Below are positions 1-64,000 of a DNA stretch of 64,000 nucleotides, piece by piece (within the stretch, counting starts at the first letter, position 1; each line of letters starts with the position of its first letter). The notes under the pieces are model-generated. The model did not search any database and was not told the origin of the DNA. It worked only from the letters and a program-made list of their open reading frames with translations. Both the position numbers and the translations under genes were made by a program. Location: contig CAWAWS010000008.1 of the NCBI GenBank assembly GCA_963785725.1, forward strand, positions 32,001 to 96,000, given 5' to 3'. Source of the stretch: an uncultured delta proteobacterium. GTDB taxonomy: Bacteria; Myxococcota_A; Polyangia; Palsa-1104.

Positions 1-522
1 GGCGTCGCCAACTTCGACGGCGAGGGCTACACCTACTCGACGCAGGCCTTGGCCGCCGGCGGCGCCACGCCCGGCGCCACCATCACCGTTGGCGGCATCG
101 CGTACACCTGGCCCAACGAGACGTCGGGACAGCTCGACAACGTCGCCGTCAGCGGCCAGACCATCGCCTTCCCGAGCGCCGTTCACACCACGATCGGCCT
201 CCTCGGCAGCGCCACCAACGCCGGCACCGCGGGCGCGACCGGCACCCTCACGGTCACCTACGCCGACAAGAGCACGCAGGCGATCCCCATCGTCTTCACC
301 GATTGGACCCGGGGCGGCGGCGGACTTCCGGTCGTGGGCGGCAACACCGTCGCGGTCACCAGCAGCTACCGCAACGCCGGCACCGCCAAAGACACGGGCA
401 CGCCGGCGTACGTCTTCGCCTTCTCGGCGGCGCTCACGTCGACGCAGCCGGTCACCAGCGTGACGCTGCCGTCGGATTCGTCCGGCGGCCAGATTCACCT
501 CTTCGCCCTCACGCTCAAGTAG
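1..522 (+). CDS. 3' end of a secreted protein (truncated by the window); Thr/Gly-rich beta-sandwich module like accessory domains of actinobacterial glycoside hydrolases
   Basis: Frame is open from base 1 (GVANFDGEGYTYSTQALAAGG...WPNETSGQLDNV...TVTYADKSTQ...FTDWT...IHLFALTLK), with strong GC3 bias; TAG at 520-522. Confidence 0.6.
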   Translation, partial: GVANFDGEGYTYSTQALAAGGATPGATITVGGIAYTWPNETSGQLDNVAVSGQTIAFPSAVHTTIGLLGSATNAGTAGATGTLTVTYADKSTQAIPIVFTDWTRGGGGLPVVGGNTVAVTSSYRNAGTAKDTGTPAYVFAFSAALTSTQPVTSVTLPSDSSGGQIHLFALTLK

Positions 523-632
523 CCCTCGGCCACCGCCGGTCCGGCCCGTCGCGATCGCGCGCGGGCCGGCCGGTCGGTCGGTCGGTGCGCCTGCTCACCG
601 CGCGCGGGCGTCGACCCGCGTATGCTGCCCGA

Positions 633-1166
633 GTGACCTCACTCGACCGCTGGCTGCCGACGCTCGTCTCGATTCCGCTCGTCGGCTTCGTGCTCTACCG
701 TCGCTTGTCCCGCGCTTTTCGCCGCCAGCCAATCGCGGCGCCGCGGATGCTCGTGCGCGTCGGCCTCTTGTCGCTCGTGGCCGCGCTGTTCCTCTTGGCC
801 ATGCCGACGGCGCAAGGGCTCGCCGCCGCCGGAATCGGCGCGCTCGTCGGCACCGGCTTGGCGCGCTTCGGCCTCGCCCGCACCGAGATCGAAGCCACGC
901 CCCAAGGCCGCTTCTTCACGCCCTATCGGTGGACCGAGCTCGTCGTGATGGCGCTCTTCTTGGGTCGCCTGACCGCGCGCATGCTGACGACGTTCCAGGC
1001 CGCGTCGAGCCACGCGGGCGACCTCGCGTCCAACCCGGCGCTGCAGCGGAGCCCGCTCACGCTGGCGCTCTTCGTCGTCCTCGCCGCTTATTACGTCGTG
1101 TATTACGTGGGGCTCTTGCGTCGCGCGCGACCGTCCGCCGCGCCCGTCGAGAATCGCGCCGGCTGA
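633..1166 (+). CDS. Membrane protein, DUF1453/CcdC-like
   Basis: GTG at 633; several hydrophobic helices; YRRLSRAFRRQP and YYVVYYVGLL motifs. Confidence 0.65.
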   Translation: MTSLDRWLPTLVSIPLVGFVLYRRLSRAFRRQPIAAPRMLVRVGLLSLVAALFLLAMPTAQGLAAAGIGALVGTGLARFGLARTEIEATPQGRFFTPYRWTELVVMALFLGRLTARMLTTFQAASSHAGDLASNPALQRSPLTLALFVVLAAYYVVYYVGLLRRARPSAAPVENRAG

Positions 1167-1175
1167 TCTTCGCGC

Positions 1176-1679
1176 TTACGCGAGCCACGACGCCAGCAGG
1201 TTCGCGTCGGTGTCGAAGGCGGCGCGCACCTCCCGCACCAACACGCGCTCGGCCAGCCCACCGACGAGCGGCACGCGAACATTGATCTCGCCCGCGACGG
1301 TGCGAACGACGCCGCTCGCCGCCTGCCGGAACGTGAAGCAGCCCGACGAGTCGAAGCGCTCGCGCCAATGCTCGGGCAGGTTGGGATGGACGCGATAGTC
1401 GATGCGCTGCCGAACGCGATCGTAAGCGGACTCTTCCACCCAGATGAGCATCTCGGGCGTCACCAGGCCCCGTCCGAACGACGGCACGCGGTCGTGCGCG
1501 CGCGGCGTATAGCGCACCCGACGCCGCAGCACGCCGTCGGTCTCCGCGCTCGCCAGCAGCTCGATGCGCTCGAACCCCGGCAGCGCGCGCTCGAGACGAT
1601 CGTAGGTCGAAGGGTCCACGAGCAGCGACTCGAGGCTCGCCAGCGTTCCCGGCAGCGCGTGCTCGACAGAAAAGCGCAT
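1176..1679 (-). CDS. DUF2505-like (START/SRPBCC-fold) protein
   Basis: ATG at 1679; MRFSVEH... and G.INVRVPLVGGLAERVLV pattern. Confidence 0.65.
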   Translation of the reverse strand: MRFSVEHALPGTLASLESLLVDPSTYDRLERALPGFERIELLASAETDGVLRRRVRYTPRAHDRVPSFGRGLVTPEMLIWVEESAYDRVRQRIDYRVHPNLPEHWRERFDSSGCFTFRQAASGVVRTVAGEINVRVPLVGGLAERVLVREVRAAFDTDANLLASWLA

Positions 1680-1860
1680 CGGCCGACGGATGATTACACC
1701 GCGCCGCCGGCCACGCAATCCCACCGTCGATCCGCTCGAACGCGCGATCGCGCCGAAATGACAGTGCGAGCGCGACTGAAACGTCACTGTCGCGCGCCGA
1801 TTTAGCCGACTGGCATAAGCAGTCGCAATGCAATGTAACTACAGTCTGGCTTAGTCCCGT

Positions 1861-1877
1861 TGTCTCTAAAATGAGAC
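1861..1877. promoter_or_regulatory. Palindromic operator-like site TGTCTC-TAAAAT-GAGAC
   Basis: GTCTC-N6-GAGAC inverted repeat in an AT-richer divergent intergenic region; near-identical copy at 24824-24841. Confidence 0.5.
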
Positions 1878-2110
1878 GGTTTCACGCAGGTTTACCGACG
1901 TCTTCGCGCTATTCACACGCGCTGTGCACGATGCTATGACGACATCGGTCGGCGGGGGAATTCGTATTGCGGCATTCGGACTCGAACAGTGTTAATGGCA
2001 ACCGCAATGCGCGCGCGACTGTCAGTCCGTGAGTCGCGCGCCAATCGACTCTTCATATAGGCATTCATTCTTGGCTTATCGCTTCGTTTACTTTTGCCGA
2101 GGAGGATTCG

Positions 2111-3133
2111 TTGCTTCGTAGTGCCATTCGTCTAATGCCGCTCTTGGCGCTCGCCACGGCCGGTTGCGGCTTGTCGCTCAAGATGGTCGACGCCAGCGTG
2201 CGCAAGCCGTCCAACGTCGCCATCTATTTCCGCGTGACGGACCACGACGGCAAAGGCGTGCCCGATCTGCCGGCGACGCAGTTCAACATCTTCGAAGACG
2301 GTAAGCCCGTGCCGCTCGAGATGTCGAAGCAGACGATCTTGACCGACCAAGCGGCGGCCGCGAAGTACACGCTCCTCCTGCTCGACATGTCGGGCGCGAT
2401 CGCGACGTCCAGCCGGCGCAGCGAGCTGGTGTCGGCGGCGGCGGCCTTCGCCGATCGCATCTCCAAGACGCAGGAAGTGGCCATCTGCGCCTTCGATGGC
2501 TCGCCCAGCATCAAGCCGCTCATGCTCTACGCGGCGGGCGGCGGCGTCGTCAAAGGCGACATCGACGCGCTGCGCACGTTTCAGACCGCCGATCCTTCGG
2601 ACAACCTCAACGGCGCGGTCGTCGAGGCGATCGACGCGCTGACGAAGCAGATGGAGCGCTCGTCGCAGCCGCTGCGTTTGGGCACGCTCGTCATCTTCAC
2701 CGACGGCACCGACCACGCGCAGCGGGTGACGCGGCCGCAAGCGCTCGAGGTGCTCGACAAGGTCCGCGAGCAGGTCAGCGTGCTGGCGGTGGGCGTCGGG
2801 CCGCTCGTGGACGCCGAGGAGCTGCATGCGCTCGCGCGCGACGGCGCCGTCCTCGAGAAGCGCAGCATCGACATGCCGCGCGCCTTCGCCGAGATCACCC
2901 AGCGCGTCGACGATCTGTCGCGCGCGCACTACCTCTTGAGCTACTGCTCGCCGGCGCGCGCCAGCTCGCATGAGGTGCGCGTCGACGTCGACGTCAAGCA
3001 TCGCGGCGCCGGCAGCTTGCCGTACCACTTCGAGGCCGATCGCTTCCAGCCGGGCTGCGATCCCAATCAGCCGCCGCAGTTCAAGGTCCATCACGCGACG
3101 CTCACGCCCACGAGCCGCGTCAGCCGCCGTTAA
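2111..3133 (+). CDS. von Willebrand factor A (VWA) domain lipoprotein
   Basis: GAGGAGG RBS before TTG; lipobox ATAGC; MIDAS-like LLLDMSG and IFTDG motifs. Confidence 0.8.
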   Translation: MLRSAIRLMPLLALATAGCGLSLKMVDASVRKPSNVAIYFRVTDHDGKGVPDLPATQFNIFEDGKPVPLEMSKQTILTDQAAAAKYTLLLLDMSGAIATSSRRSELVSAAAAFADRISKTQEVAICAFDGSPSIKPLMLYAAGGGVVKGDIDALRTFQTADPSDNLNGAVVEAIDALTKQMERSSQPLRLGTLVIFTDGTDHAQRVTRPQALEVLDKVREQVSVLAVGVGPLVDAEELHALARDGAVLEKRSIDMPRAFAEITQRVDDLSRAHYLLSYCSPARASSHEVRVDVDVKHRGAGSLPYHFEADRFQPGCDPNQPPQFKVHHATLTPTSRVSRR

Positions 3134-3146
3134 AGAGGTCTGCTTC

Positions 3147-3938
3147 ATGTCGCGACGCTTCGTCTTGGTCACTTTGGCCGCCCTCGGCTGTCACGGCGCC
3201 GCCCAGCCGGCGGCGCCCTCGGTCGATGACCGCTGCTTCGGCGCGCACGTCGCCGCCGCCTGTCTCATCGTCGCCGCGCAGTCGGTCGCCGATCCCAGCC
3301 TGACCACGCCCGAGCGCGGGCGACAGGCGGCGGCCGAGGCCTGTCGCTTGAAGCGCGGCGACGGCTGCGAGCAGCTCGCCGAGATGCTCGAGAGCGGTCG
3401 CGGCGGCGCACGCGCCTTGGACGCGGCCGTCGCCGACCGTCGCCAAGGCTGCGCGCTCGGCGACACTAGCGCCTGCGAGCAGCTCGGCAACATGCTGTCG
3501 TCGGCGATCGGCGCCGGCAAAGACGAGGCTGGCGCGCGCGAGGCCTACGCCAAAGGCTGCGCCGCGCAGCGCCAGTTTTCCTGCGCGCGCCTCATGGAGC
3601 TGCCGGGCGCCGCCGCCGTCGCGCCCGCGCCCGTCGCGCTCACGGCGCACGCCGGCGGGCACGACGGCTCGTTCAGCCTCGCCGTCATCGGCAGCGACGC
3701 CAATCCCGACAAAGAGCAGCGCTGTCGCGAGCAGCTGCATCAAATGGGCGCCCACCTCGACCCGCACGCGAGCACGAAGGCGACGCTCATTCTCGGCAGC
3801 GAGAATCGGCTGCGGGTGACGACGCGCAACGAAGGCACGGTCGTCGACCGCGAGCTCTCGCACGCGGGCGTGTCCGACCTGTGCGCCGAGATCGTCGCGC
3901 AGGTGGCGCGCACGCAGAAGCGCCGCGCCGGCCTCTGA
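3147..3938 (+). CDS. Sel1-like (Cys-rich, Hcp-type) repeat lipoprotein
   Basis: ATG at 3147 after AAGAGG; lipobox AALGC; repeats GC..G...ACEQLG and AREAYAKGC. Confidence 0.7.
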   Translation: MSRRFVLVTLAALGCHGAAQPAAPSVDDRCFGAHVAAACLIVAAQSVADPSLTTPERGRQAAAEACRLKRGDGCEQLAEMLESGRGGARALDAAVADRRQGCALGDTSACEQLGNMLSSAIGAGKDEAGAREAYAKGCAAQRQFSCARLMELPGAAAVAPAPVALTAHAGGHDGSFSLAVIGSDANPDKEQRCREQLHQMGAHLDPHASTKATLILGSENRLRVTTRNEGTVVDRELSHAGVSDLCAEIVAQVARTQKRRAGL

Positions 3939-4044
3939 CGTTTTTGCTGCGACGAGCGCGGCGCCGCGGGCCCTACCAAACATGGCGTCGCGACGCCGCC
4001 GTCGCTTTGCGAGCGCGCGCGCCGAACATCGTCGAGGAGTCGAG

Positions 4045-4545
4045 ATGAGCGTCAATGGTGCGATGATTCGAATCAGTCCGGCCGAGCTCGATTGGTGTCG
4101 GGTCGCGGACGAAGAAGCGATCGAAGAGAAGACCGAGCATTGGTTCTGGGCCGACGAGCCGCGCGCCCTCAATTTCGCCAAACGCTACGCCGGCGTGCAC
4201 TTCCTGTTGACCGGCATCGACCACAGCGAAGAGGTGGACGGGCCGCTCAGCTTCTTGGGCAACCAAAGCTACGGCGAGAATCTCAGCTACGAATTCTCGT
4301 ATGGCCCGGCGCGCGTGTTCCCGCCCGACGCCGTCCACGAGATTCAGCGCGCGCTCGAGGCGCTGTCGGCGGAGGTCGTCGCGCAGCGCCTGCGCGATCC
4401 GGCGCTGGCTCACGTCTATCCCTTCGCCATCCGCAGCTTGGATGATGAAGACCGCCAGTCGCTCGAGCAGCTCGTGGCCGAGTCGCGCGCGTACATCGCC
4501 GCGACCGCCGCCGCCGGCGACGCGCTCCTGGTCGCCATCTTCTAA
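4045..4545 (+). CDS. YfbM/DUF1877 family protein
   Basis: GAGGAG RBS; ATG at 4045; GVHFLLTG, YGPARVF and AAAAGDALLV motifs. Confidence 0.8.
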   Translation: MSVNGAMIRISPAELDWCRVADEEAIEEKTEHWFWADEPRALNFAKRYAGVHFLLTGIDHSEEVDGPLSFLGNQSYGENLSYEFSYGPARVFPPDAVHEIQRALEALSAEVVAQRLRDPALAHVYPFAIRSLDDEDRQSLEQLVAESRAYIAATAAAGDALLVAIF

Positions 4546-4628
4546 CCGGTAACCAGCGCGGCGCGACGGCAGCGCGGCGGGCGCGCGAGCTGTTGACTTG
4601 TCTTCCGCGCTCTGCGTTTGCTATCGGT

Positions 4629-5390
4629 GTGCGCTTAAAAATCTTATTGGTGATGATCCTCACGCTGGGTGGCGCGGTGGCGCAAGCCGACGTCGAAGGG
4701 GCGCGGCGCGCCTACGCCAAAGGCATGACCGCCTACAACTTGCAGCGGTTCGCCGAGGCGTTGGCGCTGTTTCAGCGCGCCTACGAAGAGAAGCAAGATC
4801 CGGCGTTCCTCTTCAATTTGGCGCAGTGCCAGCGGCAGCTCGGCCAGTACGACACGGCGGCCAAGAGCTATCGCGCCTATCTCAACTCCTCGCCGCAGAC
4901 GCCGGCGAACGCCGAGCAGGTGCGCGTCTTGATCGGCGAGATGGAGACGGCGGCTCAGCGCAAAGTGGCCAGCGAGCTGCCGCTCGTGACGCCGACGCCC
5001 GCGCCTGTCGTGACCACGCCGACGCCGGTCGTGACGACGCCGGCGAGCCCATCCGTCGACCACGCGTGGTACCGCAATCCCGTCGGCTGGACGCTGGTCG
5101 GCGTCGGTGTTGCCGGCCTGGGCGTGTCGATCGGCCTCCTCGTGCACGGCAACGATCTCGACCATCAGCTGGGATCGGCCACGTCGCTGACGCAGGTGCA
5201 GCAGCTGCAGTCCGACCGCGACACGTTTCGCACGGCCGGCTTCGCGCTCGTCGGTGTCGGCGCGGCTGCAGCCGTCGCCGGCGCGGTGGTGTTGGCATTG
5301 ACCGCGCGCCAGCACCACGGGCGCACGGCGTGGCTGGCGCCGGCGGTGACCAACGGTTCGGCGGCGCTCGCGTTCGGCGGTGCCTTGTGA
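4629..5390 (+). CDS. Tetratricopeptide repeat protein with signal peptide and hydrophobic C-terminal region
   Basis: ARRAYAKGMTAYNLQRFAEALALFQRAY...FLFNLAQCQRQLG TPR pattern; start uncertain (GTG at 4629). Confidence 0.75.
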   Translation: MRLKILLVMILTLGGAVAQADVEGARRAYAKGMTAYNLQRFAEALALFQRAYEEKQDPAFLFNLAQCQRQLGQYDTAAKSYRAYLNSSPQTPANAEQVRVLIGEMETAAQRKVASELPLVTPTPAPVVTTPTPVVTTPASPSVDHAWYRNPVGWTLVGVGVAGLGVSIGLLVHGNDLDHQLGSATSLTQVQQLQSDRDTFRTAGFALVGVGAAAAVAGAVVLALTARQHHGRTAWLAPAVTNGSAALAFGGAL

Positions 5391-6604
5391 GGCTGGCGTT
5401 CGGCGCGCTCCTCGCCATCGGCCTCATCGGCTGCTCGGACACGACGCCGCGCGTGCGCTGCGGCAACAACGCGCAGTGCACGACGGCGAAGCGCGCGGGA
5501 ATTTGCGTGCCCGGTGAAGACGTCTGCGCCGTCGCCAACGCCAGCTGCGCGTCGGGCTACGCCTACGATCCGACGTCGGGACGCAGCGGCTGCGTGGCCA
5601 CGACGACGCCCGATCTGTCGACCGGCTTCGACTTGTCGGGCGCCACGCCGGGCGCCGACATGACGCCGCCCAACAACGCGCCCGGTCCCGACCTGGCCAC
5701 CGCCGACATGGCGGAGTTCACCGGCACGCTGACGTGGACCGCGGTCACCAACACCGGCACGCAGAACACGTTCGCCGCCGTCGCCGGCTCGTCGCCGTCC
5801 AACGTCTGGGTCGTCGGCGGCACGGCGGCCGGCAACATCTTGCATTTGGCGTTCGGCAAAGTCGTCGGCACCAACAACTTGAGCCAGGCGATGAGCGCGC
5901 TCTACGTCAATGCCAACGGCGAAATCTTCGCCGCCGGCCAGTCCGCCATCTTGAATCTGACGAGCGGCGCTCCGGGCACGACCGAGAACAGCAGCGACGT
6001 GTTCCTCGGCCTGTGGGGCACGAGCGACGGCGCCTCCCTCTTTGCCGTCGGCAACGCCGGCTTTTACGCGCGTGCGTCGACGGGCGCGTGGGCGTTGACG
6101 GTCGAGGCGCCCGCCGGCTCGACCGCGCCCGTCTCGGCCTACCGCACGATCTGGGGCTCGTCGCCGACCAACATTTACTTGGCCGGCGGCTATCGTCCGT
6201 CGCCCAGCTTGGGCTTCCGAGCGGCCATCGCCGAGGACGTCAACGGCACCTGGAACAACGTCACCCCGACGGGAAACAACGTCGAAGCAATGTGGGGCAC
6301 GAGCGCGACCGACCTCTACTTCGTCGGCGACTTCGGCTCGATCGTCCACTCCGACGGCACGACGCTGACGAGCCAACAGAACACCAACGTCACCACCGCC
6401 AACCTCTACGGCATCTACGGCACCAGCGCGACGAACCTCTACGCCGTCGGCGCCAGCGGCGTCATCCTGCACTCGACCGGCGACGGCACCTGGGCCGTCC
6501 AAAACAGCGGCACGACGAACACGCTCTACGCCATCTGGGCCTCGAGCTCCACCGACTGGTACGCCGTCGGCGCCGCCGGCACCATCCTCCACGGCACGCC
6601 GTAA
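5387..6604 (+). CDS. Lipoprotein with a Cys-rich N-terminus and beta-propeller (BNR/WD40-like) repeats
   Basis: GTG overlaps the upstream stop; lipobox GLIGC; repeated L.GIWGTS..DLYAVG..G.I.H blades. Confidence 0.8.
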   Translation: MRLAFGALLAIGLIGCSDTTPRVRCGNNAQCTTAKRAGICVPGEDVCAVANASCASGYAYDPTSGRSGCVATTTPDLSTGFDLSGATPGADMTPPNNAPGPDLATADMAEFTGTLTWTAVTNTGTQNTFAAVAGSSPSNVWVVGGTAAGNILHLAFGKVVGTNNLSQAMSALYVNANGEIFAAGQSAILNLTSGAPGTTENSSDVFLGLWGTSDGASLFAVGNAGFYARASTGAWALTVEAPAGSTAPVSAYRTIWGSSPTNIYLAGGYRPSPSLGFRAAIAEDVNGTWNNVTPTGNNVEAMWGTSATDLYFVGDFGSIVHSDGTTLTSQQNTNVTTANLYGIYGTSATNLYAVGASGVILHSTGDGTWAVQNSGTTNTLYAIWASSSTDWYAVGAAGTILHGTP

Positions 6605-6811
6605 GCTCGCGCCCGTCAGCCGCGCGTTCGTCCACGCACTTCACGCATTGTTGCTAGCGACTTTGTCGTTCTCTCGCGGAGACATGGACTGAGTGTCTAC
6701 TCCCCATGGCGCAGTGGCTATGCGCGTTGCCGTCGCCATCCGCCGCGTTGACTGCAGGTTGCAGTTCACACAACTGCACATCTTTCGTGGCCTTCTCTTA
6801 TAGGGATCGGC

Positions 6812-6827
6812 TGGCAAGGCGCTTGCT
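6812..6827 (+). promoter_or_regulatory. Putative sigma54 (-24/-12) promoter for the S53 peptidase gene
   Basis: TGGCAAGGCGCTTGCT fits GG-N10-GC, about 40 nt upstream of ATG 6867 and the AAGGAG RBS. Confidence 0.6.
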
Positions 6828-6866
6828 CTGGGCGTCGTAACCCTCGGCACCCAAGGAGCCCCGCAC

Positions 6867-8570
6867 ATGAGTAGGCGTCATCGGTCTTCGTCGACCACCA
6901 TCCACGCGCTCGTCGCCGTCACGCTCGGCCTCTTGACCGGCGCGGCCGCGGCGCACGCGGATCCGGCCGCTCCGGCGGGCTACTCCGTCGTGAGAAACTG
7001 CAACCCCAGCAGCAAGCACAAGTTCCACTGCAAGTCGTTCCAGATCGTCGACTCGCAGCAGAAGCCGATGGTCATCTCGGACTTGAGCCCGAAGGCGACC
7101 AATCCGTTGACCGCGCAGCAGATCGCGTCGCTCTACCAGCTCGACACGACGCGCAAGCCGGGCGCGACCATCGCCATCGTCGACGCCTACGGCTACGCCG
7201 CCGCCGAGAGCGACTTGGCGGGTTACCGCTCGGCGATGGGGCTGTCGGCGTGCACCAGCGCCAGCGGCTGCTTGACCATCGTCAATCAGACGGGCGCGGC
7301 GTCGCCGCTGCCGCCTGCGCCGCCCAAGAACGACGATTGGACCGGCGAGACCGCGCTCGACATCGACATGGCCAGCGCCGTGTGCCCGAACTGCAAGATC
7401 CTCTTGGTCCAGGCCGACGACGACCAGGGCGACGGCCTCTACATCGCGCAGCAGACGGCCGCGGCGCTCGGCGCCTCGGTCATCAGCAACAGCTGGGGCG
7501 GTCCCGATCCCGACGGCTCGGGCACGACCGAAGGCGAGCCCTACTTCCAGGTCAACCCGGCCATCAACATCTTCGTCGCCACCGGTGACGCGGGCTGGGA
7601 CAACCTCATCGGCTCGTCGACGCAATCGCCGGGCGGCCCCGACTTTCCGAGCACCTCGGCTTACGTCATCGGCGTCGGCGGCACGAACGTGACGCTGACC
7701 ACCGCCGGCGCGCGCGCGACCGAGACCGCTTGGGCCGACGGCGGCAGCTCGTGCAGCGTCATCGTCCCCAAGCCCGCCTACCAGAGCGCGTTCGTTCCCG
7801 CGGCCGCGTGCGGCTTCCGCGCCGCGTCCGACGTGGCCGCGATCGGCGGCACCCCGGGCGTGCAGACGTACAACAAGGGCAAGATGGGCGGCGCGGAGGG
7901 CACCAGCGTCGCCTCGCCGCTCGTCGCCTCGATCTTCGCGCTCTACGGCTTCTCCAAGTCGGACCCCGGCTTCCCCTACGCGCACGGCTCGGCCTTCTAC
8001 GACGTCACCAGCGGCAGCAACGGCGCGACGAGCACGTCGCAGTCGCAGTTCAACTGCTCGACGACCACCACCAACAAGCAGATGTGCAACGCCGGCACCG
8101 GCTGGGACGGCCCGACCGGCATGGGCGCGCCCATCGGCACGGCGCTCGGCATGATCTCGGCCGAGCCGACGCCGCCGGCGGGGCCTGACATGGCCACGCC
8201 GGTCGTCCCCGACATGACGGCGCCGCCGGTTCCGGGCGCCGACATGACGATCGTCGATCACGACATGGCGCAGCCGGGCGAGCAGGACATGGCGCAGGGC
8301 GAGCAGCACGACCTGGCGCAGACGGACGATCTGGCGGAGTCGGAGGACCTCTCGACCGGCACCGGCGGTAACGGTCCGGGCGGCGGCGGTGGCTCGGCCG
8401 GCGGCACCGGCGCGGCCGGTGGCACCGGCGCGGCCGGCGGCGGTGGCAGCGGCGGCAGCAACGGCTGCGGCTGCACGCTCGGCGGCGCCAACAGCGGCAA
8501 CGCGGCCACGGCACTGCCGCTCATGCTGGCACTGCTCGGCTTCGTGATCATCCGCCGTCGTCGCGCGTAG
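6867..8570 (+). CDS. S53 (sedolisin/kumamolisin-like) serine peptidase with a MYXO-CTERM-type sorting tail
   Basis: Signal peptide; ETALDID (Glu/Asp), SNSWG, ATGDAG, GTSVASP (Ser) and GWDGPTGMG motifs; C-terminal GCGC...hydrophobic...RRRRA. Confidence 0.9.
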   Translation: MSRRHRSSSTTIHALVAVTLGLLTGAAAAHADPAAPAGYSVVRNCNPSSKHKFHCKSFQIVDSQQKPMVISDLSPKATNPLTAQQIASLYQLDTTRKPGATIAIVDAYGYAAAESDLAGYRSAMGLSACTSASGCLTIVNQTGAASPLPPAPPKNDDWTGETALDIDMASAVCPNCKILLVQADDDQGDGLYIAQQTAAALGASVISNSWGGPDPDGSGTTEGEPYFQVNPAINIFVATGDAGWDNLIGSSTQSPGGPDFPSTSAYVIGVGGTNVTLTTAGARATETAWADGGSSCSVIVPKPAYQSAFVPAAACGFRAASDVAAIGGTPGVQTYNKGKMGGAEGTSVASPLVASIFALYGFSKSDPGFPYAHGSAFYDVTSGSNGATSTSQSQFNCSTTTTNKQMCNAGTGWDGPTGMGAPIGTALGMISAEPTPPAGPDMATPVVPDMTAPPVPGADMTIVDHDMAQPGEQDMAQGEQHDLAQTDDLAESEDLSTGTGGNGPGGGGGSAGGTGAAGGTGAAGGGGSGGSNGCGCTLGGANSGNAATALPLMLALLGFVIIRRRRA

Positions 8571-8619
8571 CACGTCCGCTTCAGTCGACCTCGATTCCCC
8601 TCCAATGAATCCTTAGTCA

Positions 8620-8663
8620 CAAACCGCCCGTCGCGTGGCCCAGGTCACGCGCCGGGCGGTTTG
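8620..8663. terminator. Long GC-rich hairpin downstream of the peptidase gene
   Basis: CAAACCGCCCG.CGCGTGGCC / GGTCACGCG.CGGGCGGTTTG inverted repeat; no long U tract. Confidence 0.45.
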
Positions 8664-9155
8664 CACGCGGTCGTCCGCACCATCGTCGCTGCCCGCGAGA
8701 CGCGCCCGATGAGCGCGCCTACGTGCTGGCGCGCGTGCGGCGTGGCTGCCGACGGTGACGCGATAGGCGAGACACGCGTTGCTCGCGATTGGGCGCGCCG
8801 CCGCGTTCGGCAGCGGCGCCGAAGAGCTGATGACGCAGCAGTCAGTAGGTGGCCGACCGCTCGCTTTCGCGGTCGCTTCCCGAAAAATACGTCGTTTGGC
8901 GTAGCCGACCGCCGACAAGGCCAGAGTGACGGAAATACCCCTGACGTCTGCGTAATTTTCGCACGAGCCGCGCTCGCCCATCCCATGAAGTGACCGACAT
9001 CACATCCGCGTGTGTGCGGATTCGGTGGACGCGAATTGGACTAGCGGACATCATGCGCTGGCCAGGGTCGACGCATCGCGTCGGGCCGAGCGGGCAGGCG
9101 ATTCCGAACCATTCCAGGCAGCGCGACAGGCGGCGGTGGAGGCGAGGTGCGGCCC

Positions 9156-9890
9156 ATGAATGTCTTGGTTGTCGACGATCACGAGATCTTTCGCGACGGC
9201 CTGCGCACGGTGATCGAATCGCGCGGCGACGCACGCGTCGTCGCCGAGGCGTCGACGGTGCGCGAGGCGACGGCGCTGCTCGACACACTCCAGTTCGACC
9301 TCATGACGCTCGATCTGACGATGCCGGGCGCCAACGGGGTGTCGTTGTTGCGCGAGATGCGCCGGCGCGGGCTGCGCCAGCGCGTCCTCGTCTTGACGAT
9401 GCACACCGATCCCGACGTCGCGGCCGAGGCGTTCGCCTGCGGCGCCGGCGGCTTCGCGCTCAAGTCCGACAGCCGCGCGGCGCTGCTCGACGCCATCGAC
9501 CGGGTCATGCGCGGCGAGCGCTTCATCGCCGCCGGCCTTTCCGCGGCGCAGATCGACCGCTTTTTGCAGACTCAGCCGAGCGCCTTCGACGCCTCGGGCC
9601 CGCTGGCCGTGCTCTCGGCCCGCGAGCGCGAGATCTTCGACCTGCTCGTGCGCGGCTACGGCAACGACGGCATCGCCACGGAGCTCTCGATTAGCCGTCG
9701 CACCGTCGATACCCATCGCACCCACGTCTTCGGCAAGCTCGGTGTGCACTCGATGAGCGAGCTCTTGCGGTTCGGCTTTCGCCAGCAGTTCATCCGCGAG
9801 AGCGGCGGCGCCGGCGAGGTCCCGGCGGCGTTGTCGGCCCCGCGATCGCCGAACGATTCGACGAGCCCGACGACGAAGCAAGCGCGATGA
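9156..9890 (+). CDS. NarL/FixJ family response regulator (REC + LuxR HTH)
   Basis: VLVVDDH, LDLTMPG, FALK; LSAREREIF...IS.RTVDTHR. Confidence 0.92.
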   Translation: MNVLVVDDHEIFRDGLRTVIESRGDARVVAEASTVREATALLDTLQFDLMTLDLTMPGANGVSLLREMRRRGLRQRVLVLTMHTDPDVAAEAFACGAGGFALKSDSRAALLDAIDRVMRGERFIAAGLSAAQIDRFLQTQPSAFDASGPLAVLSAREREIFDLLVRGYGNDGIATELSISRRTVDTHRTHVFGKLGVHSMSELLRFGFRQQFIRESGGAGEVPAALSAPRSPNDSTSPTTKQAR

Positions 9891-12769
9891 GCGGCGCCGC
9901 GGCGACCGCGGAGGCCGGCGATGCGAGCGCGTCGCGGCCGCCCTCGTTCATCGTCGGCGTCGGCGCGTCCGCCGGCGGGCTCGACGCGGTGGCGGCGCTG
10001 CTCACGACCTTGCGGCACGACTCGATGGCGGTGGTCGTCGTGCAGCACATGTCGCCGGCGGACGAGCGCGCGCTGGCGCAGCTGCTCGCGCGCGCCACGC
10101 CGTTCGCGGTGACGACGGCGGTCGACGGTGCGAGCGTCGTCGCGCACCACGTCTATCTCATTCCGCCCAATGCATCCTTGTCGATCGCGCTCGGCAAGCT
10201 GCAGCTGTCGGAGCCGCGCGACCGCGGCGCCATCGACCTCTTCTTTCGCGCGCTGGCCGAGGATCAGCGGCAACGCGCCATCGGCGTCGTCTTGTCGGGC
10301 ACCGGCAGCGACGGCACGCTCGGCCTGCAGGCGATCAAAGAGGCGGGCGGCATCACCTTCGTGGAGCAGCCGGAGCCGGCGCGCGGCGACGAGCTGCCGC
10401 GCGCGGCCTGCGACAGCGGCTGGGCCGACTACTGCGGCAGCCCCGCCGAGATCGGCCACGCGCTGCTCGAGATCGGCCGGCACCCGTATCTCGCCAGTCG
10501 GCAGCAGGAAGCGATCGTCGACGACAACGGGCTGCGCGAGCTGTTGACCGAGCTGCGCAACGCCTTCGGTCACGATCTGACGCAGTACAAGTCGAGCACG
10601 ATCGAGCGGCGCGCCGAGCGGCGCATGGCGCTGCACCAGCTCGTGCGCGTCGCGGATTACGTGGCGCTGGTGCGGTCCGATCGCGGCGAGCTGCGCGCGC
10701 TCTATCGCGATCTGCTCATCGGCGTCACCAACTTCTTTCGCGACCACGAGCCATTCGAGGCGCTGAAGAGCAAGGTGCTGCCGGCGATCGCCGCGCGCAA
10801 ACAGCCGGGCTCGGCGCTGCGCATCTGGGCGCCGGCCTGCTCGACCGGCGAAGAGGCCTATTCGCTGGCCATCGCCTGCGCCGAGCTCTTCGCAGCCGAG
10901 CCGCACGACGTGCGCATCCAGATCTTCGCCACCGACATCGACGCCGCGGCCATCGCGCGGGCGCGGCGCGGCGTCTATTCGCACAACATCGCGCTCGACG
11001 TCTCGCCCGAGCGGCTGCAGCGCTTCTTCGTCCGCACCGACAGCCACTTCCAGATCAGCCGCCGCATCCGCGACATGGTCGTCTTCTCCACGCAGGACGT
11101 CACCAGCGACGCGCCGTTCTCGCGGCTCGACCTCCTGAGCTGTCGCAATCTGCTCATCTACTTGAAGCCGGCGATGCAACAGCGCGTGCTGCGTGTGTTT
11201 CATTACGCGTTGCAGCCGCAGGGTTTCTTGCTGCTCGGCAGCTCGGAGACGGTGGGCGACTCGGCCGAGCTCTTCTCGGTCGTCGACGCCAAGAACAAGG
11301 TCTACGTCTGCAAGCACCTGGCGCTGCCGGCGTTCTTGGACGTGAACGCGGCTCGCTCGCGCGGCGAGCCCGCGCGCACGCCGCCGCCGCCGGTGCGGGC
11401 GCGGCCGGCGCTGACGTTGGCGACGCTCGCCGATCGCAAAGTGCTCGACCTCTACGGCCCGGCCGGCGTCGTCGTCAATGAGGCGCTCGACATCTTGCAT
11501 TTTCGCGGTCGCACCAGCCGCTATCTCGAGCCGACGCCGGGCGTGGCCAGCCTCAACCTCTTGCGGCTGGCGCGGTCGGAGCTGCAGGCCGACTTGCGGC
11601 GCACGACGCAGCAGGCGCTCGATCTCGACCTGCCGGCGAGCGTGACGAGCCGCTTGTGCCACGGCGAGACGCGCAGCGAGTTCAAGCTGGAGGTGCTGAC
11701 GGTCGTCGATCCGGAGACGAATGCGCGCTGTCTGCTCGTGCTGTTCCACGAGCCGCACGCGACCGAGGCGCTGCCGCCGACGGTTCGGCCGCTCGATCCG
11801 GCGCTGGACCATCGCGTCAAGGACCTCGAGCTCGAGCTGCGCTTGACCAAAGAGAGCCTGCAAAGCTCCATCGACGACTTGCAAGGCAGCAACGAGGCGC
11901 TCGAGTCGTCGAACGAAGAGCTGCAGTCGTCGATCGAGGAGCTGCAGAGCACGAATGAAGAGCTGGAGACGTCCAAAGAGCAGATTCAGGCGACCAACGA
12001 AGAGCTGATGACCGTCAACGAAGAGCTGCAGAATCGCATGGCCGAGCTGCAGCAGACCAACGACGACCTGCACAACGTGCTCACCGGCGTCGAGAACGCG
12101 GTCGTCATCGTCGGGCGCGATCTGCGCATTCGTCGCTTCACGGCGGCGGCGGAGCGGCTGCTCGGCGTTCGCGCGGTCGACATCGGGCGGCCCATCGGCG
12201 TGCTCGAGCGCTTCGTCGGCGGGCTGCGGCTCGACGCGTTCACGGACGAGGTCATGGAGTCGCTGCGACTGTCGGAGCAGGAGGTGCAGTGCGCCGACGG
12301 CCGCTGGTACCTCTTGCGCATCCTGCCCTACAAGACGCAGGAGAACTCGATCAACGGCGCCGTCATCGTGTGGAGCGACATCGACGTGCGCAAGCGCTCG
12401 TCGCGCCTGGGCGAGGACGTCGCCGCCTACGCCAGCAACTTCCTCGAGCCCATCAACCAGGCGCTGGCCATCGTCGACGGGCGACAGCGCATCGTCTGGG
12501 TCAACGAGCAGTTCTATCGCCTGTTCGGCGTCATCGCCGAGGAGACGATCAACGGCCCGCTCTCGGCGGTGCCCGGCGGTCGCTGGGACGCGTCCGACCT
12601 CACGGCGCTCTTGGCCACCGCAGCGGCGACGGGCGACAGCTTTCACGACGCGCGCCTCGTGCACTGCGGGGCCGACGGCGGCGAGCGCGCCCTGTCGGTC
12701 GGCGGCAGCCGCATTCCTCGGCTGCGCGACGACGCGCAGCTCATCCTCTTGTCCTTCGAGGTGCGCTGA
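9887..12769 (+). CDS. CheB methylesterase-CheR methyltransferase fusion with coiled coil and PAS domains
   Basis: CheB motifs GASAGG, VQHM, GTGSDG; CheR motifs [37 protein letters not shown] repeats; C-terminal PAS. Confidence 0.92.
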   Translation: MSGAAATAEAGDASASRPPSFIVGVGASAGGLDAVAALLTTLRHDSMAVVVVQHMSPADERALAQLLARATPFAVTTAVDGASVVAHHVYLIPPNASLSIALGKLQLSEPRDRGAIDLFFRALAEDQRQRAIGVVLSGTGSDGTLGLQAIKEAGGITFVEQPEPARGDELPRAACDSGWADYCGSPAEIGHALLEIGRHPYLASRQQEAIVDDNGLRELLTELRNAFGHDLTQYKSSTIERRAERRMALHQLVRVADYVALVRSDRGELRALYRDLLIGVTNFFRDHEPFEALKSKVLPAIAARKQPGSALRIWAPACSTGEEAYSLAIACAELFAAEPHDVRIQIFATDIDAAAIARARRGVYSHNIALDVSPERLQRFFVRTDSHFQISRRIRDMVVFSTQDVTSDAPFSRLDLLSCRNLLIYLKPAMQQRVLRVFHYALQPQGFLLLGSSETVGDSAELFSVVDAKNKVYVCKHLALPAFLDVNAARSRGEPARTPPPPVRARPALTLATLADRKVLDLYGPAGVVVNEALDILHFRGRTSRYLEPTPGVASLNLLRLARSELQADLRRTTQQALDLDLPASVTSRLCHGETRSEFKLEVLTVVDPETNARCLLVLFHEPHATEALPPTVRPLDPALDHRVKDLELELRLTKESLQSSIDDLQGSNEALESSNEELQSSIEELQSTNEELETSKEQIQATNEELMTVNEELQNRMAELQQTNDDLHNVLTGVENAVVIVGRDLRIRRFTAAAERLLGVRAVDIGRPIGVLERFVGGLRLDAFTDEVMESLRLSEQEVQCADGRWYLLRILPYKTQENSINGAVIVWSDIDVRKRSSRLGEDVAAYASNFLEPINQALAIVDGRQRIVWVNEQFYRLFGVIAEETINGPLSAVPGGRWDASDLTALLATAAATGDSFHDARLVHCGADGGERALSVGGSRIPRLRDDAQLILLSFEVR

Positions 12770-14613
12770 TGCCGCCGGCATTGGAAGAGTGGACCAAGGA
12801 CGAGCTCATCGCCGCCATCCGCTCGCTCGAGCGCCAGCCGTGGACGGCCGCCAACGTCGCCGATGCCGAGTCGGTGCTGCACGAGCTGCGCGTCCACCAG
12901 ATCGAGCTCGAGATGCAGAATCGCGAGCTGCGCGAGGCCCAGCAGCAGCTCGAGGAGTCCCGCAGCCGCTACGCCGACCTCTACGACCTGGCGCCGATCG
13001 GCTATTGCACGCTCGATCGGCAGGGCGTCGTGCGCGAGGCCAACCTCGAGGCGACGCGGCTGCTCGGGACCAATCGCGCCTATCTGGCGGGGCGGCCGTT
13101 GACGGCGGTCGTGAACACCGACGTGCGCCGCTTTCACGCGCATCTCGATCGCTGTTTGACGAAGCAGGAGCGCGTCACCTGCCAGCTCGAGCTCACGCGC
13201 CTGAACGAGACGAACGGCTCGACCGGCGCCGGCAGCAGCCTCATCGTGCAGATGGTGTCGACGCCGATCGCCCAAGTGGGCGCCAAGGCGACGCTGTGCA
13301 TGACGGCCTTGACCGACGTCTCGGAGCTGAAGAGCTCGGAGCGCCGGCTGCGCCTGTTGTCGTTGGTGAGCGAGCGGCTGGGGGCCTCGCTCGACTACCG
13401 CGCCAGCTTGCCGGCGGTGGCGGCGCTGGTGGTGCCGCTGTTGGCCGACCTCGCGTTCATCGACGTGGTGGCGGTCGGCGACAGCCAGCCTGGCGAGCGC
13501 TTCGGCCGCCTCGGCGCGCAGCCGCTCGTCGACTACGATCGCACGCCGCAAGCCGAGGTGCTGCGCACGCGCTCGCCGCTGGTGGTCGAGGGCGCGACCG
13601 GCGCGACGCTGCGCGCGGTGCTAGGCGTCTCGGCGCCGAGCGAGCGGAACGTGGCCTATGCCGAGCGCGGCGCGCTCTTGCTCTTGCCGCTCATCGCGCG
13701 CCGGCGCGCGCTCGGCGTCTTGACGTTGGTGCTGGCGCCGTCGAGCCGCGGCTATTCGGCCGCCGAGCTGCAGCTCGGCTACGAGGTCGCGGCGCGGGTG
13801 GCGATGGCGCTCGAGAACGCGCAGCTCTACGAAGGCGCGCAAGAGGCGATCCGCGCGCGCGAGGACATCGTGGCCGTGGTCTCGCACGATCTGCACAACC
13901 CGCTGCATGGCATGCGGCTCAACTGCGATTACCTGCTCGAGATCGCGCAAGCCGACGGTCAGCGCGCCGGTCGCCAGCAGCTGGAGGCGATTCGACGCGG
14001 CATCGACCGCATGTGGCAGATGATCCGCCAGCTGTCGGAGATGGCGCGCATCGAGGCCGGTCACCTGACGCTCGAGCGCGGCGTCCATTCGGTGGACGCG
14101 CTCGTGGGCGATGCGCTCGACCTCTTGCGCCCGCTGGCGGAGAAGAAGCGGCTGTCGATCGAGCCGCCGTCGCCGCAGCCGTCGCTGGCGGTCTCGGCCG
14201 ATCGCGATCGCGTGCTGCAGGTGCTCTCCAACCTCCTCGGCAACGCGCTCAAGTTTTCGCCCGCCGGCGAGCGCGTCACCATCGCCGTGACCGTCGACGG
14301 CGCGCGCGGCGTCGCCCGCGTGGCCGTGACCGATCGCGGGCCCGGCATCGCGCCGGCGCAGCTGAGCCACATCTTCGAGCGCTATTGGCGCAGCGAGGAG
14401 CGACGGCGCGGCGGCAGCGGTCTCGGCCTCTACATCGCCAAGTCGATCGTCGACGCGCATGGCGGCCAGATTGGCGTCGACAGCGAGCTCGACCGGGGCA
14501 CGACCGTGTGGTTCACGCTGCCGATCGCGCCCGCTGTCGCGCCGGCGCCGCCAGCGCGACGGCGTGAAGCGCCGGACGCGCCGGCGGCCGTCATCGACCA
14601 CGAGCACAGCTAA
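12769..14613 (+). CDS. PAS/GAF sensor histidine kinase
   Basis: ATG overlaps the upstream TGA; VHQIELEMQN..LYDLAPIGY; VSHDLHNP H-box; NLLGNALKF; DRGPG; GSGLGL. Confidence 0.92.
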   Translation: MPPALEEWTKDELIAAIRSLERQPWTAANVADAESVLHELRVHQIELEMQNRELREAQQQLEESRSRYADLYDLAPIGYCTLDRQGVVREANLEATRLLGTNRAYLAGRPLTAVVNTDVRRFHAHLDRCLTKQERVTCQLELTRLNETNGSTGAGSSLIVQMVSTPIAQVGAKATLCMTALTDVSELKSSERRLRLLSLVSERLGASLDYRASLPAVAALVVPLLADLAFIDVVAVGDSQPGERFGRLGAQPLVDYDRTPQAEVLRTRSPLVVEGATGATLRAVLGVSAPSERNVAYAERGALLLLPLIARRRALGVLTLVLAPSSRGYSAAELQLGYEVAARVAMALENAQLYEGAQEAIRAREDIVAVVSHDLHNPLHGMRLNCDYLLEIAQADGQRAGRQQLEAIRRGIDRMWQMIRQLSEMARIEAGHLTLERGVHSVDALVGDALDLLRPLAEKKRLSIEPPSPQPSLAVSADRDRVLQVLSNLLGNALKFSPAGERVTIAVTVDGARGVARVAVTDRGPGIAPAQLSHIFERYWRSEERRRGGSGLGLYIAKSIVDAHGGQIGVDSELDRGTTVWFTLPIAPAVAPAPPARRREAPDAPAAVIDHEHS

Positions 14614-14980
14614 AGTAGAACCCCGAACGTTCGATTGCCGTAGCGACACGCGGTGGCGGTCGAGCCGCTCGGCGGTCTGTCCAGCTGCGCGACGCGCTTG
14701 CGAAATCGACGGTCGCGGAACCCGCGCGCGCGTCCACTCGTCAAATACGCATTCTACCTGAGCGCCGAATCGCGCTGGTTGTGGCAAGGTGAATTTGCGC
14801 GAGGAGTCGGCCAATGGCGGACGGGCGGGCGGCGACGGGAGTGGGCGCGCGATCGACGGGCAAAAGGTCTTGCTCGGCACGCTGCGCGCGCGTCTCGTCG
14901 GCACCGCGCCGGCTCGGCCGCCGTCGTTGGCGAGCCCATTCGCGTTCCGTTGCGCAACTCGAACCCGCGAGGACGATCGG

Positions 14981-15346
14981 ATGAAACTAGAGGTCTTGAG
15001 GAGCGAGCGAGAGGGCCGCGATCATCACGCTCAGTGGGTTCCGCTCGACTACGCGGCGCTGCATTCGGTCCCGCCGGAAAAGCCCGCCGATCCTCCGGTC
15101 GCGCCAACGACGCTGCGGGCGATCGGCAAGGTCACGGCGTTGGCGCACGATCTGCGCCGGCAGCGACAACGGATTCGGGCCACGGTGTCCGAGGTCGATC
15201 TGTTGGCGACGTGGCTCGACGTCGTGGCCGATCTCTACGAATTCGGCGAGAGCCATCGCGAGCGCGTGGCGTACCAGCTGAAGTTTCGCGCGCGCATCCT
15301 GCATGACCAATTGCGACTGTCGCGTTGGCTCGATTGGATCGGTTGA
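14981..15346 (+). CDS. Hypothetical protein
   Basis: GAGGA then ATG at 14981; plausible helical protein; ends 5 nt before the next ATG. Confidence 0.5.
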   Translation: MKLEVLRSEREGRDHHAQWVPLDYAALHSVPPEKPADPPVAPTTLRAIGKVTALAHDLRRQRQRIRATVSEVDLLATWLDVVADLYEFGESHRERVAYQLKFRARILHDQLRLSRWLDWIG

Positions 15347-15350
15347 GCCG

Positions 15351-15794
15351 ATGGGCGCCGTCCGCGTGACGACGAGCCAGCCGAGCGCCGCGCTCGTCGA
15401 TCGGGTGCGGCGACTGCTCGTCTACGAAGGCGCCGCCGTGGCCTGCGCCGACGCCTGCGCGATCGCCGCCGAGCGCGTCCACGACAAGATCACGGCGCGG
15501 CTGAGCCCCATTCTCGGCTCCGCCGGCGTACGCGCGCTGTTCGTGCGCAGCGCGCGGCTCGTGCGCGGCCAGCTGGCGGCGCTCACCGATGGCGCGGCGC
15601 GCGACGGCTCGTTCGACTTCCGCGCGCTCTTGCGCGCCGGCGATCCCACGATGTCGCGCGAGACGGTCGAAGCGCTGTTCGCGCGCTTCTTGGCGCTGAT
15701 GACGTCGTTCATCGGCGAGCGGCTGACGACCGAGACGCTGCACGCGGCCTGGCCGACGATCGAAGAGCCGGCTCCGCCGAGCGATAAGTCCTAA
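15351..15794 (+). CDS. Conserved hypothetical helical protein
   Basis: LSPILGSAGVRALFVRS and L.SFIGERLT...L..AWP motifs. Confidence 0.7.
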   Translation: MGAVRVTTSQPSAALVDRVRRLLVYEGAAVACADACAIAAERVHDKITARLSPILGSAGVRALFVRSARLVRGQLAALTDGAARDGSFDFRALLRAGDPTMSRETVEALFARFLALMTSFIGERLTTETLHAAWPTIEEPAPPSDKS

Positions 15795-15819
15795 GTCCTC
15801 AACCGCGAAAGCACAGCGC

Positions 15820-17646
15820 TCAGTCGGCCGTCATCGCGCACGCCGCCGCGTCGCCGTGCGTCGTCGCTGCGCTCGACGGCAGCTGGCGCGGCAGGCGCAT
15901 GACGAAGGTGGTGACGCCGTCGGCCGATCGCGCCACGATCGTGCCGCCGTGCGAGAGCACGATCTGCTTGGCGATGAAGAGGCCGAGCCCGAGGTTGCCG
16001 GCGCTCGACTTCTCGCACTGCCGGCCGCGCCGAAAGGGCTCGAAGATCGTCGGCAATAGCTCGGCGGGGATGGGATTGCCCTCGTTGCTGATCTCGATGA
16101 CGACGTCGTTGCCTTCGGAGTAGGCGTGCAGACCGAGCGGAGTGCCCGGCTGCGCGTGCTCGATGGCGTTGCCGAGGATGTTCGACAGCAGCTCGACGAG
16201 CCGATCGGCGTCCCACACGCCGGTGACGTCGCCGTCGATGGCGAGCTCGATCGGGTGGTCGAACTCTTCGACGACGCAGCGACAGAGCTCGCGCAGATCG
16301 GTCGGCTTGCCGTCGAGCGGGAAGCCGCCGCCGAGGCGCGCCCGCGTCAAGTCGAGCAGCTGCGAGATCATCCGTGTCATGCGCTCCGAGCCGTGGATGA
16401 TGCGCGACAGCGACTTGTCGTCGCGCTCGTCGAGCTTGGCGTGGCGGCGGATGAGCGTGGCCGCCAGCGTGATCGACGACAACGGCGTGCGCAGATCGTG
16501 GCCCACGATGCCGATGAACAGCTCGCGAAACTCGGCCACTTGGCGCAGCTCGCGCTCGCGCTCCTCGGTGAGCGCGCGCGCCGCTTCGGCCGCCTCGGTC
16601 AGCTCGAGCGCGTGGATCGTCGCGCCCACCATCTCCTCGTTGGCCTCGCGCAGGTCGTGCAGCGCGCGGCGGGCGCTCTCGTGCAGCTGCGCATTTTCGA
16701 CGGCCAGCGCCGCGCGCGCCGCCACCTCTTGCGCCAAGCTGAGGTCGGCTTCGCCGTAGCGCCGGCCGGCGTCGGTCGAGATGAGCACCAGCGAGCCCAA
16801 CGGCTCGCCGTGCGCCAAGAGCGGCACCACCATGAGCGACTGCGGGCCGAGATCGTGAATGGCGGCGACGAAGCGCGGGTCGCGCGAGAGCGAGGCGAGA
16901 TCGGCGGGCGCGACGCTGGGCAAGAGATGCGGCTGCTGCGCGTCCGCCGGCGACAGGGCGAGGCGAGCGCGGGCGAGATCGGCCGTCAGGACGCGCAGCC
17001 GCTCGCACAGCGCCGCCTGGCTCGGATCGCGGTGCCGCACTTCGACGCGCTCGGCGCGCTCGCCGGCCGCCACCACGTCGACGATGCAGCAGTCCGCCAG
17101 CTCGGGCACGATCATGCGCGCCACCGTCGCCAGCGTCGCGTCTTGATCGAGGAAGGTGTCCATGAGCGCGGCGCCGAGGCCGGCCAAGAGCTCGCTCGCC
17201 CGCTCGCGCTGCAGCTGCTCGGTGATGTCGCGCAAGACGACCGTGAACAGCTGGACGCCTTCGATGTCGAGCTTGGAGATGGCGGCTTGTGCGGAAAATT
17301 CCCGGCCGTCCTTGCGCACGCAGGTGATGGCCGGCATGCGCTCGCCCATGCGCCGCGCCGTGACGTCGCCGGCGCCGAACTGCCGCACCAGCTGGCCGTG
17401 GGTGCGACCGAAGCGCAGCGGCATGAGCAGCGTCAACGGCTGCCCCATCGCCTCCGCCGCCGTCCAGCCGAAGATCGCCTCGGCGCCGCGGTTGTACATG
17501 ATGATCCGCTGCGCGTCGTCGATGGAGATGATGGCCTCGGCGGCGATGCCGATGATACCGCGCAGCTTGGCCTCGGAGATGCGCAAGGCGTCCTCGGCCT
17601 CCTTGCGCGCGGCGACGTCGATGCTCCGAAGCTCCGACTCCGTCAT
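15820..17646 (-). CDS. PAS/GAF sensor histidine kinase
   Basis: GAGGAG RBS; PAS (YNRGAEAIFGW); GAF; GHDLRTP H-box; NILGNAIEH; GNLGLGLFI. Confidence 0.92.
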   Translation of the reverse strand: MTESELRSIDVAARKEAEDALRISEAKLRGIIGIAAEAIISIDDAQRIIMYNRGAEAIFGWTAAEAMGQPLTLLMPLRFGRTHGQLVRQFGAGDVTARRMGERMPAITCVRKDGREFSAQAAISKLDIEGVQLFTVVLRDITEQLQRERASELLAGLGAALMDTFLDQDATLATVARMIVPELADCCIVDVVAAGERAERVEVRHRDPSQAALCERLRVLTADLARARLALSPADAQQPHLLPSVAPADLASLSRDPRFVAAIHDLGPQSLMVVPLLAHGEPLGSLVLISTDAGRRYGEADLSLAQEVAARAALAVENAQLHESARRALHDLREANEEMVGATIHALELTEAAEAARALTEERERELRQVAEFRELFIGIVGHDLRTPLSSITLAATLIRRHAKLDERDDKSLSRIIHGSERMTRMISQLLDLTRARLGGGFPLDGKPTDLRELCRCVVEEFDHPIELAIDGDVTGVWDADRLVELLSNILGNAIEHAQPGTPLGLHAYSEGNDVVIEISNEGNPIPAELLPTIFEPFRRGRQCEKSSAGNLGLGLFIAKQIVLSHGGTIVARSADGVTTFVMRLPRQLPSSAATTHGDAAACAMTAD

Positions 17647-17898
17647 GTGCTCCTCGCTACTTTACCGAGCCCAGCTGCCCGATGCGCGCGGCGACGACGG
17701 TCGTCTCGGTGTGGCCCCGATCGATCGCAGCGGCCGACCGGCGCCACACGGCAAGCGCCGCCTCGTCAAGTGTAACGCTCGCTCGCAACGCGCGCAGCGA
17801 CAAAGTCGACCGCGCGGAGAATTACGGTATCGAACTGTCACGCCGTCAGCCGAAGCGCGACACGAGCGCGCCGGTGCAGGATTCGCGTTCGGGCGCAG

Positions 17899-18312
17899 TC
17901 ACTGGTGACGGGGCGCGTTCGCGTCGTGAACGGCTTGCGAGATCGGCGGCGTGCCGAAATATTGGCGGACATGAGCGGCCAGCTGCCTGTCGGTCGGGTG
18001 ATCGACCGTCTCCACGCCGACGATGCCGAACGTCAACATCACCGAGTGCGCGTTGACGTAGTCGCAAAAGTGCAGCTTCTCGTCCGCCGGGCCCATGACG
18101 AGCACGCTGTCGACGCCGGCCAGCGACTGCGCGATGGCGGCGAAGAAGCGGTGCTCGTCTTGCGGATGATTGTGCGGCTGCGCTTCGTAGCGCGGATGGC
18201 GCAAGACGTGGGCGGGCGCGCTGACGAGCGAGGTCGTGAACGTCTCCGGCTCGACATGAAAGACGTGCGCCTCTCGATGATCGATCCAAACGGCCGCTCG
18301 ATGAATCTCCAT
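17899..18312 (-). CDS. eRF1-like 'translational machinery' (host-attachment/baeRF-related) small protein
   Basis: AAVWIDHREAHVF, VLVMGPADEK and VETVDHPTDRQLAA motifs; GAGGTG RBS. Confidence 0.75.
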   Translation of the reverse strand: MEIHRAAVWIDHREAHVFHVEPETFTTSLVSAPAHVLRHPRYEAQPHNHPQDEHRFFAAIAQSLAGVDSVLVMGPADEKLHFCDYVNAHSVMLTFGIVGVETVDHPTDRQLAAHVRQYFGTPPISQAVHDANAPRHQ

Positions 18313-18355
18313 GTGACACCTCGCTTTCGCATCCATGCGCATGACGAAGATCAGA

Positions 18356-18371
18356 AGCAATCGACGGGCCT
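18356..18371 (-). promoter_or_regulatory. Putative sigma54 promoter for the eRF1-like gene
   Basis: Minus strand reads AGGCCCGTCGATTGCT (GG-N10-GC with TTGC), about 45 nt upstream of the start. Confidence 0.45.
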
Positions 18372-18637
18372 GCCGTCTTCATGACGAATGTTAGTCGTCG
18401 CCGACCAAGCGCAATCGGGCGCCGGCGAGCCAGCGTCGGATTCGGCTCGGCGTGCAGGATTCACGGTAGGCGCGCTACGTCGATCGCGGTGCTCGGCCGA
18501 GCGGCCGGCGACGCGCGAGCGCGACCAGCGGCCGGCCGCTGCGACCGTCGCACGCGTATTTGCACGGCTTACGCGCGGTTGCGCACGTGTGTCGGCGCGC
18601 ACCGACGTTTCAGGCGCCGCCCTGTTAGACATTGGAG

Positions 18638-19876
18638 ATGCGTCATCCTCTGGTCTGCGCGGCCCTCATCGGGCTCGCCGGTTGCAGCCACGCTCCGCCG
18701 CCGCCCGTCGCCAAAGTCACGCCCGCCAAGCCCGGCGCGCTCGACGCCACGGAGACGGCGAACGCCATGCTGGCGCGCGAAGCGACCGGCCTTGTGCCGA
18801 TCGCGATCCGCTCCGGCGACGGCGAGCTGCAGCTGACGGTGACGGCCAAGGGCACGCCCAAGCTGGAGCCGCTGCCGGGCAAGCAGCACTTCATGCTCAC
18901 CGTCCCCATCGGCACGCAGCAGGCCATCTACTGCCGGCTCGGGCCGACGCAGGATCTGGCCGCCGGCACGCTGTCGGCGCGCGCCGACGTGAACAAGCTG
19001 CCGCACCGGCAGATCACCGACGTCAACGGCGGCGCGCTCAACGGCGCCGCCTTCTTGTCGACGCGCACCATCTACTCGTTCGAGCGCGACGGCGTCAAGC
19101 AGTGGGGCGAGGTCAAGACGGCCGCCGCCGAGCGCGGCTTCGAGTTCTCGGCCATCTGCGTGCACGACGAGGTCGGCTACGCCGCGACGTTGCACGACGT
19201 CTTGGGCTCGCTCGTGCAGTCCGGGACGTTCGTCGGCGCCGCCACCTCGCCCGCCTATCGCGAGCTGTCGAGCATCACGCTGGCCGGCAAGATCGTCGGC
19301 ATCTCGCAGTCGCAGCTGGTGCGCGCGGACGACGGGCGGCTGTGGAGCTACGTCGACACGGCGATGCTGATCCCGGCGTCGCCGCTCGATTTCCAAGGCC
19401 ACGACAACTTCGAGAGCGAGACCAGCGACAGCGCCGGCAACGTGCTCAGCGCGACGCACATCGCCAGTCAGGGTGAAGGCGAGCTGCAGTACAAGCTGAA
19501 GCTGACGCGCACGCCGAAGGGCTATCACGTCGACGGGGAGTTCGGCGGCAAGCGGGTGGACGCCGAGATCGCGTCGGCCGAGGCGCTGACCGCCGCCGAT
19601 CGCGCCGCGCGCCTGACGCGCGAGCTGATGGCCGGCAAGCGCCGCGACGTCGTCTTGCCGCACTACGCGCCGAGCGCCGATCCGCTCGGGTTCGCGCAGT
19701 CGACGGTGACGCCCAGCGGCGACAAGGAGCTGCCCTATCGCCGCGAGGACAGCGACAAGACGGTCTCGCTGGTCGACGTCGACGACAACGGCAACGGCCG
19801 GCGCGGGCGCATGCAAGTGGGCCCGTTGACGCTCGAGATCGCGCGGACGGCGGAATATGGCCACTTTCCCCAGTAG
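18638..19876 (+). CDS. Hypothetical lipoprotein
   Basis: MRHPLVCAALIGLAGC lipobox; strong codon bias; overlaps the next gene. Confidence 0.75.
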   Translation: MRHPLVCAALIGLAGCSHAPPPPVAKVTPAKPGALDATETANAMLAREATGLVPIAIRSGDGELQLTVTAKGTPKLEPLPGKQHFMLTVPIGTQQAIYCRLGPTQDLAAGTLSARADVNKLPHRQITDVNGGALNGAAFLSTRTIYSFERDGVKQWGEVKTAAAERGFEFSAICVHDEVGYAATLHDVLGSLVQSGTFVGAATSPAYRELSSITLAGKIVGISQSQLVRADDGRLWSYVDTAMLIPASPLDFQGHDNFESETSDSAGNVLSATHIASQGEGELQYKLKLTRTPKGYHVDGEFGGKRVDAEIASAEALTAADRAARLTRELMAGKRRDVVLPHYAPSADPLGFAQSTVTPSGDKELPYRREDSDKTVSLVDVDDNGNGRRGRMQVGPLTLEIARTAEYGHFPQ

Positions 19877-20634
19877 TCGCTGGCTGGCGGCGGCGGCGCT
19901 GGCGACGCTCATGAGCGGCGGCGGCGCGCGCGCCGAGAAGGTCGACGGCTATCTGCCCAGCATCGACCTGAAGGCGCCGCAAGGCTGGCTGCCCGGCGCC
20001 ACCTTCACGGCGCGCCTGACCTGTCAGGACGCCGAAGGGCTGGCCGCCGCGATGGCGACCGGCTACGCGGCCGCGCGCGAGGGCGACAAGGTCAAGGTGC
20101 ACGTGACCGGCTATGCGCCGCTGCCGGGCGCGCCCGACGAGGCGCAGCGCAAGCCGAGCTTCCTCGTCGACTTCGACGATCCGCTGTTCACGCCGCTGCG
20201 CGCGACCATCGTGGCCAAATACGGCGAGCATCCGACGCCGGCGCAGCTGGCCGCGTTCACCGACGGCTACATCACCAACAAGGACTCGTCGCGGGGCGAA
20301 GATCTCGGCCTCGACCGTGGCGCGACGCAAAGAGGGCGACTGCACCGAGCACGCGGTGCTGCTGGCGGCGCTGGTGCGGCTGTTCGGCGGGGCGTCGCGG
20401 CTCGTCAACGGCGTCGCCTTCATCGTCGTCGACAAGAAGACGTATGCCTTCGGGCACGAGTGGGTCGAAGTGGAGGTCGGCGGCAAGTGGCAGCCGTTCG
20501 ATGGCACGCGTCCGACCGAGCGGCCCGACGGTCATTGGCTGCCGGTGTCCATCGTCGTCGACGAGAGCATGCGGCGCGGCAAGGCGGCCATGCACATGAT
20601 GCAGCTGCAGCCGATGCAGATTACGATCGAGTAG
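19857..20634 (+). CDS. Secreted transglutaminase-like domain protein, frameshifted near 20307 (probable sequence error)
   Basis: Removing one G in GATCTCGGCC joins ...SRGEDL to ASTVARRKEGDCTEHAVLL...GHEWVEV...WQPFDGT, giving a Cys-His-Asp triad. Confidence 0.8.
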
Positions 20635-20675
20635 CCAGCCCGCCGCGCGGCCCGGTTGCTGCAATGGCGCCCGGC

Positions 20676-22100
20676 ATGCGACCTACGACCTTGCTCGTCC
20701 TCCTATGCTTCGGCGGCTGCGCGACCACGCCCGCCGACGGCGCGTCAGCGACCGCCTCCACCGTCGCTGACGCCGCCTGCACGACGCGCATCACCTACGG
20801 CGCCGCCTGGCTCCCCGGCGCCAACCATCCCGGCAGCTCCGACACCGTCAACGGCCTGGTGACTTGGGACGGCAGCTGTATCCCCGATGGATCGAATTCC
20901 TACGCGACGCTCTCCAACGGCTGGCAGCCGCACTTCAGCGGGCCCGGCTGCGTCATGGCCCTCGACAGCAGCTGCGCCGGCGCGCCGACGAGCTGCGCCA
21001 CGCGCGTCGGCTACGGCCCGGCGTGGCTGGCGCCGAGCGGCCACGCCAACCGCTTCGACGACGTCGCCGACCGTCTCTGGCCGAGCAACGTGTGCAGCGT
21101 CGCCGGTGCGCAGTCGTCCGAAGCGCTGTCCAACGGCTGGGTCCCCTATTTCAGCGGCAGCGCCTGTCAGCTCTCGATGCGCTACGATCAATGCGGCGGC
21201 CTCTACGACAACCCGGTCATCGCCGGCAACTTCCCCGATCCGGGCGTGCTCCACGACGGCAACCAATACGTCCTCGTCACCACCTCGGGCGACGCCGCCG
21301 ACGCCTTTCCCATTCGCACGTCGACGGACCTCGTCAACTGGACGGCGGTCGGCTTCATCTTCCCGGCGGGCCAGCATCCGGCGTGGGCGGTGAGCGACTT
21401 CTGGGCGCCCGAGATCCACAAGGTCGGCAGCCACTACGTCGCCTATTACACGGCGCGCAACGCCGCCGGCAAGCTGAGCATCGGCGCCGCCACCGCGTCG
21501 AGCGCGACCGGACCGTTCACCGACCTCGGCCAGCCGCTCGTCACCCGCAGCGACCTCGGCGTCATCGACGCGACCGAATTCACCGCCGCCGACGGCACCA
21601 ATTACCTCGTGTGGAAGGTCGACGGCAACGCGGTCGGACAGCCGACGCCCATCTTCGGCCAACCGCTCAGCGCCGACGGCCTGACGCTGACCGGCGCGGC
21701 CGTGCAGCTCATCACCAACGATCGCGCGTGGGAAGGCGGCGTCGTCGAGGGCCCGTGGGTCGTGCAGCGCAACGGCGCCTATTGGCTGTTCTACAGCGGA
21801 AACTCCTACGCCAATTCCACGTACGCCGTCGGGGTCGCGCAGGCGGCGTCGCCGCTCGGGCCGTACACGAAGCTGGCGGCGCCCATCGTCACCAGCAACG
21901 GCGACTGGATCGGCCCCGGCCACTGCTCGGTCGTCGACGGGCCGAGCGGCGGCGACTACATGGTCTACCACGCCTGGCTGCCCGGCCACGTCAACGGACC
22001 CGGCGACGGCCGCCAAACGCTCGTCGACCGCATCGTGTGGAGCGCCGCCGGCCCGTCGCTGCTGGGCGCGCCGTCGGTGCATTCGCGTCCGCTGCCGTAA
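20676..22100 (+). CDS. GH43 glycoside hydrolase lipoprotein with two N-terminal Cys-containing repeats
   Basis: Lipobox CFGGC; NPVIAGNFPDP, WAPEI, IDA, VEGPW and GPGHCS GH43 motifs; start at 20664 or 20676. Confidence 0.88.
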   Translation: MRPTTLLVLLCFGGCATTPADGASATASTVADAACTTRITYGAAWLPGANHPGSSDTVNGLVTWDGSCIPDGSNSYATLSNGWQPHFSGPGCVMALDSSCAGAPTSCATRVGYGPAWLAPSGHANRFDDVADRLWPSNVCSVAGAQSSEALSNGWVPYFSGSACQLSMRYDQCGGLYDNPVIAGNFPDPGVLHDGNQYVLVTTSGDAADAFPIRTSTDLVNWTAVGFIFPAGQHPAWAVSDFWAPEIHKVGSHYVAYYTARNAAGKLSIGAATASSATGPFTDLGQPLVTRSDLGVIDATEFTAADGTNYLVWKVDGNAVGQPTPIFGQPLSADGLTLTGAAVQLITNDRAWEGGVVEGPWVVQRNGAYWLFYSGNSYANSTYAVGVAQAASPLGPYTKLAAPIVTSNGDWIGPGHCSVVDGPSGGDYMVYHAWLPGHVNGPGDGRQTLVDRIVWSAAGPSLLGAPSVHSRPLP

Positions 22101-22162
22101 GCCGTCGCGCGCGGCGCGCCGGCGTTGTGCACCGCGCGCGATCGGCAGCGGCGGCAGGCTCG

Positions 22163-22763
22163 TCACCAGCCGGAGCCGACTTGCGCGGCCTGGTCGAGCT
22201 CCCACGTCGCCTGCTTCGGCCGCGCGGCCCACCACGCGCGGCCGAGCCAGGCGTCGAGCGACCAGCGACCGGGGCCGGCGAGCAAGAGGAAGCTCACCGT
22301 CAGAAGCTGCGCCCAGTCGGAGCGCGTCTCGTGCATCACCGCCCAGAACCCGATGCGCGGCGGCGCCGGCGGCAACGGCAGCGGCGAGGTCCCGAGATAG
22401 AGCGAGATTCTTGGTCGTCAGGATCGCCACGATCATCTCGACGATGAAGATGACGGCGGTCAAGCGCGTCAGCAGCCCGGCGATGAGGCAGAGCCCGCCC
22501 ACGATCTCGAGGCCGCCGACGAACGTCGCCGTCGCGTGCGGCCAGGGAAAGCCGAGCTTGGTGAAGCGGCCGACCCCTTGATTGGTGTAGACGAACTTCA
22601 AGATTCCCTCGGAGAGAAAGACGCCGCCGGCCATCAGCCGTAAGAGCACCGTCGCTGCGTTGCCCGCGACCGGCGGGTGCACCATCCACTCGTACAGGGC
22701 CCGAATGCTCCAGGCGTTGCTGTTGATACTGCTGTTGCTGTTGCTGCTTTTCGTGGCGCGCAT
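22163..22763 (-). CDS. DoxX family membrane protein, frameshifted near 22408
   Basis: [27 protein letters not shown]...GGLEIVGG...GLLTR; removing one base joins TTK to [14 protein letters not shown]...GPGRWSLD. Confidence 0.85.
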
Positions 22764-22783
22764 TTGAAACCTCCCGAGGTCCC

Positions 22784-22808
22784 AACGCGGCAACGGCGCG
22801 ATCGTTCC
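22784..22808 (-). promoter_or_regulatory. ECF sigma promoter GGAAC-N16-CGTT for the DoxX gene
   Basis: Minus strand reads GGAACgatcgcgccgttgccgCGTT, about 20 nt before the DoxX ATG. Confidence 0.65.
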
Positions 22809-22844
22809 CGAGTCATTCGCGCCACCCATCGTCACGAAAAGCCG

Positions 22845-22869
22845 GGAACGAATCGGCGCCTCGGCCGTT
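22845..22869 (+). promoter_or_regulatory. ECF sigma promoter GGAAC-N16-CGTT for the sigma/anti-sigma operon
   Basis: GGAACgaatcggcgcctcggcCGTT, with the same spacing as the divergent copy. Confidence 0.65.
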
Positions 22870-22958
22870 GCGATCGGCGAGTGGAGGGAATTCGCGACAG
22901 CCATGCGCGTGCGGCTCGGCGACTGCTCCGCGTCGAACGGACGTGGTATGGCAGGGCG

Positions 22959-23513
22959 GTGGGCGGGGCGAATCGGCACGAAGGCGCCTCTTGGCTGGGT
23001 AACGAGGCGCTGGCGTACGCCGATCCGCTGCACAACCTGGCGCGCTATCTGACCGGCGACGCCAGCCAAGCGGAAGATCTGGTGCAGGAGACGTATGCGC
23101 GCGCCTTGGGCGCCGCCGATCGCTTCGATGGCCGGAACTTGAAGGCGTGGCTGTTCAAGATCCTGCGCAATACGTTCATCGATGTCTATCGCAAGCAGAA
23201 GCAGCATCCGACCACCGGCGGGCTGGACACGATCCATCCCGACCTCGCCGACGGGGCGCAGGGTGCGGGCGATGCCGAGCTCTTGCGCGACGACATCGAG
23301 ATTCACCAGCTGCGCCACGCGGTCGCGTCCGACATCGAGGCGGCGCTGATGGGCCTGTCGGAGGACGCGCGGACGGTCATCTTGCTCGACCTCGAAGGCA
23401 TGACCGAAGTCGAGGTGGCCGAGGTGCTCGGCTGTGCGATCGGGACGGTCAAGTCGCGGCTTTCCCGCGCGCGCACGATGCTGCGTCGCAAGCTAGAGGC
23501 CTATGCTCGTTAG
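22959..23513 (+). CDS. ECF RNA polymerase sigma-70 factor
   Basis: AEDLVQETY and [15 protein letters not shown] (region 2); [21 protein letters not shown] (region 4); start uncertain. Confidence 0.92.
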
Positions 23514-23519
23514 GGGCGC

Positions 23520-24326
23520 GTGATGGAGCACAAAGAAGCGCAGGATCAACTGCTCGATTTTCAGCGTGGCCGGCTGCCGGAAGAGGCGCGTGCGCGCGTG
23601 GCCGCGCATCTCGAGGGCTGCGCCGAATGCCGCCGCGCCGCGGACGCCGAGGCGGCGCTGTCGAGCGCGCTCGAGAGCCGGCTGCCGCGTCATCCGGCGT
23701 CGCCGGCGCTGCAGGCGCGGCTGGCCGAGCGGCTGACGGCTCGCGAGCGGGCGCCGCGGCCGGCGCGACGCCGCTGGCCGCGCTATGTGGCGCCGCTGGT
23801 CAGCGCGCTGGCGGCGGCGGCGCTCGTGCTCGTCGGCGTGCGGCTGACGCAGCCGAGCTTCTTGCGCGCGGGGCTGACGGCCGGCGATCTGGTGGAGGAG
23901 GGCGTCAACGATCACTTGCGCGTCGTCGCCAGCGCGCACCCGATCGAGATCGAAGGCGGCGGGATTCATCAGGTCAAGCCGTGGTTCACGGGCCGCCTCG
24001 ACTTCGCGCCGCGCGTGTCGTTCGCCGGCGACGATCAGTTTCAGCTCGTCGGCGGCAGCGTCGGCTACTTCCGCGATCGCAAGGCGGCGGTGTTCGTCTT
24101 CAAGCTGCGGCTGCACACGATCTCGCTGTTCGTCTTTCGCGCCGAGGAGCTGCCGTGGCCGACGCGCGGCCTGACGCGCGTCGGGCCGCTCGACGTCGAC
24201 GTCCGCGTCTCGCGCGGCTTCTCGGTGCTCATGTGGCGCAGCGGCGAGCTCGGCTACTGCATGGTGTCCGACGTGAACCGCGCCGATCTGGAGGCGCTGG
24301 CGATCCGCGTGGCCGAGGGATCGTGA
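23520..24326 (+). CDS. Membrane-bound zinc anti-sigma factor (zf-HC2)
   Basis: HLEGCAEC (HxxxCxxC); one TM helix; HQVKPWFTGRLDF and VSDVN C-terminal motifs. Confidence 0.88.
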   Translation: MMEHKEAQDQLLDFQRGRLPEEARARVAAHLEGCAECRRAADAEAALSSALESRLPRHPASPALQARLAERLTARERAPRPARRRWPRYVAPLVSALAAAALVLVGVRLTQPSFLRAGLTAGDLVEEGVNDHLRVVASAHPIEIEGGGIHQVKPWFTGRLDFAPRVSFAGDDQFQLVGGSVGYFRDRKAAVFVFKLRLHTISLFVFRAEELPWPTRGLTRVGPLDVDVRVSRGFSVLMWRSGELGYCMVSDVNRADLEALAIRVAEGS

Positions 24327-24823
24327 GCGTGCAGCCGCGCCACGAGCGATAGGATTCGTCGGGCTTCCGTCAGTCCGTAAACGTAACCAGGTCTCTCCCA
24401 CTCGCAATCGCGGCGCGCAGGATCTCGAGCACGCCATGCTCAGTCATGGGCGCGCCTGCGCATCGGGCCGACTGCGCTCGTCGGGCAATTCGGGCCGCGT
24501 CAAACGATTGATGGAGGGAAAGTCGTCGGGCTTTGGAACGGCGATTGGCAATCTGTGATCGGCATTGGGCGAGGTGTGTCCGTCAAGTTCGCCTCGATCG
24601 CGACTGCTCTTAGCTGCGATCGAGATGCGACGAATTGTCGCATCGCCTCTTGTCGACTGGCTTAGATTGTCTGCTTAGATCAGTCAGTCGCGTGCACAAT
24701 GAACGAAGGTCGCTGTCGCTTAGCGATGTCGTTAGTCGTCTAAGGTTTATTGGTCACGCAGTGCAGGCTCGTCGCTCGGCGGAACCAGGGAATTGTGAGC
24801 GCGCTCGCGATCTCGGTTAGTGC

Positions 24824-24841
24824 TGTCTCTCTAATGAGACA
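24824..24841. promoter_or_regulatory. Palindromic operator-like site TGTCTC-TCTAAT-GAGACA
   Basis: Perfect 6-bp arms; matches 1861-1877 at 15 of 17 positions. Confidence 0.5.
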
Positions 24842-24921
24842 CTGCAATTCGACTAAAGACTTCTGTGCGATAGCGCAACTGCGCGTGGCTCGATTGTCGA
24901 GAACGAGAGTATCTTTACAAG

Positions 24922-26061
24922 GTGCGCGCTGGCCCAACGCCACTCTATAGCTTGATCCTTGCGCTGACAGTCGCGTCGTTGCCGGCTCATGCGCAAGGAG
25001 AGAACGCCGACGTGGGCGCGGCCGCGCGCGCCTTCCAGCGCGGCCAGCACGCGCAGCTGCACTCGCAGTTCGCGCGCGCGGCCTCGCTGTTCGAGCTCGC
25101 CGACGAGGCGGCGCCGTCGGCAGCGGCCTTGCGCAGCGCCATTCGCAACTGGGACGCCGCCGGCAATCCGGCGCGCGCCGCGACGCTGGCGCAGCGCGCG
25201 CTCGAGCGCTACCCGCACGACATCGCGACGGTGCGGCTGGCGGCCGGTCTGCTGACGCGGCGCACGCGCGCGCTCGGCTCGGTACGAGCGCACTGCGCGC
25301 CGGCGTGCGTGCTCGTCGTCGACGGACACTCGACGGCGCCGGCGCCGCTCGTCGATCACGATCTGTACGTCGCGCCGGGCGAGCACGCGCTCGTCGTCGA
25401 GTTCGAGGACGGTCGCAGCGCGCGCCAGCGGCTCAAGCTCGGCGCCGGCGAGCGTCGCGAGCTGTCGCTGGCGGCGCCGGTCGAGGTGGCGCGCCGCCAC
25501 GCGCCGGCGCGCGCCGCGACCGCCGAGGACGGCGACGACGACGACATGCCGGCGATCGACGACTCGGCCTGGGGCGCGCAGACGACGAGCGCGACGCCGC
25601 CGCCGCCGCGACCCGCGCCCGCGGCGGTCGAACGCGCGCCCGCGCCGGCGATCGCGCCGCCCGCCCTCGCCACCGTCGAGCTGACGCGCGGCCCCGAGCC
25701 GAAGCGCGATCGACGCGTGCCGCCGGTCGTGCCCGTCGTCGGTATCGGCCTCACGCTCGGCCTCGGCGCCGTGCTCGTCTGGTCCTACACCGACACGCTG
25801 TCGGCCAGCGCCCGCTACATCGCGCATCCGACCGCCGCCGGCTATCACGACGGGCTCGGCCGCGAATCGCGCACCTTCGGGCTGCTCGGCGGCGTCGCCG
25901 CGCTGGGCGTGACGACGCTGGCGGTCGCGCTCTTCGCCACCAACTGGCACGCGAGCTTCGCCGGCCGCGGCGGCCCCGACAAGCTGGCGCGCCGGATCTG
26001 GCCGACGGCGGGCGCGAGCGGCAGCGCCTGGTCGGTCGGTATCGGCGGCGTGCTCGAATAA
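24922..26061 (+). CDS. Secreted TPR/PEGA-like protein
   Basis: Signal peptide ending PAHA; TPR-like helices; LVVDG...VAPGEHALVVEF; hydrophobic C-terminal region. Confidence 0.7.
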   Translation: MRAGPTPLYSLILALTVASLPAHAQGENADVGAAARAFQRGQHAQLHSQFARAASLFELADEAAPSAAALRSAIRNWDAAGNPARAATLAQRALERYPHDIATVRLAAGLLTRRTRALGSVRAHCAPACVLVVDGHSTAPAPLVDHDLYVAPGEHALVVEFEDGRSARQRLKLGAGERRELSLAAPVEVARRHAPARAATAEDGDDDDMPAIDDSAWGAQTTSATPPPPRPAPAAVERAPAPAIAPPALATVELTRGPEPKRDRRVPPVVPVVGIGLTLGLGAVLVWSYTDTLSASARYIAHPTAAGYHDGLGRESRTFGLLGGVAALGVTTLAVALFATNWHASFAGRGGPDKLARRIWPTAGASGSAWSVGIGGVLE

Positions 26062-26063
26062 CC

Positions 26064-27605
26064 ATGAGCGGCGCGTTCTCCATCTCTCCCAGCTCCGAAT
26101 GGACCGTCGGTCGACGTCTCGACCGCTACGAGCTCCTCGGCGAGATCGCGCGCGGCGGGATGGGCACGGTGCTGTTGGCGCGCCTGGCCGGCGCCGGCGG
26201 CTTCTCGCGCCTGTTCGCCATCAAGATGCTGCACGCGCACCTCGCCGACGACGAGCACTTCGTCCACATGCTGCTCGACGAAGCGCACTTGGCGTCGCGC
26301 ATTCATCACTCGAACGTCGTGCCGGTCGTCGACATGTGTCGCAGCGAGCAGGGGCTCTACGTCGTCATGGAGTACGTCGACGGCTTCCCGTTCTCGCAGA
26401 TCTTGGCCTCGGCGGCGCTGACCGATCGCGAGCGCATCGCCATCGGCGTGCAGGCGCTGCTCGGCGTGCTCGGCGGCTTGGAGGCGGCGCACAACCTCGT
26501 CGACGACGACGGCGCGCCGCTCGGTCTCGTCCATCGCGACGTCTCGCCGCAGAACGTGCTCGTCGGCATCGACGGCTTGGCGCGGTTGGCCGACTTCGGC
26601 ATCGCCCGCGCCGCCGCTCGCTTGACGCACACCGAGCCGGGCACGCTCAAGGGCAAGCTCGCGTACATGGCGCCCGAGAGCGCGCGCGGCGAGCCGAGCG
26701 ATCGTCGCGCCGACGTCTTCTGCGCCGGCATCATGCTGTGGGAGTGCCTGAACGGCGGCCGGCTGTTCAAAGCCGACAACGAAGCGGCGACGCTGCTGCG
26801 ACTGCTGAGCGATCGCATCGCGCCGCCGCGACCGAACGCGACGGGCGCGGCCGCGGCGCTCGACGCCGTGTGCCTGCAGGCGCTCGAGCGCGACATCGGC
26901 CGGCGTTACGCCTCGGCGCACCAGATGGCAACGGCGTTGGCCACGGCCGCCGAGCAGGCCGGCTGTCTCATCTCGCCCATCGCCGTCGGTGATTTGCTGT
27001 GCGCGCGCTTCGCCAGCGAGATCGAGCGGCGGCGCGCCAAGATCCGCGGCATGCGCACGTCGCCGTCGCAGCCGGGGATCGACCTCGGCGCCGCGCTGCC
27101 GGCGCTGGCGACCACCTACGACGGCGAGCCTTCGAGCGCGAGCGCGTTCAGCCTGCCGCTGCAGATCACGGTCGAGACGATGATCGGTCACCTGTCGGCG
27201 CCGCAGCCCAAGGTGCGCACGCGGTTGAGCGCGGCGACGCTCGCGATCGTGACGTCGCTGTTGGTGGCGGTGGTGGCGGGCGGCATTTGGCTCCGGCGCG
27301 TCGAGCTCGGTCATGACCGCGCCACGCCGCCGACGGCTGCGACTGCGGCGACGGTCGCGCCGGTTCGGCCGGCGGTCGCGCCGACGCGTCCGGCCGGCGC
27401 GCCCGGCGCTGCGGCGGTCGCGCCGACTGCCGCGTCCGACTGTGCCGCGGACGCGACGGCGCCGGCCGGCGTCTGCCCGCCCGCGGGCGAGCCGACGCGA
27501 CCGGTCGCTCACGGCAGCCACGTCCATCACGGCAGCAGCAGCAGCTCGCGCCACGGTCACGGCAATCACGGCTCGCCGACGTTGGAAGCGAATCCGTACA
27601 TGTAG
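26064..27605 (+). CDS. Hanks-type Ser/Thr protein kinase, membrane anchored
   Basis: ARGGMGTV, AIK, HRDVSPQN, DFG, GKLAYMAPE; TM helix; NPY C-terminus. Confidence 0.95.
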   Translation: MSGAFSISPSSEWTVGRRLDRYELLGEIARGGMGTVLLARLAGAGGFSRLFAIKMLHAHLADDEHFVHMLLDEAHLASRIHHSNVVPVVDMCRSEQGLYVVMEYVDGFPFSQILASAALTDRERIAIGVQALLGVLGGLEAAHNLVDDDGAPLGLVHRDVSPQNVLVGIDGLARLADFGIARAAARLTHTEPGTLKGKLAYMAPESARGEPSDRRADVFCAGIMLWECLNGGRLFKADNEAATLLRLLSDRIAPPRPNATGAAAALDAVCLQALERDIGRRYASAHQMATALATAAEQAGCLISPIAVGDLLCARFASEIERRRAKIRGMRTSPSQPGIDLGAALPALATTYDGEPSSASAFSLPLQITVETMIGHLSAPQPKVRTRLSAATLAIVTSLLVAVVAGGIWLRRVELGHDRATPPTAATAATVAPVRPAVAPTRPAGAPGAAAVAPTAASDCAADATAPAGVCPPAGEPTRPVAHGSHVHHGSSSSSRHGHGNHGSPTLEANPYM

Positions 27606-27623
27606 CAACCCGAGGGCCCCACG

Positions 27624-28595
27624 ATGCATCGCGCCGTCCGCCTTTGTCGCCGTCTGTCTCGCCTCGTGGTCGTCGCTGCCGTCGTGGCGAGCGCGGGCTG
27701 TCACCTATTCGATCCGCGCCTGTTCGAGCAGCCCGGCGACGGCGGCCCGCCCGGCGTGGGCGGCAACGGCGGCGGCAGCGGCAATGGCGGCGGCACTAAC
27801 GGCGGCGGCGGCGGCGGCGGCAGTAACGGCGGCGGCGGCGGCGGTGGCGCGCCGAACGACCTCGGCGCCGGCGGCGGCGGCACGTCGGGCTCGTTGTGCG
27901 GCCGCTCCAGCCCGGTCAGCACCTGCCCCGGCAGCTTCCTCTTTTGCGACGGCTTCGAGAACGAGAGCGGCCAGACGTTCTCGCAGTGGAGCACCTTCTT
28001 CGCCGACGACTTCAAGGGCGGCGCCGCCAACCTCGGCACCACCATCGCCGTCGACAGCACCGAAGCCTGCCTCGGCGTCAACGCCTTGCACGCGAGCACC
28101 GGCGGGCAGAATCAGGAAGCGGTCGTCGTGCGCGACTTCACCGGCTGGCCCAACCCCGTCCACATTCGCTTCTTCCTCTTCATCAAGCAGCTCGGCTCGA
28201 AGTCGGGCCTGGTCGAGTTCCGCAACGGCAACGGCGATTTCTCGTCGCTCTTCGTCGCGCCACCGAGCGGCAGCGGCACGACGTCACACTTCGGCTTCGA
28301 GTCCATCTTCACGTCGAATCTGTCGACCATCGGCTCCGACCTCACGCTGGCGCACAATCAATGGCTGTGCGTCGAGCTGACGATGACGCTCGACGCCAAC
28401 AACGGCGCGGTGCACGTCGACCTCGACGGCAATGCGCTCGGCGACTTGAGCGGCCTCGAGACGCAGTCGAAGTCGGACGCCATGGACCGCATCGCCGTCG
28501 GGCCCATCACCGAGGACGACGCCGGCATCTTGGCGGTCAACGAAATCTACTTCGACGAAGTCGCGGTCTCGCCCAGCGCCATCGGCTGCATGTAG
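27624..28595 (+). CDS. Lipoprotein with a Gly-rich linker and a ConA/Cip1-like beta-sandwich domain
   Basis: Lipobox ASAGC; poly-Gly; FCDGFE, NQWLCVE and YFDEVAVS..IGC motifs. Confidence 0.7.
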   Translation: MHRAVRLCRRLSRLVVVAAVVASAGCHLFDPRLFEQPGDGGPPGVGGNGGGSGNGGGTNGGGGGGGSNGGGGGGGAPNDLGAGGGGTSGSLCGRSSPVSTCPGSFLFCDGFENESGQTFSQWSTFFADDFKGGAANLGTTIAVDSTEACLGVNALHASTGGQNQEAVVVRDFTGWPNPVHIRFFLFIKQLGSKSGLVEFRNGNGDFSSLFVAPPSGSGTTSHFGFESIFTSNLSTIGSDLTLAHNQWLCVELTMTLDANNGAVHVDLDGNALGDLSGLETQSKSDAMDRIAVGPITEDDAGILAVNEIYFDEVAVSPSAIGCM

Positions 28596-28689
28596 CCGCC
28601 CCGTCCACGGCGTGCAATGACGACGTCGCGTGATGCGCCTCATTGGAGCGTTCGAGTCGCCGTTCTAGGCTGCGACGAGGAGTGTGCCC

Positions 28690-29550
28690 ATGTCGCGGAT
28701 CCTATCGCTCGCCTATTGCGTCCTGTTCGTCGTCGGCTGTGGTCAGGCGGAGCCGAGCAGCAACGACGCCTCGCGCTTCGTCACGACGGTGACGTGGGAC
28801 GCCAACTGTCAGCCGGTCATCGCCACGCAGGCCGTGCATCCCGATTCCATCGGCGTCGATCCGCACTGCGGGGGCAACGATCTGCTGCTCTCCGATAAGC
28901 CGCTCATCACCGGCAGCGGTGGCGGCGGCGGCACGGGCGGCGGCGGCGTCTCCGCCATCATCGATCCCACGAGCAACGCGCTCTGTCTGGCCAATCCCTT
29001 CGACACCGAATCGGTCAGTCTGAAGACGTTTCCTTATGCAGGCGGCGCCGGGCAGACGTGGGCGCATCACGTGGTCGCGTACATCGCGTCCAGCCAAAGT
29101 GGAGGGCTTTACAACGACGGCCAGGACGCGGGCATCGCGGCCTTCGATTATCATTTCGCGGTCAATCAGTATGCGACTGTTCCGGCCGCGGTTCAGAACG
29201 CCAATGGCGTCGAGTTCGACGCGCCCGGCGGCGCCACCGAATGCTCGAGCGGGCAATATCAGTGCGTCGGCGCTGTTCTGCAGCATTGCGACGGCTCGGC
29301 GCAGTGGCAGAACAGCGTCAATTGCGCGGCCTCGGGCTTGGCGTGCGACGCGGCCACCGGCAGCTGCACGTGCGCGCCGCCGGTCTGCGGGTCGAGCTGC
29401 GGCACGCTCACCAGCGCCTGCGGCGCCAGCGTCGACTGCGGCGGCTGCCAAGGCTATGCGCAGCGCTGCGTCGCCAACGAGTGCCGGACGACGTGCCATT
29501 GCGCCAAGGGCTTCGTCTGCGATCCCGACGGCGCCTGCATTCACCTCTGA
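28690..29550 (+). CDS. Cys-rich lipoprotein
   Basis: GAGGAG RBS; lipobox FVVGC; C-terminal Cys-rich repeats. Confidence 0.75.
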   Translation: MSRILSLAYCVLFVVGCGQAEPSSNDASRFVTTVTWDANCQPVIATQAVHPDSIGVDPHCGGNDLLLSDKPLITGSGGGGGTGGGGVSAIIDPTSNALCLANPFDTESVSLKTFPYAGGAGQTWAHHVVAYIASSQSGGLYNDGQDAGIAAFDYHFAVNQYATVPAAVQNANGVEFDAPGGATECSSGQYQCVGAVLQHCDGSAQWQNSVNCAASGLACDAATGSCTCAPPVCGSSCGTLTSACGASVDCGGCQGYAQRCVANECRTTCHCAKGFVCDPDGACIHL

Positions 29551-29762
29551 CGCGTCGACTGACGCTCTCCCATCCGCGCTCGACGCCCGCGCGCTTGGCG
29601 TCCCGTGACCTGTTCTAGCTAGGCCGATCGGTTGCGGGCGCGGCTGGCCGACGGCCGCTGGTCGCCGTCGCTCCCGCTCGACGTTCGCTAGCCGAAGCCG
29701 CCGCCGCTGATTTGCCGAGACGCTTGACCGCGTCGGCGAGCTCATGTGGGATCATCATGTAG

Positions 29763-31373
29763 GTGGCATGCATCGGCGAAAACACCATCGTCGCCTGGGT
29801 CGACGGTAGCCTCGCGGCGACGGAGCGTGCGGGCGTGGAAGCGCACGTCGCCGGCTGTCCGCATTGCCGCGCCGTCTTGTCCGAGGTCGGCCGCTCGTCG
29901 CTCGTCGACGGCGCGCTGGCCCTGGCCGCGCCTGAAGGCGGCGCCGTCGCCGACGGCACCGTGCTCGCCGAGCGCTATCGCATCACCCGCTTCATCGCGC
30001 GCGGCGGCATGGGCGAGGTCTACGAAGCCGAAGACTTGGAGCTGCACGCGCCGGTCGCGCTCAAGATGATGCGCGCGGAGATGGCCGCCGATCCGCGCGC
30101 CATCGAGCGCTTCAAGCGCGAGACCCACCTGGCGCGGCGCGTGACGCATCCCAACGTCTGTCGCATCTTCGACGTCGGCTTCGTGCCGTCCGCGGGATTG
30201 CGCGTGCCGTTCCTGACGATGGAGCTGCTCGCCGGCGAGACGCTGAGCGAGTGGCTGTCACGCATCGTGCGGCTGACGGCGGAAGAGGCGCTGCCGCTGG
30301 CCGGCCAGCTGGCCGCCGGGCTGCAAGCGGCGCACGACGCCGGCATCGTCCATCGCGACTTCAAGAGCGCCAACATCGTGCTCGTGCCGACGCGCGACGA
30401 AGGCGGGCTGCGTGCCGTCGTCACCGACTTCGGCGTCGCCCGCGCCAGCGACGGGCTCGACTTCGCGGCGACGCACTCGAGCACGCGCGGCATCGTCGGC
30501 TCGCCCGGCTACATGGCGCCCGAGCAGCTGCAAGGCGGCGAGGCCACGGCGGCGGCCGACGTCTACGCGTACGGCGTCGTGCTCTACGAAATGGTGACCG
30601 GCCACTTGCCATTCGAGGAGAAGACGGCGCTGTTGACGGCGCTGCGACGCCTCGAGCATCCGCCGACCTCGCCGCGCGTGCACGTGCCGGAGCTGGACGC
30701 GGTTTGGGAGCGCGTGCTGCTGAAGTGTCTCGCGCGCGAGACAGAGCTGCGCTTCGCCTCCGTGGCGGCGGCGTATCAGGCGCTCGGCGGCGATGGCGCG
30801 ACGCGCTTTACGATGCCGGCGGCGGGGCGTTGGCCGCGACCGGAGGTGCGCGACCGCCCGCCGTCGCCGTCGCCCTGGGCCGCGACGGTGCCGGCGCGAG
30901 GCGCGCGGCGTCGTCGTAAACCGGTGCTGCTCCTCGGTTTCGCGCTGGCCGCGCTGTCGTCGCTGGCGGTCGGCGCCGCGGTCTGGCAGCGACAGACGCA
31001 CCCGCCGCCGCCGCCGACGACGCCGACGCTGCCGCGCTCGTCGCCGAATACGCCGTCGCCGGCGAAGACGCCGTCGCTCGCGAATGGGCCGGCGTTGTCG
31101 AATACGCCGGCGCAGCAGGCGATCGCGGCCGTGCCCAGCCCGCTCTCGGCGATGCCCGCGCTCATCCGCAGCGATCCGCCGGGCGCGCGCGTGTCAGTCG
31201 ACGGCCAGGCGGTCGGCGTGACGCCGTTGACGCTCTCGACCGCGCCGCCGTTTGCGCTGCAGCTGACGCTGCCCGGCTATCGTCCCGTGCGGCGTCGCGT
31301 GACCGCGGCCGGCACGATTAACGTCCGTATGATTACGCTAGCCACGCCCGCGAGCCGACTTCTCGACGAGTAG
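29763..31373 (+). CDS. Ser/Thr protein kinase with an N-terminal zf-HC2 motif, TM helix and C-terminal PEGA domain
   Basis: HVAGCPHC; RGGMGEVY, ALK, HRDFKSAN, DFG, YMAPE; SDPPGARVSVDG..GVTP PEGA. Confidence 0.95.
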   Translation: MACIGENTIVAWVDGSLAATERAGVEAHVAGCPHCRAVLSEVGRSSLVDGALALAAPEGGAVADGTVLAERYRITRFIARGGMGEVYEAEDLELHAPVALKMMRAEMAADPRAIERFKRETHLARRVTHPNVCRIFDVGFVPSAGLRVPFLTMELLAGETLSEWLSRIVRLTAEEALPLAGQLAAGLQAAHDAGIVHRDFKSANIVLVPTRDEGGLRAVVTDFGVARASDGLDFAATHSSTRGIVGSPGYMAPEQLQGGEATAAADVYAYGVVLYEMVTGHLPFEEKTALLTALRRLEHPPTSPRVHVPELDAVWERVLLKCLARETELRFASVAAAYQALGGDGATRFTMPAAGRWPRPEVRDRPPSPSPWAATVPARGARRRRKPVLLLGFALAALSSLAVGAAVWQRQTHPPPPPTTPTLPRSSPNTPSPAKTPSLANGPALSNTPAQQAIAAVPSPLSAMPALIRSDPPGARVSVDGQAVGVTPLTLSTAPPFALQLTLPGYRPVRRRVTAAGTINVRMITLATPASRLLDE

Positions 31374-31424
31374 TTGTTGACAGGCGCGGCGCGTTCGGCG
31401 CCAATTGCGCAGAAGTTGCTGGGC

Positions 31425-32449
31425 ATGGAAACCGTTCGTCCTCTTTTTCTTCGCGGTCGCGCTGTGCGTGTCACTGGCCGGCGCCTCTATCGCTCACGCG
31501 GCTCCGGCTGCGTCCGACGTCGAGGCCGAGGCCGAGATGCTCAAGGCCAAGCAGGCGATGGAGCGCGCGCAGTACGACGTCGCCGTCGGGCACTTGCTCG
31601 TCGCGCGCTCGCTCGTGCCGAACGCGTCGGGGCCGTACTTGAACTTCGGGCGTCGCCTACGAGCGGCTCGGTCGCTGCGCCGAGGCGGTGCCGCTGCTCG
31701 AGGAGTATCTGCGCCGCAAGCCGCAGTCGCCGAGCCCGATCGCGGCGCGCAGCTTGGCCGCCTGTCGCGCGCAAGCGACCGCTGCCGCGCCGCCGGCGCC
31801 CGCTTCACCGGCAGCGACGACGCCATCGGCGCCGGCAGCGACGACGCCGTCCGCGCCGGCAGCGACGACGCCGTCATCGCCGGCTGTCGACGACGGGCCG
31901 GACGCGCCGCGCGTGAGCACGCCGGCCGATGGTCAGCCGGCGCAGCTGCCTTACGCGCAAGTGGGCGGCGTCGGGCCGGCTGCGGCTGCCGAGCCGTCGC
32001 TCGCGGTGCCGTCCACGTTCACCGCGACGCCGTTCGACGCGCCCGCCGTCGCCGGGCCGCGGCCGGCGCGCCTGACCGTCAGCGTCGGGCCGGTCGGCGC
32101 CAACCTGCGGCTCAACGGTCATCCCGCCGGCGCCGACCTCACGCATCTCGAGCGCGACATTCCGCCCGGCAGCTACGAGCTCTACGCCGAGCGCCCGGGC
32201 TATCAGCCGGTCTCGCGCAGCGGCTGGCTCGTGCCCGGCGAAGTCCACATCGACCTGTTGACGATGCGGAAGAAGCGCGTGTGGCCCATCGTCGTCGGCG
32301 TCCTCAGCGCCGCGCTCGTCGCCGGCGGGCTCGTCGCCATCATCGTCACGCAGGTGGGCTCGTCGTCGGGCCATAAGTCGACCACCGGCACCGGCACCAT
32401 GGGCAGCGGCGCCACCGAGACCGGCTTTCCGACGGTGTCCACGCCATGA
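31425..32449 (+). CDS. Secreted TPR + PEGA protein, frameshifted near 31428 and 31649
   Basis: ATG(G)AAACCG gives the signal peptide MKPFVLFFFAV...AHA; TTCGG(G)CGTC joins YLNFG to VAYERLGRCAEAVPLLEEYL; PPGSYELYAERPGY PEGA. Confidence 0.75.
31808..31884 (+). repeat. Coding 24-bp tandem repeat x3 (PAATTPSA)
   Basis: CCGGCAGCGACGACGCC(A/G)TCnnCG units start at 31808, 31832 and 31856. Confidence 0.85.
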
Positions 32450-33075
32450 GGTCGCTCCTCGTCATCGGCGTGCTCTGGCTGCTGCCCGGCTGCGACGCCT
32501 TCGACATTCCCAACATCACGACGCGCAGCCCGACATGGCCGGCCTCGACGAGTGCACGATCGCGCCCGCCGGCCGCTCGTGCGTGACGCTGCACATCGCA
32601 TGGCGACGTCGACGCCATCGACAACGTGCAGATCGACGCCATCTTCGAGCTCGGCACCGACTATCTCGATCGCCGCGTCGTCTCGACGTATCCCGGCGCC
32701 GCCGTCGAACCGCCCATCGCCGTCGGCGTCATCCTGCGACGAGGACGCCGGACCCGACGTCGCAATCAAGGTGCTGGCGCGCGCCGGCACGACGCCCATC
32801 GGCCTCGGCGGCGGCGACGCGCTCGACCTGCGTCCCGGCGACCACCAGGCGCTCGACATCACGCTGACGCCAGCCGCCAAGACGCTCTGCTTCGACGGCA
32901 TCATGGATCAAGACGAGACCGACGTCGACTGCGGCTGGGACACCGAATGCCCCGCCTGCGTGCTCGGCCAGATCTGCATCTCCGATCGCGACTGCGCCAA
33001 CTCCAGCTGCGTCTACGTCGACGACGGCAACTACAAGAGCCGCTGTCAGTCGCCGGCCCGACGCCGACGGATTAG
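32446..33075 (+). CDS. Cys-rich lipoprotein broken by 3-4 frameshifts (error or pseudogene)
   Basis: MRSLLVIGVLWLLPGC lipobox; protein-like segments in successive frames (shifts near 32518, 32598 and 32737); CFDGIMDQDETDVDCG myxobacterial Cys repeat; 3' end uncertain. Confidence 0.6.
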
Positions 33076-33083
33076 GATTCGTC

Positions 33084-33977
33084 GTGGCGTTGGCGGAGCG
33101 GTTTGTGGCCCACCTCGATCGGGACCGGCGCGCGCAGCTGACCGACGAGTCGGCCGTCGCGATGCTGGAGACGCGGCTCGACGAGGTGGTGCGGGCGGCG
33201 CGCGCGGCGTGGCCCGGCGTCGCCGTCGCCGACGACGAATTCCTGGCATGGCTGGCGGCGCGCTTGCCCGCCGGTGACGACGTGCTGGCGGCGCTGGCGA
33301 CGCTGCGCGCGAGCGACTTGTACTTGGCCTGTGCGTGCGCGCGCGGCGACACCGCCGCCTTGCGCGCCATCGAAGCGGGCCCGATGACCGACGTGGCGGC
33401 GGCCGTCGCGCGCTCCAGCTTGCGCGGCGTCGCCGTCGACGACGTCATGCAGACCATCCGCCGCGTCCTCTTCGTCGCCGGCGACGACGCGCCGCCGCGC
33501 ATCGCCGAATATCGCGGCGCCGGCGACCTGCGCGCCTGGCTGCGCGTCACCGCCGTGCGCGCCGCGCTCAAGCTCTTGCGCAAAGAGCGCCACGAGGTCC
33601 CCGTCGACGACGAGATGCTGTCGTCGCTGCCCGCCGCCGCCGACGCCGAGCTGGAGTTCGTCAAACGGCAATATCGCGCCGGCTTCAAGCGCGCCTTTCT
33701 CGAGTCGCTGGCGTCTTTGCCGCCGCGCGAGCAGAACCTTTTGCGCCAACACTTCCTCGACGATCTGTCGATCGATCAGCTGGGCGCGCTGCACCGCGTG
33801 CATCGCTCGACGGCGGCGCGCTGGATCGCCAAAGCGCAGGCGACGCTGTTCGAGCGCACCAAGCGCGTGCTCATGAAGCAAATGAAGGTCAGCCGCTCGG
33901 AGTGCGAGAGCATCATTCGCCTCGCGCAAAGCCAGCTGCACGTGACGCTTCGCACCCTCGTCGCGTCGATCGCTTAG
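33084..33977 (+). CDS. ECF-type sigma-70 factor, Myxococcales family
   Basis: ARAAWPGV, DLYLACACARGD, YRGAGDLRAWLRV and SIDQLGALHRVHRSTAARW motifs. Confidence 0.88.
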   Translation: MALAERFVAHLDRDRRAQLTDESAVAMLETRLDEVVRAARAAWPGVAVADDEFLAWLAARLPAGDDVLAALATLRASDLYLACACARGDTAALRAIEAGPMTDVAAAVARSSLRGVAVDDVMQTIRRVLFVAGDDAPPRIAEYRGAGDLRAWLRVTAVRAALKLLRKERHEVPVDDEMLSSLPAAADAELEFVKRQYRAGFKRAFLESLASLPPREQNLLRQHFLDDLSIDQLGALHRVHRSTAARWIAKAQATLFERTKRVLMKQMKVSRSECESIIRLAQSQLHVTLRTLVASIA

Positions 33978-34084
33978 CGGTTTCATAGCGAGCTTTCGGC
34001 CGCATTTTTCCTGCGACATTCGAAATCTGCCTGGCTCTTGTCCGGTGATCCCAGACGGATCGCGATATCAACCAGGAGATTTTG

Positions 34085-34378
34085 ATGAACAAGCTCGTGC
34101 TCTCGTTTCTTAGCTTGCTGGTCGTGGCGGGTTGCGGTGGTGGTGGTAGCTCGTCGACGGACAACGTGGCCGCCTGCAAGGCGTTCTTGACCAAGGTCAA
34201 GTGCGGCACCGTCGACATCTCGTCGCAGGTCGATTGCGACGCTTACGCCAACACGGCGTGTGACATCTCGGACTACTTCGACTGCCTCTCGACCAAGTAT
34301 GTCTGCGTCGACGGCAGCTACGACGAGACCAAGCTCGCGACGCTCAGCGACTGCGCCAGCAAGGCCACGTGCCAGTGA
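34085..34378 (+). CDS. Small Cys-rich lipoprotein
   Basis: AGGAG RBS; lipobox VVAGC; multiple Cys. Confidence 0.75.
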   Translation: MNKLVLSFLSLLVVAGCGGGGSSSTDNVAACKAFLTKVKCGTVDISSQVDCDAYANTACDISDYFDCLSTKYVCVDGSYDETKLATLSDCASKATCQ

Positions 34379-34875
34379 TGACGCGGGCGCGGCGCGTCTT
34401 GCAAGGCTTGGCCTTCGCGACGCTGGCGCTGACCGTCGGTGGTTGCGACCACGAGAAGGACGGCGCCACGACGGTCGCGCGGCCCGACTATTGTCCGCCC
34501 GAAGGCGCGGCGGTGCCGCTGGCGCAGCTGATCGCGCAGACCAAGCGCTTCAAAGGCTGCGCGGTGGAGACCGACGCGACGTTGATGGGGCCGTACAACA
34601 TGGGCGGCAACTTCGTCATGCCGAGCTGCGCCAAGAAGGGGCGGACGCTGTTCCAGGTGGCGCTGCCCGGTCAGACGGCGCAGCCGCTCGGGATGTTCGC
34701 GGCCATCGCCAGCGTGCCCGACGGCGACGCCAACGCGCTCTTCTCGGCGCCCGGCAACACGACGGTGCGGCTACGCGGCGAGATGGTCTACAAGGGCGCG
34801 ATGCTGGGGACCGACCTCGGCGGAATGTCGCGCTGCTTCGAGGCGAGCGCGGTCACGGTCGCCAGCGCAAAGTAG
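34378..34875 (+). CDS. Hypothetical lipoprotein (possibly OB-fold-like)
   Basis: ATG overlaps the upstream TGA; lipobox TVGGC. Confidence 0.7.
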   Translation: MTRARRVLQGLAFATLALTVGGCDHEKDGATTVARPDYCPPEGAAVPLAQLIAQTKRFKGCAVETDATLMGPYNMGGNFVMPSCAKKGRTLFQVALPGQTAQPLGMFAAIASVPDGDANALFSAPGNTTVRLRGEMVYKGAMLGTDLGGMSRCFEASAVTVASAK

Positions 34876-35138
34876 AGTAGGCCGGTCGCCGGCGCCACGC
34901 CTTCGAGCGTCGGCGCCGGCGGCCGATGACGTTTCCGCATCAGCACCTCCTTTGAGCCAGCCCAACATTTGGTCAGCGTGGCCAGCCGTTGTGCCAGGTC
35001 GGCACCGTAACGGCCCGCACCTGAACGCAATCGCAGGTTGTGCGGACCGGATGCTTTGCGCGGCGACTTGAGCGATGATGGAGCGCGCCTTGCAACCGAC
35101 GCGGTCGTCGTCGTCGAGCGATCGTCGTAAGAGGTGCC

Positions 35139-38188
<3,050 letters not shown>

Positions 38189-38192
<4 letters not shown>

Positions 38193-39001
38193 CGCCGGCC
38201 TGCCGCGAGCTCGAGCTGCAGCTGCTGCTCGAGGCCATCTACCGCAAGTTTCACTACGACTTTCGCCGCTATTCGCGGGTGTCGCTCGAGCGCCGGCTGA
38301 CCGACGCCGTGGCCGAGCTCGGCTGCGCGACGCTGTCGGGCCTGCAAGAGCGCCTCCTGCACGACGACGCCGTCTTCCCGGCGCTGCTGCGCTTTCTGAC
38401 GGTGCAGGTGAGCGAGCTGTTTCGCGATCCGGCCTATTTCCTGGCCATGCGCCGCCACATCATCCCGGTCTTGCGCACCTATCCGTCGCTGCGCGTGTGG
38501 ATCGCCGGCTGCAGCACGGGCGAGGAGGCCTACTCGTACGCCATCCTGCTGCACGAAGAGGGCCTGCTCGACAGCGCCACGCTCTACGCCACCGACATCA
38601 ATCCCGAGAGCCTGCGCACGGCGGAGGCGGGGCTCTATCGCGGCGCGCGCCTGGCCCGGTTCGCCGAGAATCATCGACAGTCGGGCGGCCGACGGCCGCT
38701 GACCGACTACTTCACCGCGGCCTACGGCTCGCTCCTGTTCGATCGCCGCCTGCGCAAGAAGATCCTCTTCTCCGATCACAGCCTGGCCACCGACGGTGGC
38801 TTCGCCGAGATGCAGCTCATCTCCTGCCGCAACGTCCTCATCTACTTCGACCGCGCCTTGCAGGGCCGCGCGCTCGGCCTCTTCAAGGATTCGCTGTGCC
38901 GGCGCGGCTTTCTGGGGCTCGGATCGCGCGAGACCTTGCGTTTTACCGAGTGCGAGCGCGACTTCGACGAGGTCGCCGAGCGCTGGTACCAGCGATGCTG
39001 A
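38189..39001 (+). CDS. cheR: CheR-type protein-glutamate methyltransferase
   Basis: [30 protein letters not shown] and CRNVLIYF motifs. Confidence 0.9.
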
Positions 39002-41460
39002 CGACGCCGCGCCCGCCCGACGTCAAGCTGCTGCTCGTCGACGACGTCGAGCGGAACCTGTTCGCGTTCGAGCAGATCCTGCGCCGCGACGGCCTGCTCG
39101 TCGTCAAGGCGCGCTCGGCGCGCGCCGCGCTCGAGGAGCTGCTCGTGCACGACTTCGCGCTCGCCATCATCGACGTGCAGATGCCCGAGATCGACGGCGT
39201 CGAGCTGGCCGAGACCATGCGCAGCACCGGGCGGACGCGCAACGTGCCCATCATCTTCGTGACGGCCGGGACGCACGAGCGGCGCAGCCTGTTCCGCGGC
39301 TACGAAGCGGGCGCCGTCGACTTTCTCTACAAGCCCATCGAGCCGGTGGTGCTGCGCAACAAGGCGGAGACCTTCTTCGAGCTCTATCGGCAGCGACAGC
39401 AGCTGGCGCAGCAGCTGCAACTGTTACGCGAGCAGCAAGAGGAGTCGCGCCGCGCCAAAGAGGCGGCCGAGGCCGCCAATCGCGCCAAAGACGAGTTCTT
39501 GGCCAACGTCAGCCACGAGATTCGCACGCCCATGAACGCCATCTTGGGCATGACGGAGCTGGTCCTCGATTCGTCGCTGAGCGAGAGTCAGCGGCAGTCG
39601 CTCAAGACCGTGCATTCGTCGGCGAGCAGCCTGCTCGGCACCATCAACGACGTGCTCGACTTCTCCAAGATCGAGGCCGGCAAGCTGGAGCTCGATCCGA
39701 CCGCGTTCTCGCTGCGCGCGGCCGTCGGCGACACGCTGCGGGCGCTGGCCGTGCGCGCGCATCGCAAGGGGCTCGAGCTCGTGTGCGACGTGCGCGCCGA
39801 CGTGCCCGACGCGCTCGTCGGCGACGTCGGCCGGCTGCGTCAGGTGCTCATCAACCTCGTCGGCAACGCCATCAAGTTCACCGAGCGCGGTGAGGTCGTC
39901 ATCGACATCGCCGCCGGCGCGGCGCCCGACTCCGACCGCGTCGACGTGCGCTGCTCCATCGTCGACAGCGGCATCGGCATCCCGCGGCACAAGCAGCAGA
40001 CGATCTTCCGCGCCTTCGAGCAGGAGGACATGTCGACGACGCGCAAGTACGGCGGCACCGGCCTCGGTCTGACGATCGCGGCCCGCCTCATCGCCTTGAT
40101 GGGCGGCGAGCTGACCGTCGACAGCGAGGTCGGCAGCGGCAGCACGTTCGCGTTCACCGCGCGGCTCCAGCGTCAGCTGCCGGGCCCCGCCATCGGGCCG
40201 GTCGCGTCGCCGGCGCCGCCGGACGGGCTGCGCGTGCTCGTCGTCGACGACAACGCCGTCAACCGCCGCGTGCTCGCGAGCTGGCTGCGCGGCGCGGCCG
40301 AGCCGGCCACCGCCGCCGACGGCGGCGCCGCCCTGAGCGCGCTGCGGCAAGCCGCAGCGGCCGAGCGGCCGTTCGCGCTCGCCCTCGTCGACGCGCGCCT
40401 GCCCGACGCCGACGGGCTGGCGATCGCGGCCCAGATTCGCGCGCAACCCGAGCTGGCGACGACGCGCATCATCCTCTTGACCGCCGGCGATCGCGCCGAG
40501 GATGACGAGCGCTGCCGCGCCCTCGCCATCGACGGCAGCTTGCCGAAGCCGGTGCTCGAGGTCGAGCTCCTCGAGGCCGTCGCCGCCGTCATGAGCCGGC
40601 CGCCCGGCCGCGCGCCCGCCGTCGACGACCGCGCGCCGCCGCCGAACGTCGGTCGACCGCCGCCGGCGCGCACAGGCCCGCTGCGCATCCTCGTCGCCGA
40701 GGACAACGAGTTCAACTGGCAGCTCCTGCAGCAGCTGCTCACCCGTCGCGGTCACGACGTGCAGCTGGCGCACACCGGCCGCGACACGCTCCGCCGCGTC
40801 GACAGCGAGCCCTACGACCTCTTGCTCCTCGACGTGCACATGCCCGAGCTCGACGGCTTCGAGGTGGTGCGCACGATTCGCGAGCGCGAGCAGGGCAGCG
40901 CGCGCCATCTGCCCGTGGTGGCGGTGACGGCGCGGTCGCGGCAAGAGGATCGCGAGCGCTGCCTCGCCGCCGGCATGGACGCGTTCTTGGCCAAGCCCAT
41001 CGACGCCGCGGCCTTGTGGGCGGCGATCGAGCGCGTCGTCCGGCCGCCGGCGACCGCGCCCGTCGTTCAGCCGTCGCTCTTGAGCGCGCCCGTGATCTTG
41101 GCGGCGTGCGGCGGCGAGAGCACGATCTTGGCGGCGATTTGTCGGCGCTTTCGCGAGCAGCTGCCGATCGATCTGACGACGCTGCAGGCGGCGGTCGCGG
41201 CGCGCGCGGCGTCGGAGCTGCGCGAGATCGCGCACCGCTTGTCGTCGATGTTGGGCGCGTTCTCGACGAGCGCCGGCGCGCTGGCGTCCGACATCGAGGA
41301 TTTGGCGGCCGCCGGCGAGCTGACCGCGGCCGCGCCGCTCGTGTCGCGGCTGGTCGACGTCGCGCAGACGCTCGTCGGTCAGCTCGAGGGCGTGTCGATC
41401 GATCGGCTGCAGCGTGACGCCGCGAACGCCGAGCCGGCTAGCGGCGAAATGTCCGCCTAA
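38995..41460 (+). CDS. Hybrid kinase REC-HisKA-HATPase-REC-REC-HPt
   Basis: [52 protein letters not shown] HPt-like helix. Confidence 0.92.
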
Positions 41461-41538
41461 GTCCGACTGACGGTTGACCGCGCGCAGAACGGAGATCGCG
41501 GACGCGAGGTCGGCGCCAGCGAGTGGGCGGCGGCCGGG

Positions 41539-42663
41539 TCAGCCGCCGACGCTGTCCGTGCCGGCCGCGGGCGCCGTCGGGCCGAAGTGCACGGCGTCGC
41601 CGGCGGTGCCGTCGAGCTGCACGTTGCCGGTGCCGGCGGCCGACTCCGGATATTCGCTCGCCGCCCACGTCTCGCTCGTGCCCGTCGCGCTCTGCCGGCC
41701 GAGCGGCGCCAACGTAAAGCTGGTCGTGGCCGCGTCGCAGCTGGCGGCGGTGCTGGCGTCGCTGGCGGCGACGCACAAGTCGTCGACGGCGTTGCAGGTC
41801 GTGCCCATGTCGGTCGAGCCCGTGACGTAGATGACGTTGCCGTCGGAGGCGAGCTGCGCGCCGCAATAGCCGAAGCCGACGCCGGCCACGGCCATCTCGA
41901 ACTGCCGCGTGACCGAGTTGGCCCACAAGTGGATGACGCCGTACGAGCAGCCGTCCCACTCGGCGTTGCCGCCGCAGCTCGAAGCCGCGTTGAGCGTGCC
42001 GACGCTGAGCCAGGCCTCGACGGTGTAGCCGAAGCCGACGCCGCCGTCACCGAAGCCGCTCGCGCCGACACCGCCGTCGCTGTCGTTCGCCACCGGCGTG
42101 ACGATGGCCGCGACCTCGCCTTGCCCGATCGCTTGATAAAGATAGGTGACGTCGTCTTTCTGGCCGAACTGCAGGAAGCCGGGATCGCTCGGCTGGCTCG
42201 AGCCGACGCTGTCCGAGCACTGCGCGTACATCGTCACCGGCGCACCCGGCGTCGCCAGCGTGTACGCGACCGGCGCCAGCGCCAAACACTTGGCGCCGCC
42301 GCTTTGAATCGTCTGATTGATTCCCGCGAGCCGAGCGTCGATCGACTGCAGAATATCGAAGATGTCGGTGGGGCCGGCGCCGAAGAAGCGGCTCTGGATG
42401 TCGCTCGCCGACAGATCGTCCGGCTGATACCGGGCGCGATGTTGGCTCGTCTGCAAGCCGGCCGGCGCCGCGGCGCGCACCGGCGGCGTCACCAGCGGCA
42501 ACAGCGCCGGCGGCTTCGGTGTCGACGTCTTGACGCTCATGTCGGCTACATCGGCCGCCATGTCGGGCGTCGCGCCGCCGCTCTTGTCGTCGCCGCCCGA
42601 GTGCCCGCAACCGACCGCCGCCAAAGCCGTAAAGCCGCACACGACACCGAATTTTCCGAGCAT
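41539..42663 (-). CDS. Hypothetical lipoprotein
   Basis: Lipobox AAVGC; strong codon bias; several Cys. Confidence 0.75.
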   Translation of the reverse strand: MLGKFGVVCGFTALAAVGCGHSGGDDKSGGATPDMAADVADMSVKTSTPKPPALLPLVTPPVRAAAPAGLQTSQHRARYQPDDLSASDIQSRFFGAGPTDIFDILQSIDARLAGINQTIQSGGAKCLALAPVAYTLATPGAPVTMYAQCSDSVGSSQPSDPGFLQFGQKDDVTYLYQAIGQGEVAAIVTPVANDSDGGVGASGFGDGGVGFGYTVEAWLSVGTLNAASSCGGNAEWDGCSYGVIHLWANSVTRQFEMAVAGVGFGYCGAQLASDGNVIYVTGSTDMGTTCNAVDDLCVAASDASTAASCDAATTSFTLAPLGRQSATGTSETWAASEYPESAAGTGNVQLDGTAGDAVHFGPTAPAAGTDSVGG

Positions 42664-42765
42664 GAATCCCCCTCGCCACGAGACATCGACGCGAGCGGTC
42701 GGCAGGTGAGCGGCGGAGGTCCGACAATCGGGAAATTGCGCACGGCTCGTGCAAAATTCCGGCGA

Positions 42766-43716
42766 TTACGGCACGAACACGACGCGCTCGCCCGACGCCG
42801 ACGCCGCCGACCACTGCGCGGCGACCTCGGCCAGCGGCACCACGCGCGCGGCGACGTCGAGCTTGCCGGCGGCGAACGCGCTCACGATCGCGGGCGCCGT
42901 GCCGAACATGTCGGCCGTGCTCGTCGCGCCCTGTCCGCTGCCGAGCACGTGCAGGTTACGCTTGCGCAGCAGCACCGACGACAGCGCGATCTCGTCGCCG
43001 GCCGCCGATCCGATGAGCACCCAATGCAGCGCCCGCTCCTCGGCGCGACGCCGGCGGCACAGCATCGGCAGCACCGCCGACGTCACGGTTCCCCACAAAT
43101 AGTCGAGCACGACGTCGACTTCGCTGGCCGCCTCGGCGACGGCGGCACCATCCTCCGGCGTGCCCGTCAGCCGCACGATGCGATCGGCCCCGCGCGCCGC
43201 CACGCGCTCGAGCGCCGCCGCGTCGCGACCGGCGGCGACGACATGGCCGGCGCCCAATTCCTTGGCGATCTGCACCGCCAGCTGCCCCGACGTCCCGGTC
43301 GCGCCCAAGACGAGCACGCGCTGACCCGCCTGCAGCGCCACGCGCTTCGTCAGCGCCACCCACGACGAGATCGCCGGCAACATGAGCGCCGCCACCGCCG
43401 TCGCGCTGACGTCGTCGGGCAGCGGCACCATCAGGCGCGGCTCGGCCAGCGTGCGCTCCGCCATCGTCCCGAAGGCGTCGTTCGCGGCCAAGAAGTAGAC
43501 CCGTCGACCATCCGCCAGCCGGCCGACGCCGTCGATGCCGGGCACGAGCGGCAGCGCGCCGCTGCTCGTGTAGTGCTGCCCCGACGCGCCCGAGCGCACG
43601 CGCGGCGACAGCGCCGCCGCCAGCACCGCGACCGGCACGCCCTCGGCTTGGGCCGGCAGCTCGATCGCGTCGTAACGCGGACCCTGTCGGAAATCTCGTA
43701 TGACGGCGGCTTTCAT
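42766..43716 (-). CDS. MDR-family (zinc-binding dehydrogenase/quinone oxidoreductase-like) oxidoreductase
   Basis: AAGGAG RBS; MKAAV, PLVPGIDGVG, VLVLGATGTSG and DVVLDYLWG motifs. Confidence 0.9.
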   Translation of the reverse strand: MKAAVIRDFRQGPRYDAIELPAQAEGVPVAVLAAALSPRVRSGASGQHYTSSGALPLVPGIDGVGRLADGRRVYFLAANDAFGTMAERTLAEPRLMVPLPDDVSATAVAALMLPAISSWVALTKRVALQAGQRVLVLGATGTSGQLAVQIAKELGAGHVVAAGRDAAALERVAARGADRIVRLTGTPEDGAAVAEAASEVDVVLDYLWGTVTSAVLPMLCRRRRAEERALHWVLIGSAAGDEIALSSVLLRKRNLHVLGSGQGATSTADMFGTAPAIVSAFAAGKLDVAARVVPLAEVAAQWSAASASGERVVFVP

Positions 43717-43730
43717 GGCATGCTCCTTTG

Positions 43731-43767
43731 GTTCGTTATGCGAACTAAAGTAGTTCGTGCCACGAAC
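43731..43767. promoter_or_regulatory. Tandem palindromic operators GTTCG-N5-CGAAC (probable MarR sites)
   Basis: GTTCGttatgCGAAC at 43731-43745 and GTTCGtgccaCGAAC at 43753-43767, in the 53-bp divergent gap. Confidence 0.75.
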
Positions 43768-43769
43768 CA

Positions 43770-44222
43770 ATGCAAGAGGAAAAGCGCTTGGCCAAACCCG
43801 AACCCTCGCTCGTCGATGCTCTGTTTCAGCTGTCGTTCCTCTTGCAAGGACGCCTGGCGCGCCTGGCGGCCGTGCACGAGCTGTCGCTGATTCAGGTGCG
43901 GCTGCTCGGCATCTTGCGCGATCGCGAGCCGGGCATGCTCGAGCTGGCGCGCTATTTGGAGCTGGAGAAGAGCAGCTTGAGCGGCCTCGTCGATCGGGCC
44001 GAGGCGCGCGGGCTCGTCGAGCGCGTGCCGTCGCCCGACGACCGCCGCGCGACGACGGTGCGCATGACGACGCGCGGGCACCAGTTGTCGCGCGCGGTCG
44101 CCGAGACGATCGGCGCCGAGGTCGAGTCGCTGTTGGCGGTGCTGCCGGAGAAAGAGCGCGCGCGGCTGGGCACGCTCGTCGCGCGCATCGTCATGCAGCC
44201 GGGCCTGACGCTCGACGACTGA
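43770..44222 (+). CDS. MarR family transcriptional regulator
   Basis: ELARYLELEKSSLSGLVDRAEARGLVER.PSPDDRR. Confidence 0.92.
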   Translation: MQEEKRLAKPEPSLVDALFQLSFLLQGRLARLAAVHELSLIQVRLLGILRDREPGMLELARYLELEKSSLSGLVDRAEARGLVERVPSPDDRRATTVRMTTRGHQLSRAVAETIGAEVESLLAVLPEKERARLGTLVARIVMQPGLTLDD

Positions 44223-44417
44223 CGCGCGTCGCCGCCGGCCGAGCCGGATCCGACGACGCGGCCGGCGCGGCTCAGGCGCGGCAACGCCAGCGTCGCCGCC
44301 GCCCGGCGGCCAATCGTGACGCTCTTTTTTGCGCGCGCCGCGCGAGCGCTGGCCGCACAATCGCAGGCACACTCGGCGGTCGCCGCGCGGCGGCCGCCAC
44401 CACGTCGAGGAGACACG

Positions 44418-44795
44418 ATGGCGCAGGGGAAGAAGGTCCTTCTGATCGGGCTCGATCCGAAGTTCGTCGACTACGCGCATTTGCCGACGCACCTCGACGA
44501 GCCGACGCTGCGCGCGGGCCTGGCGGCCGACGTCCACAAGCTGCGCGACCTCGGGTACGACGCCGAGTGGCTGCTCATCGATCGCGGCGAGACGGCGGTC
44601 GCGGTCGTGACGGCGAGGCTGCAGGCGTTCACCTTCGATGCCGTGCTCATCGGCGCCGGCATCCGCACCATCGCGCCGCTGTTCTCGCTGTTCGAGCGGC
44701 TCGTCAACGTCGTCCACGAGACGGCGCCGCGCTCGAAGATCTGCTTCAACACGCAGCCAGAAGACACGGCCGCCGCCGTCGAACGCTGGGTTTGA
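44418..44795 (+). CDS. Conserved hypothetical protein
   Basis: GAGGAG RBS; DAVLIGAGIR and FERLVNVVH..AP..ICFNT motifs. Confidence 0.75.
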   Translation: MAQGKKVLLIGLDPKFVDYAHLPTHLDEPTLRAGLAADVHKLRDLGYDAEWLLIDRGETAVAVVTARLQAFTFDAVLIGAGIRTIAPLFSLFERLVNVVHETAPRSKICFNTQPEDTAAAVERWV

Positions 44796-45040
44796 CCAGA
44801 ATCGTCGCGGTACGCGCGACGTTTTCGAGCGACGGCGCGTGGTGGTCATGGTCGTGGGTCGTCAAGTAAGTTGACGATGATGGTCAAGTGGGTTGACTAT
44901 CGCGCGAGCTTTTCCGTCAGCGCGCCTTGACAGCCTGAACGCGACGTCTACGCTCGCCAGCCGCTGTGGACGAGGCGTCTACACGACGACGGCGAAACGG
45001 GCAGTTGCGGGCGGCATATGTCTTGCGATGCACCCTGGGC

Positions 45041-45580
45041 ATGCCGCGCATCTGTCGAATCTTCGCTCTGGTCGCCGTCAGTGGCTTGGTCGGCTGCATG
45101 CCGCTCGAGGTCGCCAAGCTCGACCCGCGACCGAACGTCGTCTTCGCCCAGCCGAGCCCGAAGTCGCTCGTGCTGCGCTTGACGCCTGACGTGGCCAAGG
45201 ACGTCGGCATCCACGACAAAGAGACGGACAGCGACGTCCTCGAAGTCCACGAATGGCGCGACACGCTGGCGGGCGGATTCACCAACGCCTTCGCCGGCCA
45301 GTTCAAGTCGCTGCCGGCGGGCGCCACCGCCGATTTGGTGCTCGAGATCCGCCGCGCCGAGGTCGCCATCGCGACCACCGCGGTCGGCGGCCACTACCGC
45401 GCCATCGCCGTTCAGGTGACCTATCAGGCGCGCCTGCTCGACGGCGCCGGCGCGGTGGTGAAGGTGGCGGCGGCGACGGTGGCCTCGAAGCACTCGACCG
45501 ACGAGCGCGCCGAGGTGCCGGACCTCGTCAAGAGCGCGGTCGAGACGATGTTCGAGGATCTGTCGGCCAAGCTGTTCTGA
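45041..45580 (+). CDS. Hypothetical lipoprotein
   Basis: Lipobox GLVGC; preceded by a sigma54-like CGGCATATGTCTTGCG (45012-45027). Confidence 0.7.
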   Translation: MPRICRIFALVAVSGLVGCMPLEVAKLDPRPNVVFAQPSPKSLVLRLTPDVAKDVGIHDKETDSDVLEVHEWRDTLAGGFTNAFAGQFKSLPAGATADLVLEIRRAEVAIATTAVGGHYRAIAVQVTYQARLLDGAGAVVKVAAATVASKHSTDERAEVPDLVKSAVETMFEDLSAKLF

Positions 45581-45611
45581 GCGCGGCGCTCGCCGGCGCG
45601 ACCGCGTCCGC

Positions 45612-46475
45612 TCAGCCGAGCGAGGCCTTGGCGCGCGCGAACACTTCGAGCGGCGTCGTGGTTCCGGCGACCGCCTCCGCGCCCGGCACGCCGAAGTCGA
45701 TCCAGCCCGAGTTGAAGCCGTCCTCCATCTCCTCGAACGCGGCGGTGGTGCCTGGTTTCATGCCTTGCGCCTCCAAGCTCGCGGTCCAGCGCTCGCGCGG
45801 GATCGCCCGCGCCTTGACCGGCCGTGCCAGCACCTCGCCGAGCGCACGCGCCAGATCGTCCGGGCTCAGCCGCGAGCCGAGCTCCACGATCTTTCGGCCG
45901 CTCCAGCCGTCGACGAGCAGCCGCGCCACCTCGCGGCCGATGTCGGCGGTCGCGATCATCGGCACCGCGCGATCCGTCGGCATCAAGTAGGTGTCGAACC
46001 AGCCGCTCGCCGCCGTGTGCAACGCGAACGTGTAGTTCTCGAGGAACGAGCCGGCGCGCACGAACGCCGTCGGAAACGGCACGTCGGCCAGCGCCGCCTC
46101 CAACATGTGCGTCGCCGTGATGTTGCCGAGGCCGTGCGGCTGCTCCGACCCGACCGACGACAACAGCACCAGCCGCGGCGGCGGCGCCGCCTGCAGCGCC
46201 GCGCGGAAGCTGGCCACCACCGCCTTGGCCTCGGGAAACCCCGGCGACGGCGCCACCGGCGGCATCATCAGATAGGCGCCGGCCACGCCCTCGAGCGCCG
46301 CCGCGACCGCGCCGGCATCGTGGAAGTCGCCGCGCCGCACGTCGACGCCGCGCTCGATCCAGGCGGCCGCCTTTTGCGGGTCGCGCGCCAGCGTCCGCAC
46401 GCCGTGACCCTGCGCCAAGAGCAGCCGCGCCGTCGCTCCGCCGACGTGACCGGTAATGCCTGACACGAAGAACAT
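45612..46475 (-). CDS. NmrA-family NAD(P)-binding (atypical SDR) protein
   Basis: GAGGAG RBS; FVSGITGHVGG Rossmann motif; LSSVG and MIATADIG. Confidence 0.9.
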   Translation of the reverse strand: MFFVSGITGHVGGATARLLLAQGHGVRTLARDPQKAAAWIERGVDVRRGDFHDAGAVAAALEGVAGAYLMMPPVAPSPGFPEAKAVVASFRAALQAAPPPRLVLLSSVGSEQPHGLGNITATHMLEAALADVPFPTAFVRAGSFLENYTFALHTAASGWFDTYLMPTDRAVPMIATADIGREVARLLVDGWSGRKIVELGSRLSPDDLARALGEVLARPVKARAIPRERWTASLEAQGMKPGTTAAFEEMEDGFNSGWIDFGVPGAEAVAGTTTPLEVFARAKASLG

Positions 46476-46554
46476 GTTGGATTCTCCTCTCGGCATCTTG
46501 GTAGCGCGAAGCGGTCGGTCGCACTAGTATGACTGGCGGAAAGCGATTGTTGTC

Positions 46555-47520
46555 ATGGATGCAAAAATCAACCTGGATCTGAACGACGTGGCGCTGCTCG
46601 TGCGCGTCGTGCAAGCGCAGAGCTTCTCGGCCGCGGCGCGCGAACGCGGCGTGCCGGTGTCGACGGTGAGCCGGCGCATCGCGCGGCTGGAGGCGGTGCT
46701 CGGCGTCCGCATCCTCGAGCGCACGACGCGTCGCCTGCGCCTGACCGACGCCGGCCGCACCTATTTCGCGCACGCCGAGCGCGCCGTCGACGACTTGGCG
46801 CAAGGCGGCGATCGCGTGCGGCAGCTGCAAAAGGAGCCGCGCGGCCGCGTGCGCGTCTTGGCGCCCATCGCGCTCGGCGCCGCCGTCGCCAGCGTCATCT
46901 ACGGCTATCTGGCGCGTCATCCCGGCGTCTCGATCGACCTCGAGCTCGACGAGCGCCGCGTCGAGCTCACCACCGAAGGCTTCGATCTCGTCATCCTCAC
47001 CGGCAAGGTCGACACCACCGACTTCGTCGCGCGCGAGCTGTGGCAGTCGACGCGCAAGCTGCTCTTCGCCAGCCCGCGCTACTTGGCGGCGCGTGGCACG
47101 CCGCGGCGGCTCGAAGAGCTGGCGCGTCACGACTGCATCGCCACCCGCGCCAGCGACGGCGTCGCGACGTGGACGATCCTACAGGGCCGCCGGCGCCGCC
47201 GGCTCACGTTCGCGCCGCGCTTCTACGTCAGCGAGTTCTCGGCCGCGCATCGCGCCGTGCTCGCCGGCGTCGGCATCGCGCTGTTGCCCGAAGTGCTGTG
47301 CGCCGCGGACGTCGCGAAGAAGCGGCTGGTGCGCGTCCTCGACAGCTGCGAAGGCGAGAAGGGCGGCGTCTATCTCCTCTATCGCGCGCATCGATCGTTG
47401 ACGGCGGCGGTGCGCACCTGCATCGACCACTTCCTGGTCGAGCTGCCCGCCAGCGACCCGACGCGCATCGTGCGCAAGCGAGTCGGCGGCGACGGCCGCG
47501 GCGCGCGCCGGACGTCATGA
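46555..47520 (+). CDS. LysR family transcriptional regulator
   Basis: SFSAAAR..VSTVSRRIARLE..LGVRILERTTRRLRLTDAG; divergent from the NmrA gene. Confidence 0.93.
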   Translation: MDAKINLDLNDVALLVRVVQAQSFSAAARERGVPVSTVSRRIARLEAVLGVRILERTTRRLRLTDAGRTYFAHAERAVDDLAQGGDRVRQLQKEPRGRVRVLAPIALGAAVASVIYGYLARHPGVSIDLELDERRVELTTEGFDLVILTGKVDTTDFVARELWQSTRKLLFASPRYLAARGTPRRLEELARHDCIATRASDGVATWTILQGRRRRRLTFAPRFYVSEFSAAHRAVLAGVGIALLPEVLCAADVAKKRLVRVLDSCEGEKGGVYLLYRAHRSLTAAVRTCIDHFLVELPASDPTRIVRKRVGGDGRGARRTS

Positions 47521-48437
47521 CGCGCGTCGCCGGCGTGATCGTTCGCTTGGCGGTGTTGGCGGTCCTCGCCGCCGCCGCGTCGCCGGCGCGCGCGGGCGAG
47601 CGCGAGCCGCCCTGTGGCGCGCCGTTGCCGACGGTGGATGCCGTCGGTCAGTGCCTGGGCGCGTCGGTGCGCAATCCCGGTCCGTGGAGCGTGCTGGCAA
47701 CGACGCCATCGGCGCGGCTCGTTCGCGCCGGCAATCCGCTGGGGCCGACCGTGTTCGTCGTCGCCATGCGCGGCAGCGGTTGGGCCGCCGTGGCCGAGGT
47801 GGAGTCGGAGCCGGGGCAGGGCCCGCGTCGGGCCGAGCTGCGCGCGGGCGCGGCCGCCGAGACGTCGATCGGCGCGCACGTGGTCACGCGCTTCGACGTC
47901 CACGTCGACGACGAGCGCGACGCCGCCGTCGAGCTGGCCGGCGAGCGCAGCATCCTGTGCGTCATCGACGGCCGCTGCCTCGACGTGACCACCGACTGCC
48001 AGGCCACGCGCACGACCGGCAAAGACAGCCGTTCGGTCGGCCAAGCGCAAGGCCGCGTCTCGGGACGCGCGCAGCTCGGCGCCGACGGGCTCGTCACGCT
48101 GACGGCGCTGACGGTCGACGATCCGGCGCGCCTGTGCGCGCGGTCGCCGGCGGCGCAGCGCTTGTGGAGCGAGCCGCCCGCGGCCGCCGATCGGCCGCGC
48201 TGGACGGCGCCGCGCGCCTGCACGGTCGTGGCGGCGCGCGCCTATTTCCGCGATCCGCTGGCGCTGACGCCGCTGCGCGCTTACGTGCTGGCGGGCGATC
48301 GCGTCGAGGTGAGCGATCGCGGCGACGGGGATCCGAGCTACGTCGTCGCCCGCTATCAAGGCGCGAAGAAGCTGACCATCGGCGTGCTCGACGCCAAGAG
48401 CCTCGACTGCGCGGCGCCGAAGCCTGCCGCTAAGTAG
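47517..48437 (+). CDS. Secreted hypothetical protein, with a possible SH3-like C-terminal domain
   Basis: Signal peptide ending PARA; C-terminal RAYF...RAYVLAGDRVEV. Confidence 0.6.
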   Translation: MTRVAGVIVRLAVLAVLAAAASPARAGEREPPCGAPLPTVDAVGQCLGASVRNPGPWSVLATTPSARLVRAGNPLGPTVFVVAMRGSGWAAVAEVESEPGQGPRRAELRAGAAAETSIGAHVVTRFDVHVDDERDAAVELAGERSILCVIDGRCLDVTTDCQATRTTGKDSRSVGQAQGRVSGRAQLGADGLVTLTALTVDDPARLCARSPAAQRLWSEPPAAADRPRWTAPRACTVVAARAYFRDPLALTPLRAYVLAGDRVEVSDRGDGDPSYVVARYQGAKKLTIGVLDAKSLDCAAPKPAAK

Positions 48438-48837
48438 GATCTTGGTCGTACGTCTGCACGTCGGGCGGCAGTCGCACCCACGCGTGGCGACGCGAGTCGT
48501 AGACGGAGTCTCGCGGCGCGGGAAAGCTGGGATCGGCGAAGGCGCCGACGGCGACCGAGACCGACGCGCGGGCGTCGCCGTCTTCGGTGTGAAAGACGCT
48601 CGTGCCGCAGATCGGGCAGAAGCGAAAGCGGAACTGGGCGCCGTGGTCGCCGACGCGTACGTACTCGGTGGCGCGGCCGCTGACTTCGTAAGGCGCGGCG
48701 AAGCTGGCGAGCGCGGCGAAGACGCTGCCCGTGCGCCGCTGACAGGCGAGGCAGTGGCAGACGCCGACGCCGAGCGGCTCGCCGTGAACGTCGATGCGCA
48801 GCTGGCCGCAGGAACAGGAGGCGGTTCGACTGACCAT
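48430..48837 (-). CDS. GFA/CENP-V family zinc protein
   Basis: ASCSCGQL, CHCLACQRRTGS and FCPICGT motifs. Confidence 0.9.
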   Translation of the reverse strand: MVSRTASCSCGQLRIDVHGEPLGVGVCHCLACQRRTGSVFAALASFAAPYEVSGRATEYVRVGDHGAQFRFRFCPICGTSVFHTEDGDARASVSVAVGAFADPSFPAPRDSVYDSRRHAWVRLPPDVQTYDQDPT

Positions 48838-48945
48838 GAGCACCTCGTGAATTCGCGGCGCGCGACGCTCGGCCACGCCCGCCGGGTTCGGGCAGCATAG
48901 CGCGTTCGCCGCGGAATAATCGCGCCGCCGCTCCGTTGATCGGCC

Positions 48946-49446
48946 ATGCCCTTCCGCGTCGTCGACGGCGATCTGTTGGAGCAGCCGGCCGACGCCATCG
49001 TCAACGCCTGGAATCGCAATGTCATCCCGTGGTGGCTGCTGATTCCGCAAGGCGTCGCGGGCGCGATCAAGCGGCGCGCCGGCCTGGCGCCGTTTCGCGA
49101 GCTCGCGCGTCACGGCCCGATCGCGCTCGGTGAGGCGGTCGTCACCGGCGCTGGGCGGCTCGCCTGTCGCGCCATCATCCACGTCGCCGGCATCGACCTC
49201 TTGTGGCGCGCGTCCGAGCGCTCCATTCGCGGCTCGGTGCGCAGCGCCGTCGCGCTCGCCGTCGCGCATGGTCACGCGCGCCTGGCCATGCCCGTCATCG
49301 GCGCCGGCTCGGGCGGCTTCGGCGAGGCGGCCGCGCTCGCCCTCATCCTCGACGAGCTGCGTCGGCTCGATGCCGCCACGGACGTGACGGTCGTTCGCTA
49401 TCGTAGACCGGCGCGTGCAGATTCAGCGCGCTCGCTGATAAGCTGA
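48946..49446 (+). CDS. Macro domain protein
   Basis: GDLL..ADAIVNA, GVAGAI, TGAGRL..IIHVAG and PVIGAGSGG motifs. Confidence 0.88.
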   Translation: MPFRVVDGDLLEQPADAIVNAWNRNVIPWWLLIPQGVAGAIKRRAGLAPFRELARHGPIALGEAVVTGAGRLACRAIIHVAGIDLLWRASERSIRGSVRSAVALAVAHGHARLAMPVIGAGSGGFGEAAALALILDELRRLDAATDVTVVRYRRPARADSARSLIS

Positions 49447-49520
49447 ATAGTCAGCGATCTCGCTCGATTCCAGCATCGGCGAGCGGGCTCAGGTGCGGCG
49501 CTGATGCTAAAATCGAGGGT

Positions 49521-52500
49521 ATGGCGGACGCGCAGGCGGGCACGCTCGATTGGCTCCGCGGCGGCGGCGAGATGGCGGAGCTCATCCGCACCATCGACTG
49601 GTCGGCGACGCCGCTCGGCCCCATCGACAGCTGGCCGCAGAGCCTGCGCACCACCGTCAGCCTCTGCTTGTCGTCCAACTTCCCCATCAACGTCTTGTGG
49701 GGCCCGCAAGCGATTCAGATTTACAACGACGGCTATCGCATCGTCTGCGGCGACGCGCATCCGCGCACCATGGGCGAGTCTTACGCCGTGTCGTGGGCGT
49801 CGGCGTGGCCGGTCATCGGCGAGCCGTTCGAGCGCGCCCGACGCGGCCAGACGTCGTACCTCGAGAACCAGCGCATGTTCTTGAACCGCAACGGCTACCT
49901 CGAGGAGACCTTCTTTACCTTCTCGCTCAGCCCCATTCGCGACGAGGCGGGTGGCATCGCCGGCCTCTTTCACCCGGTGACCGAGACCACGCCGACGATG
50001 CTGTCGGAGCGGCGCACGCGCGTCTTGCGCGACGCCGCCAGCAAAGCCAGCCACGGCAAGACCGTGCGCGCGGCGGTCGACCTGGCGCTGCGCACGCTGG
50101 CCGAAGATCGCCTCGATCTGCCGTTCGTGCTCGTCTACCTCTACGAAGACGGCGCCCACGATGAACCGGCCGAGCCGCGGCTCGCCGGTCACATCGGGCT
50201 GCCCGACGCGGCGGCGGCGGCGCTGGAGGCGCGCGCACCGTCGCAGACGTGGCCGCTCGCCGCCGTCCTGGTCGCGCGGCGCGCGCAGCTCGTCGACGGC
50301 GTGGCGGCGCGCATCGGGGCCGTTCCCTGCGCGGAATATCCCGAGCCGACGGCGCGCGCGCTGGTCGTGCCCATCGCCGCCGCCGGCAGCGCCGGCGGTG
50401 ACCGGCCGGCGGGCTTCGTCGTCGCCGGGCTGAGCACGCGGCTGCCTTACGACGAACGCTACGAGAGCTTCCTCGAGATGATGACGAGCGCGATCGGCGC
50501 GGCCATCACCAACGCGCGCGTCTCCGAAGACGAGCAGCAGCGCCTCGCGCAGCTGGCGGCCATCGACAAGGCCAAGACGGCGTTCTTCAGCAACGTCAGC
50601 CACGAATTTCGCACGCCGCTGACGCTGATGTTGGGCCCGCTCGAAGACTCGCTGCGCGAGCTGACCGACGCCGACGACGCCGCCAAACGCGCCCGTCAGC
50701 AGCTCATCTACAACAACGCCAAGCGGCTCTTGAAGCTCGTCAATTCGCTGCTCGAGTTCTCGCGGCTGGAAGCGGGGCGGGCGGCGGCGCAGTTTCGGCC
50801 GACGGCGCTGGCGCAGCGGACGAGCCAGCTGGCGGCGATGTTCGAGTCGACGCTGGAGCGCGCCGGGTTGAAGCTGGTCGTCGAGTGCGCGCCGCTGCCG
50901 GAGCCGGTGTGGGTCGATCGGCAGATGTGGGAGAAGATCGTCCTCAACCTGTTGTCGAACGCCTTCAAGTTCACGCACGCGGGTGAGATTCGGGTGTCGC
51001 TGAAGGCCGCGGGCGACGTCGTCGAGCTGCGCGTCAGCGACACCGGCGTCGGCATTCCCGCGCCCGAGCTGCCGCGCGTGTTCGAGCGCTTCCACCGCGT
51101 CGAAGGCACGCGCGGGCGCAGCTACGAAGGCAGCGGCATCGGCCTCGCGCTGATTCAGGAGCTGGTGCGACTGCACCGCGGCAGCGTCCGCGTCGAGAGC
51201 GAGGTCGGGCGCGGCTCCTCGTTCATCGTCACCATCCCGCGCGGCAAGGGCCACCTGCCGCACGACGGCCTCAGCGACGACGACGCCGAGGACGCGGGCG
51301 AGACGTCCGACAACGCCTTCGTGCTCGAGGCGTCGAGCTGGCTGCCGCGCGGGTTGCCGGCCGGTGCCGCGGTCGCGACGCCGAGCGGTCACGCCCCGGC
51401 CGCGACGATGGCTGCCGTCGGTCCGCGCCCGCGCATCGTCGTCGCCGACGACAACGACGACATGCGCGGCTACATCCACAGCCTGCTCGCGCCCCGCTTC
51501 GACGTCACCGTCATGACCGACGGCCAAGCCGCGCTCGACGAGATCCGCCGCGCGCCGCCCGACCTCATCCTCTCCGACGTCATGATGCCGCGCCTCGACG
51601 GCTTCGCGCTGATTCGCGCCGTGCGCGGCGATCGCGCGCTGAGCGCCATCCCCATCGTGCTCTTGTCGGCGCGCGCCGGCGACGAGTCGCGCGTCGACGG
51701 GATCGCCGCCGGCGCCGACGACTATCTGGTCAAGCCCTTCGCCAGCCAGGAGCTGTTGGCGAAGCTGCAGACGCTCCTGGTGCTCGGTCGGCTGCGCGAA
51801 AAGGTGCAAGAAGATCGGCTCTACTCGGTGTTCGCGCAGACGTCGGTCGGCATCTGCGTGCTGCAAGGGCCGGAGCACGTGTTCCGCCTCGCCAATCCGA
51901 CCTACGTGAGGACGCTGTTCGTAGACCGCGACCTCGTCGGCAAGCCGGTGCGCGAGGCGGTGCCCGAGCTCGCCGGCCAGGGTTACTACGAGCTGCTCGA
52001 CCGCGTGTACGCGACGGGCGAGCCGTTCGTCGGCAGCGAGTCGCCGCTGGCGCTGCGCCAGGCCGACGGCAGCATGCGCGAGCTCTTCGTCGACTTCGTC
52101 TATCAGCCCAAGCGCTCCTTGCGCGGCGAGGTCGACGGCATCCTCGTCGTCGTCAACGACGTCACCGAGCGCGTGCGCGCGCGGCAGAACGCCGAGCAGC
52201 TGGCCGCCGAGCGCGAAGAGGCGCTGCGCGTGCGCGATGAGTTCTTGGCCGTCGCCTCGCACGAGCTGAAGACGCCGGTGACGTCGCTGAAGCTGCAGGT
52301 CGACATGGCCCGGCGCCGGCTCGGGCGCGATCGTCACGAGCCCTTGCCGCCGGCCAAGCTGGACGCCATCTTCGAGGTGACCTCGAAGCAGGTCGAGCGT
52401 CTGCGCCGCCTGGTCGAGGATCTGCTCGACGTGTCGCGCATTCAGGCCAGCCGCCTCGAGCTCGATCGCGAGCCGACGAGCCTGCGCGCCGTCGTCGACG

Positions 52501-52944
52501 AGGTGCTGGCGCGGCAGGGCAGCGACCTCGCCGCCGCCGGCATCTCCGTCGCCGCCGACGTCTCCAACGACATCGTCGGCCTGTGGGATTGTTCGCGCCT
52601 CGAGCAGGTGGTCGGCAACCTCGTCGGCAACGCCATCAAGTACGCCGCCGGTCGACCGCTGCACGGTGCGCGCCCACGTCGAGCGCGGCTGGCTCGAGCT
52701 GGTCGTGCAAGATTGGGGGCCCGGCATCGCCGCGCGGCGCCAGTCCGCCATCTTCGAGCGGTTCGAGCGCGCCGCGTCGTCGCGTAACCACAGCGGCTTG
52801 GGCCTCGGGCTTTTCATCGTGCGCCGCATCGTCGAAGGTCACGGCGGCACCGTCACCGTGCACAGCGTCGAAGGCGAGGGCGCCACGTTCGTCGTTCGCC
52901 TACCGCTGGCGCCCATTTCGGCCGCGTTGGAGAGCGTCTCTTGA
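49521..52944 (+). CDS. Double histidine kinase (PAS-GAF-HK-REC-PAS-HK), frameshifted near 52665
   Basis: DWSATPLGP..WPQSL; FSNVSHEFRTP; REC SDVMMP; ASHELKTP; CAC(G)GTG shift leads into QDWGPGI...GLGLGL. Confidence 0.88.
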
Positions 52945-53306
52945 GCCAGATCGTCTTGATCGTCGAGGATGACGAGGGCATTCGCGTGTCGCTGGAGGAG
53001 CTGTTGGCGGGCGAGGGCTACGTCGTGCGCACGGCGCAGCACGGCGGTGAAGCGCTGGAGAGCCTGCGCCGCGACGGCGCGCCCGACGTCATCCTGCTCG
53101 ACCTCATGATGCCGTACGTCGACGGGCTGACCTTTCGTGACCAGCAGCGCGCCGCGCAGCTGCACGCCGACGTGCCGGTGCTGGTGATGTCGGCGCACGC
53201 GAACCTGGCGGCGCATCACGAGCGGCTGGCGGCGCAGCGGTACCTCGAGAAGCCGATCGAGATCGACCAGCTGTTGACCGCGATCGAGCACACAATCCGC
53301 GGCTAA
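52941..53306 (+). CDS. Single-domain response regulator
   Basis: LIVEDD, LLDLMMP, MSA and EKP motifs; TTG start after GGAG. Confidence 0.9.
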   Translation: MSQIVLIVEDDEGIRVSLEELLAGEGYVVRTAQHGGEALESLRRDGAPDVILLDLMMPYVDGLTFRDQQRAAQLHADVPVLVMSAHANLAAHHERLAAQRYLEKPIEIDQLLTAIEHTIRG

Positions 53307-53344
53307 CCGCTCGTACCGTGATGACGAGCGAAGGGAGCGCGTCC

Positions 53345-53956
53345 ATGAACGATTGTTTGCGGCCGGCGAGGTCGACCCGTGGCCTCTTGCTCGTGGCGAC
53401 GCTGGTGACGGCCGGGTGCGCGACGGCGCAGCCGTCGGCGGCCGTCGCGACGACGATCGACGGCAGCGGCGACGGCGTCATCGACGGCGGCGTCTATCGC
53501 AACGCGCGGCTCAACCTGCGTGCCGACCTCCCGCGCGGCTTCGGCATCAGCCAGTCGAACCGCGGCGACATCTTTCGCATCGACCGCCGGTCGCCGTCGG
53601 TGGGCCGCGGGTTCTTCGGCTTCTGGCCCCATCCGCCGCAGTCGGACATGACCGATCATTTCATCCAGCAGATCGATGGTGCGCTGCGCGAGCTGGGCAA
53701 ATCCGTCGACCATCCGTGGCAGGAGGTGCCGTCGGTGTTCGGGCGCGGCTGGGCCTGCAGCTGGACGCAGCCGTCGCGGCAAATCAGCGTGCGCCTCGTC
53801 GTCCTGCCCGCGTGCGCCGGCCAGGCGAGCTTGGTGTTCATCGCGTGGTGGAGCGACGCGCCGACACAGGCCGCGCTCGACGACTGGCTGGCGTCGTTCA
53901 AGCCGATCGAGGGCGATCACGACGCGTCCGAGTGCCGGACGCTGCCGCGTCAGTGA
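53345..53956 (+). CDS. Hypothetical lipoprotein
   Basis: GGGAG RBS; lipobox VTAGC. Confidence 0.65.
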   Translation: MNDCLRPARSTRGLLLVATLVTAGCATAQPSAAVATTIDGSGDGVIDGGVYRNARLNLRADLPRGFGISQSNRGDIFRIDRRSPSVGRGFFGFWPHPPQSDMTDHFIQQIDGALRELGKSVDHPWQEVPSVFGRGWACSWTQPSRQISVRLVVLPACAGQASLVFIAWWSDAPTQAALDDWLASFKPIEGDHDASECRTLPRQ

Positions 53957-53958
53957 CG

Positions 53959-55659
53959 TCAGGGCGTAAAGTCGTACTCGCTGCCGCTGCAGGGATACGC
54001 CATGCCGCCCGGTCCGTCGCTGTTGAAGCCGTTGACGCAGCTCGAGTTGTTGTCGTCGACGTAGACGTTGATGGCGCGCTGGCCCGAGCGAACGTAGCTG
54101 AGCGTGGCGCTGTTGTCGCCGGCGTGGCGCGCCATGAACGCGTCGCCGATGGACAAGAAGTAGATGCCGTCGTTGTCGTAGGCGTCGAAGACCATGCCGC
54201 TCACCTCGCTCGGCTGATAGACGCGGTCGAGCGGGATGGCGAGCCGCTTCCACGCCGGGCTGCCGCCCATGTACGTGGCCGTCATCTGCGGGCCGTCGAG
54301 GGTCTCGCCGCTGGTCGTCTTCAGCCGCAACACGAAGCCGCCCGACACCGAGAGCGCGCACACTTTGTCGCCGCTGCCGCCGACGTCGGAGGCGTAGACG
54401 TCGACGAACAGGTATTGCTCGATGGGCAGCGTCTTGACGCCGTCGACCTTGCCCTCGCGGTGCAACTCGGAGTCGGTGATGCCGTAGAGCCACGGCGCGT
54501 ATTGGTCGACGAGCGCCTCGCGCCGGCCCGGCGACGTCGTAAAGCCGATGGCGTCGAGATCGAACGGCAGCGGGCGCACGGTGATGACGAAGGCGCTGTC
54601 GAGGCTGGCGTCGTTGCCGGGGTTCTGCGTGTTCCAGCCGGTGATGGCGCCGTCGGCCTCCTCGTCGCTGCCGGTGCCGCAGGTCTGGCCGTAGCCGCCG
54701 CGGCTCTCGAACAGCCGATTGTGACCGTCGCCGTAATAGAGGACGGGATGGGCGGCGATGAAGCGGAGCGCGCTCGTTCCGGTCGCCTCGCCGGTGCAGC
54801 GCAGCCACTCGGGCGTCGTCGTGCTGTAGTCGAAGACGGTCTCGATGTCGCAGCCGCGGCCCCAGCGCGCGTATTCGGCTTGCACGCCGGCCGCGCCGCC
54901 GCCGCAGTCGACCGCGGTGCCGCCGTTCTCGTTGGTGTAGACGATGACGTACTGCTGCGTCGCTTTGGACCAGCCGAGCACCATCGGCAGATCGTCGAAG
55001 CTCTTTTTCGTCGGCCACAAGAACACCGGCGCGTGCGCCAGGCCTTCGCCGGCGGCGCCGAGCGCGGTGGCCGACGTCAGCGTGGGCGCGCAGACGTGCG
55101 CGGCCTTCGTCGCCGCCGCGGCCGATAGCGCCGAGACGCGCAGCGCCACCGTGTCGCCGGCGGCGAGCGCGCCCAGGTTCATGCCGTAGGTGAACGAGGT
55201 CGCCCCTTGATGCAGCACGAGGTTGCCGACGAAGGTGCCGCCGCGCAGCACGTCGAGCACGAGCGCTTCGTTGCCGACTTGCGCCCACGACGTCGCCGAT
55301 GCTGACTGCGCAGCGACGGTAAAGGCGAACTCGTCGCTGCTGGCCGCGGTGGCGACGACGGTCGGCGCCGTGTCGGTCACGTCGAAGCAGCCGGCGCCGG
55401 CCGGCGCGGCGAGGTCACCGCCCGCCGCCAAATCGCCGCCGCCGGTCGGGTTCGCGAGGTCGGCACCGGCCGTCGGGTTCGCGAGGTCGGCACCATTGGC
55501 ATTCGCGAGATCGGCTGCGACGGCGAGGTCGAATGCGGCGCCTTCGGCGCGGCCGCCGTCGGCGGCGTGACCGCCGGGCGCGCTCGACGCACACGCCGAC
55601 GCCCACACAGTCGCGAACAGGAGGCCGTGACGACGAGCGGACGAGAGCGGCAGTCGCAT
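53959..55659 (-). CDS. Large hypothetical lipoprotein with a DLA-repeat linker
   Basis: Lipobox WASAC; ADLANP repeats; conserved-looking YTNENGGT..ARWGR..DIE motif; strong codon bias. Confidence 0.75.
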   Translation of the reverse strand: MRLPLSSARRHGLLFATVWASACASSAPGGHAADGGRAEGAAFDLAVAADLANANGADLANPTAGADLANPTGGGDLAAGGDLAAPAGAGCFDVTDTAPTVVATAASSDEFAFTVAAQSASATSWAQVGNEALVLDVLRGGTFVGNLVLHQGATSFTYGMNLGALAAGDTVALRVSALSAAAATKAAHVCAPTLTSATALGAAGEGLAHAPVFLWPTKKSFDDLPMVLGWSKATQQYVIVYTNENGGTAVDCGGGAAGVQAEYARWGRGCDIETVFDYSTTTPEWLRCTGEATGTSALRFIAAHPVLYYGDGHNRLFESRGGYGQTCGTGSDEEADGAITGWNTQNPGNDASLDSAFVITVRPLPFDLDAIGFTTSPGRREALVDQYAPWLYGITDSELHREGKVDGVKTLPIEQYLFVDVYASDVGGSGDKVCALSVSGGFVLRLKTTSGETLDGPQMTATYMGGSPAWKRLAIPLDRVYQPSEVSGMVFDAYDNDGIYFLSIGDAFMARHAGDNSATLSYVRSGQRAINVYVDDNNSSCVNGFNSDGPGGMAYPCSGSEYDFTP

Positions 55660-55843
55660 GGCCGGCGAGGCTAGAAGCGCGCGTCGCGACGGTCCAGCAT
55701 TGCCGGCGGCGCGGCGCAGAATTTTCGCGCCGGTTGCATTCGTCGGCCGGGTCGTTGCCGACCGTTCACGGCGACTTCGCGCGCGACGTGGCGCCGGCAT
55801 CGCGGGCGCGCCGGCGTTTCCGCGCGGGAATCGGTCGGCGCCG

Positions 55844-56389
55844 TCAACGCGCGTCGTGGTCGAGGCGGGCGGCGAAGCTGCGGGCGAGCGTGACGATGAC
55901 CGCCGCCGGCATGACGAGCCAGACGGCGTTGGGTGCGATGACGATGCCGAGGAAGCCGGTGACGTTGCCGGAGTCCAAGACGTGCTTGGTGAACCCGAGG
56001 CGACCGCAGATCTCGACGAGGAAATAGAGCACCGTCTTCCAGAACGTCGCCACGGTGACGATGAGCGCGCCGACCGCGCCGGCGCGGCTGCGACGATTGA
56101 AGAGCACCCACGCGATCACGACGACCTCGAGGAGGTTGCCCCAGCTTTGCGCGCTGCCGAAGGCGTCGAAGGCGGCGTAACGCGCGTCGTAGGTCGCGTA
56201 GAGGTGATGGCCGGGCCACAGAAAGCCGATGGGGCCGCCGACGTCGGACAGGGGCTTGGTGAGCACGAAGAGCGCGTCGTAGGTCTGAATCAGGCCGGAG
56301 ATGAGCAGCCAGATGCAGATCCAGCGCGGCAAGAGCGGCTTGGTTGCGCCGGCCGACGGCGACTGCGAGCTCGCGGAGGTGGAGGTCAT
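55844..56389 (-). CDS. EXPERA/emopamil-binding-protein-like membrane protein
   Basis: About four to five TM helices; W...YDA.FVL.KP..GG...LW....Y..YD.RY, AQSWGNLLE and KTVLYF..E motifs. Confidence 0.6.
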   Translation of the reverse strand: MTSTSASSQSPSAGATKPLLPRWICIWLLISGLIQTYDALFVLTKPLSDVGGPIGFLWPGHHLYATYDARYAAFDAFGSAQSWGNLLEVVVIAWVLFNRRSRAGAVGALIVTVATFWKTVLYFLVEICGRLGFTKHVLDSGNVTGFLGIVIAPNAVWLVMPAAVIVTLARSFAARLDHDAR

Positions 56390-56493
56390 GACCCCATCGT
56401 AAACGATCCGCGCGCGACAAGGCCGTCCCGATCGGCAGCGGCGAACGCGGGTGCATCGGCCGACGGCGTCCAGCAAGGCCGCCCGCGACGCGC

Positions 56494-56532
56494 AAAAAAA
56501 TGGCGCGCCGATCGGGTGTCGAGCGGCGCGCC
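56494..56532 (-). terminator. Intrinsic terminator downstream of the small peptide gene
   Basis: Minus strand: GGCGCGCCG-13 nt loop-CGGCGCGCC-A-TTTTTTT. Confidence 0.75.
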
Positions 56533-56560
56533 GGTGAAGCTTCGCGATCGCGGGTCGCGC

Positions 56561-56731
56561 TTACTGGAGCGTCGGATCGTGCGACGAGTGCGTGGTCACC
56601 GTCGACGGCGGGACGGTGCACTTGAGCTGGCTGGCGCCACCGACCTGACCCGTCTCTTGGGTCGACAACGTGCGCAACGTCTCTTTGGTGAGCTTGAGCT
56701 GCTTCTTCGGCTGGGCGTGCTGCTTCTTCAT
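56561..56731 (-). CDS. 56-aa putative RiPP precursor peptide (double-Gly leader)
   Basis: GAGGAG RBS; MKKQHAQPKKQLKLTKETLRTLSTQETGQVGG / ASQLKCTVPPSTVTTHSSHDPTLQ. Confidence 0.7.
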   Translation of the reverse strand: MKKQHAQPKKQLKLTKETLRTLSTQETGQVGGASQLKCTVPPSTVTTHSSHDPTLQ

Positions 56732-56775
56732 TGCGGGCTCCTCGCGCGAGCGTCTGCACTCGCGCTGTCCCGCAG

Positions 56776-56791
56776 TGCAACGCCTAGGCCG
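56776..56791 (-). promoter_or_regulatory. Putative sigma54 promoter for the peptide gene
   Basis: Minus strand reads CGGCCTAGGCGTTGCA (GG-N10-GC, TTGCA), about 45 nt upstream of the ATG. Confidence 0.5.
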
Positions 56792-56905
56792 CGCGCAACT
56801 CGGCGCCACGTGCGGATGACCGTCGCTGTTGTTGCCGTGGACGCAGCGATCTCGCTCACGCTGATGGTCCCCGCGTCCACACGTGTGATCGCGATCGCGG
56901 CGTCG

Positions 56906-58027
56906 TCAGTCGGCGCGTCCGAGCGCGCGATCGCGCCAGTCGAGGAGCGGCCGCTCGACGATCGCATGCAGCCCGAGCGCGACCACGAGCGACGTCGCCA
57001 GGCAGCAGACGAACATGGCGCTGCCGTCGCGCGCGAGCCGGTGCGGCGCCAGCGTTTGCGTCAGGTGAATGCTGGCTTTGTGCGTCAGATAGAGCGCATA
57101 CGACAGCGTCGCCAACGCGTCGGTCGGCCGCCATGCGCGCCGCGCGAGGAGCCCGTCGGGCGCGAGCGCGGCGAGCAGCAAGAGGCCGTAGGCGATGGCG
57201 ATCCACGGGAACGCGACGATCGAGCCCACGAACGATTGCGCGTCACCGAAGAGCCGCGCGGTGCCGATCAAGAGCGCGACGGCGACGACGAGGAGGCGCG
57301 CGTCGTGACGCGTGAGCGCGGCGCGCAGCGTCGGGCGCAGCCGATCGGCGGCGGCGATGGCGACGCCGACCAAGAGCCCGTCGAGGCGCGACCACGTCGG
57401 ATAATAGATCCACTCGTACCAGACGAAGGCGGCGGCGTGCGACGGCGCGACGATCCGCGCGAAGCTCACGCCGCGCACGACGCAGCCGGCGATGAGCAGC
57501 GCCGGCAGCCACGCAAAACGCCCGCGCCCGGCGCGCAGCCGCGTCGACGCGAGGAGCGCGAGCGGCAGCACGAGGTAGAACTGCTCTTCGATGCAGAGCG
57601 ACCAGGCGTGCGAGAACGTGCCCGACGTCCGCAGGTCGAGCCCGATATTCTGCGTGAAGGTGACAAAGCGCCACAGAGGTGGCAGCGCTTCGCGCTCATG
57701 AATCGCCGGCCACAGCGCGTAGGCCCCGAGCACGACCAGATAGGCCGGCACGATGCGCACGAGCCGCTTGAAGTAGAAGCGCCGCAGCGAAAACGTGCCC
57801 GTCTTGGCGATCGACTGAAACAGCTGCCGCGCGATGAGAAAGCCGCTCAAGACGAAGAAGAGGTCGACGCCGGTCCAGCCGAAGCGGCCGACGCGGTCGA
57901 TCCACGCCGGATGGGCGAACGCGCGGTAGTGAAAGAGGAAGACGAGCGCGATGGCGAGCGCGCGCAAATGGGTCAGGCCGACGAGCGTCTCGGAGGTCGG
58001 CCGCGCGCCAGCGCCGGAAGCGGACAT
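56906..58027 (-). CDS. Acyltransferase family 3 (OafA/OatA-like) membrane protein
   Basis: LRALAIALV..FH, GVDLFFVLSGFLI, R..RIVPAY, HAWSLCIEEQFY and SYALYLTH motifs. Confidence 0.92.
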   Translation of the reverse strand: MSASGAGARPTSETLVGLTHLRALAIALVFLFHYRAFAHPAWIDRVGRFGWTGVDLFFVLSGFLIARQLFQSIAKTGTFSLRRFYFKRLVRIVPAYLVVLGAYALWPAIHEREALPPLWRFVTFTQNIGLDLRTSGTFSHAWSLCIEEQFYLVLPLALLASTRLRAGRGRFAWLPALLIAGCVVRGVSFARIVAPSHAAAFVWYEWIYYPTWSRLDGLLVGVAIAAADRLRPTLRAALTRHDARLLVVAVALLIGTARLFGDAQSFVGSIVAFPWIAIAYGLLLLAALAPDGLLARRAWRPTDALATLSYALYLTHKASIHLTQTLAPHRLARDGSAMFVCCLATSLVVALGLHAIVERPLLDWRDRALGRAD

Positions 58028-58560
58028 GACGCCGCCACTGTACGTTCAGTCGGGCGGCTCGGGAATGGGCGCCTCGTCACGTCGCCGCACGACCATGGGC
58101 CGATCGACGCCGCCTGCCGGACCATCGACGGCGTGCGGACCGAGCTGCAGCCATTGCCGTGTGCGCGACAGCACAATCGTCGCGGCGCGAAGCGGCGTCA
58201 GTCGATCCCGCGCGCCTGACGCCGGGCCGTGCAGATCTCGCAGCGGCGCCACTGGGTGTGGTCGTCGAATTCCGACCGTGCGCCCGACCGATTGAGCCGT
58301 GAATGCGAGTGATGTTTATTGCTCATATTTGCATTCGCACATTGCACGCGTCATTCGACGTCAATTGAACGATTGCAATCGCGACTGGGTTTGCGACGCT
58401 CGCAATCGACGCTGTAACGGCGACGGGAAACTCGGCGACCAACGGGAAACGATTGGCCGGCTAAGTGAACGGCGCGTTTCCTCGTGAGCGAATCGCGCGC
58501 GTCTGATGCGCGCAAACAGACGGGTCTCAGCCGACGCGTTCATTGATACCGATTGGGCGC

Positions 58561-59472
58561 ATGAACAAACGCGCGCTCTTCGCCATTCCGCCTCAGTCCA
58601 TCTCCGGCGTCTTACTCGCCTGCGTCATCGCGGGCAGCGCCGCGCCGGCCGACGCGCAAGAGGCGGACGCCACGTTGCCGCCGGTCACGCCGGTGATGAC
58701 GTATCTGTCGCAGCTGCCCGCCGAGAAATACGGCGAGCTGGCGCTCGGTAAGCTCTTCGCCGCCGGCACCGCGACCTACGTTCCCGTCGGCAACGGCACC
58801 GGCTTTCCCGTGCTCTTCCACAGCGTGCCCGAGCTCGACGCGCTGGCGAGCCAGCTGTGGGGCGGCAAGACCTTCCGCGTCACGCCCGGCCAGACGCAGC
58901 CGAACGGCGATCCCGTGGTCACGCTCGACAACAAGATCGTGAAGCTCCCCGACGGCAGCGGGCTCTTCAACCTCTTCGACGCCTACGTCACGCGCAACGT
59001 CGTCGGCGCCGAGAAAGTCGGCACCAACGGCAAGGGCGAGGTCGTGCCGACGCCGACGGGCGCGCTGGCGCCGGCGGCGGTGTCGTTCCTGAAGGAGCCG
59101 GTCATCATCGACAATCAGCCGTCGATTTGGCTCAACTACTTCGGCGACACGACGCTGCCGATCATTCGCCGCATCCTCGACGAGATCCGCGAGATCGACG
59201 GCGTGCGCTGCCCGGGCCTGTTCCTCGGCCGCGCCCACGTTCGTCGCTGCACGAGCCTCAGCTGCGGCGAGGTGCCGTCTCCGATCGTCGACACCCTCGA
59301 GTCGTTGACCGTCGACACCCGCTATCAGTGGAACTTCTGGACCTACTTCATCCTCAATTTCGGCCAGCCGAGCGGCTCGAGCTGCGACATCAGCGCCGCG
59401 GTGCAGTCGGCCGTCACGCAGCTCGCGGCCGAAGGTTACGACGCCGCGCTGCCGGCGCCGCCGACGAACTGA
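58561..59472 (+). CDS. Secreted hypothetical protein
   Basis: Signal peptide ending ADA; LWGGKTF, DNQPSIWLNY and ILDEIREI..GLFLG motifs. Confidence 0.7.
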   Translation: MNKRALFAIPPQSISGVLLACVIAGSAAPADAQEADATLPPVTPVMTYLSQLPAEKYGELALGKLFAAGTATYVPVGNGTGFPVLFHSVPELDALASQLWGGKTFRVTPGQTQPNGDPVVTLDNKIVKLPDGSGLFNLFDAYVTRNVVGAEKVGTNGKGEVVPTPTGALAPAAVSFLKEPVIIDNQPSIWLNYFGDTTLPIIRRILDEIREIDGVRCPGLFLGRAHVRRCTSLSCGEVPSPIVDTLESLTVDTRYQWNFWTYFILNFGQPSGSSCDISAAVQSAVTQLAAEGYDAALPAPPTN

Positions 59473-59511
59473 ATCGCGCGCCCGCCCATTCGTATTGCAA
59501 AGGAGAGCTGA

Positions 59512-61785
59512 ATGAATCGAATGTTCAACGTGAGAATGACGGCGATTGCGATCGCGGCGAGCCTCGGCGGCTGCGCGAATTCGCCGTCGAGCCCCAACCT
59601 CGGCACCTATTCGCTGCCGGTGCAGCCGGCCGTGGCGTCGCCCAACGACCGCTTCGCCGGCTTCGAAGCGTCGGGCGCCGACGTTTACGGCATCAAAGGC
59701 TACCTGCCGCCCAACAGCGAGCTCGCCGATCAGTATTACGACATGACCGATCACCAGCGCCTCGGCCTGGCGACGTGGCACCTGTTCGCCGCCGAGCGCG
59801 GCGACTTCTTCCGCACGTCGCAGAAGGTGACGTGGAACGGCCAGAACATGCTGCGCGTGATCGACTCGCGCGGCCGCGACAATCAGTTCGAGCGCACCGG
59901 CCTCATCAATGATCCCGATTGCACGAAGCGCACGACGCCCGACGCGTTCGGCCTCTACATCGCCGATTGCCCGAAAGATCCCTATTCGACCGGCATCGTC
60001 GGCTTGCGTCTGCGCCCGAACCCCGACTTCGATCCGGTCAAGTGGGCGGCGCTGGGCAACGGCGACGTCAACGCCGCCGCGACCAACTGGATGCGCCCGC
60101 CGGTCGATCGCTTCGAGTGGAAGAGCGACGCTTACGCCGCCGTCGATGCGGTCGAGCCGCCGTACGAAGTGGCCATGGCCTGCACCATCTGCCACGCCGC
60201 GCCCAACCCGCTGGCGCCGCCGGCGAACGTCAACCAGGCGACATGGAAGAACATCGTCTTCGCCTTCGGCAATCAGTACTTCAAAGAGGGCCAGATCTTC
60301 GGCGACGGCGTGCCGAGCGACGACTTCCTGCGCCAGGTGCTCGACTCGCAGCATCCGGGCACGTCGGATACGTCGCGCATGGCGACCGATCACATCCACA
60401 ACCCGAACGTCATCAACTCGATCTTCAACCTGCCGTTCCGCCCGCTGCATCAGGAGCGCGTCAAGGAGTTCGACGCCAGCGGCCTCGCCGTCGACAACCC
60501 CGACATCAAGGCCGGCACCTGCGACGGCACGACCTGCGAAGTCGACACCTATCGCGTCTTGAAGGACGGCGCCGATTCGTCGGGCGTCTCGGGCGCGGCC
60601 TTGCGCGTCTTCATCAACATCGGCTCCTGCTTCGGCCAATTCTCCGCGCACATGGATCCGGTGTGGGGCAAGGCCTATCCCGAGTCGCCGCTGTCGCGCC
60701 GCGACCTGTACGAGAACTGCCCCGACTACGCGCATTTGACGGCGAACGCGCCGGCGCTCATCGACTACCTGCGCTTCCTCACGCCCTATCAGCTCAAGGA
60801 CGCGCCCGGCGGCGCCGCGGTCGTCAAGTCGTGGACCGATCCGCAGATTCAGCTCGGCCGCCAGGTGTACGCCGAGGAGTGCGCGACCTGCCATTCGTCG
60901 AAGCAGCCGGAGTACCCGACGGGCACGCCGGTGCGCGCGGACACGCTGTGGGAGCAGACGTTCGCGGCCTGGCCGCTTCAGCAGCAGCAGGCGTGGCTCA
61001 AAGACCCGACGCGCATCGCCTGGTTCAAGACGCAGGTCGAGGATCCGGCCTTCTTCCAGCAGAACTACCTGTCCGACGAGCGCCGCTATCCCTTGCAGCT
61101 CATCGGCACCAACGGCGCGCGCGCGCTCGGCACCAACGCCGGCCCGACGGGCGTGTGGGCCGAGTACGCGTCGGTCGACTATCAGACGATGATTCCGGCG
61201 CTGATCCCGCTCTACACGTTCACGCTCGGCATGATTCAGCTGCAGGCGACGGTGCCCGGTCCGGTCGGTCGCGGCTACTACCGCACGCCGTCCTTGTGGA
61301 ACGTGTGGTCGACGGCGCCGTTCCTCAACAACAACAGCTTGGGCACGTTCGGCGGCGGCGTCGACACCGCGAGCCGCTTGGCCGTCTTCGAGGACTCGAT
61401 CGAGCAGCTGCTCGGCATGAAGCCGCGCCCGACCGAGATCACGTACACCAACCGCTTCAGCGCGCTCACGACCATCCCGATCGAGCTCCCGGCCTTGCCG
61501 TTCCCGATCCCGGGCGTCGATCTCAACAAGCTCAAGTTGGGGCTGCCGATTCCGCCCGGCGTTCCCGTCTCGGCCGTCGCCGACCTGGAGCTCAGCCTGC
61601 ACGACGTGGGCACGTTCACGCTCACCGATTACCTGAGCTTCCTCGTCGACCCGCAATACTTCATGGACAAGCTCAAGGACTTCATCCCCGTCTTCGATCC
61701 CGTCGAGAACAAGGGCCACACGTTCGGCAACGACCGCACCGTCGCCGAGAAGCAGGCGCTCATCGAGTTCTTGAAGACGCTGTAG
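59512..61785 (+). CDS. Di-heme c-type cytochrome lipoprotein (RoxA / CcP-MauG superfamily-like)
   Basis: AAGGAG RBS; lipobox SLGGC; two CxxCH motifs (CTICH, CATCH); GYYRTPSLWNVWSTAPFLNNNS; C-terminal NKGHTFG...LIEFLKTL. Confidence 0.8.
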   Translation: MNRMFNVRMTAIAIAASLGGCANSPSSPNLGTYSLPVQPAVASPNDRFAGFEASGADVYGIKGYLPPNSELADQYYDMTDHQRLGLATWHLFAAERGDFFRTSQKVTWNGQNMLRVIDSRGRDNQFERTGLINDPDCTKRTTPDAFGLYIADCPKDPYSTGIVGLRLRPNPDFDPVKWAALGNGDVNAAATNWMRPPVDRFEWKSDAYAAVDAVEPPYEVAMACTICHAAPNPLAPPANVNQATWKNIVFAFGNQYFKEGQIFGDGVPSDDFLRQVLDSQHPGTSDTSRMATDHIHNPNVINSIFNLPFRPLHQERVKEFDASGLAVDNPDIKAGTCDGTTCEVDTYRVLKDGADSSGVSGAALRVFINIGSCFGQFSAHMDPVWGKAYPESPLSRRDLYENCPDYAHLTANAPALIDYLRFLTPYQLKDAPGGAAVVKSWTDPQIQLGRQVYAEECATCHSSKQPEYPTGTPVRADTLWEQTFAAWPLQQQQAWLKDPTRIAWFKTQVEDPAFFQQNYLSDERRYPLQLIGTNGARALGTNAGPTGVWAEYASVDYQTMIPALIPLYTFTLGMIQLQATVPGPVGRGYYRTPSLWNVWSTAPFLNNNSLGTFGGGVDTASRLAVFEDSIEQLLGMKPRPTEITYTNRFSALTTIPIELPALPFPIPGVDLNKLKLGLPIPPGVPVSAVADLELSLHDVGTFTLTDYLSFLVDPQYFMDKLKDFIPVFDPVENKGHTFGNDRTVAEKQALIEFLKTL

Positions 61786-61817
61786 CGCATTCGTAAGTGC
61801 TTACGTAAGTAAACGTT

Positions 61818-61861
61818 CGCGGGGTCGGCGCGCTCGGGTAGGCGCCGGCCCCGCGTTTTTT
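61818..61861 (+). terminator. Intrinsic terminator between the di-heme and GMC genes
   Basis: CGCGGGGTCGGCGC-loop-GCGCCGGCCCCGCG-TTTTTT. Confidence 0.75.
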
Positions 61862-61875
61862 CGCTTGGGAGTCCC

Positions 61876-63942
61876 ATGCTCGTTCGTCGCTGCGCGGCTG
61901 TCGTCGCGCTCCTTGGTTTTGCCGCTTGCGCGCGTGAAGCGGCGCCGGTCGCCACCGCGGTCTCGCCTCTGTCGGTCGCGCTCACGACGTTGCCGCCCTA
62001 CGACGCCGACGGCTGCTACGGCGCCGACTGCGCCAGCGTCGGGCTCGACAACGCGTTCGAGTACGTCATCGTCGGCGCCGGCGCCGGCGGCGGGCCGCTG
62101 GCGGCGCGGCTGGCGCGCGCCGGCCATCGCGTGCTGCTGCTCGAAGCCGGCAGCGACGCCGGCGACCGGCTCACCTACCAAATCCCCGCCTGGCACGTGC
62201 TCGCCAGCGAAGACGCGGCCATGCGCTGGGACTACTTCGTGCAGCATTACGACGACCCGGCGCAGGCCGCGCGCGACGACAAGCTCGTCCGCGACGGCGC
62301 CGGCAATCCCGAAGGCATCTGGTATCCGCGCGGCAGCGGCGTCGGCGGCAGCACGGCGTTGAACGCGCTCATCGCGGTGACGCCGCACGACAGCGACTGG
62401 AACGACCTCGCGACGACGCTGGCCGCCGAAGATCCCAGCGGCTCGTGGTCGGCGGCCGCCATGCGCCAATATTTCGTGCGCGCCGAGAACAACGGCTACT
62501 TGCCCGCCGGCACCGTCGGCCACGGCTTTACCGGCTGGATGACCGTCGACGTCTTCCTGGATCGCCTCGTCGACTACCTGATGGCCGCCATCGACCTAAA
62601 GATGTTACGCGTCATCATTGCTACGATCGTGCAGACCGGCCAAGAGCTGGGCACGACCTTGCCGTTCGATCCCGTCGCCGACGTCACGCGGCTCTTGTCG
62701 TACGTGCAAAGCGACCTCAACTCGGCCGATCCGGGGCGCGACACGCGGCAAGGCTCGTTCCGCGTGCCCGAGCAGACGCTCGGCGGCAAGCGCAACGGCG
62801 TGCGCGAGTTCGTCATCGACACCATCGCCGCCGGCTATCCGCTGACGTTGAAGACGCACGCCTTGGCGACGCGCGTCCTCTTCGATCGTTCGGCGGCGCG
62901 GCCGCGCGCCACCGGCGTCGAATTCCTCGACGGCGCCGACCTGTACGCCGCCGCGCCCGTGCAAAATACGAGCGCCGGCGTCACGCGCCAGATCCGCGTC
63001 TCGGGCGAGGTCGTGCTGTCGGCCGGCACGTTCAATACGCCGCAGCTGCTCATGCTGTCGGGCATCGGCGACAAGACGGCGCTGGCCGCGCAAGGCATCG
63101 ACAGCGTCGTCGACCTGCCCGGCGTCGGCGCCAATCTGCAAGATCGCTACGAGATGAGCGTCATCGGCGAGATGACGAGCGTCTTCGGCGACGCGTTCAC
63201 GCTCATCAAGGACTGCAGCTTCGACCCGACCAAGACGCCGGCGCAGCTCGCGGTCAGCGACGTCTGCTACGCCTTGTGGCAGCAGCAGCTCGGCGTCTAC
63301 ACCATCAACGGCACCGCCGTCGGCGTCGTCAAGAGATCGAGCACGGCCGGCGCCGATCCCGACCTCTTCATCTTCGGCTTACCCGGCTATTTCCGCGGCT
63401 ACTATCCCGGCTACAGCCGCGACGCCGTCGCTTCGCGCCGCTATTTCTCGTGGGTCATCTTGAAGGCGCATTCGCGCAACCACGCCGGCACCGTGACGCT
63501 GGCGTCCGCCGATCCGCGCGCGCGGCCCGCCATCCACTTCCGCTCGTTCGCGCAAGGCGGCGACGCCGACCTGCAGGCGGTCGTCGACGGCGTCGGCTTC
63601 GTGCGCCGCATCGTCGCCAAGACCGAGGCGCTCTCGCCGCCGCTCACCGACTCCTTCACCGAGGTCTATCCCGGCGCCGCCGTCGGTCCGGCGCAGCTGC
63701 CGCAATTCATCAAGAACGAAGCGTGGGGACATCACGCCTGCGGCACGGCGAAAATAGGCGCCGCCGACGATCCGATGGCCGTGCTCGACAGCCGCTTTCG
63801 CGTGCGCGGCGCCGATGGTCTGCGCGTCGTCGACGCCTCGGTCTTCCCCGACATCCCCGGCTATTTCTTGGCCGTCCCCGTCTACATGATCAGCGAGAAG
63901 GCCGCCGACGTCATCGACCAGGATTCGCGCGTCATCAAGTAG
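61876..63942 (+). CDS. GMC (glucose-methanol-choline) family flavo-oxidoreductase lipoprotein
   Basis: GGGAG RBS; lipobox GFAAC; VGAGAGGG, LLEAG, PRGSGVGGSTALNA, SAGTFNTPQLLMLSGIG, WGHHACGT and VVDASVFP motifs. Confidence 0.93.
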   Translation: MLVRRCAAVVALLGFAACAREAAPVATAVSPLSVALTTLPPYDADGCYGADCASVGLDNAFEYVIVGAGAGGGPLAARLARAGHRVLLLEAGSDAGDRLTYQIPAWHVLASEDAAMRWDYFVQHYDDPAQAARDDKLVRDGAGNPEGIWYPRGSGVGGSTALNALIAVTPHDSDWNDLATTLAAEDPSGSWSAAAMRQYFVRAENNGYLPAGTVGHGFTGWMTVDVFLDRLVDYLMAAIDLKMLRVIIATIVQTGQELGTTLPFDPVADVTRLLSYVQSDLNSADPGRDTRQGSFRVPEQTLGGKRNGVREFVIDTIAAGYPLTLKTHALATRVLFDRSAARPRATGVEFLDGADLYAAAPVQNTSAGVTRQIRVSGEVVLSAGTFNTPQLLMLSGIGDKTALAAQGIDSVVDLPGVGANLQDRYEMSVIGEMTSVFGDAFTLIKDCSFDPTKTPAQLAVSDVCYALWQQQLGVYTINGTAVGVVKRSSTAGADPDLFIFGLPGYFRGYYPGYSRDAVASRRYFSWVILKAHSRNHAGTVTLASADPRARPAIHFRSFAQGGDADLQAVVDGVGFVRRIVAKTEALSPPLTDSFTEVYPGAAVGPAQLPQFIKNEAWGHHACGTAKIGAADDPMAVLDSRFRVRGADGLRVVDASVFPDIPGYFLAVPVYMISEKAADVIDQDSRVIK

Positions 63943-64000
63943 CGGCGCGGACGACGTGCGCGGGGGTCGCGCCGAGGCCCAGCTTCTCGGTCCACGCGGC

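Follow-up and report, generated by a model that had tools for sequence, protein, structure and literature searches.

P0001 is a real and complete small gene unit on the reverse strand of the 64-kb window, by which we mean the whole stretch of DNA analysed here. We lean towards the view that it is a stand-alone class I lanthipeptide-type prepeptide gene, which would be transcribed with sigma-54, matured in trans by LanB and LanC, and exported by a C39-peptidase ABC exporter (PCAT). A sequence-only reading of this DNA had noted a complete monocistronic unit at this locus and taken it for the gene of a precursor modified in trans. The observation is confirmed and the interpretation is supported in part.

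Organisation of the P0001 gene unit

P0001 spans 56731..56561 on the (-) strand (56 codons, with the stop codon included in these coordinates), from an ATG at 56731 to a TAA at 56563-56561, and encodes the peptide MKKQHAQPKKQLKLTKETLRTLSTQETGQVGGASQLKCTVPPSTVTTHSSHDPTLQ. The gene is enclosed in a longer frame of 82 aa that opens with a GTG at 56809 (56809..56561, (-) strand). The GC content at codon positions 1/2/3 of P0001 is 0.54/0.46/0.91, compared with 0.69/0.49/0.90 in the long genes of this genome, and the 26 additional codons of the 82-aa frame show a non-coding-like 0.69/0.81/0.73. The claim that a 56-aa ORF lies inside an 82-aa call is thus borne out, with the codon-position GC favouring the 56-aa form. 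Of 452 ATG-started ORFs from five contigs, all 50-65 aa long, only six have both a GC3 as high and a GC2 as low as those of P0001. The 56-aa form is present in a public protein collection (2 member sequences), and P0001 was therefore hidden only in the ORF track available to the sequence-only reading.

The elements expected of an independent transcription unit, which that reading had also described, were each located around the 56-aa ORF. A ribosome-binding site, GAGGAG (56743..56738, (-) strand), was read from the sequence 6 nt 5' of the P0001 ATG. The sigma-54-like -24/-12 box CGGCCTAGGCGTTGCA (56791..56776, (-) strand) has the form GG-N10-GC, lies 60 nt 5' of the ATG, and agrees with TGGCAC-N5-TTGCW at 8 of the 11 positions scored; per base, a match this good or better occurs at a frequency of 6e-4. 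On the 3' side, an intrinsic terminator (56532..56494, (-) strand) comprises a 9+3 bp hairpin at 56532..56502, followed by an A and then by U7 at 56500..56494. The folding energy of this hairpin is -24.9 kcal/mol (z -4.6), a value reached by none of 200 shuffles; an internal bulge in its loop kept it from being listed by a simple terminator scan. Four sequencing runs, all of soil DNA and from two studies, match the region 55800-58100 of the window, with no RNA run among them.

One soil metagenome run yielded contigs, here called X1, from a strain approximately 94% identical over the P0001 locus. These contigs are shallow (depth 3.5-5.6), and there are few changes to count. Over the part of the ORF that could be compared (56561-56713, 51 codons), X1 differs from the window by three substitutions, all synonymous (T39 ACC>ACT, S34 AGC>AGT and L22 TTG>CTG, within codons 7-56), and by no indels; the probability of three out of three random ORF changes being synonymous is 0.015. 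The 3' flank (56451-56560, 110 nt) carries 10 substitutions and 9 indel letters, and the 5' flank (56735-56885, 151 nt) carries 7 substitutions and 3 indel letters, so that the two flanks together (261 nt) carry 17 substitutions and some 5 indel events. The difference between ORF and flanks has p = 0.055 on substitutions only and p = 0.009 when substitutions and indel events are both counted. The regulatory elements appear similarly retained. The outer 8 bp arms of the terminator, GGCGCGCC, are identical in X1 despite the 10 substitutions in the 3' flank; no X1 difference is listed at the GAGGAG site, which the X1 contig covering 56735-56885 spans; and the X1 version of the promoter box, GGCCTGCCTGTTGCA, keeps the GGC, the TTGCA and their spacing, with an altered spacer. 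Every feature of the P0001 unit therefore behaves as if constrained, on small numbers and shallow contigs.

These comparisons bear on the possibility that P0001 is a decaying or non-functional precursor copy, or a chance ORF, without a consequential product. In favour of decay or chance, a search of the genomes of 40 relatives, among them four congeners, recovered no orthologue of this singleton gene; the genes beside it show no conservation within the genus, and its leader falls short of the model threshold. Set against this are the gene-like codon signature, the intact box, ribosome site and terminator, and an X1 ORF that has accumulated synonymous changes only and no indels between diverged flanks. 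We consider that decay or chance has only a very slight probability.

Leader and core of the P0001 peptide

The sole family match of the P0001 peptide is to the NCBIfam model NF038153 (lant_leader_L1a, class I lanthipeptide leader). Its score of 21.2 bits (E 2.4e-4) falls just short of the 22-bit cut-off, and residues 1-32 align to positions 1-31 of the 32 in the model. The same model gave P0001 21.1 bits in a six-frame search of the genome, and Pfam returned no match for the peptide. The leader (residues 1-33; 56731..56633, (-) strand) contains L12-x-L14-x-K16-x5-L22 and then V30-G31-G32-A33. Walker et al. (PMC7268733) describe the LxLxKx5L motif in the class I LanAs of Bacteroidetes, whose leaders usually end in Gly-Gly and which occur with a C39 protease, and according to a second source (PMC9680876) Gram-negative class I precursors with a GG leader are modified by LanB and LanC. 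The proposed likeness to lanthipeptide-type leaders was therefore upheld by the NF038153 score, just under the cut-off, and by the motif described in PMC7268733. The comparison supports placing the P0001 leader with those of class I lanthipeptide precursors of the LxLxKx5L...GG type.

In an alignment of 25 precursors, drawn from this genome and from relatives (alignment A1), columns -15, -12, -4, -2 and -1 correspond to L19, L22, V30, G32 and A33 of P0001. L12 and L22 are invariant in A1 and L14 is nearly so. Two columns set P0001 apart. Column -7 is occupied by Thr27 in P0001 and by Leu or Met in 23 of the 24 relatives, and column -1 is occupied by Ala33 instead of the family's Gly, with Ala also present in one of the 24 other members. 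The double-glycine leader pattern has hydrophobic residues at -4, -7, -12 and -15; in P0001, V30 (-4), L22 (-12) and L19 (-15) fit it, and position -7 is Thr27. Because the register of A1 puts G32-A33 at -2/-1, the predicted cut falls after G32-A33 and leaves a 23-residue core that begins at Ser34. A Gly-Ala end is accepted by C39 domains. The leader had been said to end in Gly-Gly; G31-G32 is indeed present, but the family register ends the leader at G32-A33. A literal Gly-Gly reading, with the cut after G31-G32, would give a 24-residue core, and these 24 residues contain 9 Ser/Thr, 1 Cys and 2 His, exactly as had been counted.

In the family register, the core runs from S34 to Q56 (23 residues; 56632..56564, (-) strand) and contains 9 Ser/Thr and a single Cys, at position 38. 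Ser34, four residues before Cys38, is the only Ser/Thr N-terminal to this cysteine, and the predicted topology is therefore one Ser34-Cys38 thioether ring. Searches returned no homologue of the core, neither among 5.8 billion clusters nor, with phmmer, among 1.84 billion representatives; in both collections the peptide matched itself only.

Paralogues, candidate maturation enzymes and promoter-like boxes in the genome

The genome assembly measures 8.9 Mb in 47 contigs, is 88% complete, and carries P0001 on contig C8. A search for paralogous leader peptides yielded six more precursors of the P0001 leader type, bringing the total to seven. P0001 had been called an orphan, which is apt for its locus and its core sequence but not for its leader family. 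Five of the six paralogues pass the NF038153 cut-off, and the sixth, the operon-encoded C47b, scores 16.8 bits. A custom leader HMM, trained on the seven precursors, found these seven and no others. Precursors C47a and C47b, named like the others after their contigs, are the first two genes of a lanA1-lanA2-lanC-lanB gene run on contig C47. On contig C24, the precursor lies immediately before a LanC, with an IS66 fragment following; on contig C39, LanC is located at 5.6 kb from the precursor, with a sigma-54 activator gene near that LanC. C33a and C33b each lie just 3' of a Ser/Thr kinase gene with WD40 repeats, and P0001 (precursor C8) stands alone, without a Lan gene. Direct adjacency to LanC/LanB is thus limited to three of the seven precursors (C47a, C47b and C24).

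No RiPP enzyme was identified by Pfam among the 38 gene-like ORFs of the window, and the genome-wide searches for LanB, LanC and C39 gave no match on contig C8. The reported absence of RiPP enzymes and of C39 from the window was reproduced on both counts. Elsewhere in the genome, the same searches identified 2 LanB, 3 LanC and 1 PCAT, so that the machinery, whose absence would have spoken against a modified precursor, was found. The LanB matches are on contig C47, in three frames, and on contig C26, as an intact protein of 882 aa; the LanC matches are on contigs C24, C39 and C47. All three LanC-like matches lie in open frames of 426-520 aa, which makes a LanM-type fusion unlikely. Compared with G004, a genome of the same genus in which this LanB is intact, the C47 LanB aligns colinearly but is split over three frames. 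Since rpoN and several activator genes are split likewise, assembly indels are the likely cause, and a pseudogene the less likely one.

The LanB of contig C26 is a solitary gene, 20 kb from the PCAT on the same contig. The PCAT match (C26:65111-65494) belongs to a protein of 742 aa that combines C39, ABC_membrane and ABC_tran domains and whose gene shares a run with those for HlyD and OEP. Its residues Cys48, His121 and Asp137 are invariant in an alignment of 44 sequences (A4). Predicted complexes of the PCAT C39 domain (residues 1-190, from A4) with the precursor (from A1) scored 0.26 and 0.28 against a mark of 0.32, in predictions made without controls. With LanB, LanC and a C39 exporter all encoded by this genome, maturation of the P0001 peptide in trans, by enzymes from other loci, is plausible.

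The distribution of the leader family among relatives points to one of the two LanB types. In the order to which this genome belongs, the leader family is present in 6 of 42 genomes and LanB in 24 of 42. The search of relatives thus recovered the leader type, but not P0001 itself (orthologue in 0/40). A strongly scoring LanB of the C47 type was found in 10 of the 42 genomes, comprising all six that are leader-positive and 4 of the 36 that are leader-negative (Fisher p = 4e-5, with the related genomes not being independent). The C26-type LanB is common in genomes that do not have the leader, and hence it probably serves other substrates. LanC is present in four of the five leader-positive relatives, the exception being a genome that is 53% complete. 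In G004, a precursor of the P0001 leader type comes after lanC-lanB and has a sigma-54 box at -64. A wider sampling of the phylum (401 genomes) found the leader in only two, one of which is this genome.

These associations also bear on whether P0001 encodes a secreted double-glycine peptide that is not a lanthipeptide, but an unmodified bacteriocin-like or signalling peptide whose leader likeness reflects a shared PCAT-HlyD-OEP export route. Such a peptide would account for the lack of a nearby Lan enzyme, the single Cys, the Thr at -7, where Leu is conserved, and a leader HMM score below the cut-off, and the genome has a single PCAT with an intact catalytic triad that could export it. Immunity genes often follow bacteriocin-like peptide genes as small membrane protein genes, and a small membrane protein gene is situated 3' of P0001. 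However, the LxLxKETLRxL block, a hallmark of the LanBC-linked family, is kept in full, and C39 domains are not known to need this N-terminal block. The co-occurrence of the leader family with the C47-type LanB in six of six genomes also argues against a purely export-related leader, as does the position of C47a and C47b, both one-Cys paralogues, inside a Lan operon. On this evidence we regard an unmodified peptide as possible but unlikely.

Boxes of the form GGC[AC][CT]N5[CT]TGCA are located 60-68 nt 5' of the start codon in four of the seven precursors (C8, C24, C39 and C47a), at -60 before P0001 and at -61, -66 and -68 before the three paralogues; C47b is second in its operon, behind C47a. 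Counting both strands, the genome contains only 86 such sites, and several of the others precede small secreted-protein genes at comparable distances. Because the pattern was written after the four sites had been seen, P values for it are optimistic. The looser pattern GGC-N8-TGCA has 1970 sites, and its occurrence before four of seven precursors within a 30-nt span has a probability of about 4e-9, assuming independent sites. A further box, matching at 9 of 11 positions, lies 39 nt 5' of the kinase gene that precedes C33a. No sigma-54 box was found before the PCAT operon, the LanB of contig C26 or the LanC of contig C39. Among precursors in relatives, a box precedes 3 of 18 where about 2.2 are expected, with no general enrichment outside the genus. 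A search for an upstream activator site common to the four boxes returned none, the shared sequences being GC-rich low-complexity 12-mers only. The genome encodes rpoN and has 76 Sigma54_activat matches, with rpoN and several of the activator genes split in this assembly. Judging by the box and its recurrence, P0001 is likely to be transcribed from its own sigma-54 promoter. Our literature search found no account of a sigma-54-type promoter for lanthipeptides; the search was limited and does not establish absence, and a sigma-54-type box common to dispersed precursors may be new.

Returning to the lanthipeptide account, we infer the use of sigma-54, the dehydration, the ring, the cleavage site, the export and any activity of the product, in the following order. 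Sigma-54-dependent transcription would produce a monocistronic message, from which the 56-residue prepeptide would be translated. Guided by the leader and acting in trans, the C47-type LanB would dehydrate Ser/Thr residues and LanC would close the Ser34-Cys38 ring. The leader would then be cleaved after G32-A33 (or after G31-G32) and the product exported via PCAT-HlyD-OEP. Several findings count against this account: the window contains no Lan enzyme or exporter, the leader scores below the cut-off, Thr27 occupies -7 and Ala occupies -1, the single-Cys core has no homologue in the collections searched, no orthologue of the gene turned up in the 40 relatives, and the C47 LanB lies in three frames.

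Neighbouring genes and relation to known systems

The gene upstream of P0001 (56906..58027, (-) strand) encodes a 373-aa membrane acyltransferase of the Acyl_transf_3 family (Pfam PF01757, E 2.9e-24). Downstream, past the terminator, lies a gene for a predicted membrane protein of 182 aa (55844..56390, (-) strand) with no supported family. This protein had been identified as an EXPERA protein, an assignment that is not supported: EBP PF05241 scores 12 bits where 25.7 would be required (E 0.27), and Erg28 (E 0.038) is also under its cut-off. The best Atlas score was 0.80, and neither Atlas nor Pfam yields a family. No homologue of the membrane protein was found at E<=1e-10 in five related genomes, and none is seen in the four genomes of the same genus.

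A check on whether the acyltransferase is a conserved neighbour had also been proposed, and our comparisons speak against conservation. In four genomes of the same genus, its best match is 40% identical and located on another contig. We sampled 80 loci that carry its closest homologues (41-64% identical, mostly from Chitinophagaceae; the closest is from a MAG labelled Proteobacteria), and our own HMM found a leader-type ORF within 3 kb at none of them (best E 0.53). The 80 loci likewise contained no homologue of the P0001 peptide, of the membrane protein or of other neighbours in the window. Within the genome itself, two of the six Acyl_transf_3 loci adjoin precursors (C8 and C33a), for which we estimate a rough chance of 5e-5, assuming about 7500 genes; the two acyltransferases are 28% identical to one another. 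On these comparisons we treat the acyltransferase as context and not as a demonstrated partner.

Kinases recur beside other members of the leader family. Two of the four genes in the genome that combine a kinase with WD40 repeats lie directly 5' of precursors C33a and C33b. In relatives, a kinase and/or WD40 gene occurs within 1.5 kb at 13 of 19 leader loci, some of which overlap and most of which come from one genome, G015. The leader-linked kinases match generic Hanks-type models only. An association between the leader family and WD40 Ser/Thr kinases may be new; our literature search, which was limited and does not establish absence, found no account linking lanthipeptides with WD40 kinases.

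These neighbourhoods raise the alternative that the peptide belongs to another partner system, being phosphorylated or bound by a WD40 Ser/Thr kinase, or O-acylated on its Ser/Thr-rich tail by the adjacent Acyl_transf_3 protein. The kinase form of this proposal draws on the two kinase+WD40 genes beside C33a and C33b and on the 13 of 19 loci in relatives, but the Ser/Thr kinase nearest to P0001 is 26 kb distant and has no WD40 part, the kinases fit only generic models, and the loci in relatives are partly overlapping and drawn in large part from G015. The acylation form draws on the two acyltransferase-precursor adjacencies and their low rough chance, but is weakened by the mere 28% identity of the two enzymes and by the 0/80 homologue loci with a leader-type ORF. 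We judge a partner system of either kind improbable for P0001.

On the lanthipeptide account, P0001 can be compared with three known systems. It resembles the NF038153-type precursors of Gram-negative class I lanthipeptides (the group of pinensin PinA, Ped15, thalassomonasins and viridisins) in its leader motif, its GG/GA end and its Ser/Thr-rich core with a Cys. The host genome resembles these systems in having LanB, LanC, a C39 exporter and paralogues in canonical lanA-lanC-lanB clusters. P0001 differs from the precursors of this group in that no Lan gene occurs within 64 kb, its leader is 0.8 bit under the cut-off and its core has no relatives; in addition, Thr stands where the family conserves Leu (-7), Ala is at -1, and a probable sigma-54-type promoter lies upstream. 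The nearest relatives of the host's LanB and PCAT are from Polyangia/Myxococcales, going by source labels, and not from Bacteroidota.

P0001 is like PCAT substrates in its GG/GA end and its hydrophobic residues at -4, -12 and -15, and the host PCAT is encoded beside HlyD and OEP. It departs from them in the Thr at -7 and in having its exporter on another contig, and the cleavage is a predicted one. The prochlorosin system, according to PMC12328550, has scattered ProcA precursors with one leader and hypervariable cores that are served by few enzymes and matured in trans. The host has likewise one leader type, several unrelated cores that are scattered, and fewer enzymes than precursors. Unlike the prochlorosin system, which is of class II and uses ProcM, the host has class I LanB and LanC rather than LanM; it has 7 precursors compared with 29; and its trans-maturation is one that we infer.

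A broader reading of these likenesses would make P0001 a node in a sigma-54-wired, dispersed class I set of a Polyangia-like soil bacterium, in which seven precursors, alike in leader but with unrelated cores and mostly remote from any Lan enzyme, depend on a single LanB/LanC pair for maturation in trans, with WD40 kinases as dedicated partners, as a class I counterpart of the prochlorosins. We put this forward as speculative and regard it as doubtful. Because the leader type, the GG-processing and trans-maturation are all known, P0001 adds to a known kind, and a singleton peptide by itself offers a modest gain until the wider pattern is borne out. Its interest is that precursors remote from their enzymes escape cluster-based genome mining, and that P0001 is an enzyme-distant precursor recognisable by its leader, by a promoter type common to its paralogues and by signs of purifying selection in a related strain. 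If trans-maturation holds, this genome would make several unrelated lanthipeptide cores with few enzymes under sigma-54 control, which would be relevant to natural-product discovery and to the regulation of secreted peptides in myxobacteria-like predators.

Genes adjoining the leader-type precursors

The 56-codon precursor gene under study is adjoined by an Acyl_transf_3 gene (window 56906-58027, minus strand), and a second Acyl_transf_3 gene adjoins precursor C33a on contig C33 (locus L034:9110-10264, minus strand). Two of the six Acyl_transf_3 genes in the source genome (G000) lie beside two of its seven precursors; the two enzymes share only 28% identity. An acyltransferase-precursor link was absent around 80 close homologues, and the nearest relatives of the window enzyme were found mostly in Chitinophagaceae (Bacteroidota), not in same-genus genomes. 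Further downstream, a gene (window 53959-55800, minus strand) follows a membrane protein gene on the shared strand and encodes a protein of 613 aa whose N-terminus resembles that of a lipoprotein; no Pfam or NCBIfam family was identified for this protein.

Ser/Thr kinases fused to WD40 repeats were also observed beside leader-family peptides, in G000 and in relatives. In G000, which has approximately 167 kinase-domain loci, two of the four kinase-WD40 genes adjoin precursors (C33:224603-227827, plus strand, beside C33:227888; C33:328316-325109, minus strand, beside C33:325058). Among the relatives' leader loci, some of which overlap, 13 of 19 have a kinase and/or WD40 gene within 1.5 kb (L036, L039, L041-L044, L046, L047, L049-L052 and L054; genomes G015 and G002). 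The kinases matched generic Hanks-type family models only.

LanB and LanC genes elsewhere in the genome

The LanB gene of the lanA1-lanA2-lanC-lanB cluster (L029:6111-9277, corresponding to C47:158111-161277, minus strand) is split into three reading frames, although it is colinear with LanB of the same-genus genome G004. The breaks lie near L029 8432-8452 and 8804-8826, with no homopolymer at either. Similar splits affect rpoN (C20:359480-359960) and several genes for sigma-54 activators, suggesting that the G000 assembly is indel-prone. A second, full-length and intact LanB (882 aa; L033:8234-10882, corresponding to C26:86234-88882, plus strand) is flanked by an SPFH/Band 7 gene on one side and a gene for a prolyl oligopeptidase on the other, with no LanC or leader-type precursor nearby; LanB of this type is common among related genomes lacking the L1a (class I lanthipeptide) leader. 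On C24 (L030:8462-9948 and 10269-10706), a precursor-LanC pair is directly followed by an IS66-family fragment, whose insertion may have cut the cluster short.

Sigma-54-like boxes before other small genes

The same sigma-54-like box as at the precursors was identified 48-77 nt upstream of five other small genes in G000 (sites C4:90843, C6:90689, C6:139667, C19:141891 and C22:267177). Their products are Lys/Ala/Thr-rich with signal-peptide-like N-termini, and together they may form a group of small secreted proteins whose expression is driven by sigma-54.
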